NCBI GenBank assembly: GCA_051747585.1
Contig: JBNJGH010000009.1
Location: 1-52,163, forward strand
Source: Candidatus Rifleibacteriota bacterium
GTDB lineage: Bacteria > Muiribacteriota > Ozemobacteria > Ozemobacterales > Ozemobacteraceae
Length of the DNA: 52,163 nt
Reading direction: 5' to 3'
Numbering within the stretch: position 1 is the stretch's first letter; each line of letters begins with the position of its first letter. The notes beneath the pieces are model-generated. The model had not been told where the DNA came from, made no database searches, and saw nothing but the letters and a program-made list of their open reading frames with translations. Both the position numbers and the translations under genes were made by a program. This document shows positions 1 to 52,163 of the stretch, one piece after another.

Positions 1-1918
1 TGCTCTTTTTAATATTGGCGGCAAAGATGCCGCGTTGGCAATGTGCGAATATATTTCAGATCCTGATGAATGGATTTCAATGAATATTTTGCGCCTGCTA
101 TGTATTATGCGTGAGCATGAAACAATACCAATTTTGGTAGAAAAGTTTCATAAAGATGATGATTTGCGACGTAAAGCTGCCATGGTTTCTTTTCTTGCAA
201 GATTCAAAAGTGTAACTTTAATTAAAATATTTGATGAAGGTCTTGCATCGAACGATGCGCGATTAAAGGCCAATTCAATTGAAGCTATCGGTGATCTTAA
301 TTTGCCGGATAACGAAATAAAAGACAGAATTGAACCATTTTTAAAAGATCCTAATAATAGAATACGAGCAAATTCAATTCTTGCTCTTGCTCGAATTGAA
401 CCTGAACTGGTAAGGCCGGAAATCAAAAATATGGTTGAATCTAATGATATTCAACTGAGAAGAAGTGCTGCATTCATACTTGGTATGATTGACTCGAGTG
501 GTCATGAAGATCTTGCTGAAAAGCTGGTTCTAGACAGAAGTGATGTCGTTCGTAGAAGAATCGTTCAATCATTAAAAAACTTCTCATCAGAATTTGTTTG
601 TGCCCAATTGCATCAAGCGCTTTCTGATGAAAATAAGTGGATACGTAAGCATGCTCTTGATATGGCAGGTAAAATTACCAATTTTCCTAACGAGAAAATT
701 CTCGCGCTACTTAAAACAGAGCGAGCTGCTCCCAATCTTGAAGCTTGTATGAGGTTTTTTGTAAACCACCCGGACGAGGCTGCCATAAAGTCTTTGAAGC
801 TTCATGTTAAAGATGAAAGATCCCAGGTTGTAAAAGCTCTTCTTAGTGCTGTTGTAGCTATAAATGGTATTGAAGGGGTTAAAAATATTGCTCCTCGTCT
901 TAATCGCCGGGATCCAAGTGTGATCAGAATACTTACAGAGGTTCTGGTCAATTCAGGTGAGCGCAAAATACTTGAAGATTTAATCGAAAAATTTGCTCGA
1001 ACTCGGAAAGAAGAACAGATAAAGGCTTTAATTCCTTCCGTCAGAAGTTGTATGGAAATGCTCAACAAAAAAGATCTAATTCCTGCTCTATTGCTTGAAA
1101 GTCTCGAGGCAATAGAGGTTCAGGATAAGCCTGAGCCGGTTGAAGAAGTAAAGGCTGATGAAGAAGCATTAGAAGTTAATACGCCTGATCAAAGTGAAGA
1201 ATCAAAAATTGAAGAGCCTGTTCCCGATGAATCTGCCCAAGAGCCGCTTTCATTAGAAACCGGTGAACTAGAGCTACCTTCTATTGAATTAAGTGACAAA
1301 AAGCCGACAAAAAAGAAGAAGAAAAAGGGTTCAAAACATTATGTTAAAGGGATGAAAGCTTATAATCTCGGTAAGTTCAAGCGAGCAATAAGTGAATTTA
1401 ATCAGCTTATCGAAAAAGAAAAAAATGTGCCAGCAAAAATATATATGTATATGGGAATTATGTTTGCCGAGAAAAAGAAGTATGAGACTGCCAGAGCTTT
1501 CTTTGAAAACTTCTTAAAGCATAAGCCCGAGCACCCTAAAGGGAACTATCTTTATGGCAAGGCGCTTAAAGAGCTTAAAATGTGGGATGAGTTGATAAAA
1601 GTTTATTCCAGGTTTACCGGTGGGGAACTTGATGCCTCACCAAAAATGAAAAAGACAATTTATAAAGAGCTCGGAATAGCAAATGTTTTAACAGGAAAAA
1701 ATGAGCGGGGTTATCAGCTATTGATGACCTTATACAAAGTTCAACCCGATAATTATGAAGTATGTTATTATCTGGCTCTCGCTCAGTTTCATCTCCACAA
1801 ACCGAGTGCTGCCGGAGCTTTGTTAGACAAGATTCTTGACAAGTCTTGTAAAAACAAACGAATAAAAAAGCTGGCTACTGCACTTTTGACTAAGATTAAG
1901 TCCGGTGGTGGCAGCTGA
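1..1918 (+). CDS. HEAT-repeat protein with acidic linker and C-terminal TPR domain (5'-truncated by window edge)
   Basis: Frame is open from position 2 (ALFNIGGKDAAL...). Recurrent HEAT motifs (LKDPNNRIRANSILAL, DRSDVVRRRIV), an E/P-rich linker, then TPR-like helices (KGMKAYNLGKFKRAISEF). Confidence 0.85.
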   Translation, partial: ALFNIGGKDAALAMCEYISDPDEWISMNILRLLCIMREHETIPILVEKFHKDDDLRRKAAMVSFLARFKSVTLIKIFDEGLASNDARLKANSIEAIGDLNLPDNEIKDRIEPFLKDPNNRIRANSILALARIEPELVRPEIKNMVESNDIQLRRSAAFILGMIDSSGHEDLAEKLVLDRSDVVRRRIVQSLKNFSSEFVCAQLHQALSDENKWIRKHALDMAGKITNFPNEKILALLKTERAAPNLEACMRFFVNHPDEAAIKSLKLHVKDERSQVVKALLSAVVAINGIEGVKNIAPRLNRRDPSVIRILTEVLVNSGERKILEDLIEKFARTRKEEQIKALIPSVRSCMEMLNKKDLIPALLLESLEAIEVQDKPEPVEEVKADEEALEVNTPDQSEESKIEEPVPDESAQEPLSLETGELELPSIELSDKKPTKKKKKKGSKHYVKGMKAYNLGKFKRAISEFNQLIEKEKNVPAKIYMYMGIMFAEKKKYETARAFFENFLKHKPEHPKGNYLYGKALKELKMWDELIKVYSRFTGGELDASPKMKKTIYKELGIANVLTGKNERGYQLLMTLYKVQPDNYEVCYYLALAQFHLHKPSAAGALLDKILDKSCKNKRIKKLATALLTKIKSGGGS

Positions 1919-1946
1919 ATGATTTGTTAGTGAGGTTCTGGCCCGT

Positions 1947-1975
1947 TTGCAGTAAATGGGGAAACATACTAAGAT
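1947..1975 (+). promoter_or_regulatory. Putative sigma70 promoter for the HEAT-apt-cytidylyltransferase operon
   Basis: TTGCAG-N17-TAAGAT about 40 bp upstream of ATG 2016. Confidence 0.4.
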
Positions 1976-2015
1976 ATACAACCATAAAACTTGAAGACGG
2001 AAAGAAGATAGGATT

Positions 2016-3524
2016 ATGGAAGCTAAAATTAAACGTCTTTTGACTGACTTAAAAAATCCGGACGATGATTTGAGAGCGCTTTCTGCAATGACTCTTATGA
2101 AGTTGGATATAACTGATCGCGATACCAGAGAGAAGGTTCTGGATGTTCTGGTAACCGCAACCAGAGATAAAAATGTCTCGGTAAGATTTTTTGCACGAAA
2201 AGCGATCGACAAAATTCGAAAAGCGGAAAAGCTGATGAAGGTCGACGTGGCTGCTGATAAGGACTCGGCAATTGAAGAAACTTTGAATTCTGAAGACTTC
2301 GAAGAACGACTTGCCGCTGTAATGAAAATCAAAGAAAATAACAAAAGCGAATTTAAAGATCACCTGGTAAAAATGCTGGTAAAAGAAAAGCATGCTTTTG
2401 TCAGGGCGACTCTTATAAGTACTTTAAAGTTTTTCCTTGATAAAAAAGATGCGGAAATTTTAAGTCCATTCCTTAACGATGAGGATAACAGGGTTCGTTC
2501 TAATACTATTGAGGCTATTGAATATTTAAAAGTTGAAGAGGCTATTCCAAGCCTTTTCTCTGCTTTAGAGGATCCTGACAATCGTATCAGGTCCGTTGCG
2601 GCAAAGGCTTTGCAGGCATTCGGGGAAGAAAAAGTTTTTGCAGAGTTAAAGAAAATGCTTGATTCGGATGAAGAATGGATGAAAGGCAGCGCAATTTATG
2701 CTTTGTCACATATTCAGGCAGCTGAATCAATTCGTCTTCTTATCAATACCGTTAGAGAAGCCAATCATTCTGACACCAAAGTCAAGGCAATTGTAGCTTT
2801 GGCAAATTATCATGATTTATCTTCATTCGTTTTTTTGAAAGGGCTTGCTGTAGAAGGAGAGGGTAGTTTTAAAGAAGCCGCTGCTTATGCCCTTAAGCTG
2901 CATGAAGATAAATTTGGCCTTGAGCCCCCTTCTGATACATTGTTAAATGAAGAAGAAGAAGAGGAAGAAAAAGAAAAGGCCAGAGGGCAGGAAGCACAAA
3001 AAGAATCCGCCGATCTAGCAGGAACGGTTTCAAAGTATTTTAGAAAAGGTAGGGATGAGGCAATAGGCCTTTCTAATCGTGCTGCAATTAATTTCAATGT
3101 TACCGATATCAAGAAAGAAATAGACGAGTTGTTAAAAGAAATCGGAAGAATAACATTTGAAATTTACCAGTCGGGAGAACTTGACTTGCCTGATCTATTA
3201 ACCATAGGGCATGAAATTCTTCGTATGAATTATTTTATTAAAAAGTATTCTGAAAACAAAGAAGCTAAAGAAGAGAAAAAGGCAGAAGGATTTTTTGAGC
3301 AGTTAAAAAACTTCTTTTCGAAATCAAACGAGCAAAAGCAATCGGTTTCTAGAGCTGAAAAGTTTGTAAAAAAACGTGATGAACTGTTTTTAAGAATGGG
3401 TAAGCTGGCTTTGCAGAAATACAAAAATGAAGAATTGAAGTCAGATGCTCTTGAAGGCTATTATTATTCCTACCAGAAGCTTGAGAAAAGGCTTGTCGGA
3501 GAAGAAAAAAAATTAAAGGTTTAA
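2016..3524 (+). CDS. HEAT-repeat protein with C-terminal helical domain
   Basis: HEAT motifs LNDEDNRVRSNTIEAI, LEDPDNRIRSVAAKAL and LDSDEEWMKGSAIYAL; AGGA RBS. Confidence 0.85.
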   Translation: MEAKIKRLLTDLKNPDDDLRALSAMTLMKLDITDRDTREKVLDVLVTATRDKNVSVRFFARKAIDKIRKAEKLMKVDVAADKDSAIEETLNSEDFEERLAAVMKIKENNKSEFKDHLVKMLVKEKHAFVRATLISTLKFFLDKKDAEILSPFLNDEDNRVRSNTIEAIEYLKVEEAIPSLFSALEDPDNRIRSVAAKALQAFGEEKVFAELKKMLDSDEEWMKGSAIYALSHIQAAESIRLLINTVREANHSDTKVKAIVALANYHDLSSFVFLKGLAVEGEGSFKEAAAYALKLHEDKFGLEPPSDTLLNEEEEEEEKEKARGQEAQKESADLAGTVSKYFRKGRDEAIGLSNRAAINFNVTDIKKEIDELLKEIGRITFEIYQSGELDLPDLLTIGHEILRMNYFIKKYSENKEAKEEKKAEGFFEQLKNFFSKSNEQKQSVSRAEKFVKKRDELFLRMGKLALQKYKNEELKSDALEGYYYSYQKLEKRLVGEEKKLKV

Positions 3525-3533
3525 AAGGTTATT

Positions 3534-4046
3534 ATGGAATTAAAAAACTATATAAGAGATGTTGTTGATTTTCCTAAACCAGGAATTATTTTTAAGGATA
3601 TTACTCCACTTCTGGGAAATGCAGAAGCATTCAATGCAATGATTGACCTGTTTGCCAAACGCTATGAAGGCAAAGGAATAACCAAGGTTTGTGGTATAGA
3701 ATCCAGGGGCTTTATCCTGGGCGCAGCCTTGGCCACAAAACTGGGCACTGGATTTGTTCCGGTCAGAAAAGCCGGGAAATTACCCCATGTCATAATCAAA
3801 CGCGAATATAGTCTTGAATATGGCATAGATGCGGTTGAAATTCATAAAGATTCGGTTCATCCCGGTGAAAAGGTTGTTTTGATCGATGATCTTATGGCAA
3901 CTGGCGGTACCGCTCTGGCTACTCTTGAACTTCTTGAGGAGCTTGGTGCTGAAATTGTAGAAGTTGCTTTTGCAATAGAGCTTGAGTTTTTAAAGGGCCG
4001 AGATAAGTTTACCGGCAAAAGGGTTTTCAGCCTGCTTAAATACTGA
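3534..4046 (+). CDS. apt: Adenine phosphoribosyltransferase
   Basis: DFPKPGIIFKDITPLL, ESRGF, RKAGKLP, YSLEYG and the PRPP-binding motif VLIDDLMATGGT. Confidence 0.98.
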   Translation: MELKNYIRDVVDFPKPGIIFKDITPLLGNAEAFNAMIDLFAKRYEGKGITKVCGIESRGFILGAALATKLGTGFVPVRKAGKLPHVIIKREYSLEYGIDAVEIHKDSVHPGEKVVLIDDLMATGGTALATLELLEELGAEIVEVAFAIELEFLKGRDKFTGKRVFSLLKY

Positions 4047-4750
4047 TGCTTATTGCTGTAATAGTTGCCCGAAAGCATTCTAGAAGATTGCCGGGAAAAA
4101 ATCTTAAAAAGCTTGCCGGAGTTTCTCTTGTTGGCAGAGCTGTGCTCAGGGCTAAAAAAGCCAATGTTTTTGACCGAATAATTGTTTCAACTGATAGTCG
4201 TGAAATTGCTGAAGAAGCAGAACAATTTGGTGCAGAAATACCCTTTATTAGACCTGCTGAGCTGGCTTGCGATCATTCTGAATCAGTTGATGTTCTAATT
4301 CATGCTGTTAGAAAAATTGTTGAGCCAACAGAACAAAAAAATGTAACCCTATGCCTTATGCAGCCGACATCTCCGCTGGTATCACCGGATTCAATTCATA
4401 ATGCAGTTAAAAAATTCCGAGTTGGTAGCTTTAATTCGCTTTCTTCGATGACAGAAGTTTTGCAGCATCCTGAATGGATGTTCAGATTAAACAATAATGG
4501 CAGCGTAGCTCCGGCTTTTCCGGAAAAATTTTCAGATTCTTCGAGAAATTTGCGCAGTTTTTATATAGAAAATGGAGCAATATACCTGGTTAAAGCGAGC
4601 TGGTTGCTGGAAAAACATTCGTTGTATGATTTGAGCAATCATGGCATATTTCTTATGAGCAGAGAAGAGTCTCTGGATATAGATACCCTGGAAGACTGGA
4701 AGCTTGCGGAATTTTATATTGCTTTAGACAGGCCTATTCGCGATTCATAA
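4046..4750 (+). CDS. Acylneuraminate (CMP-nonulosonate) cytidylyltransferase family protein
   Basis: AR...S.RLPGKN, IIVSTD, IPFIRPAELA.D, QPTSP, ENGAIY and SLDIDT..DW motifs; TGATG overlap with apt. Confidence 0.9.
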   Translation: MLIAVIVARKHSRRLPGKNLKKLAGVSLVGRAVLRAKKANVFDRIIVSTDSREIAEEAEQFGAEIPFIRPAELACDHSESVDVLIHAVRKIVEPTEQKNVTLCLMQPTSPLVSPDSIHNAVKKFRVGSFNSLSSMTEVLQHPEWMFRLNNNGSVAPAFPEKFSDSSRNLRSFYIENGAIYLVKASWLLEKHSLYDLSNHGIFLMSREESLDIDTLEDWKLAEFYIALDRPIRDS

Positions 4751-6803
4751 TCGGGTTATAAAGATTGGCCTGGTTTCTGCCGTTGCTCTTGGAATAATAT
4801 AAAGCATAATCGGCTTTTTTTATTAATTCAGGTTTTGATTTGGCTTGATCCGGATATGATGAGACTCCAAGCGATACTGTAATAGGAACAGGTTTGCCTC
4901 TGATTCTGAAATCATATTCTGCTACAGCAGCTCTGATGCGTTCAGCCGGGGGTAAAGAGCCTTCAGCATTCTTCTCGGGGCATATTACCACAAATTCTTC
5001 GCCACCGTATCGGGCAGGAATATCGACTTCGCGCACGCTTTTTTCAATAAGGCGGGCAACAGTTTGTAGAACCCTGTCTCCTTCAGGGTGCCCATAGGTG
5101 TCATTGAATTTTTTAAAATGATCGACGTCGAGAATGACAAGCGAAACGTGATTTTCATAACGGTCAGCCCTTAGCAGTTCTTCGTCGAGTCGTTGCTGAA
5201 AATATCTGTGATTGTAAAGTTTGGTCATTTCGTCGGTAACGGCGTAGCGATAAAGCCTTGCGTTTTCAATTGCAATTGCTGCCTGATTAGCCAGGTTTAC
5301 AAAAAGCTCAAAGTCTTTATCTGAAAAGCTGTCAGGCTCATCTCTCGAGACATTCAATACTCCGAGCAACTTTTCTTTCGCAATGAGAGGAACGCACATT
5401 AAAGTGCCGGCTTTAACGTCGTTCTTCTTAATTGAGAGAAACGTTTTATCCTGCTTAACATCTTTTATAAACAAAGGTTTTTGCTGGTCGACGACCCAGC
5501 CGGAAATAGATTCTCCGGCTTCGAGTCTGGTTTTTTGGGTTATTTCATCAGAAAGGCCTACAGCAACGCCAATGGTAAGAACCTTGTCATCGAGCAACAT
5601 AATAGAGCCCTTTTCTGCTTGTACGACTTTCACAGCTGTTTCTAAAATTTTGTGTTGTAGCTTTTTAAACTCAAGAACAGAGCTTATTGCTTTTCCGACA
5701 TCATAAAGGGTAGAAAGCTGTATGATTCGGTATTCAAGATCTGCTTTAGTGCTGCGCAAGTTCAAACGCATTTCATCGAAAGTCCTGGTTAAATCACCGA
5801 TTTCATCATCAGAGGCAGGATCTATGTGATGGGAAAAGTCCCCCTTGCTGATTTGCCTTGCGCCTTCAATCAAGTTTCGTAAAGGTGCGGTAAAGTTTTG
5901 AGCCAGCAGAATAGACAATATTATAGAGATAATTGCAGTAAGAAAAAGTATTCGCAAAATTCTTGCTCTGAAAGTGTAGGCAGCTTGAAAAGCTTCTCTT
6001 TCAGGTATTTGTAGAATAATTGTCCAGTTTGGCGCCTGGTAAAAATCGAACTTTTTAAGAGAGACGGCGGTAATAAGAAAGGGCTCTCCGTTGAGATTTT
6101 TTAGTTTGGTTATATCTGTTTTTGCCGTTTCAGCGGCAGCGATGTTAAAAACGTTGGTCTCTGTAGAAGATTTAGCAATTATTTCGCCGTTCTCGTCTAG
6201 AACAAGCCCTTGGGATCTAGAGTTCTTAAGAGCTTTTTTTAAAATTTCGGCAATATTTGAAAGATTTACTTCTGCTACCAGAATTCCATTGAAACCATGC
6301 ATTTCAGGGGACCTGACGATAGACTCCAAGGTCATGTATTTAGTTCCATCGGGAGATGTCGATGCCTGTGAAAGCGAGCCGTGATAACTTCGTTTTATTG
6401 CATTCGAATATAAGCGTTCAGATGAAATCTTGATATCAGGGTCAGTAGAAAAAACAATCTTTTTATTTGAGTCTATAAGATAAAATGCCTTAAAAATCGA
6501 AAACTTGTTTAAGAGCGAATAAAAAAAATCTTCTGCGACAATGGTGTTGATATTGCGAATTGCCTTGAGATCGGTGATTGATGATAATAAAATTCTTGTA
6601 AAATGCAGATTTTCATATATTCCGTTGGCAAGTATGTTTGAAAGCTCTTTATGATTTTCTGTTACTTCTTTTGTAATAATTTTTTTTTGCTGGTTGTATG
6701 CTTGATAACCAATAAAGGCTGTTGGCAAAACGGACATCAGGAGAATAAAACAAGTTAGTTTAAGTTTAAGGCCCAATCTAATAAAGGAATTATTTGTAGT
6801 CAT
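4734..6803 (-). CDS. Membrane diguanylate cyclase (Cache-like sensor, HAMP, GAF, GGDEF)
   Basis: Two TM segments, HAMP (DEIGDLTRTFDEM), GAF, DVDHFKKFNDTYGHPEGD, RYGGEEF active site and RxxD I-site (REVD). ATG at 6803 preferred over TTG 6818. Confidence 0.93.
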   Translation of the reverse strand: MTTNNSFIRLGLKLKLTCFILLMSVLPTAFIGYQAYNQQKKIITKEVTENHKELSNILANGIYENLHFTRILLSSITDLKAIRNINTIVAEDFFYSLLNKFSIFKAFYLIDSNKKIVFSTDPDIKISSERLYSNAIKRSYHGSLSQASTSPDGTKYMTLESIVRSPEMHGFNGILVAEVNLSNIAEILKKALKNSRSQGLVLDENGEIIAKSSTETNVFNIAAAETAKTDITKLKNLNGEPFLITAVSLKKFDFYQAPNWTIILQIPEREAFQAAYTFRARILRILFLTAIISIILSILLAQNFTAPLRNLIEGARQISKGDFSHHIDPASDDEIGDLTRTFDEMRLNLRSTKADLEYRIIQLSTLYDVGKAISSVLEFKKLQHKILETAVKVVQAEKGSIMLLDDKVLTIGVAVGLSDEITQKTRLEAGESISGWVVDQQKPLFIKDVKQDKTFLSIKKNDVKAGTLMCVPLIAKEKLLGVLNVSRDEPDSFSDKDFELFVNLANQAAIAIENARLYRYAVTDEMTKLYNHRYFQQRLDEELLRADRYENHVSLVILDVDHFKKFNDTYGHPEGDRVLQTVARLIEKSVREVDIPARYGGEEFVVICPEKNAEGSLPPAERIRAAVAEYDFRIRGKPVPITVSLGVSSYPDQAKSKPELIKKADYALYYSKSNGRNQANLYNPIMNRE

Positions 6804-7806
6804 TTTCTGGCGATTCAATTGAATTAAGTTTCTTTTTTATACTTTCTATGTTTTCTTTAACAAATGTATAATCAGGTGACAGTTTTGCTGCACGCTCGAA
6901 GTATTCAAGAGATCTTTCAAGTTCCCCGAGGCCAAGGAAAATATTCCCCAGATGAAACATTGCATCTGGGTTTTGGGGCTGAATTTGTGCAATTTTCGAA
7001 AAAGTCTCGATAGCCTTTGAGCTTTTTGATAGACCCTGTTGAGCTTGCCCAAGAACGGTAAGAGCCTGGATGTCATCGGGAAATTCTTTTAAATATTTTG
7101 TTGCTAATCCCAGGGCTTTATCGAAGTCGTTTTCAAGGATTGCCATTAAAGCACTGCTTAAAATATCATTGTCTTCGGTAAAATCATCTTTATAATCTTT
7201 GGCTTGTTTATCGAGGTTTGCAAGAAATTCCTGCTCTTCGCACTTTATTATTTCTGACTGCACTACTTCGACATAGGTGCTGTCAAGTTCTTTTAGCTGC
7301 TTCAAATGATGCTTGGCCTTGGCAAATTCACCGTTATCCCGGTAGATCACGCCAAGGTTCTGATGAGCCTGAGCATGTTGCGGATCAATTTGAATAACTT
7401 TAAGGTAGAAGGGTATTGATTCCTGACTTTTGCCAAGATGAGATAAGGCAACAGCAATATTAAAAATTGCATCTATATCAGTAGGTTTGATTTTAATTAC
7501 TGCTTCCCATTCACTTATGGCTTTAAGAATCTTGTTTTGTTTCATATAAATAAGACCAAGGTTATAATGAGAAAAACAGTGATCAGGGGCTACTTCAAGA
7601 GCGTCCTGATAAGCTTCTATTGCCCTGAGAGGACTGTTCATTTTGTGAAGAAAAACCCCTTTGGTCGAATGGTAATCAGGATTTTCTGGATCTTTGCTTA
7701 TTGCTTTTTCTATTTGAGCTATTGCCTTGTCATAGAGCCCCTGGTCAAAGAGATCCAAGGCGGTTTCATAATGACGTTGAGCATAAACATTGTTCAAATT
7801 GGCCAT
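6790..7806 (-). CDS. Tetratricopeptide-repeat protein
   Basis: Multiple TPR units (SHYNLGLIY, AHQNLGVIY, AMFHLGNIF). Start uncertain (ATG 7806 or further upstream). Confidence 0.9.
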   Translation of the reverse strand: MANLNNVYAQRHYETALDLFDQGLYDKAIAQIEKAISKDPENPDYHSTKGVFLHKMNSPLRAIEAYQDALEVAPDHCFSHYNLGLIYMKQNKILKAISEWEAVIKIKPTDIDAIFNIAVALSHLGKSQESIPFYLKVIQIDPQHAQAHQNLGVIYRDNGEFAKAKHHLKQLKELDSTYVEVVQSEIIKCEEQEFLANLDKQAKDYKDDFTEDNDILSSALMAILENDFDKALGLATKYLKEFPDDIQALTVLGQAQQGLSKSSKAIETFSKIAQIQPQNPDAMFHLGNIFLGLGELERSLEYFERAAKLSPDYTFVKENIESIKKKLNSIESPENDYK

Positions 7807-7903
7807 AAGTTTTTTATTACTTTCCCCGGTCGGATGGCCCATTATAGCGCAATTAACCAAACTTTTCAAATTCTATAGGATAACTGGTTTTCATAGTAAA
7901 AAC

Positions 7904-7932
7904 TTGAAGTCAGATTGACTTAGGACTATACT
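7904..7932 (+). promoter_or_regulatory. Putative sigma70 promoter with palindrome in the spacer
   Basis: TTGAAG-N17-TATACT; AAGTCA-GAT-TGACTT palindrome at 7907-7921. Confidence 0.4.
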
Positions 7933-7940
7933 TAACCTCT

Positions 7941-8291
7941 ATGAATGAAGCAGACACAATAGAAGAGAAAAACCGGCAACCGGTATCGGTAAAGCCCCAA
8001 TACGCCGCTGTTTTTACCTATAAGTGGTGGGTAGAGTGGTTTGGTTTGCTGACCTGTGTGTTTTTGTTTGCAGGTTTCCTTAACTTTTTATTTCAATGGT
8101 TATCTTATGGAAAACAATGGAATTTTGCCGGATTTATTTTTAATCTTGCATTGTCGCTACTGGTCTATTTTACTTCCTTGAGTAAAAGGAAGCTTGCTTC
8201 TTATCAAGCGCGACTATTTATTTCATTGATAACTCTGACTCTATGGTTCGCACTTTTGCCTGTTTTGATGAAATTTTTCGGTTTTAAATAA
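7941..8291 (+). CDS. Small hypothetical membrane protein (about 3 TM helices)
   Basis: 116-aa ORF with three hydrophobic stretches, filling the gap between two minus-strand genes. Confidence 0.7.
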   Translation: MNEADTIEEKNRQPVSVKPQYAAVFTYKWWVEWFGLLTCVFLFAGFLNFLFQWLSYGKQWNFAGFIFNLALSLLVYFTSLSKRKLASYQARLFISLITLTLWFALLPVLMKFFGFK

Positions 8292-8293
8292 AA

Positions 8294-10036
8294 TCAGCGT
8301 TTTTGCTGACTTATAATTGTAAACCTGGAAACAAGAGAGTGTAGTTCATCGGCAAGGGTTGCAAGATCTTCAGTTGAACTGGAAACTTGTGAGACTGTCG
8401 TAGTCTGTTGTTCAACTGAAGTAGCTACTATTCCCAGTCGTTCAGTCGTTACCTTGGTAAGACTTGTGATATCTTCGATCGTTCTTGCCATTACCATGGA
8501 ATTTTCCGACTGTTTGTTGGAAATAGAGCTGATTTCTGAAATTTTTATATTTACATCCTTGACGCTGTTAATAATGTTGTCAAGATTGGTGCTTACTTCT
8601 CTGATAACTTTGATACCTTCGTCGACCCTTCCGCGACCAAGGGTCATAGAATCAACTGCGTTTTGAGTTTTAGTCAGAATGTCTTCTATTTTTGTGCCTA
8701 TGGCTTCTGCCGCCTCTGCAGATTCCTCGGCGAGTTTACGTACTTCGCCGGCAACAACGGTAAAGCCTTTCCCCTGTTCACCTGCTCTGGCGGCTTCAAT
8801 CGCGGCATTTAAAGCCAGAAGATTGGTCTGACTGGCAATAGCGGTAATTGTATTAACAATTTCGCTGATTTGTAATGAGGCTGAGTTAAGGTCAAGAATA
8901 ACCTGAGTAGCAATATCTACTGATTCTTTAATTTTTCCAATCATTTCAACCGACTTCTTCACAGTTTTGCCGCCATTTGAAGCTGTTTCGCTGGTAGTGG
9001 CGGCTGCAGTAACCGCAGTCTCTGCAAGTTGTGCAACCTTTTGAGCTGACTGAGAGAAGCTGTCGACCGAGTTGGTTGTTTTTTCCAGATTTCCTGATAT
9101 ATCAACCGAAGAAACATTAATGTCGTTTACGTTTTTAGAAATATCGACCAGTGTTGCCGCAGATTCAACTGATGCCGAGCTGAGTTCCTGCGAACTGGTT
9201 GCAAGGTCATCGCTGGTTTCCAATACTTTTGAAATCATTTCACAGATTCCCTCAAGCATTCGGTTAAAGCTCTCGGCAAGTCGTTGAAATTCATCTTGTG
9301 ATTCGAAGTTGAGGCGGGTATGGAGATGTCCTTTTTCGGCCTCAGACATTGAATTTATAATTCTTTCAAGTGGTCTTGAGATCCCATTTGAAATAAACCA
9401 GGTAAAACCAATAATAAAGGCGACTAAGATTACTGGAAAAAGTTTAACAATATAACCCATGATTTCGAACATGGTATCTATACTTCTTTTCGTTACAAGT
9501 TTAGAGTTTCTTGCAGAGGCTTCAGAAAGACTTCTGCATTTGGCATTAATCTCCATCTCTTTTTCGCGAACCTGGCTAATTACCATGGTCTTGCTGGCAG
9601 CAGAAAACTCATGTTTATCTTCAAGCTTGTTCAAATAGGTATCTGCTATGTCATAAAGCTCTATCAGTTGTAATTCGGTGTTTTCCTGAAAAGCTTTGAG
9701 GCTCGAAGCTTTTTTAAGATAAGAATCTTTTGTTAGTGCGGTTATGCTGTCGAGTCGCCCAAAGGCGCTTTCTTTTGAAGAATTATAAAGGGCGATCAGC
9801 TCGTCTTGATTAGGGGCGTCACGTGCTATTTCTGTGATAGAGTTTGCCGATATTTGAATGTTGCCCATAAGCTCCTGGGCATGAAGCAATATGTCGGTGT
9901 GACTACCTTTGAGAAAATTAACAATTTCTCGTAGCTTCAGCATGTTGTAGCCTGCGAAAGATGCTACCCCAACTGAAATTATCAGGATAAATAGAAATCC
10001 TGACATAATTTTTTTGCTTATCGAGAGCATGCTCAC
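8294..10036 (-). CDS. Methyl-accepting chemotaxis protein
   Basis: TM-periplasmic-TM-HAMP layout and the signalling hairpin [40 protein letters not shown]. Confidence 0.97.
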
Positions 10037-11136
10037 TTTTTGTTCTCCGCATTAAGAGATTGATAATCAAAAAAAGTATGGCAATGTGGCACAAAAATTT
10101 CCTTGAATCTTCTTATAGCATAATCATCGGTCATGCTGGCAAGATAGTCAACCAGAGTTCTGTTAAAACTTTGGTTTTCAAGTATTGGTACGGTTCTGTG
10201 GTTGTAAAGTTCATCAGGATTTTTAATAAGCCAGTCAGCCATTTGCCGCAACAGATTTTTTGATTTTTGTACGGCATTGTCTATTTCGGGCCTGCAATAA
10301 ACCTCATTGTATAAAAACTTTTTAAGCTCTTCGGTGGCTTGGGCAATAGGGGTGCTCATGCTTATTATGTCTTTGTCGGCACTGTTGTCTATAATATCTC
10401 GAACCATAGTGTGAATTCTAACCGAATGGCGTTTTCCCAGTATTTCAAGAGTGGTTAAGGGAAGGTCATTTGAAGTTATGACTCCGGCTCTAATAGCGTC
10501 ATCTACATCGTGATTGACGTAGGCGACAAGATCGGCGACCCTTACGACCTGGGCTTCAGTCGTTAATGGAAGAACCTGCCTTTTCAGGGTGGCAGAGCCG
10601 TGTTTGCCTTTACTGTGCTTGAGAATGCCGTCTAAAACTTCTTTGGTCAAGTTCAAGCCTTCACCGTTTTTTTCGAGTCGTTTGCAGACCCTGACACTGT
10701 GAGAAGCATGATGAAAGCCTTCATCGCTGATTTCATTGAGTACCTCTTCCCCGCCGTGACCGAAGGGGGTGTGACCTAGATCATGACCTAAAGCAATAGC
10801 TTCGGTCAAATCTTCATTCAGCTTCAAACACCTGGAAATACATCTGGCAGTACAAACTACCTCGAGAGTGTGAGTGAGCCTGGTTCTAAAGTGATCGTTG
10901 GTAGGCGAAAGGAATACCTGGGTTTTGTGTTTCAGTCTTCTGAAAGCTTCGCTATGAATTATGCGATCAATGTCTCTTTGAAAGCAGGTTCTAATAAAAC
11001 AGGAATTTTCCTGCTTTTCTCTGCCCCGGCTTTCTCGTGCTTTAAATGCATGCTTTGATAAGCTATTTTGCTCAAGCTCTTCAAAGGAGAGCCTCAGCGA
11101 TGCATCGCTGGTAAGACCGTTTGTTAATTTGTTCAT
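10033..11136 (-). CDS. dgt: Deoxyguanosinetriphosphate triphosphohydrolase-like HD protein
   Basis: [50 protein letters not shown] and DYLASMTD. Confidence 0.95.
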
Positions 11137-12434
11137 GAGATAATATCTAAAATCAGTGGCTGAGGTTTGACTTCGTTTTCTGCTATATCAATAGCTTCTT
11201 TTAAACGGTTGATAGCTGCGGTATTGTCTTTTTCCGGGTTGATATGTATTTCTGCGATAACATCGCCTGCATTAACTTTGTCGCCGACATGATGAAGCAA
11301 TTTCAAACCTGCTGCCATATCAATAACAGCTTCTTTGGTTTCTCGTCCGGCGCCAAGCATCATCGCAGCGAGTCCTATTTCTTCGCAATGAATCTTGTTA
11401 ATAAAACCAGATTTATCTGCTTTTAATTCGACAACTTCTTTAGCTGTAGGAAGATTGTCGTAATTTTCTACCGCATCAACATCGCCGCCCTGAATCTTAA
11501 CCATTTTTATGAATTTTTCAAGTGCTAAACCCTTTATTATAACATTCTCAACTTCTATTTCGGCTTCATTGTTTGTTATACCTTTGCCCATTACAAGTGC
11601 CTGGACGGCAAGAGTTCTTATAAGCTGAGTAAAGCCTTTAGGGCCATTGTTATGTAGTGTGTCAATAGCTTCTTTTACTTCGAGAGCATTACCGATCATG
11701 TCGCCCAGGGGCTCATCCATGTTGGTTAATACGGCACAAACCTTACGTCCGGCTTGTTTGCCTATTTTAACCATCAATTGAGCGAGTTTTCGGGCATCAT
11801 TAATGTTTTTCATGAAAGCGCCGCTGCCGACCTTAACATCGAGAACAAGCACCTTGTTGGCTACTGCAAGTTTTTTTGACATTATAGATGCAGCTATAAG
11901 GGGAATTGAATCTACGGTTGCAGTTACATCGCGAAGCGCATAGATTTTTTTGTCAGCCGGAACAAGGTTCCCCGTCTGCCCAACTATTACGACGCCGGTT
12001 GAGTTAACGGCTTCAATGAATTCGTCTTTACTCAGATTGCAGGAAAAACCTTTTATAGCCTCGAGCTTGTCGATTGTTCCTCCGGTGTGTCCGAGGCCAC
12101 GGCCAGACATTTTTGCTACTTTCAGGCCGGCAGCAGCCAATACCGGACCGAGAACCAGGCTCGTTTTGTCACCGACTCCACCAGTTGAATGTTTGTCGAC
12201 GGTTATGCCTTCAATGCCTTCAAGGTCAATCAAGTCGCCGCTGGTTCGCATGATATCGGTCAGCCAATAGGTCTCTTCTTCATCCATGCTTTTAAAATAT
12301 ACGGCCATCAAGAAGGCGGCCATCTGATAGTCAGGAATAGAGCCATCGACATAGCCCTCGATCAAATGTTGAATTTCCTGCTTTGTCAGTTTTTTTCCGT
12401 CTCTTTTGTTCTTAATTATATCGTAGGCTCTCAT
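11133..12434 (-). CDS. pdp: Pyrimidine-nucleoside (thymidine) phosphorylase
   Basis: DKHSTGGVGDK, KMSGRGLGHTGGTIDKLE, YALRDVTATV and SIMSKK. Confidence 0.97.
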   Translation of the reverse strand: MRAYDIIKNKRDGKKLTKQEIQHLIEGYVDGSIPDYQMAAFLMAVYFKSMDEEETYWLTDIMRTSGDLIDLEGIEGITVDKHSTGGVGDKTSLVLGPVLAAAGLKVAKMSGRGLGHTGGTIDKLEAIKGFSCNLSKDEFIEAVNSTGVVIVGQTGNLVPADKKIYALRDVTATVDSIPLIAASIMSKKLAVANKVLVLDVKVGSGAFMKNINDARKLAQLMVKIGKQAGRKVCAVLTNMDEPLGDMIGNALEVKEAIDTLHNNGPKGFTQLIRTLAVQALVMGKGITNNEAEIEVENVIIKGLALEKFIKMVKIQGGDVDAVENYDNLPTAKEVVELKADKSGFINKIHCEEIGLAAMMLGAGRETKEAVIDMAAGLKLLHHVGDKVNAGDVIAEIHINPEKDNTAAINRLKEAIDIAENEVKPQPLILDIIS

Positions 12435-12463
12435 TCTCTTTCCTTCCTTTGGTCTGATGAAGC

Positions 12464-12718
12464 TTATCTTTTTATCTTGATCAAGCGGATATGATTACAC
12501 ATGTAACATCTTTCGAAAAATGGACAGTTCGCACATTTTAACTGATATTCAGGTCGATCTATTTTCATAGACTCAAAGGTCATACCGGTTTGATTCCATT
12601 TGCCAAAATAATCTGTTCCAAAGCATTTGGGTGGGGTAACTTCCTGTTGAGTCGCGGCAGAGGTTTTCTGTGGTGTTTTTGAAGAACCAAGTGTTCCAGG
12701 AGGTGGTTTAAGTTCCAT
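12464..12718 (-). CDS. Small Cys-rich hypothetical protein
   Basis: GGAG RBS upstream; 84 aa with CFG...CxxCxxxxxCxxCxH; co-oriented with pdp. Confidence 0.7.
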   Translation of the reverse strand: MELKPPPGTLGSSKTPQKTSAATQQEVTPPKCFGTDYFGKWNQTGMTFESMKIDRPEYQLKCANCPFFERCYMCNHIRLIKIKR

Positions 12719-12831
12719 ATTGTATTTTCTCCAATATACTGGTTTAAAAAAAATCCTAATTATAATAACATAATGAAGCCTTAGGGTATAGTTTTACAAT
12801 TTGAATCTTTATGTAAATCAGGGAAGTAAGA

Positions 12832-14745
12832 TTGACTAAAATCAAAAAAACATCCGAGTTGGAGCTGCCACAAAAAGAATGTTTCCTTAAGCATTTGTTT
12901 GATTCTGCGTTTCATTCCGTAATCATTTTTGACACAGAAGGTACTATCAGAAAGATTAATGCGACTGCGGAAAAGTGGCTGAAATACAATAAAACTCAGC
13001 TTCTAGGCAAAAAAATTCATGAAAAAATTCATTGTCCCAAGGATTTTCTCCACCTCAAAAAGGAGCTGCCTTCAAAATTAAAAGATTGCTCAGATTTTGA
13101 TTGTCTTATCTTTAGAGCTTCGGGTAAAGAGGTTGACGAGCATAATTTAACCTACATAAGTAGTGAGGGGTATTTTATTCCCGTAAAAGTCAGTATCGTA
13201 CCATTAATTGATTCTGAAGGCGATTTACAAGCCTATGCAGAAATAGCAACTGATCTTACAAGTTTTTATGAAACCCGCAATCGCTTGAAGGTCAGTGAAA
13301 AAACTATGGCAACTATAATTGAATCAGCGGTTGACGGCATTATTATTATTAATGAAAAAGGAATTATTCTGGGTTTTAATCGTGCTGCCGAAAAGATGTT
13401 TATGTTGCCGGCAGAGAAAGCAATCGGAAAAAACGTAACTATACTTATGCCAGAACCTCATAGAAGTAACCATGAATCATATATAGAAAGATATTTAAAA
13501 ACCGATGTCCCTCACATCATTGGAATTGGCCGAAAAGTGGAAGCTGTTAAAAGCAATGGCATGGTTTTTCCAATCGATCTTGCAGTCGGTGAGGTTAAGC
13601 TTGAGGAAGGACGACTTTTTACCGGTTTTGTCAGAGATTTAACCGAAAGTATCAGGCTTGAAAGTGAACGCAACAGCTTTTTTCAAATGTCACTGGATCT
13701 TTTTTGCATTCTTGACCCCAAGGGCAATATAAAAAATGCTAACCCGGTCTGGTTTGATATTCTTGGCTATACGCCCGAAGAAATTCAGGGCCATAATTTG
13801 AAAGAATTTATTCACCCGCAAGACTTTGAGTTGGATTCGGGTATGTTTAATGAAATTTTAAATACAAGTGAACTGGTTAACAAAAATTTTCGTTTCCGGG
13901 CCAAATACGGAGATTATCGATGGATTCTCTGGAATAGTTCCATCGATAGTCGTAATAAGGTGATTTATGGAGTGGCCCGTGATGTAAGCGAGCAATATCA
14001 GATTTTAGCCGAGCTGAAAATGGCAAAAGCAGATGCTGAAAAGTTAAGTGATGCGCGGGGCATGTTTATTGCAAAAATGAGTCATGAATTGAGAACCCCT
14101 TTGAATTCAATTATCGGTTTTTCTGGTATTTTGCAGAAAAACAGTGCCGGTAATTTTACCGACAAAGAATTGCTTTACATTGATCGCATTAAAAGAAATG
14201 GGAAAACTTTGTTGAAGCTCATTAACAGTGTTCTTGAATTTTCGCGGATTGATTCAGGAGCCCTGGAGGTCTATCCCGAAAATGTAAATGTTTCCGACCT
14301 TATTCATGAAATTATCGATTTAATGCAGGTTACTATCGATGAAAAGGACATCAAATTGAATATAAAGTTGCCGCCAAAAGCAGTTTGGTTAAAAACGGAT
14401 ATGGTTAAACTCAGACAGATCATTCAAAATCTGATCGATAATGCTGTTAAATTTTCCGAGGCAGGAGAGGTTTTGATCAGGCTTAAAACTGAAAATAAAA
14501 CAGGCAAACCATTGAGACTCGAAATAGAGGACTCAGGTCCGGGTATTCCCAAAGAAAATCAACAAAGCATTTTTGAAGCCTTTCAGCAGATAGATAATTC
14601 AAGTACACGTAGATATGGAGGAGCCGGGCTTGGCTTGGCAATAGCCAGATCTTTTGCCCAGTTACTGGGCTTTTCTATTCAACTCGAAACCAGACCGGGA
14701 CATGGCTCATGTTTCAGTCTAATTTTTAGCAAAACAGACAGGTGA
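12832..14745 (+). CDS. Cytoplasmic triple-PAS sensor histidine kinase with FixL-type heme-PAS
   Basis: Three PAS domains, H-box MSHELRTPLNSIIG, N-box NLIDNAVKF, G-boxes DSGPGI and GAGLGL. PAS2 reads LMPEPHRSNHESYIERYLKT...IIGIGR. Confidence 0.92.
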   Translation: MTKIKKTSELELPQKECFLKHLFDSAFHSVIIFDTEGTIRKINATAEKWLKYNKTQLLGKKIHEKIHCPKDFLHLKKELPSKLKDCSDFDCLIFRASGKEVDEHNLTYISSEGYFIPVKVSIVPLIDSEGDLQAYAEIATDLTSFYETRNRLKVSEKTMATIIESAVDGIIIINEKGIILGFNRAAEKMFMLPAEKAIGKNVTILMPEPHRSNHESYIERYLKTDVPHIIGIGRKVEAVKSNGMVFPIDLAVGEVKLEEGRLFTGFVRDLTESIRLESERNSFFQMSLDLFCILDPKGNIKNANPVWFDILGYTPEEIQGHNLKEFIHPQDFELDSGMFNEILNTSELVNKNFRFRAKYGDYRWILWNSSIDSRNKVIYGVARDVSEQYQILAELKMAKADAEKLSDARGMFIAKMSHELRTPLNSIIGFSGILQKNSAGNFTDKELLYIDRIKRNGKTLLKLINSVLEFSRIDSGALEVYPENVNVSDLIHEIIDLMQVTIDEKDIKLNIKLPPKAVWLKTDMVKLRQIIQNLIDNAVKFSEAGEVLIRLKTENKTGKPLRLEIEDSGPGIPKENQQSIFEAFQQIDNSSTRRYGGAGLGLAIARSFAQLLGFSIQLETRPGHGSCFSLIFSKTDR

Positions 14746-14749
14746 TTTT

Positions 14750-16006
14750 ATGACTGGCCATATAGAAAGAAAAATGAATATTCTGGTTGTCGATGATGCA
14801 CCGGATAATCTGTTGCTGCTGGAGGTGATTCTTGAAAGTGAAGACTTTAACAGCATTGTTCTGGCTAACTCTGCTGTCGAAGCATACGAGAAATTAAGGA
14901 AATGTAAGGGCGATGCAGCTATAGATATGATTCTTATGGATATTATGATGCCTGAAATAAGCGGCATAGAAGCGATAAAAGAAATCAGGCGTAGCCCTGA
15001 GTATCGGGATATTCCAATCCTTGTTGTCAGTGCACGCTCCGAAACCGATATGCTGGTTGAGGCTTTTAATGCCGGTGCCGTTGATTATTTAACCAAACCT
15101 ATTAACGAACTGGAGCTGATCGCCCGGATAAGGTCAATGCTGAGGCTTAAGTCAGAAACAGACCATCGTAAATTTCATGAAAATGAACTTGAAGAGTTGG
15201 CTCGCCAGCTTGAGCTCAAAAACTTTGAATTGCAGCGCATTCTAGATGAATTACACAGCGACCTTGAGGCGGCTGGTAAAATGCAGCGCAGTCTTTTGCC
15301 CGAACCGGGAATTAAGGTCGATGGCTTTTCCTATGCCTGGTATTTCAAGCCCTGTGAAACTATCGGCGGTGACCTTCTCAATATGGTTCCTTTAAACCCG
15401 GAAATCAGTTCCTTTTTCATTCTCGATGTTTCGGGGCATGGAATCCAATCGGCAATGCTGGCGGTAAGTATTCATAGGATGTTGTCGGCATGGGGCGGAC
15501 AAAACAGCATAGTTAGAAATGCAGATAACAGCTTTAGAACTCCTGATGAGGTTGTTGCCGAACTGAACCGGGAATTTCTGATTCAGAAAAATAATTTTCA
15601 ATATTTTACCATGATTTATGGTCTGCTAAATTCTAAAGAGAATAGCTTGAGCTATTGTAGAGCCGGCCATACTCCATTAATTCTTCAAAATACCGAGGGC
15701 GAAATTTTCGTCAAAGAAGAGGGGAGTATTCCGGTAGGCCTTAATGAAGACGGCTCTTATACAGAATTCAAACTTTATCTGAAGCCCGGAGATAGAATTG
15801 TAGTCTATTCTGATGGAATCACCGAGGCACGGCAAAATAATGAATTTTTTGGCGAGAAAAGATTTTACAATCTTTTGCGTGAAAGTAGAAGTCTTCCGGT
15901 AAAAGAAGCAATTGATTTTATTGTAAATAAGGTAAAAGATTGGATGCAGCAGAGTTCACCGGCAGATGACATTTCTTTGATGATCATAGAGGCCGATAAA
16001 AAATAA
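14750..16006 (+). CDS. Response regulator receiver fused to SpoIIE/PP2C phosphatase (RsbU/RsbP-like)
   Basis: REC motifs (VVDD, MDIMMPEISG, KP), coiled coil, then GGD, DVSGHG, RAGH, YSDGITEA and DDIS. Confidence 0.93.
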   Translation: MTGHIERKMNILVVDDAPDNLLLLEVILESEDFNSIVLANSAVEAYEKLRKCKGDAAIDMILMDIMMPEISGIEAIKEIRRSPEYRDIPILVVSARSETDMLVEAFNAGAVDYLTKPINELELIARIRSMLRLKSETDHRKFHENELEELARQLELKNFELQRILDELHSDLEAAGKMQRSLLPEPGIKVDGFSYAWYFKPCETIGGDLLNMVPLNPEISSFFILDVSGHGIQSAMLAVSIHRMLSAWGGQNSIVRNADNSFRTPDEVVAELNREFLIQKNNFQYFTMIYGLLNSKENSLSYCRAGHTPLILQNTEGEIFVKEEGSIPVGLNEDGSYTEFKLYLKPGDRIVVYSDGITEARQNNEFFGEKRFYNLLRESRSLPVKEAIDFIVNKVKDWMQQSSPADDISLMIIEADKK

Positions 16007-16600
16007 TTACTCTTTAAGCTTGGAGACAGCTTCTTCCAGGAGTTCTGGGGTGTTGATATTCTTTCTTACCCATTCGTCTTCGGTTACTACATGAATTATC
16101 TTGTCCGGATGTAACTGCAGTAATTTGCGTGCACCTTCGTTTTCTGGAATTTCAAAAAAGTCATCCTGCATTGAGCCGGGAAATATGCCGGGATGTCCTC
16201 TTCTAAAATTAATAGAAGGTACTATAATTTTTTCAGGGTTTGCAAGATGATGCTCACAGAGAATACTTATTGTCTCTGATTCTATAAGCGGGTGGTCGAC
16301 AGGCCACAGCATTATTGCATTTTTGTCATCTGCCAGTTCAATGGCTAACTTTATTGAACTCAAAGGGCCACGTTCGGGTGTTTTATTGGTAACCCATCTT
16401 CCACCAGCTTTTTCGACAATAAGTTGGCTTTTTTTATCATCCTGCTGGCCAACAAAAAACAGCTGGGTAAAATACTGCTTATGTTGCTTTAAATTATCAA
16501 TGATTCTTTCAAGAAAACTTTTTTTCCCGATTTTTAGATGTTGTTTTTTCTGCCCCATTCTTTTTGAATAGCCTGCCAACAGACAGATCGAACTTATCAT
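16007..16600 (-). CDS. MobA/MocA-like nucleotidyltransferase (molybdenum cofactor cytidylyltransferase-like)
   Basis: LLAGYSKRMGQKKQ, PVDHP, RRGHP, EGAR and NINTPE motifs. Confidence 0.88.
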   Translation of the reverse strand: MISSICLLAGYSKRMGQKKQHLKIGKKSFLERIIDNLKQHKQYFTQLFFVGQQDDKKSQLIVEKAGGRWVTNKTPERGPLSSIKLAIELADDKNAIMLWPVDHPLIESETISILCEHHLANPEKIIVPSINFRRGHPGIFPGSMQDDFFEIPENEGARKLLQLHPDKIIHVVTEDEWVRKNINTPELLEEAVSKLKE

Positions 16601-16653
16601 TATTGAGGTCCTTTCATGTAAAATGCAAGGCTATATAAAAGTTTACTTAGCCT

Positions 16654-16678
16654 TGGTATAATGTTGATGGAAATCAAC
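16654..16678 (+). promoter_or_regulatory. Extended -10 element followed by a consensus FNR/FixK-type box
   Basis: TGG-TATAAT (16654-16662) immediately followed by GTTGAT-GGAA-ATCAAC (TTGAT-N4-ATCAA at 16664-16677). Confidence 0.5.
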
Positions 16679-16724
16679 TAAATTTGATATATCTTAAGTG
16701 TATAACAAAAAAAGGAGAAGGATA

Positions 16725-18011
16725 GTGTCAACAGAATTAAGCAATATTATTCCTAAAAAAGCCAAAGCTTTATATGAACTGAATATAGATGAAGAAATTA
16801 TTACCAATCTGGTAGTCAAAGAACTTTATGTTCATGGCAAGGAAAATCCGCGTAAACTGGGTAAAACCCTTAAAATCGATACCGAAATTGTTGAAACCGT
16901 CATTTCTAACCTTAAAAAAGGCGAGATTGTCGGTATGGTTGGAGGAACCGGTCTAGGTTCAGATTATCAGTATGGTCTTTACCCCAAAGGAACAGAACGG
17001 GCAAAAAATATACTTGAACGTGACCAGTATATAGGCCCCGCTCCGGTAAGTTTTGATGAATACGTAAGAGTTACCAGAGCCGTTCTGGAAGAAAACAAAA
17101 AAAGTTTTTCGATCAACCAACGCATAATGCAGGAAAAATTTTCTCATCATCTTGGTTATAAAGATGTGTTGTTTAAGATCGGCCAGGCGGTTTGCGCGCG
17201 CAAACCTGCTTTTGTTTATGGTTTCCCCGGAAATGGTAAAACTTTTCTTTGTAGCTCTGTTGTCAAGCTTTTGCCGCCCATGGTCGTTCCTTATGCTGTT
17301 GAAGTAAGCAATCAACTCGTTAGAGTTTTTGATCCAAGCTGTCATCGCCCAATAGAAGATTTTGACATGGATGGATTTGATGAACGTTGGATTCCTATTC
17401 ATCCCCCTCTTATTACTGCAGGCGGTGAATTGACATTGGAAGATCTGGAAGTAAAATACAACAGTAAATTTGGTTGTTTCGATGCCCCCCCTCAGGTTAA
17501 GGCCACCGGTGGTGTTTTGCTTATAGACGACCTTGGTAGACAGCGATGCGAAGTTGAAGAAATATTTAACCGATTTATTATTCCTCTCGAAAATAAGGTC
17601 GACTATCTTGTTCTTGGCGGCCAGCGCATGGAAGTTCCCACCGATGAAATTGTGCTGTTCAGCACGAACCTCGATCCGATGAAAATCGTTGACGATGCAT
17701 TTTTAAGAAGGTTGCCTTACAAAATTAATGTAAGAAATCCAACCGTTGAAGAATATACTGAAATCTGGCAATCAGTCTGCGAGAAGCTGGGTCTTACCTT
17801 TAACCAAGAGAATATTGACCAGGTTCTTACTCATTACAAATCAGACAAAAAAGGTCTCAGAGCAGTTCATCCGCGCGATATTCTCAATATAATCAGAGAT
17901 CGCAAAGTATACCTCGAAAATCCTGATGTAACCATAACCGACGAAGAAATAAAAGACGCCTATGACATATATTTTGTAAGTGATCTAACCCTTGTTGAAA
18001 CAATCGAATAA
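16725..18011 (+). CDS. AAA+ family ATPase with N-terminal winged-helix-like region
   Basis: Walker A GFPGNGKT, Walker B LLIDDLGRQ, sensor-1 FSTN and AFLRR arginine finger; AGGAG RBS before GTG 16725. Confidence 0.88.
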   Translation: MSTELSNIIPKKAKALYELNIDEEIITNLVVKELYVHGKENPRKLGKTLKIDTEIVETVISNLKKGEIVGMVGGTGLGSDYQYGLYPKGTERAKNILERDQYIGPAPVSFDEYVRVTRAVLEENKKSFSINQRIMQEKFSHHLGYKDVLFKIGQAVCARKPAFVYGFPGNGKTFLCSSVVKLLPPMVVPYAVEVSNQLVRVFDPSCHRPIEDFDMDGFDERWIPIHPPLITAGGELTLEDLEVKYNSKFGCFDAPPQVKATGGVLLIDDLGRQRCEVEEIFNRFIIPLENKVDYLVLGGQRMEVPTDEIVLFSTNLDPMKIVDDAFLRRLPYKINVRNPTVEEYTEIWQSVCEKLGLTFNQENIDQVLTHYKSDKKGLRAVHPRDILNIIRDRKVYLENPDVTITDEEIKDAYDIYFVSDLTLVETIE

Positions 18012-18028
18012 AAATACTTGAAACTGAA

Positions 18029-18070
18029 GCGGCAGAACCGGAGTATTTCGTGTTCTGCCGCCATTATTTT
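18029..18070 (+). terminator. Intergenic hairpin, possible terminator or attenuator
   Basis: GCGGCAGAAC...GTTCTGCCGC 10-bp stem followed by a weak U-tract (CATTATTTT). Confidence 0.5.
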
Positions 18071-18084
18071 GTACAGGAGGCATT

Positions 18085-18963
18085 TTGAACTGGCTATATT
18101 TTTTAGAAGTTAGTTTTTCGGGCATATTGGCCGGTTTAATTACCTGGCTGGTCACTCCTGAAGGTAATCCGTGGGATTTGTTCGATAACTTTCAGAAAAG
18201 TCTTCTGGCGAATGGACTTTTTTATGGCTTGTTTGTTGGTTTGGTTTCAGCTATTCCTGTGCTGATTAATGAAAAAAGACTTTCCAAGTGTTTCGGCATA
18301 TTTATTTCGGCTTCAGCAGTTGGACTGGCGGTCATTATGATGTCTACGGTTGTTTACACCATACTGGGTGAACTGGCAATCAATCACCTCATTTTATCTG
18401 TCTCTACTGTAAAATTATTCTGGTGGCTTTTTCTTTCAATAGCTCTTTCCTCTTGTTTCGCAATTTTACATCACAGCATGAAAATATTTTGCCGAGCATT
18501 GATGGGGCTGACACCAGGCTTTCTGATTGCCGGATCTCTGGTTAACAAGTTATTTGTTGCCGAGCAAAACTGGCTGATGGCCTATCTTTTTGTCGGGTTG
18601 ATAATTTCATGTTGTTTTGTTCTTGCCTGGGAACTTCTTAAAGAAGCCTGGCTGGATGAAGAAAGTGGTTCGGGTTTTCTCTTCCGTTATTATCTCGATT
18701 CTCCAGAATATTTTATTGGTGGTTCGGATGACTGCAATTTAAGCATTGATGGTATGCCTGCCCAGCTTTGTGTCATTTTTGAAAAAGAAGGGCTTCATTA
18801 TCTGGAAGTTTTTGACGATAAGTCTATATTGAAAATCAATAATTGCCGTTTTAGATATAGAGTATTAATTGACGGAGATATAATAAAGGCAGGCGACCGA
18901 ACTTTTATTTATCACTCTAAATTCGCCCGATCACGAGACATACTACCCGAAGCGGCGGCTTAA
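18085..18963 (+). CDS. Multi-pass membrane protein with C-terminal degenerate FHA-like domain
   Basis: AGGAGG RBS before TTG; about 6 TM helices; IGGSDDCNLSI...LIDGDIIKAG resembles FHA. Confidence 0.75.
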   Translation: MNWLYFLEVSFSGILAGLITWLVTPEGNPWDLFDNFQKSLLANGLFYGLFVGLVSAIPVLINEKRLSKCFGIFISASAVGLAVIMMSTVVYTILGELAINHLILSVSTVKLFWWLFLSIALSSCFAILHHSMKIFCRALMGLTPGFLIAGSLVNKLFVAEQNWLMAYLFVGLIISCCFVLAWELLKEAWLDEESGSGFLFRYYLDSPEYFIGGSDDCNLSIDGMPAQLCVIFEKEGLHYLEVFDDKSILKINNCRFRYRVLIDGDIIKAGDRTFIYHSKFARSRDILPEAAA

Positions 18964-18974
18964 GGGGCTTTGTA

Positions 18975-19289
18975 ATGGAAGTTGAGCTAGTTTACAAAGA
19001 AAAAGAGAGTGTTATTAAAATAAGCGGTATTTTAAATTTACACTCATTGAAAGATTTTTCTAGAAAGATCAATAATTTTGACCTGGATGGTATTCAAAAA
19101 ATAATTCTTGATCTAAATGAGCTCGAGCATATAGATAGTTCAGGGGTTTCCGGCATTATTCAACTACAGAAACTTCTTATGGAAAATAATATTTACTTGA
19201 AAATTGGTGAAGCAAGTAAAAGGGTCGATCGGCTTTTTTCTCAGATGCATCTGTATGAAATTATTCCCCGTCAGGCTGAATTAGATTGA
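18975..19289 (+). CDS. STAS-domain anti-sigma-factor antagonist
   Basis: ILDLNELEHIDSSGV with the phospho-acceptor Ser; 104 aa. Confidence 0.92.
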   Translation: MEVELVYKEKESVIKISGILNLHSLKDFSRKINNFDLDGIQKIILDLNELEHIDSSGVSGIIQLQKLLMENNIYLKIGEASKRVDRLFSQMHLYEIIPRQAELD

Positions 19290-20009
19290 GCTGTTAAAGT
19301 TTTCAGTTATTTCAGGCCGTTTTTGCTCAATAACAAGTCTTAAAAGCCATTCAAGGCACTCTACCGTAATAATCATCCCCTTGCTTACGCCGAGTTTGAG
19401 GCTTCCTTTTTTTCTTACGGTCAGGGTCATAGAACCAAGCGGTGTGCTTACTACGCCGGTAACCGAGTCAATTCCATGATTTCTCGGGTCAATAATATTG
19501 TAATCCGTATAGCTTTCAATGTGCCCGGCCAGGCGTGCCCTTCTAATTTCTTTTTCTTTGGGGTTGGTTACTACGATAGATTTAATTTGTGCCATTTTTT
19601 CCTGAAGCTGGCTTAACTGTTCGAATTCAAATTCGTAAAGCGAAATTTCAGAGCCTGTCAGGCTTGATAAAGACATGGCAAGGCCTTTTGCCGGTCCGGG
19701 CTTCCCCATGGTAAACATAGCTTGAGAGGTAGCAATAAACTCACAGCTTTCAATCCTTTTAAAAAGAGTGCGGGTAGTGTTGCCGTCTATCAGGTGTTCA
19801 ATTTCAAAAGGAATTATACCGCTGTAGTAACCACGAATTATGTTGCCATCGCAATCACAGTCGTGAAAGCCTGGAGTTTCATTGTCTATGTCAAATTGTT
19901 CGCCTTCCTGCATGATCCGGTTAAAAACTGCATTTATATCTTCTATTTCTGCTTTCCAGCATTTCAGTGATAACGATGATCCCGAAATTTCCAGTTCGTT
20001 TACAGGCAT
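19281..20009 (-). CDS. Hypothetical protein
   Basis: 242-aa ORF with GGAGG RBS; no family recognised. Confidence 0.8.
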   Translation of the reverse strand: MPVNELEISGSSLSLKCWKAEIEDINAVFNRIMQEGEQFDIDNETPGFHDCDCDGNIIRGYYSGIIPFEIEHLIDGNTTRTLFKRIESCEFIATSQAMFTMGKPGPAKGLAMSLSSLTGSEISLYEFEFEQLSQLQEKMAQIKSIVVTNPKEKEIRRARLAGHIESYTDYNIIDPRNHGIDSVTGVVSTPLGSMTLTVRKKGSLKLGVSKGMIITVECLEWLLRLVIEQKRPEITENFNSSI

Positions 20010-20146
20010 GAATTTTCCTCCAGAATTTCTTAATGAAGCTATTCTAAATTAGTGTGAGGTACATTACAACATTTGATTTTTGTTGTTTTACAAAGTTGCT
20101 GCGCTGTGGTACCCTTGCGCCAACTGAAGGGACTGGGAGATAAGGA

Positions 20147-20539
20147 ATGAGTATGAAAAGGGCGTTTATATTTGCGGTTTTATTGACATGCTGTTTGGGA
20201 TTTGCTGCTCCTCTTGCGGGGCAAACCCCTGGCACAGCCGGCGACCCTCTTGTTTCAAAGAGCTATCTTGACCATTTTTTCAGGTTCAAATCCTATGTTT
20301 TGAAAGAGAAGGAATTGCTCAGGCCTGAACCAGGAGCACTGATAATTGTCCGTTCCGGCGAAATCTCGATCGAAGGGCCTGAAGGTAAAACTGTAATTGA
20401 CCTGACACAGGGAAAAGAAATAAAAATGAGCAGTGTTTTGCCTTTGAATCATCTGATTATAATTCCAGATTCATCTGAATTCGTTTTCAAAACAAAGAAA
20501 CAAGCTATTATTCTGGCTTCCTGTCTCCAGGAAAAATAA
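20147..20539 (+). CDS. Secreted hypothetical protein (PGxxxDPLVSKSY motif)
   Basis: Signal peptide; PGTAGDPLVSKSYLD motif and DLTQG...NHLIIIP. Confidence 0.8.
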   Translation: MSMKRAFIFAVLLTCCLGFAAPLAGQTPGTAGDPLVSKSYLDHFFRFKSYVLKEKELLRPEPGALIIVRSGEISIEGPEGKTVIDLTQGKEIKMSSVLPLNHLIIIPDSSEFVFKTKKQAIILASCLQEK

Positions 20540-20548
20540 TTCGATTCA

Positions 20549-23500
20549 ATGAAGGATAAAAGCAAAAAAGCCAGTTTCTTACTTATTTTACTTCCCCTTC
20601 TCGTGCCGGGCCTGCTTGTTGCCGGTTGGCGATCCCTGTTTCGCCAAATGGCAGAGCAAAAAAATGTATTTGTCGAAACTGTAATTGATTTTGAAGAAAT
20701 GCGTCAGCTTTCACGAGATGAAGGCTGGAAACTCAAAGAGCTCTTTAAGGCCGTAAAAGATAACGGCGCTAGCTCGGTGGCAATATCTGAAGATACCCTT
20801 TCTTCGTTAGAATCAGAAGGAAGAATAACAGTCTTAAGCTCTGATGAAATCAGAAAGCTTTCCCTGGATGAAGGTCTGCAGCAGGGGTTACCCGCTGATT
20901 TTGTGACTCCCGGAGCTCTTTGGATTCATGCCCAGAAAGCCGGTCTTCTTGATAGAATTGAACAGCAGCTATCCTGGAGAATCAGTTCTAACAAGATGTA
21001 CCGATTGCATAGAAATTTTCTTGTAGTAAGCAAATCGAGCGAGGCCTTTAAGGAAATGGTCGGCCTTGGATTCAGCAAAAAATATTTTAATATGGCCGAA
21101 GATACCGGCCTCGGTATAGTAGCCAGAGTTTTTAATTATCCGGGTCTTACAGTTGCAACTGCAACAAAAATTGTAAACTCGATTCCCGAACCGGCCGAAA
21201 TTTCGGCATTACTCTTTGCTGACGAAGAAATGCTGGGCAATCGTGGTGAATTAAATAAAATTGTCAGGCTTTTTGAGAGTCGTTCTTATCGAATTGGCTG
21301 GATAGAATTCAATCGCCAGGAAGGAATAAATACTTATTTAAGTGAATTGTCACGATCGCGGCCGTTTGTGAGGGTTCATAGTATCAGTCGTAAAGAGATA
21401 GAGGAGATTTATGATCGAACAAGAGCTGTAGCCAGGTGGAAAAGGGCTGTTAAAGGTCGATCGATGAAAATGCTTTATATTCGGTGTTTCTTTCAAAATA
21501 AAGAAAAATACATAGAAGATTTGGTAAAGTTTAATCTCGATTACTTAAGTTCGATAGAAAAAGCTTTAAATCAAACTGGCTTTAAAATAGCCAAAAATCA
21601 GAATCAACGCCTGAATGACCCGCGTCATTTACTTGGGATTGTAAGTGTGCCCGAACTTCTGGCGATGGCAATTGCTTTGGCTTTAGGGCTGCCTTTGTTG
21701 GTTGGTTTTTCATTTCAGTCTCTGGCGGTAGAAAAATGGTATCTGCTTGCTGCCGGTATTGTTCTTGTCGCTTTTATTCTTATTTCACGCTCTTCCTTTG
21801 TTGCTTTGATCGGTTTGGTTGGAGCATTTTCTTACGCCTGCCTTGGTGTGATTATGTCTTTTCAATTTCTTAAGAAAAAAAGAAATGAGCTCGGTTTTTT
21901 CAATTACATTAAGTTTTTCCTGATTATGGTGTTACCAACCGTGGCTGGAGGAATCTTAATTGCCGGCCTGCATTCAGAAATCGAATATCTACTGAACTTC
22001 AAACAGTTTCGGGGTGTTAAGCTCGCTTTTGTACTGCCGGTTATCTGGACATTTTTCTGGTTTATAAAAGAAACAGGTTCAGATTTTTTCAAAGCTTTAA
22101 AGCGTCCTTTGACACCTCTTACCGCCACAGTAGGATTGATCGTTTTTTCGGGTTTGCTTCTTTATGTGCTACGCTCCGGCAACCTTAGCATCTTAAGGCC
22201 TTCAGCTATAGAAGATGGGTTTAGAACTTTTCTCGAAAACACCCTGGTAGCAAGACCGCGTTACAAAGAATTTATTGTCGGTTATCCTGCAGCGGTTCTT
22301 TTAATATTTGCTTATCTTCGTAGCTGGGTTTCATTGATTCCGGTTCTGGCAATTTTTGTTCAAATGGGCCAGGTTTCCGTATTAAATACCTTTTGTCACT
22401 TTCATTCCCCGATAGCGTTAGGGCTGTTGCGAACGTTTAATGGTATATGGCTGGGCTTGCTTGTCTCTTTGCCGGTATTGCTGCTTGCAGCAATTTTCTG
22501 GCTGTTTTCTCTTGCTGTCGGTGCCAAAGAAAAAAAAGTTGTTATTGCCGGTTATATTGGTTTTGCTAATTTCGGAGATGAAATGCTGTGGAAAGTTTTT
22601 TGTCGCCGACTAATTCAGCGTTTGCCTGATTATGAGCTGGCGCTTATTTCTGGTGACCGGCTAAAGATTCCAAAAGATCTAAGTTCTTGTGTGACTATGG
22701 TAAAGCGAAACAATAGATTTAAACTTATTGAAAATATTTTTTCTTCTTCTGCTCTAATTTTTCCGGGGGGCGGTATTTTACAGTCTTCAACCAGCATTGG
22801 CAGTTTATTTTATTATTCAATGTTTATTTTACTTGCCAAAATTGCCGGAACAAAAGTTCTCATGCCGGCTCAGGGAATTGGTCCCTGGGGTAATAATTTA
22901 AACCGCTATTCTGTTTTATTTTCTCTTCTTGGCAGGCTTATAAATTCCGTCGATTATCTTTCGGTGCGCGACAAATCTTCGGCGGAATTTCTCGCCCAAA
23001 TTTACGACAAAGAAGTTTTGCAGACTGCTGATCTGGTATTTCTTGGCACTGCCGGCCAGAATAATGTCAGAAATGCACCTGAAAAAAACCTTACTGCGGC
23101 TGTTGTTTTACGTTCTTCAGTTCAAGATTCTGAAAAAATTGCTGATATTTTCATAACAGCAGCCAGGGAAATCGAAAATTTAAAAATTATTCCGGTCTCT
23201 TTACAGCCGGGTGACGACAGGGTTTGGCTCAACAATGGCTGGGAAAAAGAGATTCGATGTGTTGAAGACTCAGATGAAGCGGAAAAAATGTTCAATAATT
23301 GCGACCTGGTCGTTTCTATGCGTCTTCATGGTTGTATAACTGCTACCCTTAAGGCGATTCCCTGGATAGGTCTGGCTTATGACCCAAAGGTTTCGGGTTT
23401 TGCCGACGCCTGTAAGTGGAAATTCTGTTATTCTCCCGATAAAATCGAGAGAAAAATGATTGAAGATAAGCTGAATCTGCTGGCTGTTCGCAAGGTTAAC

Positions 23501-23593
23501 TATTCTGAAAAGTTAGCTCGCATAGCAAATGAATTCTCAAGAAAATCTGAGGCAGATTTTGAAACTGTTGTAAGTGAAATAGAAGGTTCGTAA
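20549..23593 (+). CDS. csaB: DUF5693-family membrane protein fused to CsaB-type polysaccharide pyruvyl transferase
   Basis: N-part has VRVHSI, QFRGVKL, RPRYKEF.VGYP and S.LNTFCHFHSP (DUF5693-like). C-part has GYIGFANFGDE, GGGILQ, AQGIGP, SVRD, SMRLHG and YDPKV (CsaB). Confidence 0.88.
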   Translation: MKDKSKKASFLLILLPLLVPGLLVAGWRSLFRQMAEQKNVFVETVIDFEEMRQLSRDEGWKLKELFKAVKDNGASSVAISEDTLSSLESEGRITVLSSDEIRKLSLDEGLQQGLPADFVTPGALWIHAQKAGLLDRIEQQLSWRISSNKMYRLHRNFLVVSKSSEAFKEMVGLGFSKKYFNMAEDTGLGIVARVFNYPGLTVATATKIVNSIPEPAEISALLFADEEMLGNRGELNKIVRLFESRSYRIGWIEFNRQEGINTYLSELSRSRPFVRVHSISRKEIEEIYDRTRAVARWKRAVKGRSMKMLYIRCFFQNKEKYIEDLVKFNLDYLSSIEKALNQTGFKIAKNQNQRLNDPRHLLGIVSVPELLAMAIALALGLPLLVGFSFQSLAVEKWYLLAAGIVLVAFILISRSSFVALIGLVGAFSYACLGVIMSFQFLKKKRNELGFFNYIKFFLIMVLPTVAGGILIAGLHSEIEYLLNFKQFRGVKLAFVLPVIWTFFWFIKETGSDFFKALKRPLTPLTATVGLIVFSGLLLYVLRSGNLSILRPSAIEDGFRTFLENTLVARPRYKEFIVGYPAAVLLIFAYLRSWVSLIPVLAIFVQMGQVSVLNTFCHFHSPIALGLLRTFNGIWLGLLVSLPVLLLAAIFWLFSLAVGAKEKKVVIAGYIGFANFGDEMLWKVFCRRLIQRLPDYELALISGDRLKIPKDLSSCVTMVKRNNRFKLIENIFSSSALIFPGGGILQSSTSIGSLFYYSMFILLAKIAGTKVLMPAQGIGPWGNNLNRYSVLFSLLGRLINSVDYLSVRDKSSAEFLAQIYDKEVLQTADLVFLGTAGQNNVRNAPEKNLTAAVVLRSSVQDSEKIADIFITAAREIENLKIIPVSLQPGDDRVWLNNGWEKEIRCVEDSDEAEKMFNNCDLVVSMRLHGCITATLKAIPWIGLAYDPKVSGFADACKWKFCYSPDKIERKMIEDKLNLLAVRKVNYSEKLARIANEFSRKSEADFETVVSEIEGS

Positions 23594-23615
23594 TTCAATT
23601 TTTTATAGCAAAAAG

Positions 23616-23649
23616 AAAGCCGCCGCAATTTAAATTGCGGCGGCTTTTT
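23616..23649. terminator. Bidirectional intrinsic terminator
   Basis: Perfect 32-bp palindrome AAAGCCGCCGCAATTTAAATTGCGGCGGCTTT flanked by A- and T-tracts between convergent genes. Confidence 0.9.
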
Positions 23650-23669
23650 ATTACTTTAATTAATTGAAA

Positions 23670-25112
23670 TTAATAGCGATAATGGTTTGGTTTGTAAGGT
23701 CCTTCTTTTGGTACTCCAATATAATCAGCCTGTTCATCGGTGAGTGGAGTCAGCTTGACACCTATTTTTTCAAGATGCAGGCGTGCAACTTCTTCATCAA
23801 GCTTTTTGGATAGAGTATAAACATTTGTTTCTCTTGGGTTTGTCCAGAGATCGATTTGAGCGAGTGTCTGGTTAGAGAATGAATTGCTCATTACAAAACT
23901 TGGATGACCGGTAGCACAACCAAGATTAACCAGTCTGCCTTCAGCCAGCATGTAAATGCAGTGCCCATCTTTATAGGTGAATTTATCAACCTGGGGTTTA
24001 ATATTCAGCTTTTCAATTTCCGGCCAGTTTTCAATTTTTGACATCTGAATTTCATTATCAAAATGCCCAATATTGCAGACAATAGCTTGATCTTTCATCT
24101 TAGAACAATGTTCTGCGGTTATTACATCTTTATTGCCTGTTGTAGTTACGTAGATGTCACCGGCGCCAAGTGTGTCTTCTACGGTTTTAACTTCGAACCC
24201 TTCCATAGCAGCCTGCAGGGCGCAAATAGGATCGATTTCAGTTACGATTACTCTGGCGCCGAAATTTCTCAGGCTTTGAGCACATCCTTTTCCTACATCG
24301 CCATATCCGCATACAACAGCAACTTTACCTGCGACCATAACATCGGTAGCACGTTTTATTCCGTCTGCGAGACTTTCACGACATCCGTAAAGATTGTCGA
24401 ATTTCGATTTGGTTACTGAATCGTTTACATTTATAGCGGGGAAAAGAAGGGTCTTGTTTTCCATCATTTTATAAAGGCGATGAACACCGGTAGTGGTTTC
24501 TTCGCTTACGCCTTTGATTTGAGCAGCAAATTTAGTCCATTTTCCGGGCTCTGAGGTAAGGGTTTCTTTTAGAACCCTCATTAGTTCGGCTTCGTCTTCG
24601 CCACCTGGAGTTTTGTCAAGAACTGTTGGGTCTTTTTCTGCCTGGCAGCCTACGTGTACCATAAGTGTAGCATCGCCACCATCATCTACAATAAGGTCAG
24701 GACCATTTCCATCCGGCCAGGTCAATGCTTCTTTTGTGCACCACCAATATTCTTTAAGAGTTTCGCCTTTCCAGGCAAAAACCGGAACACCACTCTTTGC
24801 CATTGCGGCAGCAGCATGATCCTGGGTAGAGAAAATATTACAGCTGGCCCATCTGACGTCAGCGCCAAGCTCAATGAGAGTTTCAATAAGCACTGCTGTT
24901 TGAACCGTCATGTGCAGAGAGCCCATGATTTTAGCGCCTTTTAAAGGTTTTTTTGAGGCATATTTGTTACGAATTGCCATAAGACCGGGCATTTCATGTT
25001 CTGCGATTTCAATTTCTTTTCGTCCGTGTTGCCAAAGATCGATATCTTTGATTTTGTATGCTGGTCTATCAGTAGTTTTCATGGGTTCTTTCTCCATGGC
25101 AGTCTGGGTCAT
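23670..25112 (-). CDS. ahcY: Adenosylhomocysteinase
   Basis: [58 protein letters not shown] and [10 protein letters not shown]. Confidence 0.99.
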
Positions 25113-25158
25113 AATAAATCTCCTTGTTTTCCCGGGTGGGACTTAAAATCAGACTATA

Positions 25159-25187
25159 ATTATCTCATCCCGCGCCCAAAAAGTCAA
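25159..25187 (-). promoter_or_regulatory. Putative sigma70 promoter of ahcY
   Basis: Minus strand TTGACT-N17-GATAAT. Confidence 0.55.
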
Positions 25188-25204
25188 ACCGCCGCCGGGC
25201 AGTC

Positions 25205-25503
25205 AGCAATTCTCGGTCAGCGACCATCAACTCGTTTAAGAAAAAGAACATTTCTCACACTAAGCCTCAAAGCCACAAAGAAAATAACCACAGAGTTCAC
25301 AGAGCAGCACAGAGAATCTTTTTCAGCCTTGTTCCCGGCATAAACAAGCTCTAAGAAAAGCACCAGTGTTTTTCTTAGAGCTTGCTTATGCCGGGAAAGC
25401 CGGCGACAAAAAGTCGCTGGCTGATTGTCCCCCGGACAATCCACGGCTGAAAAAGATAAAAAAATCCACTCGGTGGCCTCGGTGATCTCGGTGGTTTAAA
25501 TTC
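25205..25503. repeat. Structured non-coding repeat (MITE/REPIN-like), copy 1
   Basis: Leader, (CACAGAG)x3 arm, 13-bp IR at 25316-25328 and 25445-25457, hairpins at 25332-25397, 25398-25422 and 25423-25441, then (CTCGGTG)x3 arm. Homologous to 47734-48030 and 50961-51212. Confidence 0.93.
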
Positions 25504-25622
25504 TATATTTGACAGAAAGAAATAAGAACAAAACTGGTTTGGGACCCATCCGATAAAGCCTGGCTGAAAATTGCTGAACCGCAGCCAGGGAAGAAGGTAC
25601 ATCAAGTTAGATCATAAAATTA

Positions 25623-25651
25623 TTGGTCTTTTAAAATGGTTGAGCTATACT
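25623..25651 (+). promoter_or_regulatory. Putative sigma70 promoter for the HEAT protein at 25684
   Basis: TTGGTC-N17-TATACT. Confidence 0.4.
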
Positions 25652-25683
25652 GATAGAAATTAGCAGAGCAGCGTTAACTTTTT

Positions 25684-28557
25684 ATGTACGATATATACGA
25701 AGATACGAATTTACCTGAAAAACTTGATTTAAATGCCTGGATTCAGTTTTGCCTTAATTCTTCGAGTGTGGTTGACCGCCAGATTGCTCTTGAAGAACTT
25801 GTAGCTACCGGAATTCCACCTTATCTGGTTGCCAGAATCCGGGAAATTGCTGCCCAGGATGAATCGGAATCCTGTCGTGAGCTGGCAGCCTGGGTTGTTA
25901 AAGTTGATCGGGCCCGCAGCGATTTAAAGCCAAGAATGCGTAAACTTGAGTTAAGCCCGGTGAATATTTTGATGCTGCTGGAAGAGTCTGAAAATGCGGG
26001 CGCAACCGTAATTACCCAACTACTGAGAAAAGCTCCGGCAAAAGAGATTCTTAAACTTTGGCGCAGTGGATTGCCCACAGAGCAAAATCCCAGATTAATC
26101 GAAGTGGGTCTTACTGTTCTGGCAAAATTTGGAAATGCAGAAGATACCGAACTGGTGCTTGAATTTTTAAAACATGATGACGTTCAGGTTCAATGCGCAG
26201 CTCTGACTTTTCTGCAGGTACAAAATAGCGAAATTTTCAAAAAAATAGTTAGCCAGGGGCTTGCCTCTAACAAATTCAAATTACAGCTTCATTCTGTTCA
26301 CCTTTTGCGTACAGTCGATCCTGAAGAAACATTAAAATATATTCAGGCTTTTTTATTCAATAAAAATCCGATCATTCGGCAAAGGGCGCTTAGAGAGCTT
26401 ATGCTGTTGCCTTTTGAATTGGTGCAGAATCTTTTTTTGCAGTTTCTAAGTCGCGAAATGCAGCCCCTGCTTCTGGTAAAAGCAGGATTCGTTGTGGCTT
26501 TTAATCCTTCCCCTGATATTCCTTTGAAGGTTTACGATATTTTCCAGTTTACCCAGGGAGGCAAAAAACATATTCTTCAGTTAATTTTAAAACAGCTGGT
26601 AGCTTCTATTCAATCTTCTGGAGTGCTTGAGCAGTCTTTTGAAGAATATATGTCGTCGTTGAAAGAAAAGATAAGTCTAAAGCGATCAGAAATGATTATA
26701 AGGTGTGCCGTTCGAGATTTATCCAGTCCTGACAGAAATATGCGCATTTCAGCTCTGGAAAGACTGGCGCCTTATAACAATCATGAATCTATTCAAAAGG
26801 TTTTGCAAAAGTTTTACGCATCAGAAAAAGATGAAGAAATAAAAGGTCTTCTGGCAAATTTACTGCAAAAAGACGGGCAACAGGAGAAAATCAGTTTTTC
26901 TTTGCCTGAGAGTGTCGAAGATTTTCTTGAATTAAAAGTCAAGCAACAACGTGAATTGCTGAGACACGTAAATTCAAGCGCAATGTGGCATGAATACAGA
27001 CCTTTTCTTCATGAGCTTCTGCAATATCCGATGAAAAAGCGAATATTGCTTGAGCTTTTAAACCTTTTTGGTAAGTTTGGTTCAAAAATCGATTCTCCGG
27101 CCATTACACCTTTTTTGAAGAGCGACGATCCTTCCGTGACAGCTGCGGCAGTTAAAAACCTTGGTTTGATTGATATAGATGTGGTACTGCCGAACCTAAA
27201 TCAATTTCTGGCTGACGATGATCCACGCATAAAAGCAGCGGCCCTTGAAGTCTATGTTAAGGCCGACAAAGAAGGTGCTCTGCAATACTTGTCCTCAATC
27301 CTTAAATCAACGGTTTCAGCTACTCGCAGAATTGGGCTTTCTTTGTTGCCGCAAATTGATTATCCAAGTGCAGAGCCATTATTGTGGAATTTTTTGAAAT
27401 ATGAAGGTGTTGCCGAACTTAAAATTCAGGCGGCCTATATGGTGGCATCGAATCCGACTCAGGAAGGCTTATATAAGCTGTTTGCAGTGTCTCACAAAAA
27501 AGATGGTGAAATTAAGAAGGGCTACGAAGAGCTCTGGGAAGTAGCACTTATTTCTGCAAAAGAATTGTTCGAGCTTTCACCTGAAGACATAGAAAAAAAA
27601 TGCTGGGAAGTTTTTAAAGCGGACCAGGAAGAAACTCAGGTTGAAAAACCGGGCTATTCTTATAGCGAGGTCATTGGTAATCAAGAAGAAGACCAGAGCA
27701 ATGCCGAAAAAGAGGTTGAATTTTCTGAACAACTTTTTATTCATTTAAATGAATTTAAACAGCTTTATATCGCAGGGGCGGCAATTATTATTCTGTTTGT
27801 AATTTTTGTGATGTCAGACAGTTCTGGAGAAAAGACCAGCTATAAAAATTACAAAAAGAAGACTGATGAGGTTAAAGGTGCCGATTTTGTGAGGTCGGAA
27901 GAAGATGTTACTACCCAATTTGGCGGTCCCAACTGGGATGGTACTCTTAAGTCCAACGCTGTAGATATTTTATCCGGGGGGAATTATTCCCGAGCAATAG
28001 CCGAGGGTGACAGAGAGCTCAAAAACTTTCGTTCAGAAGTTAAGGCTCGCAGGCATCAGTTCCTTCTGGATATTTACAACAATCAAGGTCTGGACCCGAT
28101 GATGCGAATGTCGGCAGCAGCAAAACTAAATGATAATTTTACCGGTGGAGAAGACAATTTCAGGCAGGGAGATTATACCGCAGCTGAATATAATTTCACC
28201 AGAGTAATTGAAGACCCGCAGGCCAACGCTCTTGCCAAAGTTATGGCCTGTCAGTATCTGGCGCAGATTGCGCAAAAAAAAGGCCGAAAAGAAGACTTTA
28301 CCAGATGGATGGACAAGCTGGGAGAAGAATTGCAGAATATTTCCGAGATGAAAGGCTTCGAAAATCTCAAGAATTTTTCCAGCAATTTTACTCAGTTTCT
28401 TAATGTAAGTCGAGCGGCTGCTGATGATAGCAATTCAGACCAGATTTTAAAGTCTTTTACCGGCTCTGGTCTCACGCAGGGTGAGGCGCGAGAACGTCTG
28501 CAAGCTATTAAAGAAACACAAAATCAATTTGAGAGGCAGTTTGACGGACGACATTAA
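25684..28557 (+). CDS. Large HEAT-repeat protein with single TM helix and C-terminal TPR-like domain
   Basis: HEAT motifs (LKSDDPSVTAAAV, LADDDPRIKAAAL), TM segment YIAGAAIIILFVIFV, TPR-like GEDNFRQGDYTAAEYNF. Confidence 0.85.
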   Translation: MYDIYEDTNLPEKLDLNAWIQFCLNSSSVVDRQIALEELVATGIPPYLVARIREIAAQDESESCRELAAWVVKVDRARSDLKPRMRKLELSPVNILMLLEESENAGATVITQLLRKAPAKEILKLWRSGLPTEQNPRLIEVGLTVLAKFGNAEDTELVLEFLKHDDVQVQCAALTFLQVQNSEIFKKIVSQGLASNKFKLQLHSVHLLRTVDPEETLKYIQAFLFNKNPIIRQRALRELMLLPFELVQNLFLQFLSREMQPLLLVKAGFVVAFNPSPDIPLKVYDIFQFTQGGKKHILQLILKQLVASIQSSGVLEQSFEEYMSSLKEKISLKRSEMIIRCAVRDLSSPDRNMRISALERLAPYNNHESIQKVLQKFYASEKDEEIKGLLANLLQKDGQQEKISFSLPESVEDFLELKVKQQRELLRHVNSSAMWHEYRPFLHELLQYPMKKRILLELLNLFGKFGSKIDSPAITPFLKSDDPSVTAAAVKNLGLIDIDVVLPNLNQFLADDDPRIKAAALEVYVKADKEGALQYLSSILKSTVSATRRIGLSLLPQIDYPSAEPLLWNFLKYEGVAELKIQAAYMVASNPTQEGLYKLFAVSHKKDGEIKKGYEELWEVALISAKELFELSPEDIEKKCWEVFKADQEETQVEKPGYSYSEVIGNQEEDQSNAEKEVEFSEQLFIHLNEFKQLYIAGAAIIILFVIFVMSDSSGEKTSYKNYKKKTDEVKGADFVRSEEDVTTQFGGPNWDGTLKSNAVDILSGGNYSRAIAEGDRELKNFRSEVKARRHQFLLDIYNNQGLDPMMRMSAAAKLNDNFTGGEDNFRQGDYTAAEYNFTRVIEDPQANALAKVMACQYLAQIAQKKGRKEDFTRWMDKLGEELQNISEMKGFENLKNFSSNFTQFLNVSRAAADDSNSDQILKSFTGSGLTQGEARERLQAIKETQNQFERQFDGRH

Positions 28558-28605
28558 ATAATTTGTGCTATTATTAAAGTATATAGGTACATTCAGGGGA
28601 AAACT

Positions 28606-31122
28606 ATGCTGACAAAAAGGCTTCGCAGTAACAAAAACAACAGGGGCTCAGCATATTTAATAGCTCTGGGAGTGATCGGAGCTCTTATTGTAATTGGCAT
28701 CATGATGTCAAAGCTGACCCTTTCAGGGCGCTGGTCAACTATTTTTGCCAGTCATGATCAAAAAGCAGAAGAATGCGCTGAAGCTGCAACTAATCTGGCC
28801 TTCAGAGTTGTTAAAGAAAACATGAATAATTATGACAGTTTTTATAACTTTCTGAAAGATCCTGATGAGCTGGTTAAAACCTGGTTTATGCATTTTCGTC
28901 TCCCTGCTCCTGTCGCAGATGTATATGTCGATGCCGTCAGCTTTGAAAATGCCGCTAACAATGGTATGGATGTGCAGCTTGACCTTTTTAATTCAAAACT
29001 TTTCCCTTCGATTTTTAAAGATGGAATTCTTTATGTTTATGATACGGTTTCTCCTGACCCAAAATCGCCCCTGGCTCCTTTAAAAGACATGTTTTCTGCT
29101 TTGGGTGGCAGAGTAAGGGTAGAAAGCACATGTAAAATAGTTAAAGCATTTGGCATTATTTCAACGAAAGCAGATTATAAAATTCCAGGAATTAATGCAG
29201 AAACCCAGGTGGTTAAAGGTTTCCTTGGGAATCTGGTCGACAAAATTAATGGTGACAAGCTTTCTTTCAGAGTTGATCTGATAGAATTTCTGCCCAATAA
29301 GCCTTTGCTGAAAGCACCCGAACTTTCTTTGACCGATACATATATAGTTCAAGGCGTTCCAGTCCCGCTTAAGCCTATTGTTCAGCCCATTCTCGATAAT
29401 ATTTTCAAAAAAATTCAAAAAGAGCTTGGCTTAACTGTAAGAAAACTCGCAAAAAAGGTTTTTGGCGATGCGCTCGAGTTTGAACTTGATTTTGACGCTA
29501 TTCAGGAAAAGGTGAAAAATACTATTACCAGCGCATTGCCTGATTATTTTACCTTTTTCAAAGGAGCTGCGGCGTTTGATGTAACCGTTGAAAAGCAGGG
29601 CTTTTTTGAGATTCGTACTAAAGTTCAATATTCTCCTTATTATCCAAAAGATGGACCTACGCTCGAGAAAACTCTGGTAATGCAGCGTGAATTCAGGGTC
29701 GCCGATATTCAACCTGTTGCCCCTGATCATTCGTTTTTTATTGCTAACTCGAGGCTTCCTTATGAAAATAAAGACCTGGAAAACAAAGAAAATTGGAAAG
29801 GTAACGAGAAGATAGATTTTAACAAAGGAATGGGGTTTTTGTCAGTTCACAACATTCCCGGATTCGACACTCTTCTGAAAAGCCTCGATGGGTTGACATC
29901 ACTTAATCTTAAGCAACTTTGCAACGAGCTTAAATTACCCGGAAGAGTTAGAGTTAATGGCACGAAGCCCATGCGAATTTTTCTGGGTATGTTCGACACA
30001 TTCCCGCCAAAGACCAAAGACGATCTAAGGAAAATCGAAATAGCCGCTTTGCTTTTGCCTCATGAAGACACGAGTGATTCGCCTATGCCTGAACCCGCAT
30101 GCGTAGACAAACATCCGGATGGAGACAGATCACACAATGTGGTTCCAGGTTTCAAATCGGTTATGTATAATTTCTGGGCAAAGGGTGAACCCTTTGATTG
30201 GGGTTATTTCAGCACAGCAGATCCCGGTGGCATGGGCACTTACTGGGTGCCGGTCTTGCCGGTTTTCAGGCACACCATGCTGTTTGGTGATTTTCATGTT
30301 GAGTTTCCTTTCTCCCTTAGAGTCGAGGGAAATTTACGCAAAATCTATACCCATATAAAAATAATGATTGTAAAAATTTTCATTCCTCCTATTCCAATCA
30401 TTGGCTTTATGGGGCTTGATATCCCTATTCCCTGGTTGTGGGCTACGAACCACGAAGAGCCCTATGGTTTCTGTAAATATCCTCCTTACTCAAGCGAAGA
30501 TGAGGCTGAAACCCTCTGGGATCCGGAAGACCCTAAAAACCTGCCACCAAATCTCTATGCGCCCAGCCAGTATTTAAAAAAGGCAAGCTATTATTATGAA
30601 ACCTCAAGTGATTTTCTGAAAGATTTTGATAACAGATGCATAGATTACAATGGCAAAAAAACATTTATTTGTGATGGGGTTACTTTTGTAAATGACAATC
30701 TCTGGCTGCCGGAAATGCATGTAATGGGGCGTGGAATGATAGTGGCTGCGGCAAATATTCATCTTGGTGGTAGTGTAACTAAAGAAGAATATGATCCAAA
30801 CGGTAATTCGACGGTTTTTTCGCTGATTGCACGAAATGGAGCTGTAATTAACAATTACCAGAATATAGATGTCCATGCCTGCCTGTTTTCAGACCGTGGG
30901 CTGCGTAATACCATTGGTTCTAAATTGAAGATTTACGGTAATCTGGTGATGAACAGGTATGATTCCAGCCAGTGCCAGGGAGAAATAGACGTTTATTATC
31001 ATTCGAATCACTGTCGCAGTTCTTTGATTTCAATGATAAAGCCTATAGCTAAATTTGATCCTACAAGGTATTATGTGACCTTCAGTTCTCGGCTCGAGAA
31101 GTTTGAATTCCTTAAAAAGTGA
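28606..31122 (+). CDS. Large PilX/GspK-like pilin-family protein
   Basis: Basic leader then NRG|SAYLIALGVIGALIVIG (no Glu5), KAEECAEAA helix and a C-terminal beta-helix-like G.G.IVA..NI region. Confidence 0.75.
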   Translation: MLTKRLRSNKNNRGSAYLIALGVIGALIVIGIMMSKLTLSGRWSTIFASHDQKAEECAEAATNLAFRVVKENMNNYDSFYNFLKDPDELVKTWFMHFRLPAPVADVYVDAVSFENAANNGMDVQLDLFNSKLFPSIFKDGILYVYDTVSPDPKSPLAPLKDMFSALGGRVRVESTCKIVKAFGIISTKADYKIPGINAETQVVKGFLGNLVDKINGDKLSFRVDLIEFLPNKPLLKAPELSLTDTYIVQGVPVPLKPIVQPILDNIFKKIQKELGLTVRKLAKKVFGDALEFELDFDAIQEKVKNTITSALPDYFTFFKGAAAFDVTVEKQGFFEIRTKVQYSPYYPKDGPTLEKTLVMQREFRVADIQPVAPDHSFFIANSRLPYENKDLENKENWKGNEKIDFNKGMGFLSVHNIPGFDTLLKSLDGLTSLNLKQLCNELKLPGRVRVNGTKPMRIFLGMFDTFPPKTKDDLRKIEIAALLLPHEDTSDSPMPEPACVDKHPDGDRSHNVVPGFKSVMYNFWAKGEPFDWGYFSTADPGGMGTYWVPVLPVFRHTMLFGDFHVEFPFSLRVEGNLRKIYTHIKIMIVKIFIPPIPIIGFMGLDIPIPWLWATNHEEPYGFCKYPPYSSEDEAETLWDPEDPKNLPPNLYAPSQYLKKASYYYETSSDFLKDFDNRCIDYNGKKTFICDGVTFVNDNLWLPEMHVMGRGMIVAAANIHLGGSVTKEEYDPNGNSTVFSLIARNGAVINNYQNIDVHACLFSDRGLRNTIGSKLKIYGNLVMNRYDSSQCQGEIDVYYHSNHCRSSLISMIKPIAKFDPTRYYVTFSSRLEKFEFLKK

Positions 31123-31135
31123 CGGCCTAGTTATT

Positions 31136-31612
31136 ATGGTTTTGTTTGCAGATATAAAAAACAGCAGCAGTGGAATAACTCTGCTTGAGGTGTTTATTGC
31201 TGTTGCAGTGCTTATGATGGCAATTATTCCGATTTTCTACCATTCTTCAGATGATGCTGCTACCGCTCTTGAAACCGAAAAAATCCAAAAGGCTGACCAC
31301 ATTCTGCAGAGTGTTAAAGAAGAGCTGGTGACTATGCCTTTTAAAAAATTTAACGTTGCCACCGAGGAAGCTGCTGATGATGATTACGGCCCTTATGAGC
31401 TTCCATCGGGATTTTTTCCGGTAACCTATAACGAAGTTCTGGAGTTACAGAAAAAATATCGTGATTTTCAGATTGTTGGTACCTGGTCATATCTTATTCG
31501 TAATGACAAGGTTGATCGATCAATGGTTCAGGTTGATATGATGGTGTACTGGGATCGTCCTAAAGCTCCGCCAATTAAGAGAACCAAATCCATGCTTATT
31601 GTAAAACCCTGA
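31136..31612 (+). CDS. Type IV minor pilin/pseudopilin (PilV/GspI-like)
   Basis: Class III signal G|ITLLEVFIAVAVLMMAIIP; ATG 31136 preferred over TTG 31103. Confidence 0.82.
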   Translation: MVLFADIKNSSSGITLLEVFIAVAVLMMAIIPIFYHSSDDAATALETEKIQKADHILQSVKEELVTMPFKKFNVATEEAADDDYGPYELPSGFFPVTYNEVLELQKKYRDFQIVGTWSYLIRNDKVDRSMVQVDMMVYWDRPKAPPIKRTKSMLIVKP

Positions 31613-31626
31613 GAGGAGAATTTGTA

Positions 31627-32691
31627 ATGAAACGCAAAGGAATTACGCTGGTTGAGATACTGGTTGCCTTTTTCATCCTTTCTCTTATTTCTACTACCTT
31701 CTATTATATTTTAAAAACTGCTTCCCACAAAAGAGCGGTTATTACATGTCGGGAAGAAGCCAAAAGAGAGGTTGGCAAAATTCTAAAGATTTTAACCCAT
31801 GATTTGCAGCAGGCTCGGCTTGAGTCCTTTGAAAATATAGGTGATGAGATTATTAGAATTAAGGTTAGAAAACCTGATTCAGATAAAGACGTAAAGCTCG
31901 AATATCATTACAAGGAGCCTTTTTTAAGACGAAAATTTATGGGCAAAGCATGGCTTGTCAGCGAGAACCTGGAAAAATTTTCAGTCGAAAAAATTCCCGA
32001 TTCACCCGGACAACTTATAGTTGAAGTTAAATCGGCCTTTGCTTTTGATGGCTTGAAGCAGGATGAAGCACAGATTCATGAAATGAGTCAGATGATTGTC
32101 ATGCGCGAAGATGCGGCAAAAGCTTCTGATCCTCATTGGAGAGATGTTGGTTCGGTATCGCAGTTTTTCAAAACTCAGGGAGATTTGCTCGCTGGGATTA
32201 AATCAGATGCCAAACAGGTCGTTCAAGAAGTGGGAACTGAATTTGAAAATATGGCTGAAGATATTAAAGATATGACTATCGGACAGATCGATCGGGCAAA
32301 ACAAAAGCTTAAATCCAGTCTTGATAATGTTGAAAACAAAATTCTGGATATAGACAGCAAAGTTGCCGATCTCGATCCTGAGGCTGTTTTTGATATGGGC
32401 AGCAGTGGTTTTTCCCGTGTTTGGGGCGGAGTAAGCGGTCGTACCAAGCGACTCAAAAAGAAGGCTAAAAAAATTAAAAAAGCTCTGCAGGATATGAAGA
32501 AAAAAGGTGAAATGAACTGGAGCAAGATAAGAGGTATTGCCGGCGGAGATAAAGATCGATTACGTAGAACTGCCAAAGAATTATTTACCGCCAAGAGTGA
32601 TATCTTTAACGCAGGTTCTGAAATAATTAAGAGCATGAAGAGCTTTGACATGGACACATCAGACATAGATCTGAGTAAATGGGGGCTTTAA
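31627..32691 (+). CDS. Type IV minor pilin/pseudopilin (PilW/GspJ-like) with C-terminal coiled-coil extension
   Basis: MKRKG|ITLVEILVAFFIL; GAGGAG RBS. Confidence 0.85.
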   Translation: MKRKGITLVEILVAFFILSLISTTFYYILKTASHKRAVITCREEAKREVGKILKILTHDLQQARLESFENIGDEIIRIKVRKPDSDKDVKLEYHYKEPFLRRKFMGKAWLVSENLEKFSVEKIPDSPGQLIVEVKSAFAFDGLKQDEAQIHEMSQMIVMREDAAKASDPHWRDVGSVSQFFKTQGDLLAGIKSDAKQVVQEVGTEFENMAEDIKDMTIGQIDRAKQKLKSSLDNVENKILDIDSKVADLDPEAVFDMGSSGFSRVWGGVSGRTKRLKKKAKKIKKALQDMKKKGEMNWSKIRGIAGGDKDRLRRTAKELFTAKSDIFNAGSEIIKSMKSFDMDTSDIDLSKWGL

Positions 32692-32761
32692 CACTTATCA
32701 GTATTGACAGCCTCATATTCTATAACCTTGCAGCTGAAAGAATTACTTAAACTTATTGTTA

Positions 32762-34435
32762 ATGGGAATAAGACTTAAAATTGCCCTCGGATTTATATTA
32801 CTAACCGTTGGAGTCATTTCGGCGGTTTCTTTCTGGGCTGCTCAGAGTTTGGGATTTTCGATCGATCGCTCAGACTTTGAAAAGTTGAAATCTTTCAAGT
32901 CTGAGGTTTTAAATTATCTTGATCAGGAACAAAAAAATCTTAATCTAACCTGTGAACAGATTGCCGGTTCTTTTTCGAACCTGAATATGCTGGAACAATC
33001 TGAGCAGGACATAGAAGTTTACTGCGAAACTTTAAAAAACAATCTTGATCTTGACTGGCTGCTAATTGATAAACAGAGTAAATCTACGAGCATTAAAAAC
33101 AAGCCTCGTCTTTCTCTGCAACCTACTGTGGCTGTTCCAAAACGTCTGGCACAAAATGGTCCTTATTCCCATCATGCCTACCTTGTTGCAAGCAGTAAGA
33201 TATATAAAAATACCAGAATAACAATTGCAACTAGAGCTAAAATTAGTAATTTAAATGTCCCGTTGCTCTGCTTATTCGACAATAATGGAGTTCTTGAACG
33301 CAAGATATTTCGTGAGAATATCGATTTTGCAAAACGGCTTAAAGAAGGGCAATCTACGGTTCAGCTTAATTATGAAGGTGAGTTATACCGGGTTAGAGCT
33401 TTTTCGATCAATAACGGCATCGGGCTGATTGTCGGCTACCCGGCTCAGAGAGCGGTTATTTCCCGTCCAGATATAGATCAATTGATGCTGAGGTTGTCAA
33501 TTCTTCAGGTAATCGGTCTTCTCATCCTTGGTTACTTTCTTGGACGCAAACTACTTGAGCCATTACGGGTCCTGGGAAGCGGAATAGAAAAGGTTGCTCA
33601 GGGCGATTGGAAGCAGATTCCATTAGATCAGGCGCCAATGGTCGATTGCGGCGACGAAATAGAAGCTGTTGCACAAAGTTTTAATAAGATGGTCGATGAG
33701 CTGGCAATGGCGCAAAGCAGACTGATAGAAGTTCAAAAAGAGCTCGCCAAAAAAGATAAACTGGCAGCGCTTGGCCGGTTTTCTGCCGGTATTGCTCACG
33801 AAATAAATAATCCTCTGGGAACAATCCTGGCCAATGCAGGTTTGCTTAAAGAAGCCATTGAAAAAGGTGCTGAAGTCAGTGTAGATGAAATCGAAGAAAT
33901 AGTTGAAGAAGTAAAAAGATGTAAAAACATTATAACAACTCTAAGAACCTATACCGGGCAAACAAGGCCAAATCTTGTAAAAAAAGATTTCGAACAGACT
34001 TTTAATCATTTGACAGAATTTTTGATAAACAATAAAGAGTTTTCTTCTATAGTTTTTAAATTAAAAAACAGAGCCAAAGGAAGCTTGCTTGTTGATGAGC
34101 AGGGTTTGAAAAGAGTTATGATAAACCTTTGTAAAAATTCTGTTGATGCGATGAAACGTAATAAGTTTAAAGAAATTGTCATAGAGGCTTATAATCTTAA
34201 CGAGGGCTTTGTTATAAATTTTCAGGATAATGGCGAGGGTTTTGAATGTGATCCTGAGCTTATTTTTGAGCCTCTTTTTACAACGAAAATCAAAGGGACA
34301 GGGCTTGGATTGATAATTTGCCAGGCGATTGTCGAGGGGCATGGTGGAAAAATTAAAGTAAAAAGATGTGAAAATAGAACAATTTTTGAGATAATGTTAC
34401 CAGGTGCTAAAGAAAAAATAGAGGTTGGGGAATAG
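32762..34435 (+). CDS. HAMP-domain sensor histidine kinase (NtrB/HydH-like)
   Basis: Two TMs, HAMP, GIAHEINNPL, NLCKNSVDA, DNGEG and FEPLFTTK..GTGLGL. Confidence 0.93.
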   Translation: MGIRLKIALGFILLTVGVISAVSFWAAQSLGFSIDRSDFEKLKSFKSEVLNYLDQEQKNLNLTCEQIAGSFSNLNMLEQSEQDIEVYCETLKNNLDLDWLLIDKQSKSTSIKNKPRLSLQPTVAVPKRLAQNGPYSHHAYLVASSKIYKNTRITIATRAKISNLNVPLLCLFDNNGVLERKIFRENIDFAKRLKEGQSTVQLNYEGELYRVRAFSINNGIGLIVGYPAQRAVISRPDIDQLMLRLSILQVIGLLILGYFLGRKLLEPLRVLGSGIEKVAQGDWKQIPLDQAPMVDCGDEIEAVAQSFNKMVDELAMAQSRLIEVQKELAKKDKLAALGRFSAGIAHEINNPLGTILANAGLLKEAIEKGAEVSVDEIEEIVEEVKRCKNIITTLRTYTGQTRPNLVKKDFEQTFNHLTEFLINNKEFSSIVFKLKNRAKGSLLVDEQGLKRVMINLCKNSVDAMKRNKFKEIVIEAYNLNEGFVINFQDNGEGFECDPELIFEPLFTTKIKGTGLGLIICQAIVEGHGGKIKVKRCENRTIFEIMLPGAKEKIEVGE

Positions 34436-34437
34436 AT

Positions 34438-35781
34438 ATGAAATATAAAATTCTACTCGTAGACGATGAGAGTAAATTATTAAAAGCATTAAAAAAAGCA
34501 CTTGAATTAGATGGATACGAAGTGTTTGATTTTTCCAATCCAATTTTGGCTCTGGAATTTTTGCATAAAAGAAAAGTTGACCTGGTTATTTCAGATATCA
34601 GAATGAGTGGTATGACCGGTATAGAGTTGCTTGGTAAACTTAAAGAAGTTTATCCCGACATTCCATGTATATTAATGACAGCCTTCTCTTCGGTTGAGTC
34701 GGCGGTAACTGCAGTTAAACTCGGAGCGAGCGATTATCTGTTAAAGCCTTTTGAGTTGCCGGAATTTAAACAGGCAGTGATTAAAGCGCTTTCTGCTAAA
34801 GAAGGCGAATCGACAATTAATGATTTTCAAACTTTAATCGGGAACTCTGATGAAATTAAACAGGTGAAGCAGATTATTGCCAGTGTCGCCGATACCGACA
34901 GTACTGTTCTAATTTCCGGGGAAAGTGGAACGGGCAAAGAATTGGTTGCCCGGGAAATTCATAAAGCTTCTTTGCGCAAAGACAAGCCTTTTGTTCCGGT
35001 TAATTGTAGCGCAATTCCCGAGTCTCTTTTCGAAAGCGAAATGTTCGGGCATAAAAAAGGGAGTTTTACCGGCGCTATCGTTGATAAGGTTGGTATTTTT
35101 AAGGATGCAGACGGAGGAACTCTTTTTCTTGATGAGATTGGAGACTTAACCCAGGCGAATCAGGCCAAGCTTTTGCGCGTTTTGCAGGATGGCAGCTTTA
35201 AGCCGGTAGGTGGAAACAATAGCTTGAGCACCAATGTCAGGGTGATTTCTGCGACCAATAGGATTTTAAAAGATGAGGTTAAAGCAGGAAATTTTAGAGA
35301 AGATCTGCTTTATCGTATAAACATTGTTGAAATTATTATTCCCCCTTTAAGGCAAAGAAAAAAAGACATTGAAGCACTTGCGAAGCATTTTATAAAAAGA
35401 TTTGCCGGCCGTCATTCTCGCGAAGTTTCTTCGGGCTCCGAAGACTTTTTTGCGGCTTTAAAAACTTATGACTGGCCCGGAAACGTCAGGCAGCTGGAAA
35501 ATTTTATTGAACGGGCTGTTATTATGAAGCGAAGTGGAATTCTTGAGGCTTCTGATCTTAATCTACCTGAGAGTAACTTTGACAGTTATAGTTCTGATTT
35601 TCTGGAAGGCTATAGTGAACAGCCACTGCAGGAAACCATGGGTAAAATTGAAGAAAGCATAATTAAACAGGCTTTGAAAAGTTCCGGATGGAACTACTCA
35701 AAAGCAGCTTCAATGCTAGGGGTAACTCGACAAAATCTTCATTATAAGTTGAAAAAATATGGCATCTTCAAAAAATCTTAA
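34438..35781 (+). CDS. Sigma54-dependent response regulator (NtrC family)
   Basis: REC domain, GESGTGKE, ESEMFGH..GSFTGA, LFLDEIG, WPGNVRQL and a Fis-type HTH. Confidence 0.97.
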   Translation: MKYKILLVDDESKLLKALKKALELDGYEVFDFSNPILALEFLHKRKVDLVISDIRMSGMTGIELLGKLKEVYPDIPCILMTAFSSVESAVTAVKLGASDYLLKPFELPEFKQAVIKALSAKEGESTINDFQTLIGNSDEIKQVKQIIASVADTDSTVLISGESGTGKELVAREIHKASLRKDKPFVPVNCSAIPESLFESEMFGHKKGSFTGAIVDKVGIFKDADGGTLFLDEIGDLTQANQAKLLRVLQDGSFKPVGGNNSLSTNVRVISATNRILKDEVKAGNFREDLLYRINIVEIIIPPLRQRKKDIEALAKHFIKRFAGRHSREVSSGSEDFFAALKTYDWPGNVRQLENFIERAVIMKRSGILEASDLNLPESNFDSYSSDFLEGYSEQPLQETMGKIEESIIKQALKSSGWNYSKAASMLGVTRQNLHYKLKKYGIFKKS

Positions 35782-36970
35782 AACTTTACTTTTTTTAGCG
35801 GTTGCTATTGCTGGTTCTTTTTGCCCCGGATTTGCGGGCGAATTTGAATTTACTGTTGAAAAGTCCGGTAATAATGATGTTTTAATTCGATTTGCCGAAA
35901 CTTTGTCACTTGATACGGTTGTGTTTCCCGTTTATAACAAGGAACTCTGGGGAGAAAGAGTAAAGTGCCGAGCCGTAGTTTTAAAGTGTGGCAATAGAAA
36001 GATTCTTGGCTCAGCAGGTAATGATCAAAAAGAAATTGTGTTTAAACTCGGTGGTCTTTTGGCTGAACAAATTTTTGTTTCGCCCGTATACCTTGAAAAG
36101 AATGTTGACGGCTCTGGGGGTTCAATAAAATTAAACGCAACAAGAGGGGTAACCAGGCAAATCGAAGATGAAATCGCCGCTCTTACTCTTGAAGTAAATG
36201 CTTTTCAGAGAAGGCATAATTGTTTTTCCTGCCATACCGCTTTGCCATTGGCTTTGTTGATAGATCAAGCTGAGCAGAAGAAATTCAAGACTCCAAAAGC
36301 AGAAGTCAGGCATATGCTTAAAAAGATTGAGGGGCTGCAAAAAGCTGACGGGAGCTATAATTTTGCCAGCCAGCCGGATTATGGCACAATTACTCCGACT
36401 CTATGCGCCGGAGCTGTTTTTTCTTTGCTTTCTAATATTGGCTACGACATAGAAACGGTCTTGACAAAAATTGTGACACTATTTCCTGATTGGCGTGATG
36501 AAAAGGGGTATATGGGATCTGATTTTTTCTTCAGGCCCCTGATGGTTGGTAGACCTGCTTCTGCGCTTTTTGAAGCTTTTACCATTGCCGGACTGTATTA
36601 CCCGAACTTTCTCAGTTTAAGCACTCAGCAGCGACACAACTATCGTAAGCGTCTCGCTTTCATAATTAAAAACTTTAAAAGCGACCCATCTTTGAATCCG
36701 GCAACAAACTTGCTCTTTTTAACAGGCTTGCCTTATATCGGTCAATTTGACTCGTCAGAACGTCAAAAGCTCGAACAGCAATTGTTCAAGTTTGTTAAAA
36801 CTGATTCTAAAACTGTAAACATTGAAGTGCTCGGTTTGTTGAGTATTGTTTTTTCGCGATTGAATTTTCAGCCTGGAATTGAATATATAGAAAAAATAAA
36901 TTTGCAACCGCAAAACCTTTCAGAAAAGATATGGCATTGTCTTATCGATGTTACACTTAACAACCCGTAA
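35759..36970 (+). CDS. Secreted hypothetical protein with CxxCH and prenyltransferase-like repeat
   Basis: Signal peptide, CFSCH and LQKADGSY. Confidence 0.75.
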   Translation: MASSKNLKTLLFLAVAIAGSFCPGFAGEFEFTVEKSGNNDVLIRFAETLSLDTVVFPVYNKELWGERVKCRAVVLKCGNRKILGSAGNDQKEIVFKLGGLLAEQIFVSPVYLEKNVDGSGGSIKLNATRGVTRQIEDEIAALTLEVNAFQRRHNCFSCHTALPLALLIDQAEQKKFKTPKAEVRHMLKKIEGLQKADGSYNFASQPDYGTITPTLCAGAVFSLLSNIGYDIETVLTKIVTLFPDWRDEKGYMGSDFFFRPLMVGRPASALFEAFTIAGLYYPNFLSLSTQQRHNYRKRLAFIIKNFKSDPSLNPATNLLFLTGLPYIGQFDSSERQKLEQQLFKFVKTDSKTVNIEVLGLLSIVFSRLNFQPGIEYIEKINLQPQNLSEKIWHCLIDVTLNNP

Positions 36971-37011
36971 ATTCGTTATTGATTCTGTTTATCAAGCCGA
37001 TAATGCTTTTA

Positions 37012-38340
37012 ATGAAAAATAAAACATTGCCGTTTAACGTTTGTATCGCTTTTATGGCTTTATTGATGCTTACTTTGCCCCTTCAGGGGAGATCCTTTTC
37101 TGAGAATTCGCCACCGGATGCTCAGAAAGATTTTAATATTTTAAGCGAAAAAATAAAAAAAAATCCCCGCGATGTAGCTTCGATTAATTCTCTGGGTATT
37201 CTTTACGCGAGAATGAAGCAACTTCAAGAGGCTGTTAAATTATGGCGATATGCTTTACAGATTAATCCGCGTTACCTGCATCTTTACAATAATCTTGGCT
37301 CTGCTTATAAGCAGATGGGACGTCGCGCCCAAGCCAGAATTGTATTTAAATCGGGTTTGAGTATTTCTGAGTCACACTGGATTTACTATAATCTTGGATT
37401 GTTGGAGCAGGAAGACGGGAATGTAGTTGCTGCTGCAAACTGTTTTAAAAACAGTCTTCGATTACAACCAGATTTCGTACCTGCAGAAAGAAGATTGATG
37501 GAGCTTGGCTACAACCTGGGCCCGAGCCGAAAAAAAAGTAAACTTTTAAGTTTGGGCAGTTACAAACATCCGGTTTCTATGAACGGGAACATTGGTTTTC
37601 AGCGAATGTTGCCCAATGGCGGGCGAAAATATGGCAAAACTGGAGAAAAATACAAAGCTTTATATGGCAATGGCGCCAGAAACAATCTAAGAGAGCCTTT
37701 CAAACCTTTAGGCCTGGCTTCCTGTACAGAAATTATAAAAAGTTTCAAGGCCGAAAAAGGTGAAAAATACATTGCTTTAACTTTCGATGATGGCCCACAC
37801 CAGGAGAATACCGCAGAGATTCTTAAAGTCTTGAACAAAAACAAAGTAAAAGCCACTTTTTTTGTGGTAGGAACCAGAGCTCAACTTTACCCTGAAGTTT
37901 TAGCCCGGATAAGTCAGGCTGGTCACGCACTTGGCAACCATTCATGGTATCATAAGTCTCTGGCTAAACAAACTAAAAGTCGGTCGCTTGATTCCTTGCA
38001 GAAAACAAATGATTTAATCAGTGGAATTACGGGGAAACCCTGCTATTTAGTGCGCCCACCATACGGTCACACCAATGAGAAAGTAAAAAAACTAATTCAT
38101 GAACAGGGTTGGCATGAAGTCATGTGGGATTGTGACAGTCGTGACTGGGAAAATAAAGACCCCGATCATATTCTTTTCAGGATTATGAAGTCGATTGCTC
38201 CGGGAAGCATTGTTTTGTTGCATGATATTCATCCCGGTGCCGCCGGCATGTTACAGACTCTAATTACCGCTTTTAAAAAAGAAAATTATCGTTTTATTAC
38301 TATACCGGAACTGATTAAAATCAAATCAGGAACAAGCTAA
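37012..38340 (+). CDS. TPR-containing polysaccharide deacetylase (NodB/CE4)
   Basis: Signal peptide, TPRs, then ALTFDDGP, ATFFVVG, GNHSWYH, RPPYG, DSRDW and LLHD. Confidence 0.93.
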   Translation: MKNKTLPFNVCIAFMALLMLTLPLQGRSFSENSPPDAQKDFNILSEKIKKNPRDVASINSLGILYARMKQLQEAVKLWRYALQINPRYLHLYNNLGSAYKQMGRRAQARIVFKSGLSISESHWIYYNLGLLEQEDGNVVAAANCFKNSLRLQPDFVPAERRLMELGYNLGPSRKKSKLLSLGSYKHPVSMNGNIGFQRMLPNGGRKYGKTGEKYKALYGNGARNNLREPFKPLGLASCTEIIKSFKAEKGEKYIALTFDDGPHQENTAEILKVLNKNKVKATFFVVGTRAQLYPEVLARISQAGHALGNHSWYHKSLAKQTKSRSLDSLQKTNDLISGITGKPCYLVRPPYGHTNEKVKKLIHEQGWHEVMWDCDSRDWENKDPDHILFRIMKSIAPGSIVLLHDIHPGAAGMLQTLITAFKKENYRFITIPELIKIKSGTS

Positions 38341-38395
38341 TTTGCCTTGACCTGCAGGTTTAGCAATTGTATAAAAAGGCAGAAGGTATAATTAT

Positions 38396-38611
38396 ATGTG
38401 GATAGTAATATTAAATTTCTGCTTGTTTCTATTTTTGCTTGGAATTTTTCTTTATGGCTTGAAATACTGGAATAGCCTTATTTCAGAGCCCGAAGAAGAT
38501 GAAGCTGACAATATTGAAATTGAAACCTTCTATTACCGCCTTCCCTTTTATATTATTGTTTCTGCCTGCGGCATATATTCAATAATTGCCGGGTTTACTG
38601 CACTCTGGTAG
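38396..38611 (+). CDS. Small two-TM hypothetical protein
   Basis: 71 aa, two hydrophobic segments around an acidic loop; GAAGG upstream. Confidence 0.6.
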   Translation: MWIVILNFCLFLFLLGIFLYGLKYWNSLISEPEEDEADNIEIETFYYRLPFYIIVSACGIYSIIAGFTALW

Positions 38612-38630
38612 TGTTTTTGCATCTTATTTT

Positions 38631-38656
38631 GGTCACTGAGCGGAGTCGAAGTGACC
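38631..38656. repeat. Solitary REP-like palindrome
   Basis: GGTCACT-GAGCGGAGTCGA-AGTGACC; GC-rich hairpin in AT-rich intergenic DNA. Confidence 0.55.
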
Positions 38657-38738
38657 TGGCGCTCTATTCTAAAAATTGAAAATCAGCTGAAACTGGTTTA
38701 TGCTTAAATATACAAGCTTTGCGGATAAGAGGGGCAAT

Positions 38739-39635
38739 ATGGAACAGGAAAAAACTTTCAGGCGTCGACTTAAAACTTTTCCCAATCTTCGTGGCGAAGA
38801 TTTTCAGCATCCATGGGATCGCCAGGCTACCATGGCTTTACAGTCTATTCCCGGTTTCGAATATTTGATTTCTAAACTGATGGAACACGGTTTTGAGCAG
38901 TTCTTTCGCATAACCAATCTTGCCAGTAATATTCAGGTAAAGGGAAAAATGTTTCCAAAACTAAGAGAAATGCTGCGTCATGCAACTAAAATTCTCGATA
39001 TGGATGAACCCGAACTTTATATTACCACTGATCCTATTCCAAATGCCTTTACTTATGGACGCACCCGCCCGTTTATCGTTTTAACTTCCGGGCTTATTGA
39101 ATCAATGGGTGACGAAGAACTTTTTTTTGTTCTCGGGCATGAGCTTGGCCATATTAAATGTGGTCATGTTCTATATAAAACTATGGCTCGCAATTTTAAA
39201 CTTGTTCTCGAAATTGCCGCTTCTGCAACTCTGGGTTTGTCGAGTTTGCTCAGTACCGGCCTGAAACTTGCCCTGTTCGACTGGGAGCGCAAGTCTGAAC
39301 TTACCGGCGATCGTTGCGGGCTGTTAACGGTTCAGAGTCAGACAGCTGCTAATCACTCTTTTATGAAGCTGGGTGCCGGTTCGCCAAAGCTATATGAAGA
39401 AATGGATGAAGCTGAATTTTTGAAACAGATCAGATCTTACGAAGATGCTTCAGACTATTCTTTTATTAACAAAACATATACCGCTCTGGTTTCGAGCCAC
39501 ATGAGCCACCCATTTCTTATTATGAGAGCAAAACACCTCGATAGTTGGGTGCAAAGCGGAGAATTTTCCAAAGTTTCAGGTATAAACAACCTCGATGTTA
39601 AAGATGATTCAGAAATGACGGTTAAAGCAGAGTAG
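38739..39635 (+). CDS. M48 family zinc metallopeptidase
   Basis: PNAFTYG, HELGH, ELTGDR and SHP; GAGGGG RBS before ATG 38739. Confidence 0.93.
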   Translation: MEQEKTFRRRLKTFPNLRGEDFQHPWDRQATMALQSIPGFEYLISKLMEHGFEQFFRITNLASNIQVKGKMFPKLREMLRHATKILDMDEPELYITTDPIPNAFTYGRTRPFIVLTSGLIESMGDEELFFVLGHELGHIKCGHVLYKTMARNFKLVLEIAASATLGLSSLLSTGLKLALFDWERKSELTGDRCGLLTVQSQTAANHSFMKLGAGSPKLYEEMDEAEFLKQIRSYEDASDYSFINKTYTALVSSHMSHPFLIMRAKHLDSWVQSGEFSKVSGINNLDVKDDSEMTVKAE

Positions 39636-40191
39636 CAATAACATCATCTTTTTTCTGTAGCTTAGCCAGATCTAAAGCGGTTTGATTACTGTCGTTACGG
39701 ATTGTTTTGTCGGCTCCGCCTTCGAGCAATAGTTTGACGGTGCTGCTGTAACCTTGTTGCGCAGCCAGGTGGAGAGGAGCCCAGCCTTCTTTATCCGGTT
39801 CATTTATTGGCATACCAAGCTCTATCAAAGATTTTACAATCGGGTCACAGCCGCGAAAAGCAGCCCAATGAAGCGTGTTCCATCCATCACGGTCGGTAGC
39901 GCTCAAATCTGCTTTATGATCTATCAGAATTTTAAAAGTCTCGGGTTTTTCTCTGGCTGCGGTCCATAAAATCGGAGTTACGCCATCACGATTGCAGGCG
40001 TTTATGTTCGCACCCTTTTCAATAAGTTTGTTAACCACCTCAACCATTCCGAATTTTCCAGCCTGATGAAGAGGGGTTATGCCGATTTCATCTGCCTGGT
40101 TTACGTTTTCACCTTTTTCAATCAGTTCTAAAGCAAGCTGTGTGTCTTTTTCATTAATAGCTTGAAGTATCTTTAGATTGTCGTCGTTCAT
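39622..40191 (-). CDS. Ankyrin-repeat protein
   Basis: Repeated G.TPLH.A units (GITPLHQA, GWNTLHWAA, GWAPLHLAA). Confidence 0.95.
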   Translation of the reverse strand: MNDDNLKILQAINEKDTQLALELIEKGENVNQADEIGITPLHQAGKFGMVEVVNKLIEKGANINACNRDGVTPILWTAAREKPETFKILIDHKADLSATDRDGWNTLHWAAFRGCDPIVKSLIELGMPINEPDKEGWAPLHLAAQQGYSSTVKLLLEGGADKTIRNDSNQTALDLAKLQKKDDVIATLL

Positions 40192-40319
40192 ACTCAATCC
40201 TTTCTGAATATAGCTGTAACATTTCTATTATAACCGCAAATCTAATAGAATTTAAACAAATGCTTCGAAATTCTGTCAGGCTATAGCATTCAAAATTTAT
40301 CTTATAGCAAAAGCGGGTA

Positions 40320-40348
40320 TTGATAAGAAGATAAAAAAATCATATACT
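40320..40348 (+). promoter_or_regulatory. Putative sigma70 promoter of the SPFH gene
   Basis: TTGATA-N17-TATACT. Confidence 0.55.
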
Positions 40349-40401
40349 GATAAAAGGCTGAATTAATAATTTGGTTTTATTTGAATTACGGGAGGAAAGA
40401 C

Positions 40402-41559
40402 ATGGGTTTTTGGGGTAATCAGTTACGTTCTGTTATTGAATGGGTCGATCCGGATCCCGATGTGTTGATTTCGCAGTGGACAGGAACCAACGATGAGCTG
40501 AAGAATGCTTCAAAGCTCATAATTAACCCTGGTCAGGCCGCTATTTTTGTTTATGAAGGTCAAGTTAAAGCTATTCATGATTTCCCTGGCATGTTTGAAC
40601 TTAAAACTGCCAATGTCCCATTCTGGACAACTATTTCAAAAGTCATGCAGAATTTCACTTCTGAGCACAAAGCCAGAATTTATTTTGTAAGACTGACTGA
40701 ATTTTTAAACCAGAAATGGGGAACAAAATCTCCAATAAAATATAATGATCCTGTTTATAAATTCCCGGTAGGAATGAGAGCATTCGGTAACTTTTCTTTT
40801 CATATTACCGACCCCAGAAAATTCTTCACCGAAATAGCCAGTAATCAGACGGTAGTGCCAATAGGAATGGTGCGTAACGTTATTGTAGATCGTATTATGC
40901 TGCCTTTAGCCGATGTTTTTGCCGAAGCCGGTTACAGCTATGCTGAAATTGATAAAAACCGCATGGAACTGTCCAAACAGCTTTCCGATCTGGTTAAAAC
41001 TGAATTTGAACCTCTCGGTTTTGAAATGAGTGATTTTCGTATTGAAAATACTGATTTCGATGAAAAAACCCAGGAACGAATTGATAAAATTTCTGACAAA
41101 ATGGCTGATGCTCAGGCTATCAACGCTATGGGCCAGATTAACAATCAAGGACTTCATGCATATTCAACCATTGAAAGACTCCAGGCTTTAAACGCCGCAG
41201 CCGAGAATCCTAACGGAATGGCCGGTGCCGGTGTAGGCATGGGTGCCGGCATGGGCATGGGAATGGGCATGAACATGGCCGGCCAGATGGGCGGCCAGGG
41301 AGCGCCTCAACAACAGGCTCCCGCACCACCTCCACCACCAGCTGCGCCGCAGTGGCATGTAGCCGTAAATGGCCAGACCCAGGGGCCTTTCTCGCCTGAG
41401 GATTTAAAAACTATGGCGGCCAAAGGAGACTTCAAGCCTGATTCTCTGGTCTGGACTGCCGGGCAGGATGGCTGGAAAAAAGCCGGTGAAATTCAGGGAC
41501 TTTCTGTAGTATTTGCTCAGACTCCTCCACCTCCTCCGCCACCACCACCATCTGTATGA
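40402..41559 (+). CDS. SPFH/Band-7 domain protein (YdjI-like) with C-terminal GYF_2 (DUF4339) domain
   Basis: QLRSVIEW, KWGT..PI.Y.DP.Y, GMG-rich linker and WHVAVNGQTQGPF...LVWTAGQDGW; GGGAGG RBS. Confidence 0.9.
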   Translation: MGFWGNQLRSVIEWVDPDPDVLISQWTGTNDELKNASKLIINPGQAAIFVYEGQVKAIHDFPGMFELKTANVPFWTTISKVMQNFTSEHKARIYFVRLTEFLNQKWGTKSPIKYNDPVYKFPVGMRAFGNFSFHITDPRKFFTEIASNQTVVPIGMVRNVIVDRIMLPLADVFAEAGYSYAEIDKNRMELSKQLSDLVKTEFEPLGFEMSDFRIENTDFDEKTQERIDKISDKMADAQAINAMGQINNQGLHAYSTIERLQALNAAAENPNGMAGAGVGMGAGMGMGMGMNMAGQMGGQGAPQQQAPAPPPPPAAPQWHVAVNGQTQGPFSPEDLKTMAAKGDFKPDSLVWTAGQDGWKKAGEIQGLSVVFAQTPPPPPPPPPSV

Positions 41560-41589
41560 TTCAATAAAATTCTTTTAAGTTAAGTTGAT

Positions 41590-41625
41590 AAATAGTGGCT
41601 GCTGAATATGGCGGCCACTATTTTT
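41590..41625 (+). terminator. Intrinsic terminator of the SPFH gene
   Basis: AAATAGTGGCTGC-loop-GCGGCCACTATTTTT. Confidence 0.75.
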
Positions 41626-41629
41626 GTAC

Positions 41630-41672
41630 AAAAAAAAGCGGAAACCGCTTTAAAGCAGCCCCCGCTTTTTTT
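41630..41672 (-). terminator. Intrinsic terminator of the beta-barrel gene (possibly bidirectional)
   Basis: AAAAAAAAGCGG...CCGCTTTTTTT just past the minus-strand stop at 41682. Confidence 0.7.
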
Positions 41673-41681
41673 GATGTTATT

Positions 41682-42974
41682 TTACTGAAAGAAAGATGTA
41701 AGCCCTAGAACCAGACGATAATTATAACCGTAACGTTGGTCATTGGTAATGGCTATCGGAACTCCAACTTCAAAAGCAAAGTTTTCGGTTGGCGTGTAAC
41801 GTAAACCCGGAGTTACATCAACTTTTATGCCTTCTGCGCCCCAGTCTTCACCATTGACTTCGGCCATGACAGTTACATTGTGGGTATGAGGATATTCAAT
41901 ACCTATATTGTAATAGAATTTATCGGCCAGACCGTCGGGATAAAACTGGGTGTTGGGATCACCGGTCATAACGTAACCAAGGTTAAGGTGGGCTATAATC
42001 TTTTCGAAATTTTTACTGAAAGCAGTATAGATTTCGAAGTCGGTTTTTCCGGTACCAAGGCCCTTGTCATCGTTTCCGGTCGGGAATTTGAAGCCGAGAC
42101 CGAAAGCGCCGCGCATCTGGTATTGAGGATTATCAAACATTCTGTATTTAAATGCAAGTTTTGAGTCGCCGGTGCCGGATTCAGAAATGTCTTTGGTCCA
42201 GAGGATTCTGGATTTAATAGTGTAGTCTTTAACCGGAATGGTATAGGCTATTTCCAGGTCATCGGTGACTGCATAGTTGAAAAAGATCGGCAGCTCAAGC
42301 AATTCGCCGCTTTCGCCACTGGCAAGAACTCGATCGTAAACTCTGTCGAGATCAAACCAGCTTGAATGAAAGCCCATTTTAAATGAACCCGCCTTGCTGA
42401 CATCTGCAGCGGTAGTCTGAATAAGGCCTGTAAGACCGTTAAAGTTACAGGCAAGTACGCGGGTAACAGCTTCATCGATTGGTACCATCATCATGGTGTC
42501 ATCACTGATCGGTGGCAGGCCCGTTCTTGATGGAACGGGTAAATTTGTTACCGGAGGGAGATTCAGCGGCTCTTGCGAATAGATTTCGTTGCCGCCGGTC
42601 GTTTTTTTGTTGCGACTGCGGCTTCTTACAACGGGCGCGGATCGTTGAACAGGAATCGGGGCAGCAACATCTGAATTCAGTTCCTGCTGATTTTCTGTGG
42701 TGATGTTTCCGCTGATTGGGGGAAGGCTCATCTGTGGGGATGAGCCGGATTGATCTGATGGACCGGTTATAGGCGGCAGAGATTGATTCTGACCATAATA
42801 TTCCGGGGCATTATAAGTTTGCCGTCGTGGCTGTCCACGATGGTTAACTACCTGTTGCAAAGTAGAACTGAAACCGTTTTGTTTCAGTTGCTGCTGAGCA
42901 TATTCCTGCTGTGCCCAGACGGGGGCAGTGAACAGCCAGGCTGCCAATGCGACTATTGCGGTATTTTTTTTCAT
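41682..42974 (-). CDS. Outer-membrane beta-barrel protein (MetA-pathway/transporter-like) with Pro/Gln-rich N-terminus
   Basis: AAAGGAG RBS, signal peptide MKKNTAIVALAAWLFTAPVWA, G.GD..L..KY, GFKFPTG....GLGTG..D, alternating beta strands and an aromatic C-terminus. Confidence 0.8.
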   Translation of the reverse strand: MKKNTAIVALAAWLFTAPVWAQQEYAQQQLKQNGFSSTLQQVVNHRGQPRRQTYNAPEYYGQNQSLPPITGPSDQSGSSPQMSLPPISGNITTENQQELNSDVAAPIPVQRSAPVVRSRSRNKKTTGGNEIYSQEPLNLPPVTNLPVPSRTGLPPISDDTMMMVPIDEAVTRVLACNFNGLTGLIQTTAADVSKAGSFKMGFHSSWFDLDRVYDRVLASGESGELLELPIFFNYAVTDDLEIAYTIPVKDYTIKSRILWTKDISESGTGDSKLAFKYRMFDNPQYQMRGAFGLGFKFPTGNDDKGLGTGKTDFEIYTAFSKNFEKIIAHLNLGYVMTGDPNTQFYPDGLADKFYYNIGIEYPHTHNVTVMAEVNGEDWGAEGIKVDVTPGLRYTPTENFAFEVGVPIAITNDQRYGYNYRLVLGLTSFFQ

Positions 42975-43094
42975 ACCCAGCTCCTTTGTTGTCTGTTTGT
43001 CGGCTATAAACTGCTTAACTGACAAGAGCAGACATTATTACAGCATTTATCGGGTGTCTCATCGGCAGGTATCTGAGAATATATTACAAAAATT

Positions 43095-45356
43095 CTAGTT
43101 TTTTTCTGAATTAATTTTAAATTTAAGCTGAGTACCTCTGCCGGAAATCCTGACTTTGCCACCTTTGCTGAGTTTGCCAAAAAGAATTTCTTCGGCCAGA
43201 GCGTCTTTGATTTCTTTTTGAATGACACGTGCGAGAGGGCGGGCGCCATGTATCGGGTCATAACCTTTGTGGGCCAGTATTTCTCGGGCTTTTGCCGTAA
43301 GGCTTAGCTCTACTTCTCGTTCTTTAAGCTGGGCGTTGAGCTGGTCTATAAATTTATCGACTACCATTTCCATTATTTTTTCTGACAGCGGTGCAAAAGT
43401 TATAATACTGTCGAGCCTGTTTCTGAACTCAGGCGAAAATAGTTTTTCGATTGCTGCCTTGCCTTTCCAGGCAACATCTTTTTCGTTCTGGCCAAAACCT
43501 ATGGAGCCCTTTGCCATTTCTCTTGCGCCGGCATTTGATGTCATAATAATTATGACATTACGAAAGTCAGCTTTTTTACCGGTGTTATCGGTCAGAGTGG
43601 CGTAATCCATGATTTGAAGCAGAATGTTAAAAATATCTTCATGTGCTTTTTCGATTTCATCCAGCAATAATACGGAGTAGGGGTGTTTGCGAATAGAATC
43701 GGTAAGAGCTCCGCCTCTTTCATAACCTATGTAGCCCGGGGGGGCGCCTATAAAACGGGCAACGGCATGTTTTTCCATATACTCGCTCATATCAAAACGA
43801 AGGAAATTAATGCCCAGATTGATTGCCAGTTGTCTGGCCACTTCTGTTTTGCCTACTCCGGTAGGGCCGGTAAACAGAAAAGAACCAACAGGTCGCGTGT
43901 TATCGGTCATTCCGGCCCTGGAAATTTTTATAGCTCTTACCATAGCTTCGATAGCGGGGTTCTGGCCGAATATAACCTTTTCCAGGTCAGCTTTCAGGCT
44001 GTGCAGTTTTTCGAGGTCAGAAGTAGAAATTCTCTTGGGCGGAATGCGTGCAATTTTGGCAACAGCCTTTTCAATATCGGCCTTTACAACCTTTTTCCGC
44101 TTTTTATATCTTTTGGAAAGTTTAAGTATGGTAGCTGCTTCGTCTAAAACATCTATTGCTTTGTCGGGCAGAAAATGCTCTTGAATATATTTGGCAGACA
44201 GCTCTGCAGCGGCTTTTATAGCTTTTTTGCTGAATGATACCTGATGAAAATTTTCGTATGCAGGCTTTAAGCCTTTTAAAATATGACAAGTTTCTTTAAC
44301 ATCCGGTTCATATAGATCTATTTTCTGGAACCTTCGCGAGAAAGCCCTGTCTTTATCGAAGTTTTTATACTCTTCAAAGGTGGTAGTGCCAATGCAACGA
44401 ATTCTACCCGAACCAAGGGTAGGTTTCAGAATGTTTGCAGCGTCGAGAGCTCCACCGCTTACCGCGCCGGCTCCAATAATGGTATGAATTTCGTCTATAA
44501 AGAGTACTACGTCAGGTATTTTTTCCAGACTTCTTATTGTGGCTTTGAGTCGGGCTTCAAAATCACCCCGATACCTGGTGCCTGCCAGAAGCGAACCCAT
44601 GTCGAGTGAATAAATTTTTGTTTTTTTAAGAGTTTCAGGCACTTTTCCCTGATGAATTCGGAGCGCGATTCCTTCTACCAGCGCGGTTTTGCCTACGCCG
44701 GGTTCGCCGACAAAAATGATATTGTTTTTTTTACGCCGGTTTAAAATAATAACTGCGCGGCTGACTTCGGTTTTTCTTCCTATCAATGGGTCAATGTTTC
44801 CCTTTGCGGCTTTGTCATTGAGGCATTCGGCAAACTGAGCAAGTGGGTCTTTTACATCTTCAGTTTCTGCAACTGATTCGGGCTCGACTCCCGATTCTGT
44901 GTAGCCTTCGTCCCCTTCTTCACGGGTCTTTACTACTCCGTGAGATATATAATTTAAAACATCAAGTTGGCTTAAATTCTGCTTCTGGAGAAAATAAACG
45001 GCATAAGATTCTGTTTCACTGAAAATAGCTGCAAGTAAATCGCCTGCAGTCGCTTCGTTTCTTTCTGCAGATTGGGTTTGAATAACCATTCGCTGAAAAA
45101 CTCGTTGAAAGCCTATGGTCGGCATTGGCTCACGGTTAGAATCAGGAGAAATTCTTGGTATATTTTCATTGAAGTATTCTTCGAGGTCCTGCCGCAGTTT
45201 GTCTATGTTGCAGTCACAAGCCCCCAGAATTTTCATTCCCACTGAATCGTAAGCTATTCCATAAAGCAGGTGCTCTACGGTAAGGTATTCGTGCCTGCGT
45301 TTAGACGCTTCTTCTATTACTGCCTGTAAGGTTATATCAAGATCTTTGCTAATCAT
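43095..45356 (-). CDS. clpA: ATP-dependent Clp protease ATP-binding subunit ClpA
   Basis: [10 protein letters not shown], two Walker A motifs ([16 protein letters not shown]), [11 protein letters not shown] and an IGF loop; ATGA-coupled to clpS. Confidence 0.97.
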
Positions 45357-45667
45357 TCTTTCTCCATATCGCATTTAAGCGGAAAGCCATTGTCGCGGGC
45401 GAGGTTATGTACCTGAGCAATTTTTGTTTCAGCTATGTCTTTAGTATAAACGCCGGCCAACCCTTTGCCGTTTCGATGAACGTGCAACATAACCTGGGTA
45501 GCTTCAACTTTACTTTTGCCAAAAACGTTTTCCAGTATTTCTACAACAAATTCCATGGTTGTATAGTCATCGTTGAGCAGAAAAACCTTATATTTAGAAG
45601 GTCTTGTGGTCTTCTGGCGAGTCTTTTCAAGAATCCCTCTCTGGGGTTGCTGATCTTTATCTGCCAT
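45353..45667 (-). CDS. clpS: ClpAP adaptor protein ClpS
   Basis: [28 protein letters not shown] and FPL.C. Confidence 0.98.
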
Positions 45668-45676
45668 TATTTTGCC

Positions 45677-47656
45677 TTACCCTCCTTGCAGGTTCTGCAA
45701 ATCATTTTCAGCTTCTGAAAGCTCAATATGCAGACTTTCCCAAACCTGCATTTCGTTTTCAAGATTCTGATTAATCGACGCATGTTTGTTTGACACATCT
45801 GCTATTTTGCTGCTGTCAAATTCTAACGGCGGCTGTGCAAGCAATTCTTCTATTTCTGCCAAAGCAAGCTCGATGTTAGAGATCTCTTTTTCGCTTTTAT
45901 CAATGCTTTTTTTCAAGCGCTGAATTTTATTGCTGAGTTGTTTTCTGTTCTTATTTCTTTCGCGTGCGAGCTGTTTTTTATCTGAAATTACCGGTTCGTT
46001 TTCAGTAATTTCCCGGCATTCATCCTCTGTATTACGGAACTTTTCTGCCCATAGATAATGGCTGTAATTTCCTTCATAAATATGTGCTGAGCCCTTTTTA
46101 AGAGCAAGAACCCTTGTTGCCAGGCAATCGAGAAAAAAACGGTCATGTGATACTAAAATAATCGTTCCGGGAAAATTATCAAGTGCTTCGAGAAGGGCTT
46201 CGCGACTGTTTATGTCAAGATGGTTGGTTGGCTCATCCAACAGCAACAAGTTGCAGGGGCGCAGCATCATTCTGGCAAGACCCAGGCGGCTTTTCTCGCC
46301 TCCGGATAAAACCTGAACCTTCTTTTTTACATCATCACCGGAAAAAAGAAAGGCACCAAGAAGTTTGCGAAGATTGGGAACTGCATCAAGGGGAGTTTCG
46401 CGCAACATTCTATCCCATATTGTTTCTTCGCCTTCAAAACTTATTTCTTCGTCCTGGGCAAAATATCCGGCATGAACCTTGTATCCCCATTCAAGTTTCC
46501 CGTCCCATTGCATGTCTTCTCCAGCAATTATACGCATAAGAGTTGTTTTTCCGGTACCGTTTTCTCCGACTATTGCCAGTCTGTCACCACGATGAATATT
46601 GAAACCCACATCGTTCAATACTTTATTGTCACCATAGCTGCGACTTAGATTCTCGGCTTTCAAAACAATTTCTCCGCTGCTTTCGCACTCCGGGAAACTG
46701 AAGCTGAGTGAAGGGTCCGAGTCGACCTGTTGTATTTCTTCGATCTTTTCGAGTTGCTTGATTCGGCTTTGTACCTGTGAAGCCTTGCTTGCTTTATATC
46801 TGAATCTTTCTATAAAGCGTTCGACTCTTTTTCGTTCCCGATCCTGACGATCCTGGGCTGCTTTAGCTTCTGTTGCCCAGGTTTCTCTGGCTTCGAGAAA
46901 GTTCGTATAATTCCCTCTGAAAACCTTTGCCCCTTCCGGCATTAAGGCAACAACCGAATTGGCCAGCTTATCAAGAAAGTAGCGATCATGAGAAACAACC
47001 AGAATTCCGCCTTCGTAACCGGCCAGATATTCTTCAAGAAAAGAAATTGAAGCAATATCAAGGTAGTTGGTGGGTTCGTCGAGAAGCAGGTAATCAGGCT
47101 CAGATAACAGCAGCCGGGCAAAATAAGCTCTCATCTGCCAACCACCCGAAAAGTTGCTTAGTGGCTCATGAAAACGCTCTTCAGGAAAGCCGAATCCTTT
47201 AAGCAGACGGTTGGTTCGAGCCTGCCAGGTATAGCCGCCCGCATGCTCAAAAAGTATCAGCATGCGGTCATATTCATCTTGCAGAGCTGCAGAAATTTTG
47301 CCCGATGCCATTTGAGTTTCAATCTCGCTCAATTTTTCCTTGATTTGGTCAAGACGCTTAAAAGCCTGGGTTGCCAGGTCCCAGAGGGTGAGTTCATTTT
47401 TTTCTTTTTGCCAGTTCATGTCTTCCTGAAGAAAAATCTCCTGGGGAAGGTAGCCAATACGACAATCCCTGGGGCTGGTTACCTGGCCTTCGTCGGCTGC
47501 TTCCCGCCCCAGAATAATATTCATCATTGTCGTTTTTCCCGAGCCGTTACTGCCCACCAGAGCAACTCTATCGCCGGGATTTACGGCAAAACTCACATTG
47601 CTGAAGAGTTGCCTGACATTAAAAGATTTAGCTAAATTTTGAATTTGCAGTGACAT
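45677..47656 (-). CDS. ABC-F family ATP-binding protein
   Basis: Two ABC domains (GSNGSGKTT/FSGGW/LLLDEPTN and GENGTGKTT/LSGGE/LLLDEPTN), inter-ABC linker, C-terminal coiled coil, no TM; ATG 47656. Confidence 0.95.
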   Translation of the reverse strand: MSLQIQNLAKSFNVRQLFSNVSFAVNPGDRVALVGSNGSGKTTMMNIILGREAADEGQVTSPRDCRIGYLPQEIFLQEDMNWQKEKNELTLWDLATQAFKRLDQIKEKLSEIETQMASGKISAALQDEYDRMLILFEHAGGYTWQARTNRLLKGFGFPEERFHEPLSNFSGGWQMRAYFARLLLSEPDYLLLDEPTNYLDIASISFLEEYLAGYEGGILVVSHDRYFLDKLANSVVALMPEGAKVFRGNYTNFLEARETWATEAKAAQDRQDRERKRVERFIERFRYKASKASQVQSRIKQLEKIEEIQQVDSDPSLSFSFPECESSGEIVLKAENLSRSYGDNKVLNDVGFNIHRGDRLAIVGENGTGKTTLMRIIAGEDMQWDGKLEWGYKVHAGYFAQDEEISFEGEETIWDRMLRETPLDAVPNLRKLLGAFLFSGDDVKKKVQVLSGGEKSRLGLARMMLRPCNLLLLDEPTNHLDINSREALLEALDNFPGTIILVSHDRFFLDCLATRVLALKKGSAHIYEGNYSHYLWAEKFRNTEDECREITENEPVISDKKQLARERNKNRKQLSNKIQRLKKSIDKSEKEISNIELALAEIEELLAQPPLEFDSSKIADVSNKHASINQNLENEMQVWESLHIELSEAENDLQNLQGG

Positions 47657-47733
47657 TAATTTTTTCCCCGGAAAACGCAGTAGCAGTATTCTATCAGAAC
47701 TCCGTGGTCCTTTCAAACGAACCCTTGTCGAAT

Positions 47734-48030
47734 AGCAATTCTCGGTCAGCCACTATCAACATGTTTCAAAAAAGAATATGCCTCACACTAAGCCGCAAAG
47801 CCACAAAGAAACTAACCACAGAGCGCACAGAGAACACAGAGAATCTTTTTCAGCCATTGTTTTCTTCTTCAGCAAGCCTTCAGAAAAGCACTCGTGTTTT
47901 TCTGAAGGCTTGCTGAAGAAGAAAAAGCCGGGCGGTGAAACCGCCGGCTATTTGTCTACAGGACAAATCCTGGCTGAAAAAGATTAAAAAATTAACTCCG
48001 TGCCCTCGGTGGCCTCAGTGGTTTAAATTC
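47734..48030. repeat. Structured non-coding repeat, copy 2
   Basis: 13-bp IR at 47843-47855 and 47972-47984; hairpins at 47860-47925, 47926-47949 and 47950-47968; same core orientation as copy 1. Confidence 0.93.
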
Positions 48031-48172
48031 TTTATTTGCCCTAAATAAATAAAACCAGAACTTTTTGTAATCAGCTAATAATAGTTGCCAGAGAATTCCT
48101 GGATCATTTCTCAGTTGTTATGTCATTATATTTTGATCAAGCTCGTAATCGTCATCGTTGTCGTAATAGCTG

Positions 48173-48242
48173 TCGATTCCGATACCCGATACCGACCCCG
48201 ATACCCGAAAAGAATCTCACACCGAGCCGCAAAGCCGCCAGG
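48173..48242 (+). repeat. 70-bp direct repeat, copy A (3' side of the Fic gene)
   Basis: TCGATTCCGATACCCGATACCGACCCCGATACCCGAAAAGAATCTCACACCGAGCCGCAAAGCCGCCAGG; 69/70 identical to 49606-49675. Confidence 0.95.
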
Positions 48243-48263
48243 ATCGCAAAGGCTGAAAAAGAT

Positions 48264-49445
48264 TTACTGAGTTTTCGGCAATTCAGTTCCTTCGCTCATG
48301 ATTTCAATATAGCCGGCGTAACTGAAAAATCGGTTTCGTTTGCGCGCCGTCAGTTCTCTAATGATCCCCAAATCTTGTAGATGCCTCAGAGATTTGTTAA
48401 CTGTGGCTGGGCTGATGCCTGTCTTTTCCACTAACCATCCTGAGTTGGTGATTGGGTGCTCCATCATTGCTCGATGAACCTGCAGAGTAGATGATGCTGC
48501 CCGACCAAGATCTTCAATCTTACCCTGATCTCTTTTCGCTAGTTTCAGTAATCGCTGTGCTGTTTCAAAAGCCTGAGTAGCGGTAAAGATAACTGCTTCG
48601 GCAAAAAAGTCTAACCAGGCCTCCCAATCGCCTGTAAGGCGAACGTTATTGAGCAGCTCATAGTAATATTGCCGATGGGTTTTGAAGTATAGGCTGAGAT
48701 ATAGCATCGGCTCACGCAATACATTTTGCTCACACAAAAGCAATGTTATAAGTAATCTGCCAAGGCGACCATTGCCATCAAGAAATGGGTGGATTGTTTC
48801 AAATTGTACGTGGGCCAGCGCTGCTTTAAGCAACAAAGGGGTTGTTTCTGGTTGGTCATGCAAAAAAAGCTCTAATTTATCGAGACAATCCATCATTTCT
48901 TCAGCAGGTGGTGGCGCGAATGCTGCGTTTCCTGGTCGAGTTCCGCCGATCCAGTTCTGGCTCGTTCTGAATTCTCCAGGTGTGTGCTTACTTCCCCGGC
49001 CCTTGTAGAGTAATACCCCATGGATTTCACGAAACAACCTCAGCGAGATTGGTAGACCGGAGTTTAACAAATCTAATCCATGGTTGAGAGCGGCAACATA
49101 GTTGCTCACTTCGCGAACGTCATCCAGTGGCACCCCGGGCTCCTTGTCCAATTCGAAAAGCAGAAGGTCTGTCAGTGATGATTGAGTTCCTTCTATCATT
49201 GAAGAGAGAACGGCTTCTTTGCGGACATACATGTAAAGAAACAGTGAAGTATCTGGTAACAAAGTTGAGACACTGTCCAATTTTCCCAGCGCCAGCATTG
49301 CCTGATCAAATTTTTGCTGCAGTTCTGCCTTCCAGACAATTGCAGGTTTTGGTGGCAGAGGAGCAGGCACAAAAGCTTGCGCTTTTTCACCTACCGTAGA
49401 TATGGTTACATATTTTCCCTGAAGCTTTCGTTTCATTTGAGCCAC
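48264..49445 (-). CDS. Fic family protein (N-terminal inhibitory motif, C-terminal winged HTH)
   Basis: HPFLDGNGRLGR active site, SSMIEGT inhibitory motif, C-terminal GISPATVNKSLRHLQDLGII. Start GTG 49445 or ATG 49436. Confidence 0.95.
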   Translation of the reverse strand: MAQMKRKLQGKYVTISTVGEKAQAFVPAPLPPKPAIVWKAELQQKFDQAMLALGKLDSVSTLLPDTSLFLYMYVRKEAVLSSMIEGTQSSLTDLLLFELDKEPGVPLDDVREVSNYVAALNHGLDLLNSGLPISLRLFREIHGVLLYKGRGSKHTPGEFRTSQNWIGGTRPGNAAFAPPPAEEMMDCLDKLELFLHDQPETTPLLLKAALAHVQFETIHPFLDGNGRLGRLLITLLLCEQNVLREPMLYLSLYFKTHRQYYYELLNNVRLTGDWEAWLDFFAEAVIFTATQAFETAQRLLKLAKRDQGKIEDLGRAASSTLQVHRAMMEHPITNSGWLVEKTGISPATVNKSLRHLQDLGIIRELTARKRNRFFSYAGYIEIMSEGTELPKTQ

Positions 49446-49453
49446 CTTAAACC

Positions 49454-49478
49454 TAAAATAAGACTCGCCGTTATTTTA
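49454..49478. promoter_or_regulatory. Operator-like inverted repeat upstream of the Fic gene
   Basis: TAAAATAA-N9-TTATTTTA directly upstream of the start codon. Confidence 0.4.
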
Positions 49479-49605
49479 ACTTAACAATATATCCTAAATT
49501 AACCTGTCGAGATTTAAAAAGCAATAAATTCCGGGGGATTCTATGGCGTCCCTCTCTTCCTGGTCAATCTCGTCCTCCTAATCGTAGTCGTTGTCGTCAT
49601 CGTAA

Positions 49606-49675
49606 TCGATTCCGATACCCGATACCGACCCCGATACCCGAAAAGAATCTCACACCGAGCCGTAAAGCCGCCAGG
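49606..49675 (+). repeat. 70-bp direct repeat, copy B (5' side of the Fic gene)
   Basis: One mismatch to 48173-48242; continues into CACAAAGAAAATAACAACAGAG, a degenerate left arm of the structured repeat. Confidence 0.95.
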
Positions 49676-49708
49676 CGCACAAAGAAAATAACAACAGAGA
49701 ACCAAAGA

Positions 49709-49994
49709 ACACCGATTTCACTTGAGGAAGTTTTCGGAGAATAATGAGCCTCATTCCATTTATAAACCACAATTTGCTAAGGATGTTAAAGCATACGCTA
49801 CATTGAAAAAGCAGATTGAAAAGAAGGAAAAATTTAACCCCATAATTCAAAGTGCGCGAAAAAAATCCACCCTCATAAGCCTTGCCGGAAAACTTGGCAT
49901 TTCCCCCGGAATTGTTGCCGGCAGATACCAGCACATAACCCAGAATTACAAACTCTTCAACAATCTAAAAACAAAATTCACCTGGGAAAAATAA
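49709..49994 (+). pseudogene. Mosaic of toxin-antitoxin gene remnants (antitoxin C-terminus, frameshifted RelE-like N-terminus, HigA/ImmA-like C-terminus)
   Basis: TPISLEEVFGE* with TAATG overlap; MSLIP/YKPQFAKDVKAY split by a frameshift; LAGKLGISPGIVAGRYQH...LKTKFTW at the end. Confidence 0.55.
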
Positions 49995-50272
49995 AGATAA
50001 TTTCGTGCTCATCTTATTTGCCCGGATAAAATGTAATAAACCCAGATAATTGAATAAGGTGTCTCTTGATTCACAACTTAGTATCATTCTAAGGCGTTCC
50101 TTGAATGAATGTGTGAGAAAAGTTTCTAATATTTATTCATTTGACCAGTCAGATATTCCTGGATTACACTTGTATTGCTGGAGAAATCCAGGCTATTTCT
50201 CTATATCTCGCTAATATAACGACGAATCAACAGAAAGGTAGCCCCGAACATTTGAAGAAAAGTTGCGATATC

Positions 50273-50842
50273 ATGAAAAATTGTCTTTTGTATTGTTTCG
50301 TCCTGACGCTTGTTTTCTCTCTCATCGGAAGCGCCGCTTCAGCACGAAAAAGAGCCGGAGTCCAATTTGAAGACTCCATTTCCATAGAGGGGACCGAACT
50401 CACCCTTAATGGGTTAGCCGTTCGTTCAAAGCGGGTTTTGTTCTTCAACTACGGAATCTACGTTGCCGGTCTCTATCTGGAAAACAAATCCCAGGACGGA
50501 GAGGCCATCCTGGCAAGCGACACGGCCCGTCACCTGGTTACGCATTTTCTCCACTCGAGAGTCAGCCGCAAACAACTGACCGATGTCTGGAAGGAGAGTT
50601 TTAAAAGGCATAAATACCAGGGGAAAAAGGTCGATCAATTCATTGCTTTTCATCCCAGAGACCTGAGAAAGGGAGAAAAAATGATCTTCACCTACCTTCC
50701 GGGCAAAGGAACCAAAGTGACGATGAAAGGCAAAGTCTGTGGAACAATCCCCGGAAAAGACTTTGCCGACGCCCTCTTCTCCATTTACATCTCCAAAAAT
50801 GCGGGCTTACGCAGAATCAGGGACGGACTCCTCGGAAAGTAA
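50273..50842 (+). CDS. Secreted chalcone-isomerase-like protein
   Basis: Signal peptide, AGVQFED, LTLNG...R, YVAGLYL, Y.PGKGT.V and DFADALFSIY...LLG. Confidence 0.88.
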   Translation: MKNCLLYCFVLTLVFSLIGSAASARKRAGVQFEDSISIEGTELTLNGLAVRSKRVLFFNYGIYVAGLYLENKSQDGEAILASDTARHLVTHFLHSRVSRKQLTDVWKESFKRHKYQGKKVDQFIAFHPRDLRKGEKMIFTYLPGKGTKVTMKGKVCGTIPGKDFADALFSIYISKNAGLRRIRDGLLGK

Positions 50843-50960
50843 ACGAAATTTAATATGTAAGAAAAAAATGGCTTTTTTAGATATAAACGATTAAGTGAAA
50901 AAAAGAAATATCATTATATAAAGAGGTTCTATAAAAGCTTTACCCAGTCTATGTTTTCGG

Positions 50961-51212
50961 TTCTCACTCAGAAGCTCAAAATCACAAAGAAATTAACCAC
51001 AGAGAGCACAGAGATTCACCGAGAAATCTTTTTCAGCCGTGGATTGTCCGAAGGACAATCAGCCGGCGGTTTCACCGCCCGGCTTTCACCGCAACAGCCC
51101 GCCCTCAGAAAAACACCAGTGCTTTTCTGAGGGCGGGCTGTTGCGGTGAGCACTGGCTGAAAAAGATTTAAAAATCAGCTCCGTGGACTCGGCGAGCTCT
51201 GTGGTGAAATTT
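50961..51212. repeat. Structured non-coding repeat, copy 3 (core inverted)
   Basis: 13-bp IR at 51026-51038 and 51155-51167; hairpins in reverse order at 51042-51060, 51061-51084 and 51085-51150; flanks oriented as in copies 1 and 2. Confidence 0.93.
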
Positions 51213-51298
51213 CATTAATTTACAGAGAGAAATATAGCATAAATTTTGGAAACCGGCTGGTAAAGCTTTGTTAAGCAATGTGGGGCATTGCCGGGATG

Positions 51299-52163
51299 TT
51301 ATCGTTGTTTGTCTTTTATCTCAAAAATGGCGTAGGCGGAGTTTTTGACTACAGGCTTGTAGTTTTTGAATAGAAACCTGCCGAGTTTGGGGAATTCCAT
51401 GCTGGTATCAGGCCCGGTTACCCTTGATTTTAAAAAGACATAAATGAAGAAGCGGGGTGGGGCTTTTTTTAATTTGGTGATAAAGTCATGGCGCAGATTT
51501 TTTATAAACGGGTGCGAAATATGATGATAAAAATGATAGTCGTAAAGGTATCTGGTTGCAGAAACTGCTTTGGCTTGCAGCATTCCGTGAATTGCACCGT
51601 TTACCCAGTCCAGAGCCTGGACTTTATCGCCCTGTTTCAGATTCTTTTGCAAAAACTCAGCGATCTGGTCGGGTACACCATTTAAAGGCTGTGGAATCTT
51701 TTTGTTATTTAACTGGTGAATGAACTCCTGCGAAAGCCCCACCTGAAACGGTATAACGAGAAGAAACAGGATTGTGGCAAACATTTTTACCCTGCCCGTT
51801 AAAGCAGAAGAAGGGTTTAAAAGAAAAGAGGCCAGAATTATTACCATAAACTGAAATGGAAGCCAGTGGTAATACCAGAATTGCCCCGAAATAGCCGGGT
51901 AGAACCAAAAAGCGACCGTTGCCGCTGAAGTTGAAACTATAAGCCTTCTTTTTAATGGAAAGTCTGTATTTTTGTTTAAATAGATTGCGATAAGGCCGGC
52001 AAGTAGAAAAAGCAGATAGTCATTGAAAATAAACATTCCCTTAATTGCATAAAAAAACTTCTCGGGCCAGGGAATAAGCTGAAAATCATGTCCCAGCTGG
52101 GTATGTAAAGGCAGATAGTTGAAGAAAATCTTTAAAAATGAATTTAAACCGCCTGAATTCCAT
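51299..52163 (-). CDS. Polytopic membrane protein, probable GT-C (ArnT/PMT-like) glycosyltransferase C-terminal part (5'-truncated by window edge)
   Basis: Frame stays open to the window end. TM helices with FWYYHWLP, then a soluble tail (IAEFLQKNLKQGDKV...PPRFF...NY) typical of GT-C proteins. Confidence 0.65.
   Translation of the reverse strand, partial: WNSGGLNSFLKIFFNYLPLHTQLGHDFQLIPWPEKFFYAIKGMFIFNDYLLFLLAGLIAIYLNKNTDFPLKRRLIVSTSAATVAFWFYPAISGQFWYYHWLPFQFMVIILASFLLNPSSALTGRVKMFATILFLLVIPFQVGLSQEFIHQLNNKKIPQPLNGVPDQIAEFLQKNLKQGDKVQALDWVNGAIHGMLQAKAVSATRYLYDYHFYHHISHPFIKNLRHDFITKLKKAPPRFFIYVFLKSRVTGPDTSMEFPKLGRFLFKNYKPVVKNSAYAIFEIKDKQR

Follow-up and report, generated by a model that had tools for sequence, protein, structure and literature searches.

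The window, a stretch of 52,163 nt that represents the entire contig C9 of its genome assembly (labelled G000), carries three copies of one repeat, and all three lie between the genes of the ORF listing (Table 1). In each copy a leader is followed by AAC(CACAGAG)x3, ATCTTTTTCAGCC, a core, GGCTGAAAAAGAT, an A-rich spacer and (CTCNGYG)x3, and each arm of all three copies contains three CACnGAG words. This succession of modules, the constant core length of 116 nt within the window and the intergenic location had been described in the initial annotation and are borne out here, as is the lack of a transposase in the window: a genome-wide search with six transposase or recombinase Pfam families gave no match on this contig. 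The extent of the repeat was found to be different. The real unit is about 370 bp, reaching roughly 35 nt further to the left and 70 nt further to the right, and the module described earlier is only its nested palindrome. The cores of copies 1 and 2 point the same way, whereas that of copy 3 is their reverse complement with the hairpin order 19/24/66, a point that had been missed.

Table 1. Features of the repeat in the window, with related elements of another genome (positions without a contig name refer to the window)
Feature	Position	Strand	Basis or remark
Promoter-like TTGACT-17 nt-GATAAT of the diverging gene 23670-25112	25159..25187	-	putative, read from sequence
MITE copy 1, full length, 373 bp	25204..25576	+	profile (nhmmer) arms and core, sequence, ends
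Copy 1 left arm (TIR, leader, three heptads)	25204-25315	+	nhmmer
Copy 1 13-bp IRs	25316-25328 and 25445-25457	+	sequence
Copy 1 core, orientation F (long hairpin first)	25329-25444	+	nhmmer
Copy 1 right arm, right end diverged	25458-25576	+	nhmmer
Sigma-70-like promoter TTGAAA-17-TAGAAT (10/12, with TG), facing away from the left end of copy 2	47688..47716	-	predicted, consensus scan
MITE copy 2, full length, 369 bp	47733..48101	+	sequence, ends, DNA fold
Copy 2 left arm	47733-47842	+	profile match
Copy 2 13-bp IRs	47843-47855 and 47972-47984	+
Copy 2 core, orientation F	47856-47971	+	profile match
Core hairpin 2 of copy 2, GGCGGTGAAACCGCC, terminator-like on both strands	47931..47945	.
Copy 2 right arm, terminus TTGCCAGAGAATTCCTG	47985-48101	+	profile match
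Stray fragment: leader-like CTCACACCGAGCCGCAAAG, CGCAAAG word, right half-IR GGCTGAAAAAGAT	48229..48262	+	exact IR match at 48251
MITE copy 3, old, both ends degenerate	50946..51275	+	sequence, profile match
Copy 3 left arm	50946-51025	+	profile match
Copy 3 13-bp IRs	51026-51038 and 51155-51167	+
Copy 3 core, inverted (R) orientation	51039-51154		core model matches the minus strand
Copy 3 right arm	51168-51275	+	profile match
223 bp (heptad arms, IRs, core) missing from a contig of run X1	50999..51221	+	contig joint 50998->51222
G017 278-bp elements	C8:117262-117539, C19:75132-75409, C46:23072-23349
G017 116-bp deletion form	C7:111995-112110

When copy 2 is folded as single-stranded DNA, it forms the three abutting hairpins that had been predicted, closed by the 13-bp inverted repeat (IR) and then by the heptad arms, with an energy of -69.6 kcal/mol (z = -12.2) that was equalled by none of 200 shuffled sequences. 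In an F-oriented core, the T-run of the second hairpin is better on the minus strand; judged from its letters, this hairpin looks like a two-way terminator, a putative role. A stray fragment of the repeat sits 130 bp to the right of copy 2.

The genome (4.14 Mb in 330 contigs, 40.7% G+C) is densely populated by this repeat. The exact 13-mers of the IR occur 206 times and form 68 left-right pairs, and this recurrence, together with the stability of the fold, is far beyond chance. Profiles of the two arms and of the core detected at least 181 left arms, 151 right arms and at least 143 cores, including 110 left-right pairs. For 107 arms a contig end is no more than 400 bp away, and this crowding indicates that the repeat is a main cause of the fragmented assembly. 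In contigs of the sediment run X1, the word depth of the repeat is about 60-115 times that of its flanks; among the runs searched for the stretch, none of RNA contained it. The fixed core length of 116 nt, valid in the window, does not extend to the whole genome, where it applies to 65 of the 95 complete copies, the others measuring 115 nt (6), 117 nt (12), 118 nt (9) and 119 nt (3). The spacers of the 68 exact IR pairs are likewise distributed over 115 nt (3), 116 nt (43), 117 nt (12), 118 nt (6), 119 nt (3) and 164 nt (1), the last being a core variant with two long hairpins. At two loci (C52:1328-1517 and C92:8160-8513 of G000), hairpin 3 is replaced by a second long hairpin of this 164-nt type, and the two ends of a normal core resemble each other (ATTGTTTCC / GGACAAAT); considered together, these observations suggest that hairpin 3 may be an 'unfilled' twin of the long hairpin.

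The ends of the unit identify it as a MITE, or miniature inverted-repeat transposable element. Within a consensus drawn from 60 left and 61 right flanks, conservation begins with CAGCAATTCTCGGTCA and stops at TGACCGAGAATTnCTG, which are mutually inverted, and these 16-bp terminal inverted repeats (TIRs) also bound the 56 full copies listed. The full copies are about 369 bp long and none of the 56 lies inside an ORF of 120 or more amino acids. Direct duplications of 9 bp with at most two mismatches flank 30 of 55 full copies (16 of them perfectly), as compared with 14 of 1959 randomly paired, shuffled flanks that agree equally well. The remaining 25, copies 1 and 2 of the window among them, have no clear duplication, and the 9-bp flanks of copy 1 do not match. 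The non-autonomous, MITE-like nature proposed at the outset is thus supported by TIRs, 9-bp target duplications, more than 140 copies and the lack of coding capacity, and the module with its three CACnGAG heptads per arm, 13-bp IR and three-hairpin core is a palindrome nested within this MITE. At one copy (C13, 11725-12094), the terminal 10 nt of the element (GAGAATTGCT) run on from its right end into the flank as at least three tandem repeats (C13:12080-12130).

The REPIN-like character suggested earlier is not supported in view of the target duplications and of a single Y1 transposase gene, on contig C196, with no element flanking it. REP and REPIN sequences that depend on a RAYT do share with this repeat a high copy number, an intergenic location, palindromes and a doublet-like symmetry, whereas target duplications and long TIRs set the MITE apart. 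The Y1_Tnp gene on C196 (4500-5205; RAYT- or IS200-like) is the only one of the assembly and is cut by the contig end, and a tandem array of the 8-nt word GATTCCGG lies just downstream of it.

Rebuilt empty sites provide a clue about the choice of target. On the left side only, a (G)TCAA motif ends 7 nt before the duplication, corresponding to a CAA at positions -10 to -8 relative to it, and an A/T-rich patch follows about 20 nt further out. On the opposite strand, this target reads as TTGAC together with a -10-like region. The called gene nearest to the left end is transcribed away from the element in 43 of 49 cases, and the distance to the gene's start has a median of 78 bp; the genes on the right are split 22:24 in orientation. 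The left end of the element lies at a fixed distance from (G)TCAA, the complement of a -35 box, beside the 5' end of a diverging gene. At copy 1, the -35 of the promoter-like site is 16 nt from the left end of the MITE, in agreement with the family-wide motif and the bias in gene orientation. Such one-way insertion, at a set distance upstream of -35 boxes, represents an uncommon type of target selection. Any influence of the element on its neighbours, for example with hairpin 2 serving as a terminator, would be a by-product.

Within the element, the core occurs in both orientations, 60 of the 95 complete copies being F and 35 R, and at the long hairpin's tip a G·T/A·C marker has the state GT in 45, AC in 31, AT in 12 and GC in 5 of them. 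The states of the core and the tip and the orientation of the element are mutually independent. Discordance in core orientation was observed in none of 9 pairs of copies with at least 95% identity, in 5 of 93 pairs with 90-95% and in about half of those below 70%, and the tip was discordant in 22 of 72 pairs with 90-95% identity. An arm tree, built from roughly 225 nt and with little resolution, implies no fewer than 21 changes for the core (shuffled mean 28.6) and 24 for the tip (shuffled mean 24.2). The loop of hairpin 3, whose stem measures 8 bp, is inverted in 1 of 37 copies of one type. These orientation counts, the discordances and the tree suggest that flips have been numerous and independent, occurring slowly relative to copying and more often between longer flanking repeats. 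An opposite-strand joint (51024/51170) in the contigs of run X1 has a shorter side of 57 nt, which lies entirely within the repeat and is not locus-specific.

Perfect 13-bp IRs around a segment that is found in both orientations, a hairpin with a direction-dependent, terminator-like signal and a location beside promoters are also what could be expected if the core were a programmed invertible switch, turned over by a site-specific recombinase at the 13-bp IRs and tuning the neighbouring genes. We regard such an inverton as distinctly improbable, since near-identical copies agree in their orientation and the nested tip flips more often than the core and the hairpin-3 loop rarely, a gradient that fits dependence on IR length and not a single recombinase site. 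Moreover, the core contains no promoter-like site, and a search confined to serine recombinases found no match to the domain PF00239 in the assembly. A structural parallel is offered by parvoviruses such as AAV, in whose terminal hairpins a stem closes a branched junction of small palindromes in two inverted configurations. The core shares with them such a stem-closed, branched junction of palindromes in two inverted states. Unlike those ends, the repeats described here are internal to a chromosome and have no Rep-type nickase, and their flips are rare between close copies and do not arise 1:1 with each replication.

The stems of the long hairpin are only 56% identical between copies in which the arms are 80-85% and hairpins 2 and 3 are 81% identical. 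Covariation was assessed with RNAalifold pair counts, direct pair counts and a covariance model. An alignment of 23 copies contains double-sided changes at 28 of 60 pairs and almost no one-sided ones. Across the 53 distinct cores of 116 nt, every one of the 22 outer long-hairpin pairs occurs as two to four Watson-Crick types and is paired in at least 47 of the 53, with mismatches that are G·T in 16 and A·C in 21 instances. In the 13-bp repeat, one double change replaces TT with AA on one side and AA with TT on the other (C115:5956-6097 of G000).

Such covariation, with 28 of 60 pairs compensated and a very stable fold, would speak for a structured non-coding RNA, which the initial annotation had named as a possibility. 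We consider a family of such RNAs, with a four-way junction maintained by selection, very improbable. G·U pairs are not in excess and there are scarcely any one-sided G-U intermediates; the core can point in either direction with respect to its arms, as can the element with respect to the genes on its right, so that both strands and both orientations are represented. No Rfam family matches the window; only generic microRNA-hairpin models were reported, on both strands and at 22-51 bits against cut-offs of 67-211, and the covariance model detects the core in only one of 87 genomes of the phylum. The variable stems also have no target in the genome beyond shuffled controls. A guide-like role for the 36 distinct stem arms was discarded on this ground, the best match in the masked genome being 15 of 15 nt and the same in the controls. 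That wobble pairs are not favoured, that both strands are used and that flips occur all argue for upkeep of the pairing at the level of DNA.

Two papers on inverted repeats (PMC8604942, PMC8794818) describe how template switching between the arms of an IR homogenises the arms and inverts the spacer, and the same two effects, with apparent compensatory changes that require no selection on RNA, would be common to that process and the present repeat. Here, however, there would be three nested levels of inverted repeats, replicated in more than 90 paralogous copies within one genome. By this analogy, we infer that template switching may be acting on the core. Each nested IR would now and then flip its spacer and copy changes from arm to arm, and such flips and arm copying would yield two core orientations, two tip orientations and covarying stems. 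Recognition of the core by shape and length, which had been advanced earlier, is not supported: core lengths vary over 115-119 nt with one of 164, and template switching at the IRs could account for perfect pairing without any reader of shape. The near-constancy of length is instead attributed to common descent, given that backbone and core have descended jointly.

We favour, as the likely reading, that the copies are gene-less MITEs, each about 370 bp long and with a nested palindrome, the core of which has probably been flipped and kept self-complementary by template switching or by recombination between its own IRs. Two features are not fully explained by template switching. The stems change faster than by simple neutral drift, which the process explains qualitatively only, and 76 of 95 copies retain a G·T/A·C mismatch at the tip, although arm homogenisation alone would tend to erase it. 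A more elaborate possibility is that the palindrome is more than passive cargo and that its extruded four-way junction is cut and re-copied by a structure-specific enzyme, which would flip the core and rewrite the 20-bp stems of the long hairpin at a pace well above that of the remaining element, and that the composite would act as a mobile, reversible transcription insulator placed upstream of promoters with its position and orientation fixed; we consider this unlikely.

The heptad arms connect the nested palindrome with a wider group of elements. Within this genome, all 213 triple-heptad arrays are located in MITE copies (212 in called arms and one in a copy cut by a contig end). Elsewhere, the triple CACAGAG pattern was detected in at least 122 stretches from many phyla, the matches listed including Planctomycetota, Acidobacteriota, Chloroflexota, Proteobacteria, Cyanobacteria, Bacteroidota, a Streptomyces and an archaeon. 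Among the matches listed, an inverted counterpart lies no more than 420 nt away for 81 of 149 arrays, and nesting in arrays of other word types occurs in some. Genes of the GxxExxY family (PF13366) are present in 29 of 87 genomes of the phylum, and under a strict rule the same tandem word stands inverted on both sides of 13 of 27 such nuclease loci as compared with 0 of 27 displaced controls; several further loci have mixed words on their flanks. One of the bracketed ORFs was recognised as TIGR04256 with 153.7 bits. No TIGR04256 or PF13366 gene was detected in the genome studied here (93.55% complete) or in the other five genomes of the genus. A literature search for CACAGAG-word palindromes bracketing GxxExxY nuclease genes found no relevant paper.

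In the elements around the nuclease genes as in the present repeat, a variable centre is enclosed by three phased CACnGAG words per arm, the two arrays being inverted. They differ in that the centre here is a 13-bp IR with a 116-nt hairpin cluster, in a genome and genus free of the nuclease, and in that the copies have spread as cargo of a transposon with TIRs and target duplications. In another family of the phylum, one genome (G030; loci C60:2306-2346 and C91:8329-8366) has at least 13 matches to the leader or to the first-heptad part, among them one lone leader right after a stop codon. The same genome contains one CACAGAG-armed element with a different centre and an arm of CACAAAG-type words on its far side.

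The TIR word is strongly enriched in four other genomes of the family (G003, 73 matches; G017, 85; G021, 67; G024, 66), whereas reversed-word controls gave 0-4. In G017, which belongs to another genus of the same family, the TIR bounds 278-bp MITEs that have 9-bp duplications and a different, hairpin-rich palindromic interior. The core, on the other hand, was detected in no other genome or locus examined. A covariance model of 23 diverse copies matched that one genome of the 87 in the phylum, and a BLAST search of the core against all other fetched loci gave no match. The exact 13-bp IR pair was found in no stretch of two public collections (genome contigs and metagenome contigs), from which the records of this genome itself may be missing. 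Stem alleles are common to all 67 pairs of copies whose backbones are at least 90% identical, to 74% of pairs at 80-90% and to 25% at 70-80%, so that backbone and core co-descend. This joint descent, along with the distribution of the parts, points to a single capture, in which a backbone MITE, itself widespread in the bacterial family, would have taken up a heptad-armed palindrome on one occasion.

Some copies show that the module can be absent or substituted. One copy of 155 bp (C11:42995-43149 of G000) retains both ends and the leader without heptads, IR or core, and other word arrays (CGCAAAG, CGTGCTC) occupy the place of the heptad module in some copies. A 1493-nt contig of run X1 matches both flanks of copy 3 and lacks the heptad arms, IRs and core between them (Table 1), the joint falling inside the 8-bp direct repeat ACAGAGAG. 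The assembled contigs compared with copy 1 include no bridging contig and no empty site, and copy 2 is not bridged either. Cross-copy 'skips' such as 47855-51041 and like joints were dismissed as repeat chimeras.

These cases raise the possibility that the module of arms, 13-bp IR and core is itself mobile and homes into one site of existing backbone MITEs by an enzyme or by gene conversion from copy to copy. Loss of exactly the 223-bp module at copy 3 with the backbone kept, the module-free 155-bp copy, the different words at the same place and the same-genus genome G003, whose many TIRs are accompanied by no match to the module query, would all accord with it. We nevertheless judge it unlikely, given that the stem alleles descend together with the backbone, that only 1 of 110 paired elements is free of the module and that no GxxExxY gene was found in the genome or the other five of its genus. 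A joint within an 8-bp direct repeat is what slippage deletion of a palindrome predicts, and the gap at copy 3 is read as probably such an event. On the single-capture reading, the composite would subsequently have multiplied by means of a DDE-type transposase acting in trans.

The search for such a partner was carried out within the genome and its relatives. No TIR pair in the genome, at an assembly completeness of 93.55%, encloses a transposase, and the long-range TIR pairs considered as candidates for an autonomous element enclose ATP synthase and other ordinary genes. PF00872 and PF13358 have no match in the genome. Its sole DDE_Tnp_1 gene was rejected as a partner, having ends that differ from those of the element, as were two rve genes, neither of which carries such a TIR. 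In the same-genus genome G003 (C25:1-518 and C13:1-270), about 225 bp separate the TIR from an IS630-like transposase, of which the N-terminus is present there. At a palindromic contig junction this gene is broken off, and its C-terminus is found on another contig; many contigs of G003 stop about 40-50 nt inside this repeat. A tblastn search with the N-terminus against the genome studied here gave no match. The IS630 family makes TA target duplications. Since the gene is broken and the family makes duplications of this kind, the IS630-like fragment is a weak lead to the partner.

Among known systems, prokaryotic MITEs come closest, especially the Correia element of Neisseria (PMC10969869, PMC11602168). 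According to PMC10969869, Correia MITEs can be inverted in place and the MITEs of pneumococcus insert into one another. Correia and other prokaryotic MITEs resemble the present element in being short, non-coding and high in copy number, with TIRs and target duplications, and in being intergenic, often adjacent to promoters and able to fold into long hairpins. What sets the element described here apart from Correia MITEs is an additional palindrome nested within it, whose arms are phased heptads and whose centre has three hairpins, together with orientation-specific insertion that keeps a constant distance upstream of a -35-like motif. The target duplication of Correia is TA, as opposed to 9 bp in this MITE.

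The element is, in sum, a composite MITE whose nested, heptad-armed palindrome flips, a remarkable version of a commonplace genomic parasite. By supplying over 90 natural replicates of an inverted repeat nested at three levels, a single genome provides clean data on how repeat length relates to rates of flipping and homogenisation, and it also serves as a warning that strong covariation can arise without RNA. For the heptad palindromes tied to GxxExxY nucleases, it means that they can hitchhike in an ordinary transposon and expand without the nuclease in the genome.

Follow-up and report, generated by a model that had tools for sequence, protein, structure and literature searches.

The window analysed here, that is, the whole stretch of 52,163 nucleotides, carries three copies of a repeat in which a hairpin-rich core lies between arms of CACAGAG-type 9-mers. 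Copy 1 is a MITE shell on the + strand (25204-25576) with a forward core at 25316-25457, and copy 2 is a 369-bp MITE shell, also on the + strand (47733-48101), which has both terminal repeats, belongs to a young subfamily and contains a forward core at 47843-47984; the short ORFs across these two copies have no Pfam match. In copy 3, the 142-bp core (51026-51167, - strand, based on alignment, inverted-repeat match and folding) is inverted relative to its flanks and is predicted to form a single-strand four-way junction. It is bounded by a left 13-bp inverted repeat (IR) at 51026-51038 (+), whose pairing in copy 3 continues outward for a total of 15 bp, and by a right 13-bp IR at 51155-51167 (-), the exact reverse complement of the left one. 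Three 9-mer units of the CACAGAG type form the left arm (50996-51024, +) ahead of the core, which is followed by an A-rich 11-nt spacer that marks flank polarity (51168-51178, +) and by a right arm of three 9-mer units (51179-51205, -). The surrounding MITE shell has decayed: its leader remnant (50960-50995, +) has no terminal repeat remaining and its tail (51206-51282, +) differs by ~40% from a young copy, against a shuffled baseline of 60%, the limits of both parts being approximate.

The inverted core of copy 3 and its locus

Copies 1 and 2 align over their full length with the reverse-complemented copy 3 core (86% mean column identity), and the flanks of all three copies align in one shared orientation. 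Both alignments therefore agree with the sequence-only reading that the core was reversed between its 13-bp IRs while the flanks were not, and direct comparison bears out that 51061-51084 is the exact reverse complement of the copy 2 segment 47926-47949. On the + strand, the hairpins of copy 3 follow in the order stem 3 (19 nt, 51042-51060, from folding), stem 2 (24 nt, 51061-51084), which is bulged and GC-rich with T residues next to it on the + strand in this orientation, and a long hairpin (51086-51149), whose arms are variable yet matched and whose tip is conserved with one mismatch. The reversed hairpin order proposed earlier thus stands, whereas the long hairpin of copy 3 measures 64 nt rather than 66 nt, the latter being the length in copy 2. 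All five strands folded gave z-scores of -14 to -17 against 200 shuffles, and in each the predicted fold is a closing stem with three abutting hairpins, i.e., a four-way junction. An Rfam search over positions 47000-52163 returned 18 matches, mostly generic miRNA hairpins and none at gathering score.

Four public sequencing runs were compared as contigs only. A contig of run X1 (97-99% identical) joins 50998 to 51222, and the inner 223 bp of copy 3 (50999-51221) are missing from that strain; the loss takes the arms too, and an 8-bp direct repeat lies at its edges (50999-51006 and 51222-51229), as in other microhomology or slippage deletions in the genome. With the unit absent from X1 and the locus uncovered by the other three runs, no flipped allele of copy 3 was seen. 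At 49668, 1.35 kb upstream of copy 3, X1 shows an inverted-type junction that is connected to 1.4 kb of unique flank, and forward-type junctions were found in independent assemblies of X1, X3 and X5. One X2 contig of uncertain organism remains an empty-site-like loose end, as its leader arm runs into right-arm-like sequence without a core. The gene to the left of copy 3 has orthologues in three same-genus genomes, where its neighbours are different, so that these three genomes provide no ancestral site.

Two copies of a 110-bp tandem-hexamer/heptamer repeat (48142-48262 and 49575-49684) bracket a Fic-domain gene (48264-49445) in a cassette-like arrangement, and in X1 a core element directly follows the second copy. 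A short ORF at 49722-49994 has no Pfam match and by eye resembles the C-terminal portion of an HTH protein of the antitoxin type; judging by X1 contigs, a longer form of it may exist upstream.

Orientation, age and structure of the cores

The genome assembly (4.14 Mb in 330 contigs, 93.55% complete and broken at repeats) was searched for full cores, defined by the tip motif and two IRs with no more than two mismatches each, and core polarity was assigned from the asymmetric gap between core and arms (~1 nt on the leader side versus 10-12 nt on the other). The resulting tally of orientation over all copies, which the sequence-only reading had called for, is 66 forward and 38 inverted among 104 full cores. 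The polarity rule re-oriented two copies, and the orientation of two double-hairpin mosaics joined at stem 2 (C92 and C52_1328) is arbitrary; microhomology deletions also occur. When every IR beside an arm is counted, truncated copies included, the junctions on the two sides number 76 and 72 for the forward type and 41 and 45 for the inverted type. At C3:55814 and C52:1328 the A-rich spacer stands on the leader-like side, which suggests that inversion also happens, rarely, at a third level, that of the 9-mer arms. There is also a subfamily (C13:14049, C18:5003, C78:11854 and C126:9135) in which an A-rich tract replaces the long hairpin and left IR while stems 2 and 3 and the right IR are retained.

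The further copies have diverged from the young core, the larger the inverted share (3/30, 2/12, 2/8 and 31/54), the youngest copies being 90% forward (27 versus 3). A tree of 94 of the 104 copies (10 were dropped for short flanks, and the tip and right arm were masked) requires 21 orientation changes, with a bootstrap range of 20-22 that had not settled, compared to 28.4 when labels are shuffled. The starred branches of this tree force at least eight changes, or seven on a safer count, since one forced pair shares intron sequence. Taken together, the age gradient and the tree indicate that core flips are recurrent, slow and partly inherited, although the gradient may not be a clean clock because old copies could descend from different masters. 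No core homologue was detected in 86 other genomes of the phylum (best nine candidates scored per genome), and exact core patterns had no match in the genome_contigs, metagenome_contigs and viral_contigs collections. No RNA data set was listed as containing it, which has no bearing on its expression. So far the element is known from a single species-level lineage, and its reach is limited accordingly. At least 45 IR-plus-tip matches in the contig collections were rejected as chance, there being no hairpin among those listed.

Flips of the long hairpin are not tied to those of the core. Tip states across the 104 cores (F and I for forward and inverted cores) were F/GT 34, F/AC 18, I/GT 16, I/AC 15 and symmetric or other 21, so that all four core/tip isomers are present and tip state is independent of core orientation (Fisher p=0.25). 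The tip had been read correctly for copy 3 itself, but for this reason it is no marker of core orientation. Pairing is perfect in 80 of the 104 long hairpins, yet among the 68 distinct arms the mean difference is 9.7 of 27 bases. By eye, approximately 2 of the 104 cores have a flipped stem 2 and a few have a flipped stem 3, the spacers of these stems being 3-5 nt.

In 18 old copies that have a shell, the IR is 98-99% conserved, compared to 83-88% in the shell interior and 72% in the long arm, and the IR remains near intact while shells decay; in an IR-independent collection anchored on stems 2 and 3, the stem-3-side IR was exact in 95 of 113 copies. Compensated changes on both sides of the IR were found in C115 and C52_21128. 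Matched IRs are commoner in inverted copies (32/38) than in forward ones (37/66; p=0.005, the copies not being independent). The 9-mer arms show no covariation (1.26 versus 1.48 when shuffled, 42 old copies), indicating that exchange is confined to the 13-15-bp stem. The tip is ~85% conserved compared to 67% for the arms and resembles the IR, TTTTTCWG being common to both as read by eye.

MITE shells and movement of the cores

The cores are nested between CACAGAG arms of three units each, and in many copies a ~369-bp shell that has terminal repeats encloses both core and arms. Both shell ends are present in 46 of the 104 cores, and neither is recognisable in 26. Among 44 paired shell ends, most of which are 355-390 bp apart, the flanking 9-mers match at 9/9 positions in 17 pairs and at 8/9 in eight more. 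The 369-bp shell thus has the terminal inverted repeats, target duplication, non-coding nature and many dispersed copies of a MITE. These 9-bp duplications make the shell the demonstrated target-duplicating unit, in a decayed example of which copy 3 lies, and the young burst moved as whole shells with such duplications. A shell end was found in 26 of 50 same-family genomes, and in two relatives (L055 and L052) it precedes a DDE transposase with the automatic name ISNCY, one end being seen; the nearest DDE transposase homologue in the own assembly is 22% identical. It appears that the shell was spread in trans by an ISNCY-like DDE transposase. Some shells hold other REP-like cargo or almost none (C203:1377-1731, C248:1388-1744, C7:4172-4581 and C11:42995-43149) and shells in relatives contain different palindromes, which implies that the shell is a general carrier. 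In addition, C307:1100-2630 encodes a 511-aa distant DDE transposase homologue with a 308-aa ORF ahead of it.

Young cores are found in old shells. Flanks could be scored in 53 old copies, several of which have cores 1-4% apart in shells 30-60% apart (shuffled baseline 60%). Pairs of opposite orientation with cores 2-4% apart occur in diverged shells (C162 forward and C222 inverted, C41 forward and C69 inverted), and C14_15910 has no shell and a core close to that of C54. The presence of near-identical cores in decayed or absent shells, sometimes reversed, indicates that cores are also copied between sites, which would be explicable by ectopic conversion or by a cassette-moving enzyme. Near-identical arms can hold long hairpins 45-55% apart. 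Core and flank divergence correlate over 46 copies (r=0.65) and hardly at all among old copies (~0); the power of this congruence test is low, as the left and right flanks of old copies themselves correlate at 0.12-0.13, and it was not used either way. The earlier suggestion of a 142-bp MITE entering CACAGAG-type repeats in either orientation is therefore partly upheld, in that near-identical cores of both orientations lie in unrelated or decayed flanks. However, the demonstrated duplications belong to the ~369-bp shell, which that reading had overlooked, no cognate enzyme was found among the families searched, and the search for flank pairs lacking the core found no precise one in the genome. 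Three relatives (L004, L007 and L077) have CACAGAG arm pairs without this core. The AT dinucleotide at the core ends could be a 2-bp target duplication.

Explanations for the flips and relation to known systems

The sequence-only reading had offered an invertible switch as one interpretation of the core. An invertase-driven phase-variation switch would toggle a terminator (stem 2 with its T-tract) or another signal for neighbour genes, and the 13-15-bp IRs do fall within the 10-40 nt given for invertons in the accessible text of PMC11892184; inversion of Correia elements is also reported, as cited in PMC10969869. Stem 2 of copy 2 has a terminator-like score, with its T-tract on the - strand, and in 11 of 12 young copies located in tandem genes the T-tract is on the strand that agrees with the direction of transcription, based on crude ORF calls. 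However, this match reflects the placement of a forward-master shell upstream of genes, and in old copies in tandem gene contexts the figure is 13 of 23 (p=0.68, same crude calls). Cores 2 and 3 contain no promoter-like site, and the young copies, at 27 forward to 3 inverted, flip too slowly for phase variation; moreover, a related strain has lost the copy 3 unit. No serine recombinase (PF00239) matched in the 93.55% complete assembly, and the two tyrosine recombinase (PF00589) matches are both XerC/D-like by size and neighbours and far from the named copies. There is thus neither a dedicated invertase in the assembly nor a gene-tied directional signal, and we regard a switch as very improbable. 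Even less credit can be given to the view that assembly or library preparation produced the inverted copies artificially at palindromes. Contig ends do often fall within the element and near-identical young copies could be assembler mosaics, but the core of copy 3 differs by 13% from the copy closest to it, junctions of either type are plentiful on each side, and the independently assembled X1 run has an inverted-type junction with unique flank.

A more serious alternative is that the core is a non-autonomous cassette in its own right, on which an enzyme outside the assembly (HUH/RAYT-like or a folded-ssDNA recombinase) acts by reading the IR, tip and short stems and by inserting or replacing the core in CACAGAG arms either way, possibly at the terminal AT. 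The IR, far more conserved than the shell interior and not decaying alongside it, the IR-like conserved tip, young cores in old or absent shells, the cores with neither shell end, and the core-less arm pairs of relatives would all fit such a cassette, as would the absence of the copy 3 unit from X1 with a similar inverted unit upstream and the core-less X2 contig. Set against these are the lack of precise empty arm pairs in the genome, the X1 loss, which includes the arms and uses a direct repeat like other slippage deletions, the movement of the young burst as whole shells, and the independent hairpin flips, which would require a second process. Nor did a candidate enzyme emerge: the single Y1 gene, cut by a contig end, has a different, TIRYT-like repeat on its one visible side; the IR is absent from IS110 and from two elements that we take to be IS1380-like and IS1182-like; neither the IS630 family nor PDDEXK_3 (GxxExxY) had a match in the genome; and a Y2_Tnp search found nothing, in any control either. 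The earlier proposal to find a recombinase or transposase with matching ends thus drew a blank among the families searched, although an enzyme may be missing from an assembly that is incomplete and broken at repeats. Because the IR is so strongly conserved, the short stems rarely flip and the tip contains a portion of the IR motif, a dedicated enzyme is retained as a possible, if lesser, explanation. If an enzyme is responsible, this would be an undescribed route for mobilising structured single-stranded DNA cassettes. A fuller version, which we find rather unlikely, would make the core a new kind of miniature mobile cassette: a 142-nt four-way junction whose two IRs and two tip half-sites are read by a putative sequence-specific enzyme, with either-way homing or replacement in CACAGAG repeats, flip-flop regeneration of the long arms, and hitch-hiking in an ISNCY-type shell.

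On balance, we consider it somewhat probable that host replication or repair, and not a regulated invertase, slowly flips the core in situ and copies it from site to site, the core being the hairpin-rich middle of a nested mobile repeat without coding capacity. Template switching or conversion at the 13-15-bp IRs would be the route of both flips and copying. On a single-stranded template, the core would fold into its four-way junction, whose closing stem would halt the fork. The nascent strand end would next pair with the opposite IR or with that of a different copy, so that a flip or a core swap results, and either orientation is possible as the two IRs are identical. In favour of this reading are the rise of the inverted share with divergence, the recurrent changes in the tree, the four core/tip isomers, the matched long arms, the compensated IR changes, the more frequent matching of IRs in inverted copies, the double-hairpin mosaics and microhomology deletions, the similar cores in diverged shells, and the presence of an SbcD gene in the genome. 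For an exchange between loci far from each other, 13-15 bp is a short length. Unbiased arm copying alone fails to predict the conservation of the IR, although refreshing by core conversion might, and it also counts against passive flipping that stems 2 and 3 rarely flip with their tiny spacers while the 116-bp core reaches ~50%. In the accessible text of PMC8604942, homogenisation of arms together with spacer inversion is a reported signature of template switching, and yeast inversions have spacers of 2-5 bp with short ones favoured, which again speaks against passive flipping of 116 bp; hairpin stalling on the lagging-strand template is described in the part of PMC7999016 available. If flipping is passive, the family would be a natural experiment: nested flips at arms of 32, 14, 11 and 8 bp would be preserved in ~100 paralogous copies, and a 116-bp spacer would be shown to flip when self-folded. 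It would also be a caution that IR-based screens will report MITE interiors as invertons.

The element behaves rather like a template-switch inversion inside a MITE. With the former, as reported in PMC8604942, it shares matched arms, reversible loop flips and a preference for perfect IRs, but the reported cases concern yeast coding DNA with very short spacers, whereas here three hairpins bridge 116 bp at ~100 paralogous sites. Prokaryotic MITEs such as the Neisseria Correia elements, as far as the accessible text of PMC10969869 describes them, are likewise non-coding, ~100-400 bp long and equipped with terminal inverted repeats, target duplications and cognate IS ends, lie upstream of genes and reportedly invert in place; unlike them, an internal cassette flips here while the shell stays put, a second flip is nested within it, the flipped part has no promoter-like site and cores move between shells. 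REPINs with RAYT/TnpA-REP, in the portions of PMC3116915 and PMC6006769 consulted, have in common with the core the conserved inverted ends, a variable pairing interior, extragenic location and excision-like population losses, but form one hairpin instead of a four-way fold; no RAYT gene stands adjacent with these repeats, and the nesting is in a DDE-type shell. Invertons (Hin, FimB/E and Bacteroides types) share the short-IR segment found both ways, according to the same partial text of PMC11892184, in contrast to which there is no nearby invertase or promoter-like site here, ~100 paralogous copies approach 1:1 slowly, and both orientations are known across paralogous copies and not at one locus. 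In the literature searched, with most subscription journals outside its scope, an internally invertible bacterial MITE core was not described. The core may also resemble the flip/flop termini of AAV and the sites of serine invertases. One paper reportedly deals with small repeats of cyanobacteria that lie in heptamer arrays.

Several other elements were noted in the genome. A single-copy IS110 recombinase (C72:100-1350, L155) is inserted in an abundant REP family, and by eye segments of its 5' non-coding region match that REP and its own ends in a bridge-RNA-like manner. A stand-alone 289-aa reverse transcriptase (C43:23098-23673, L104), retron-like by size, lies amid housekeeping genes. Two copies apparently have a group II intron inserted in their right CACAGAG arm, with 5' ends at C35:30399 and C323:2540, 3' ends at C136:7-95 and C142:7788-7876 (Rfam RF00029 above cut-off) and an unassembled middle; both ends are flanked by arm sequence, and the intron may target the folded element.
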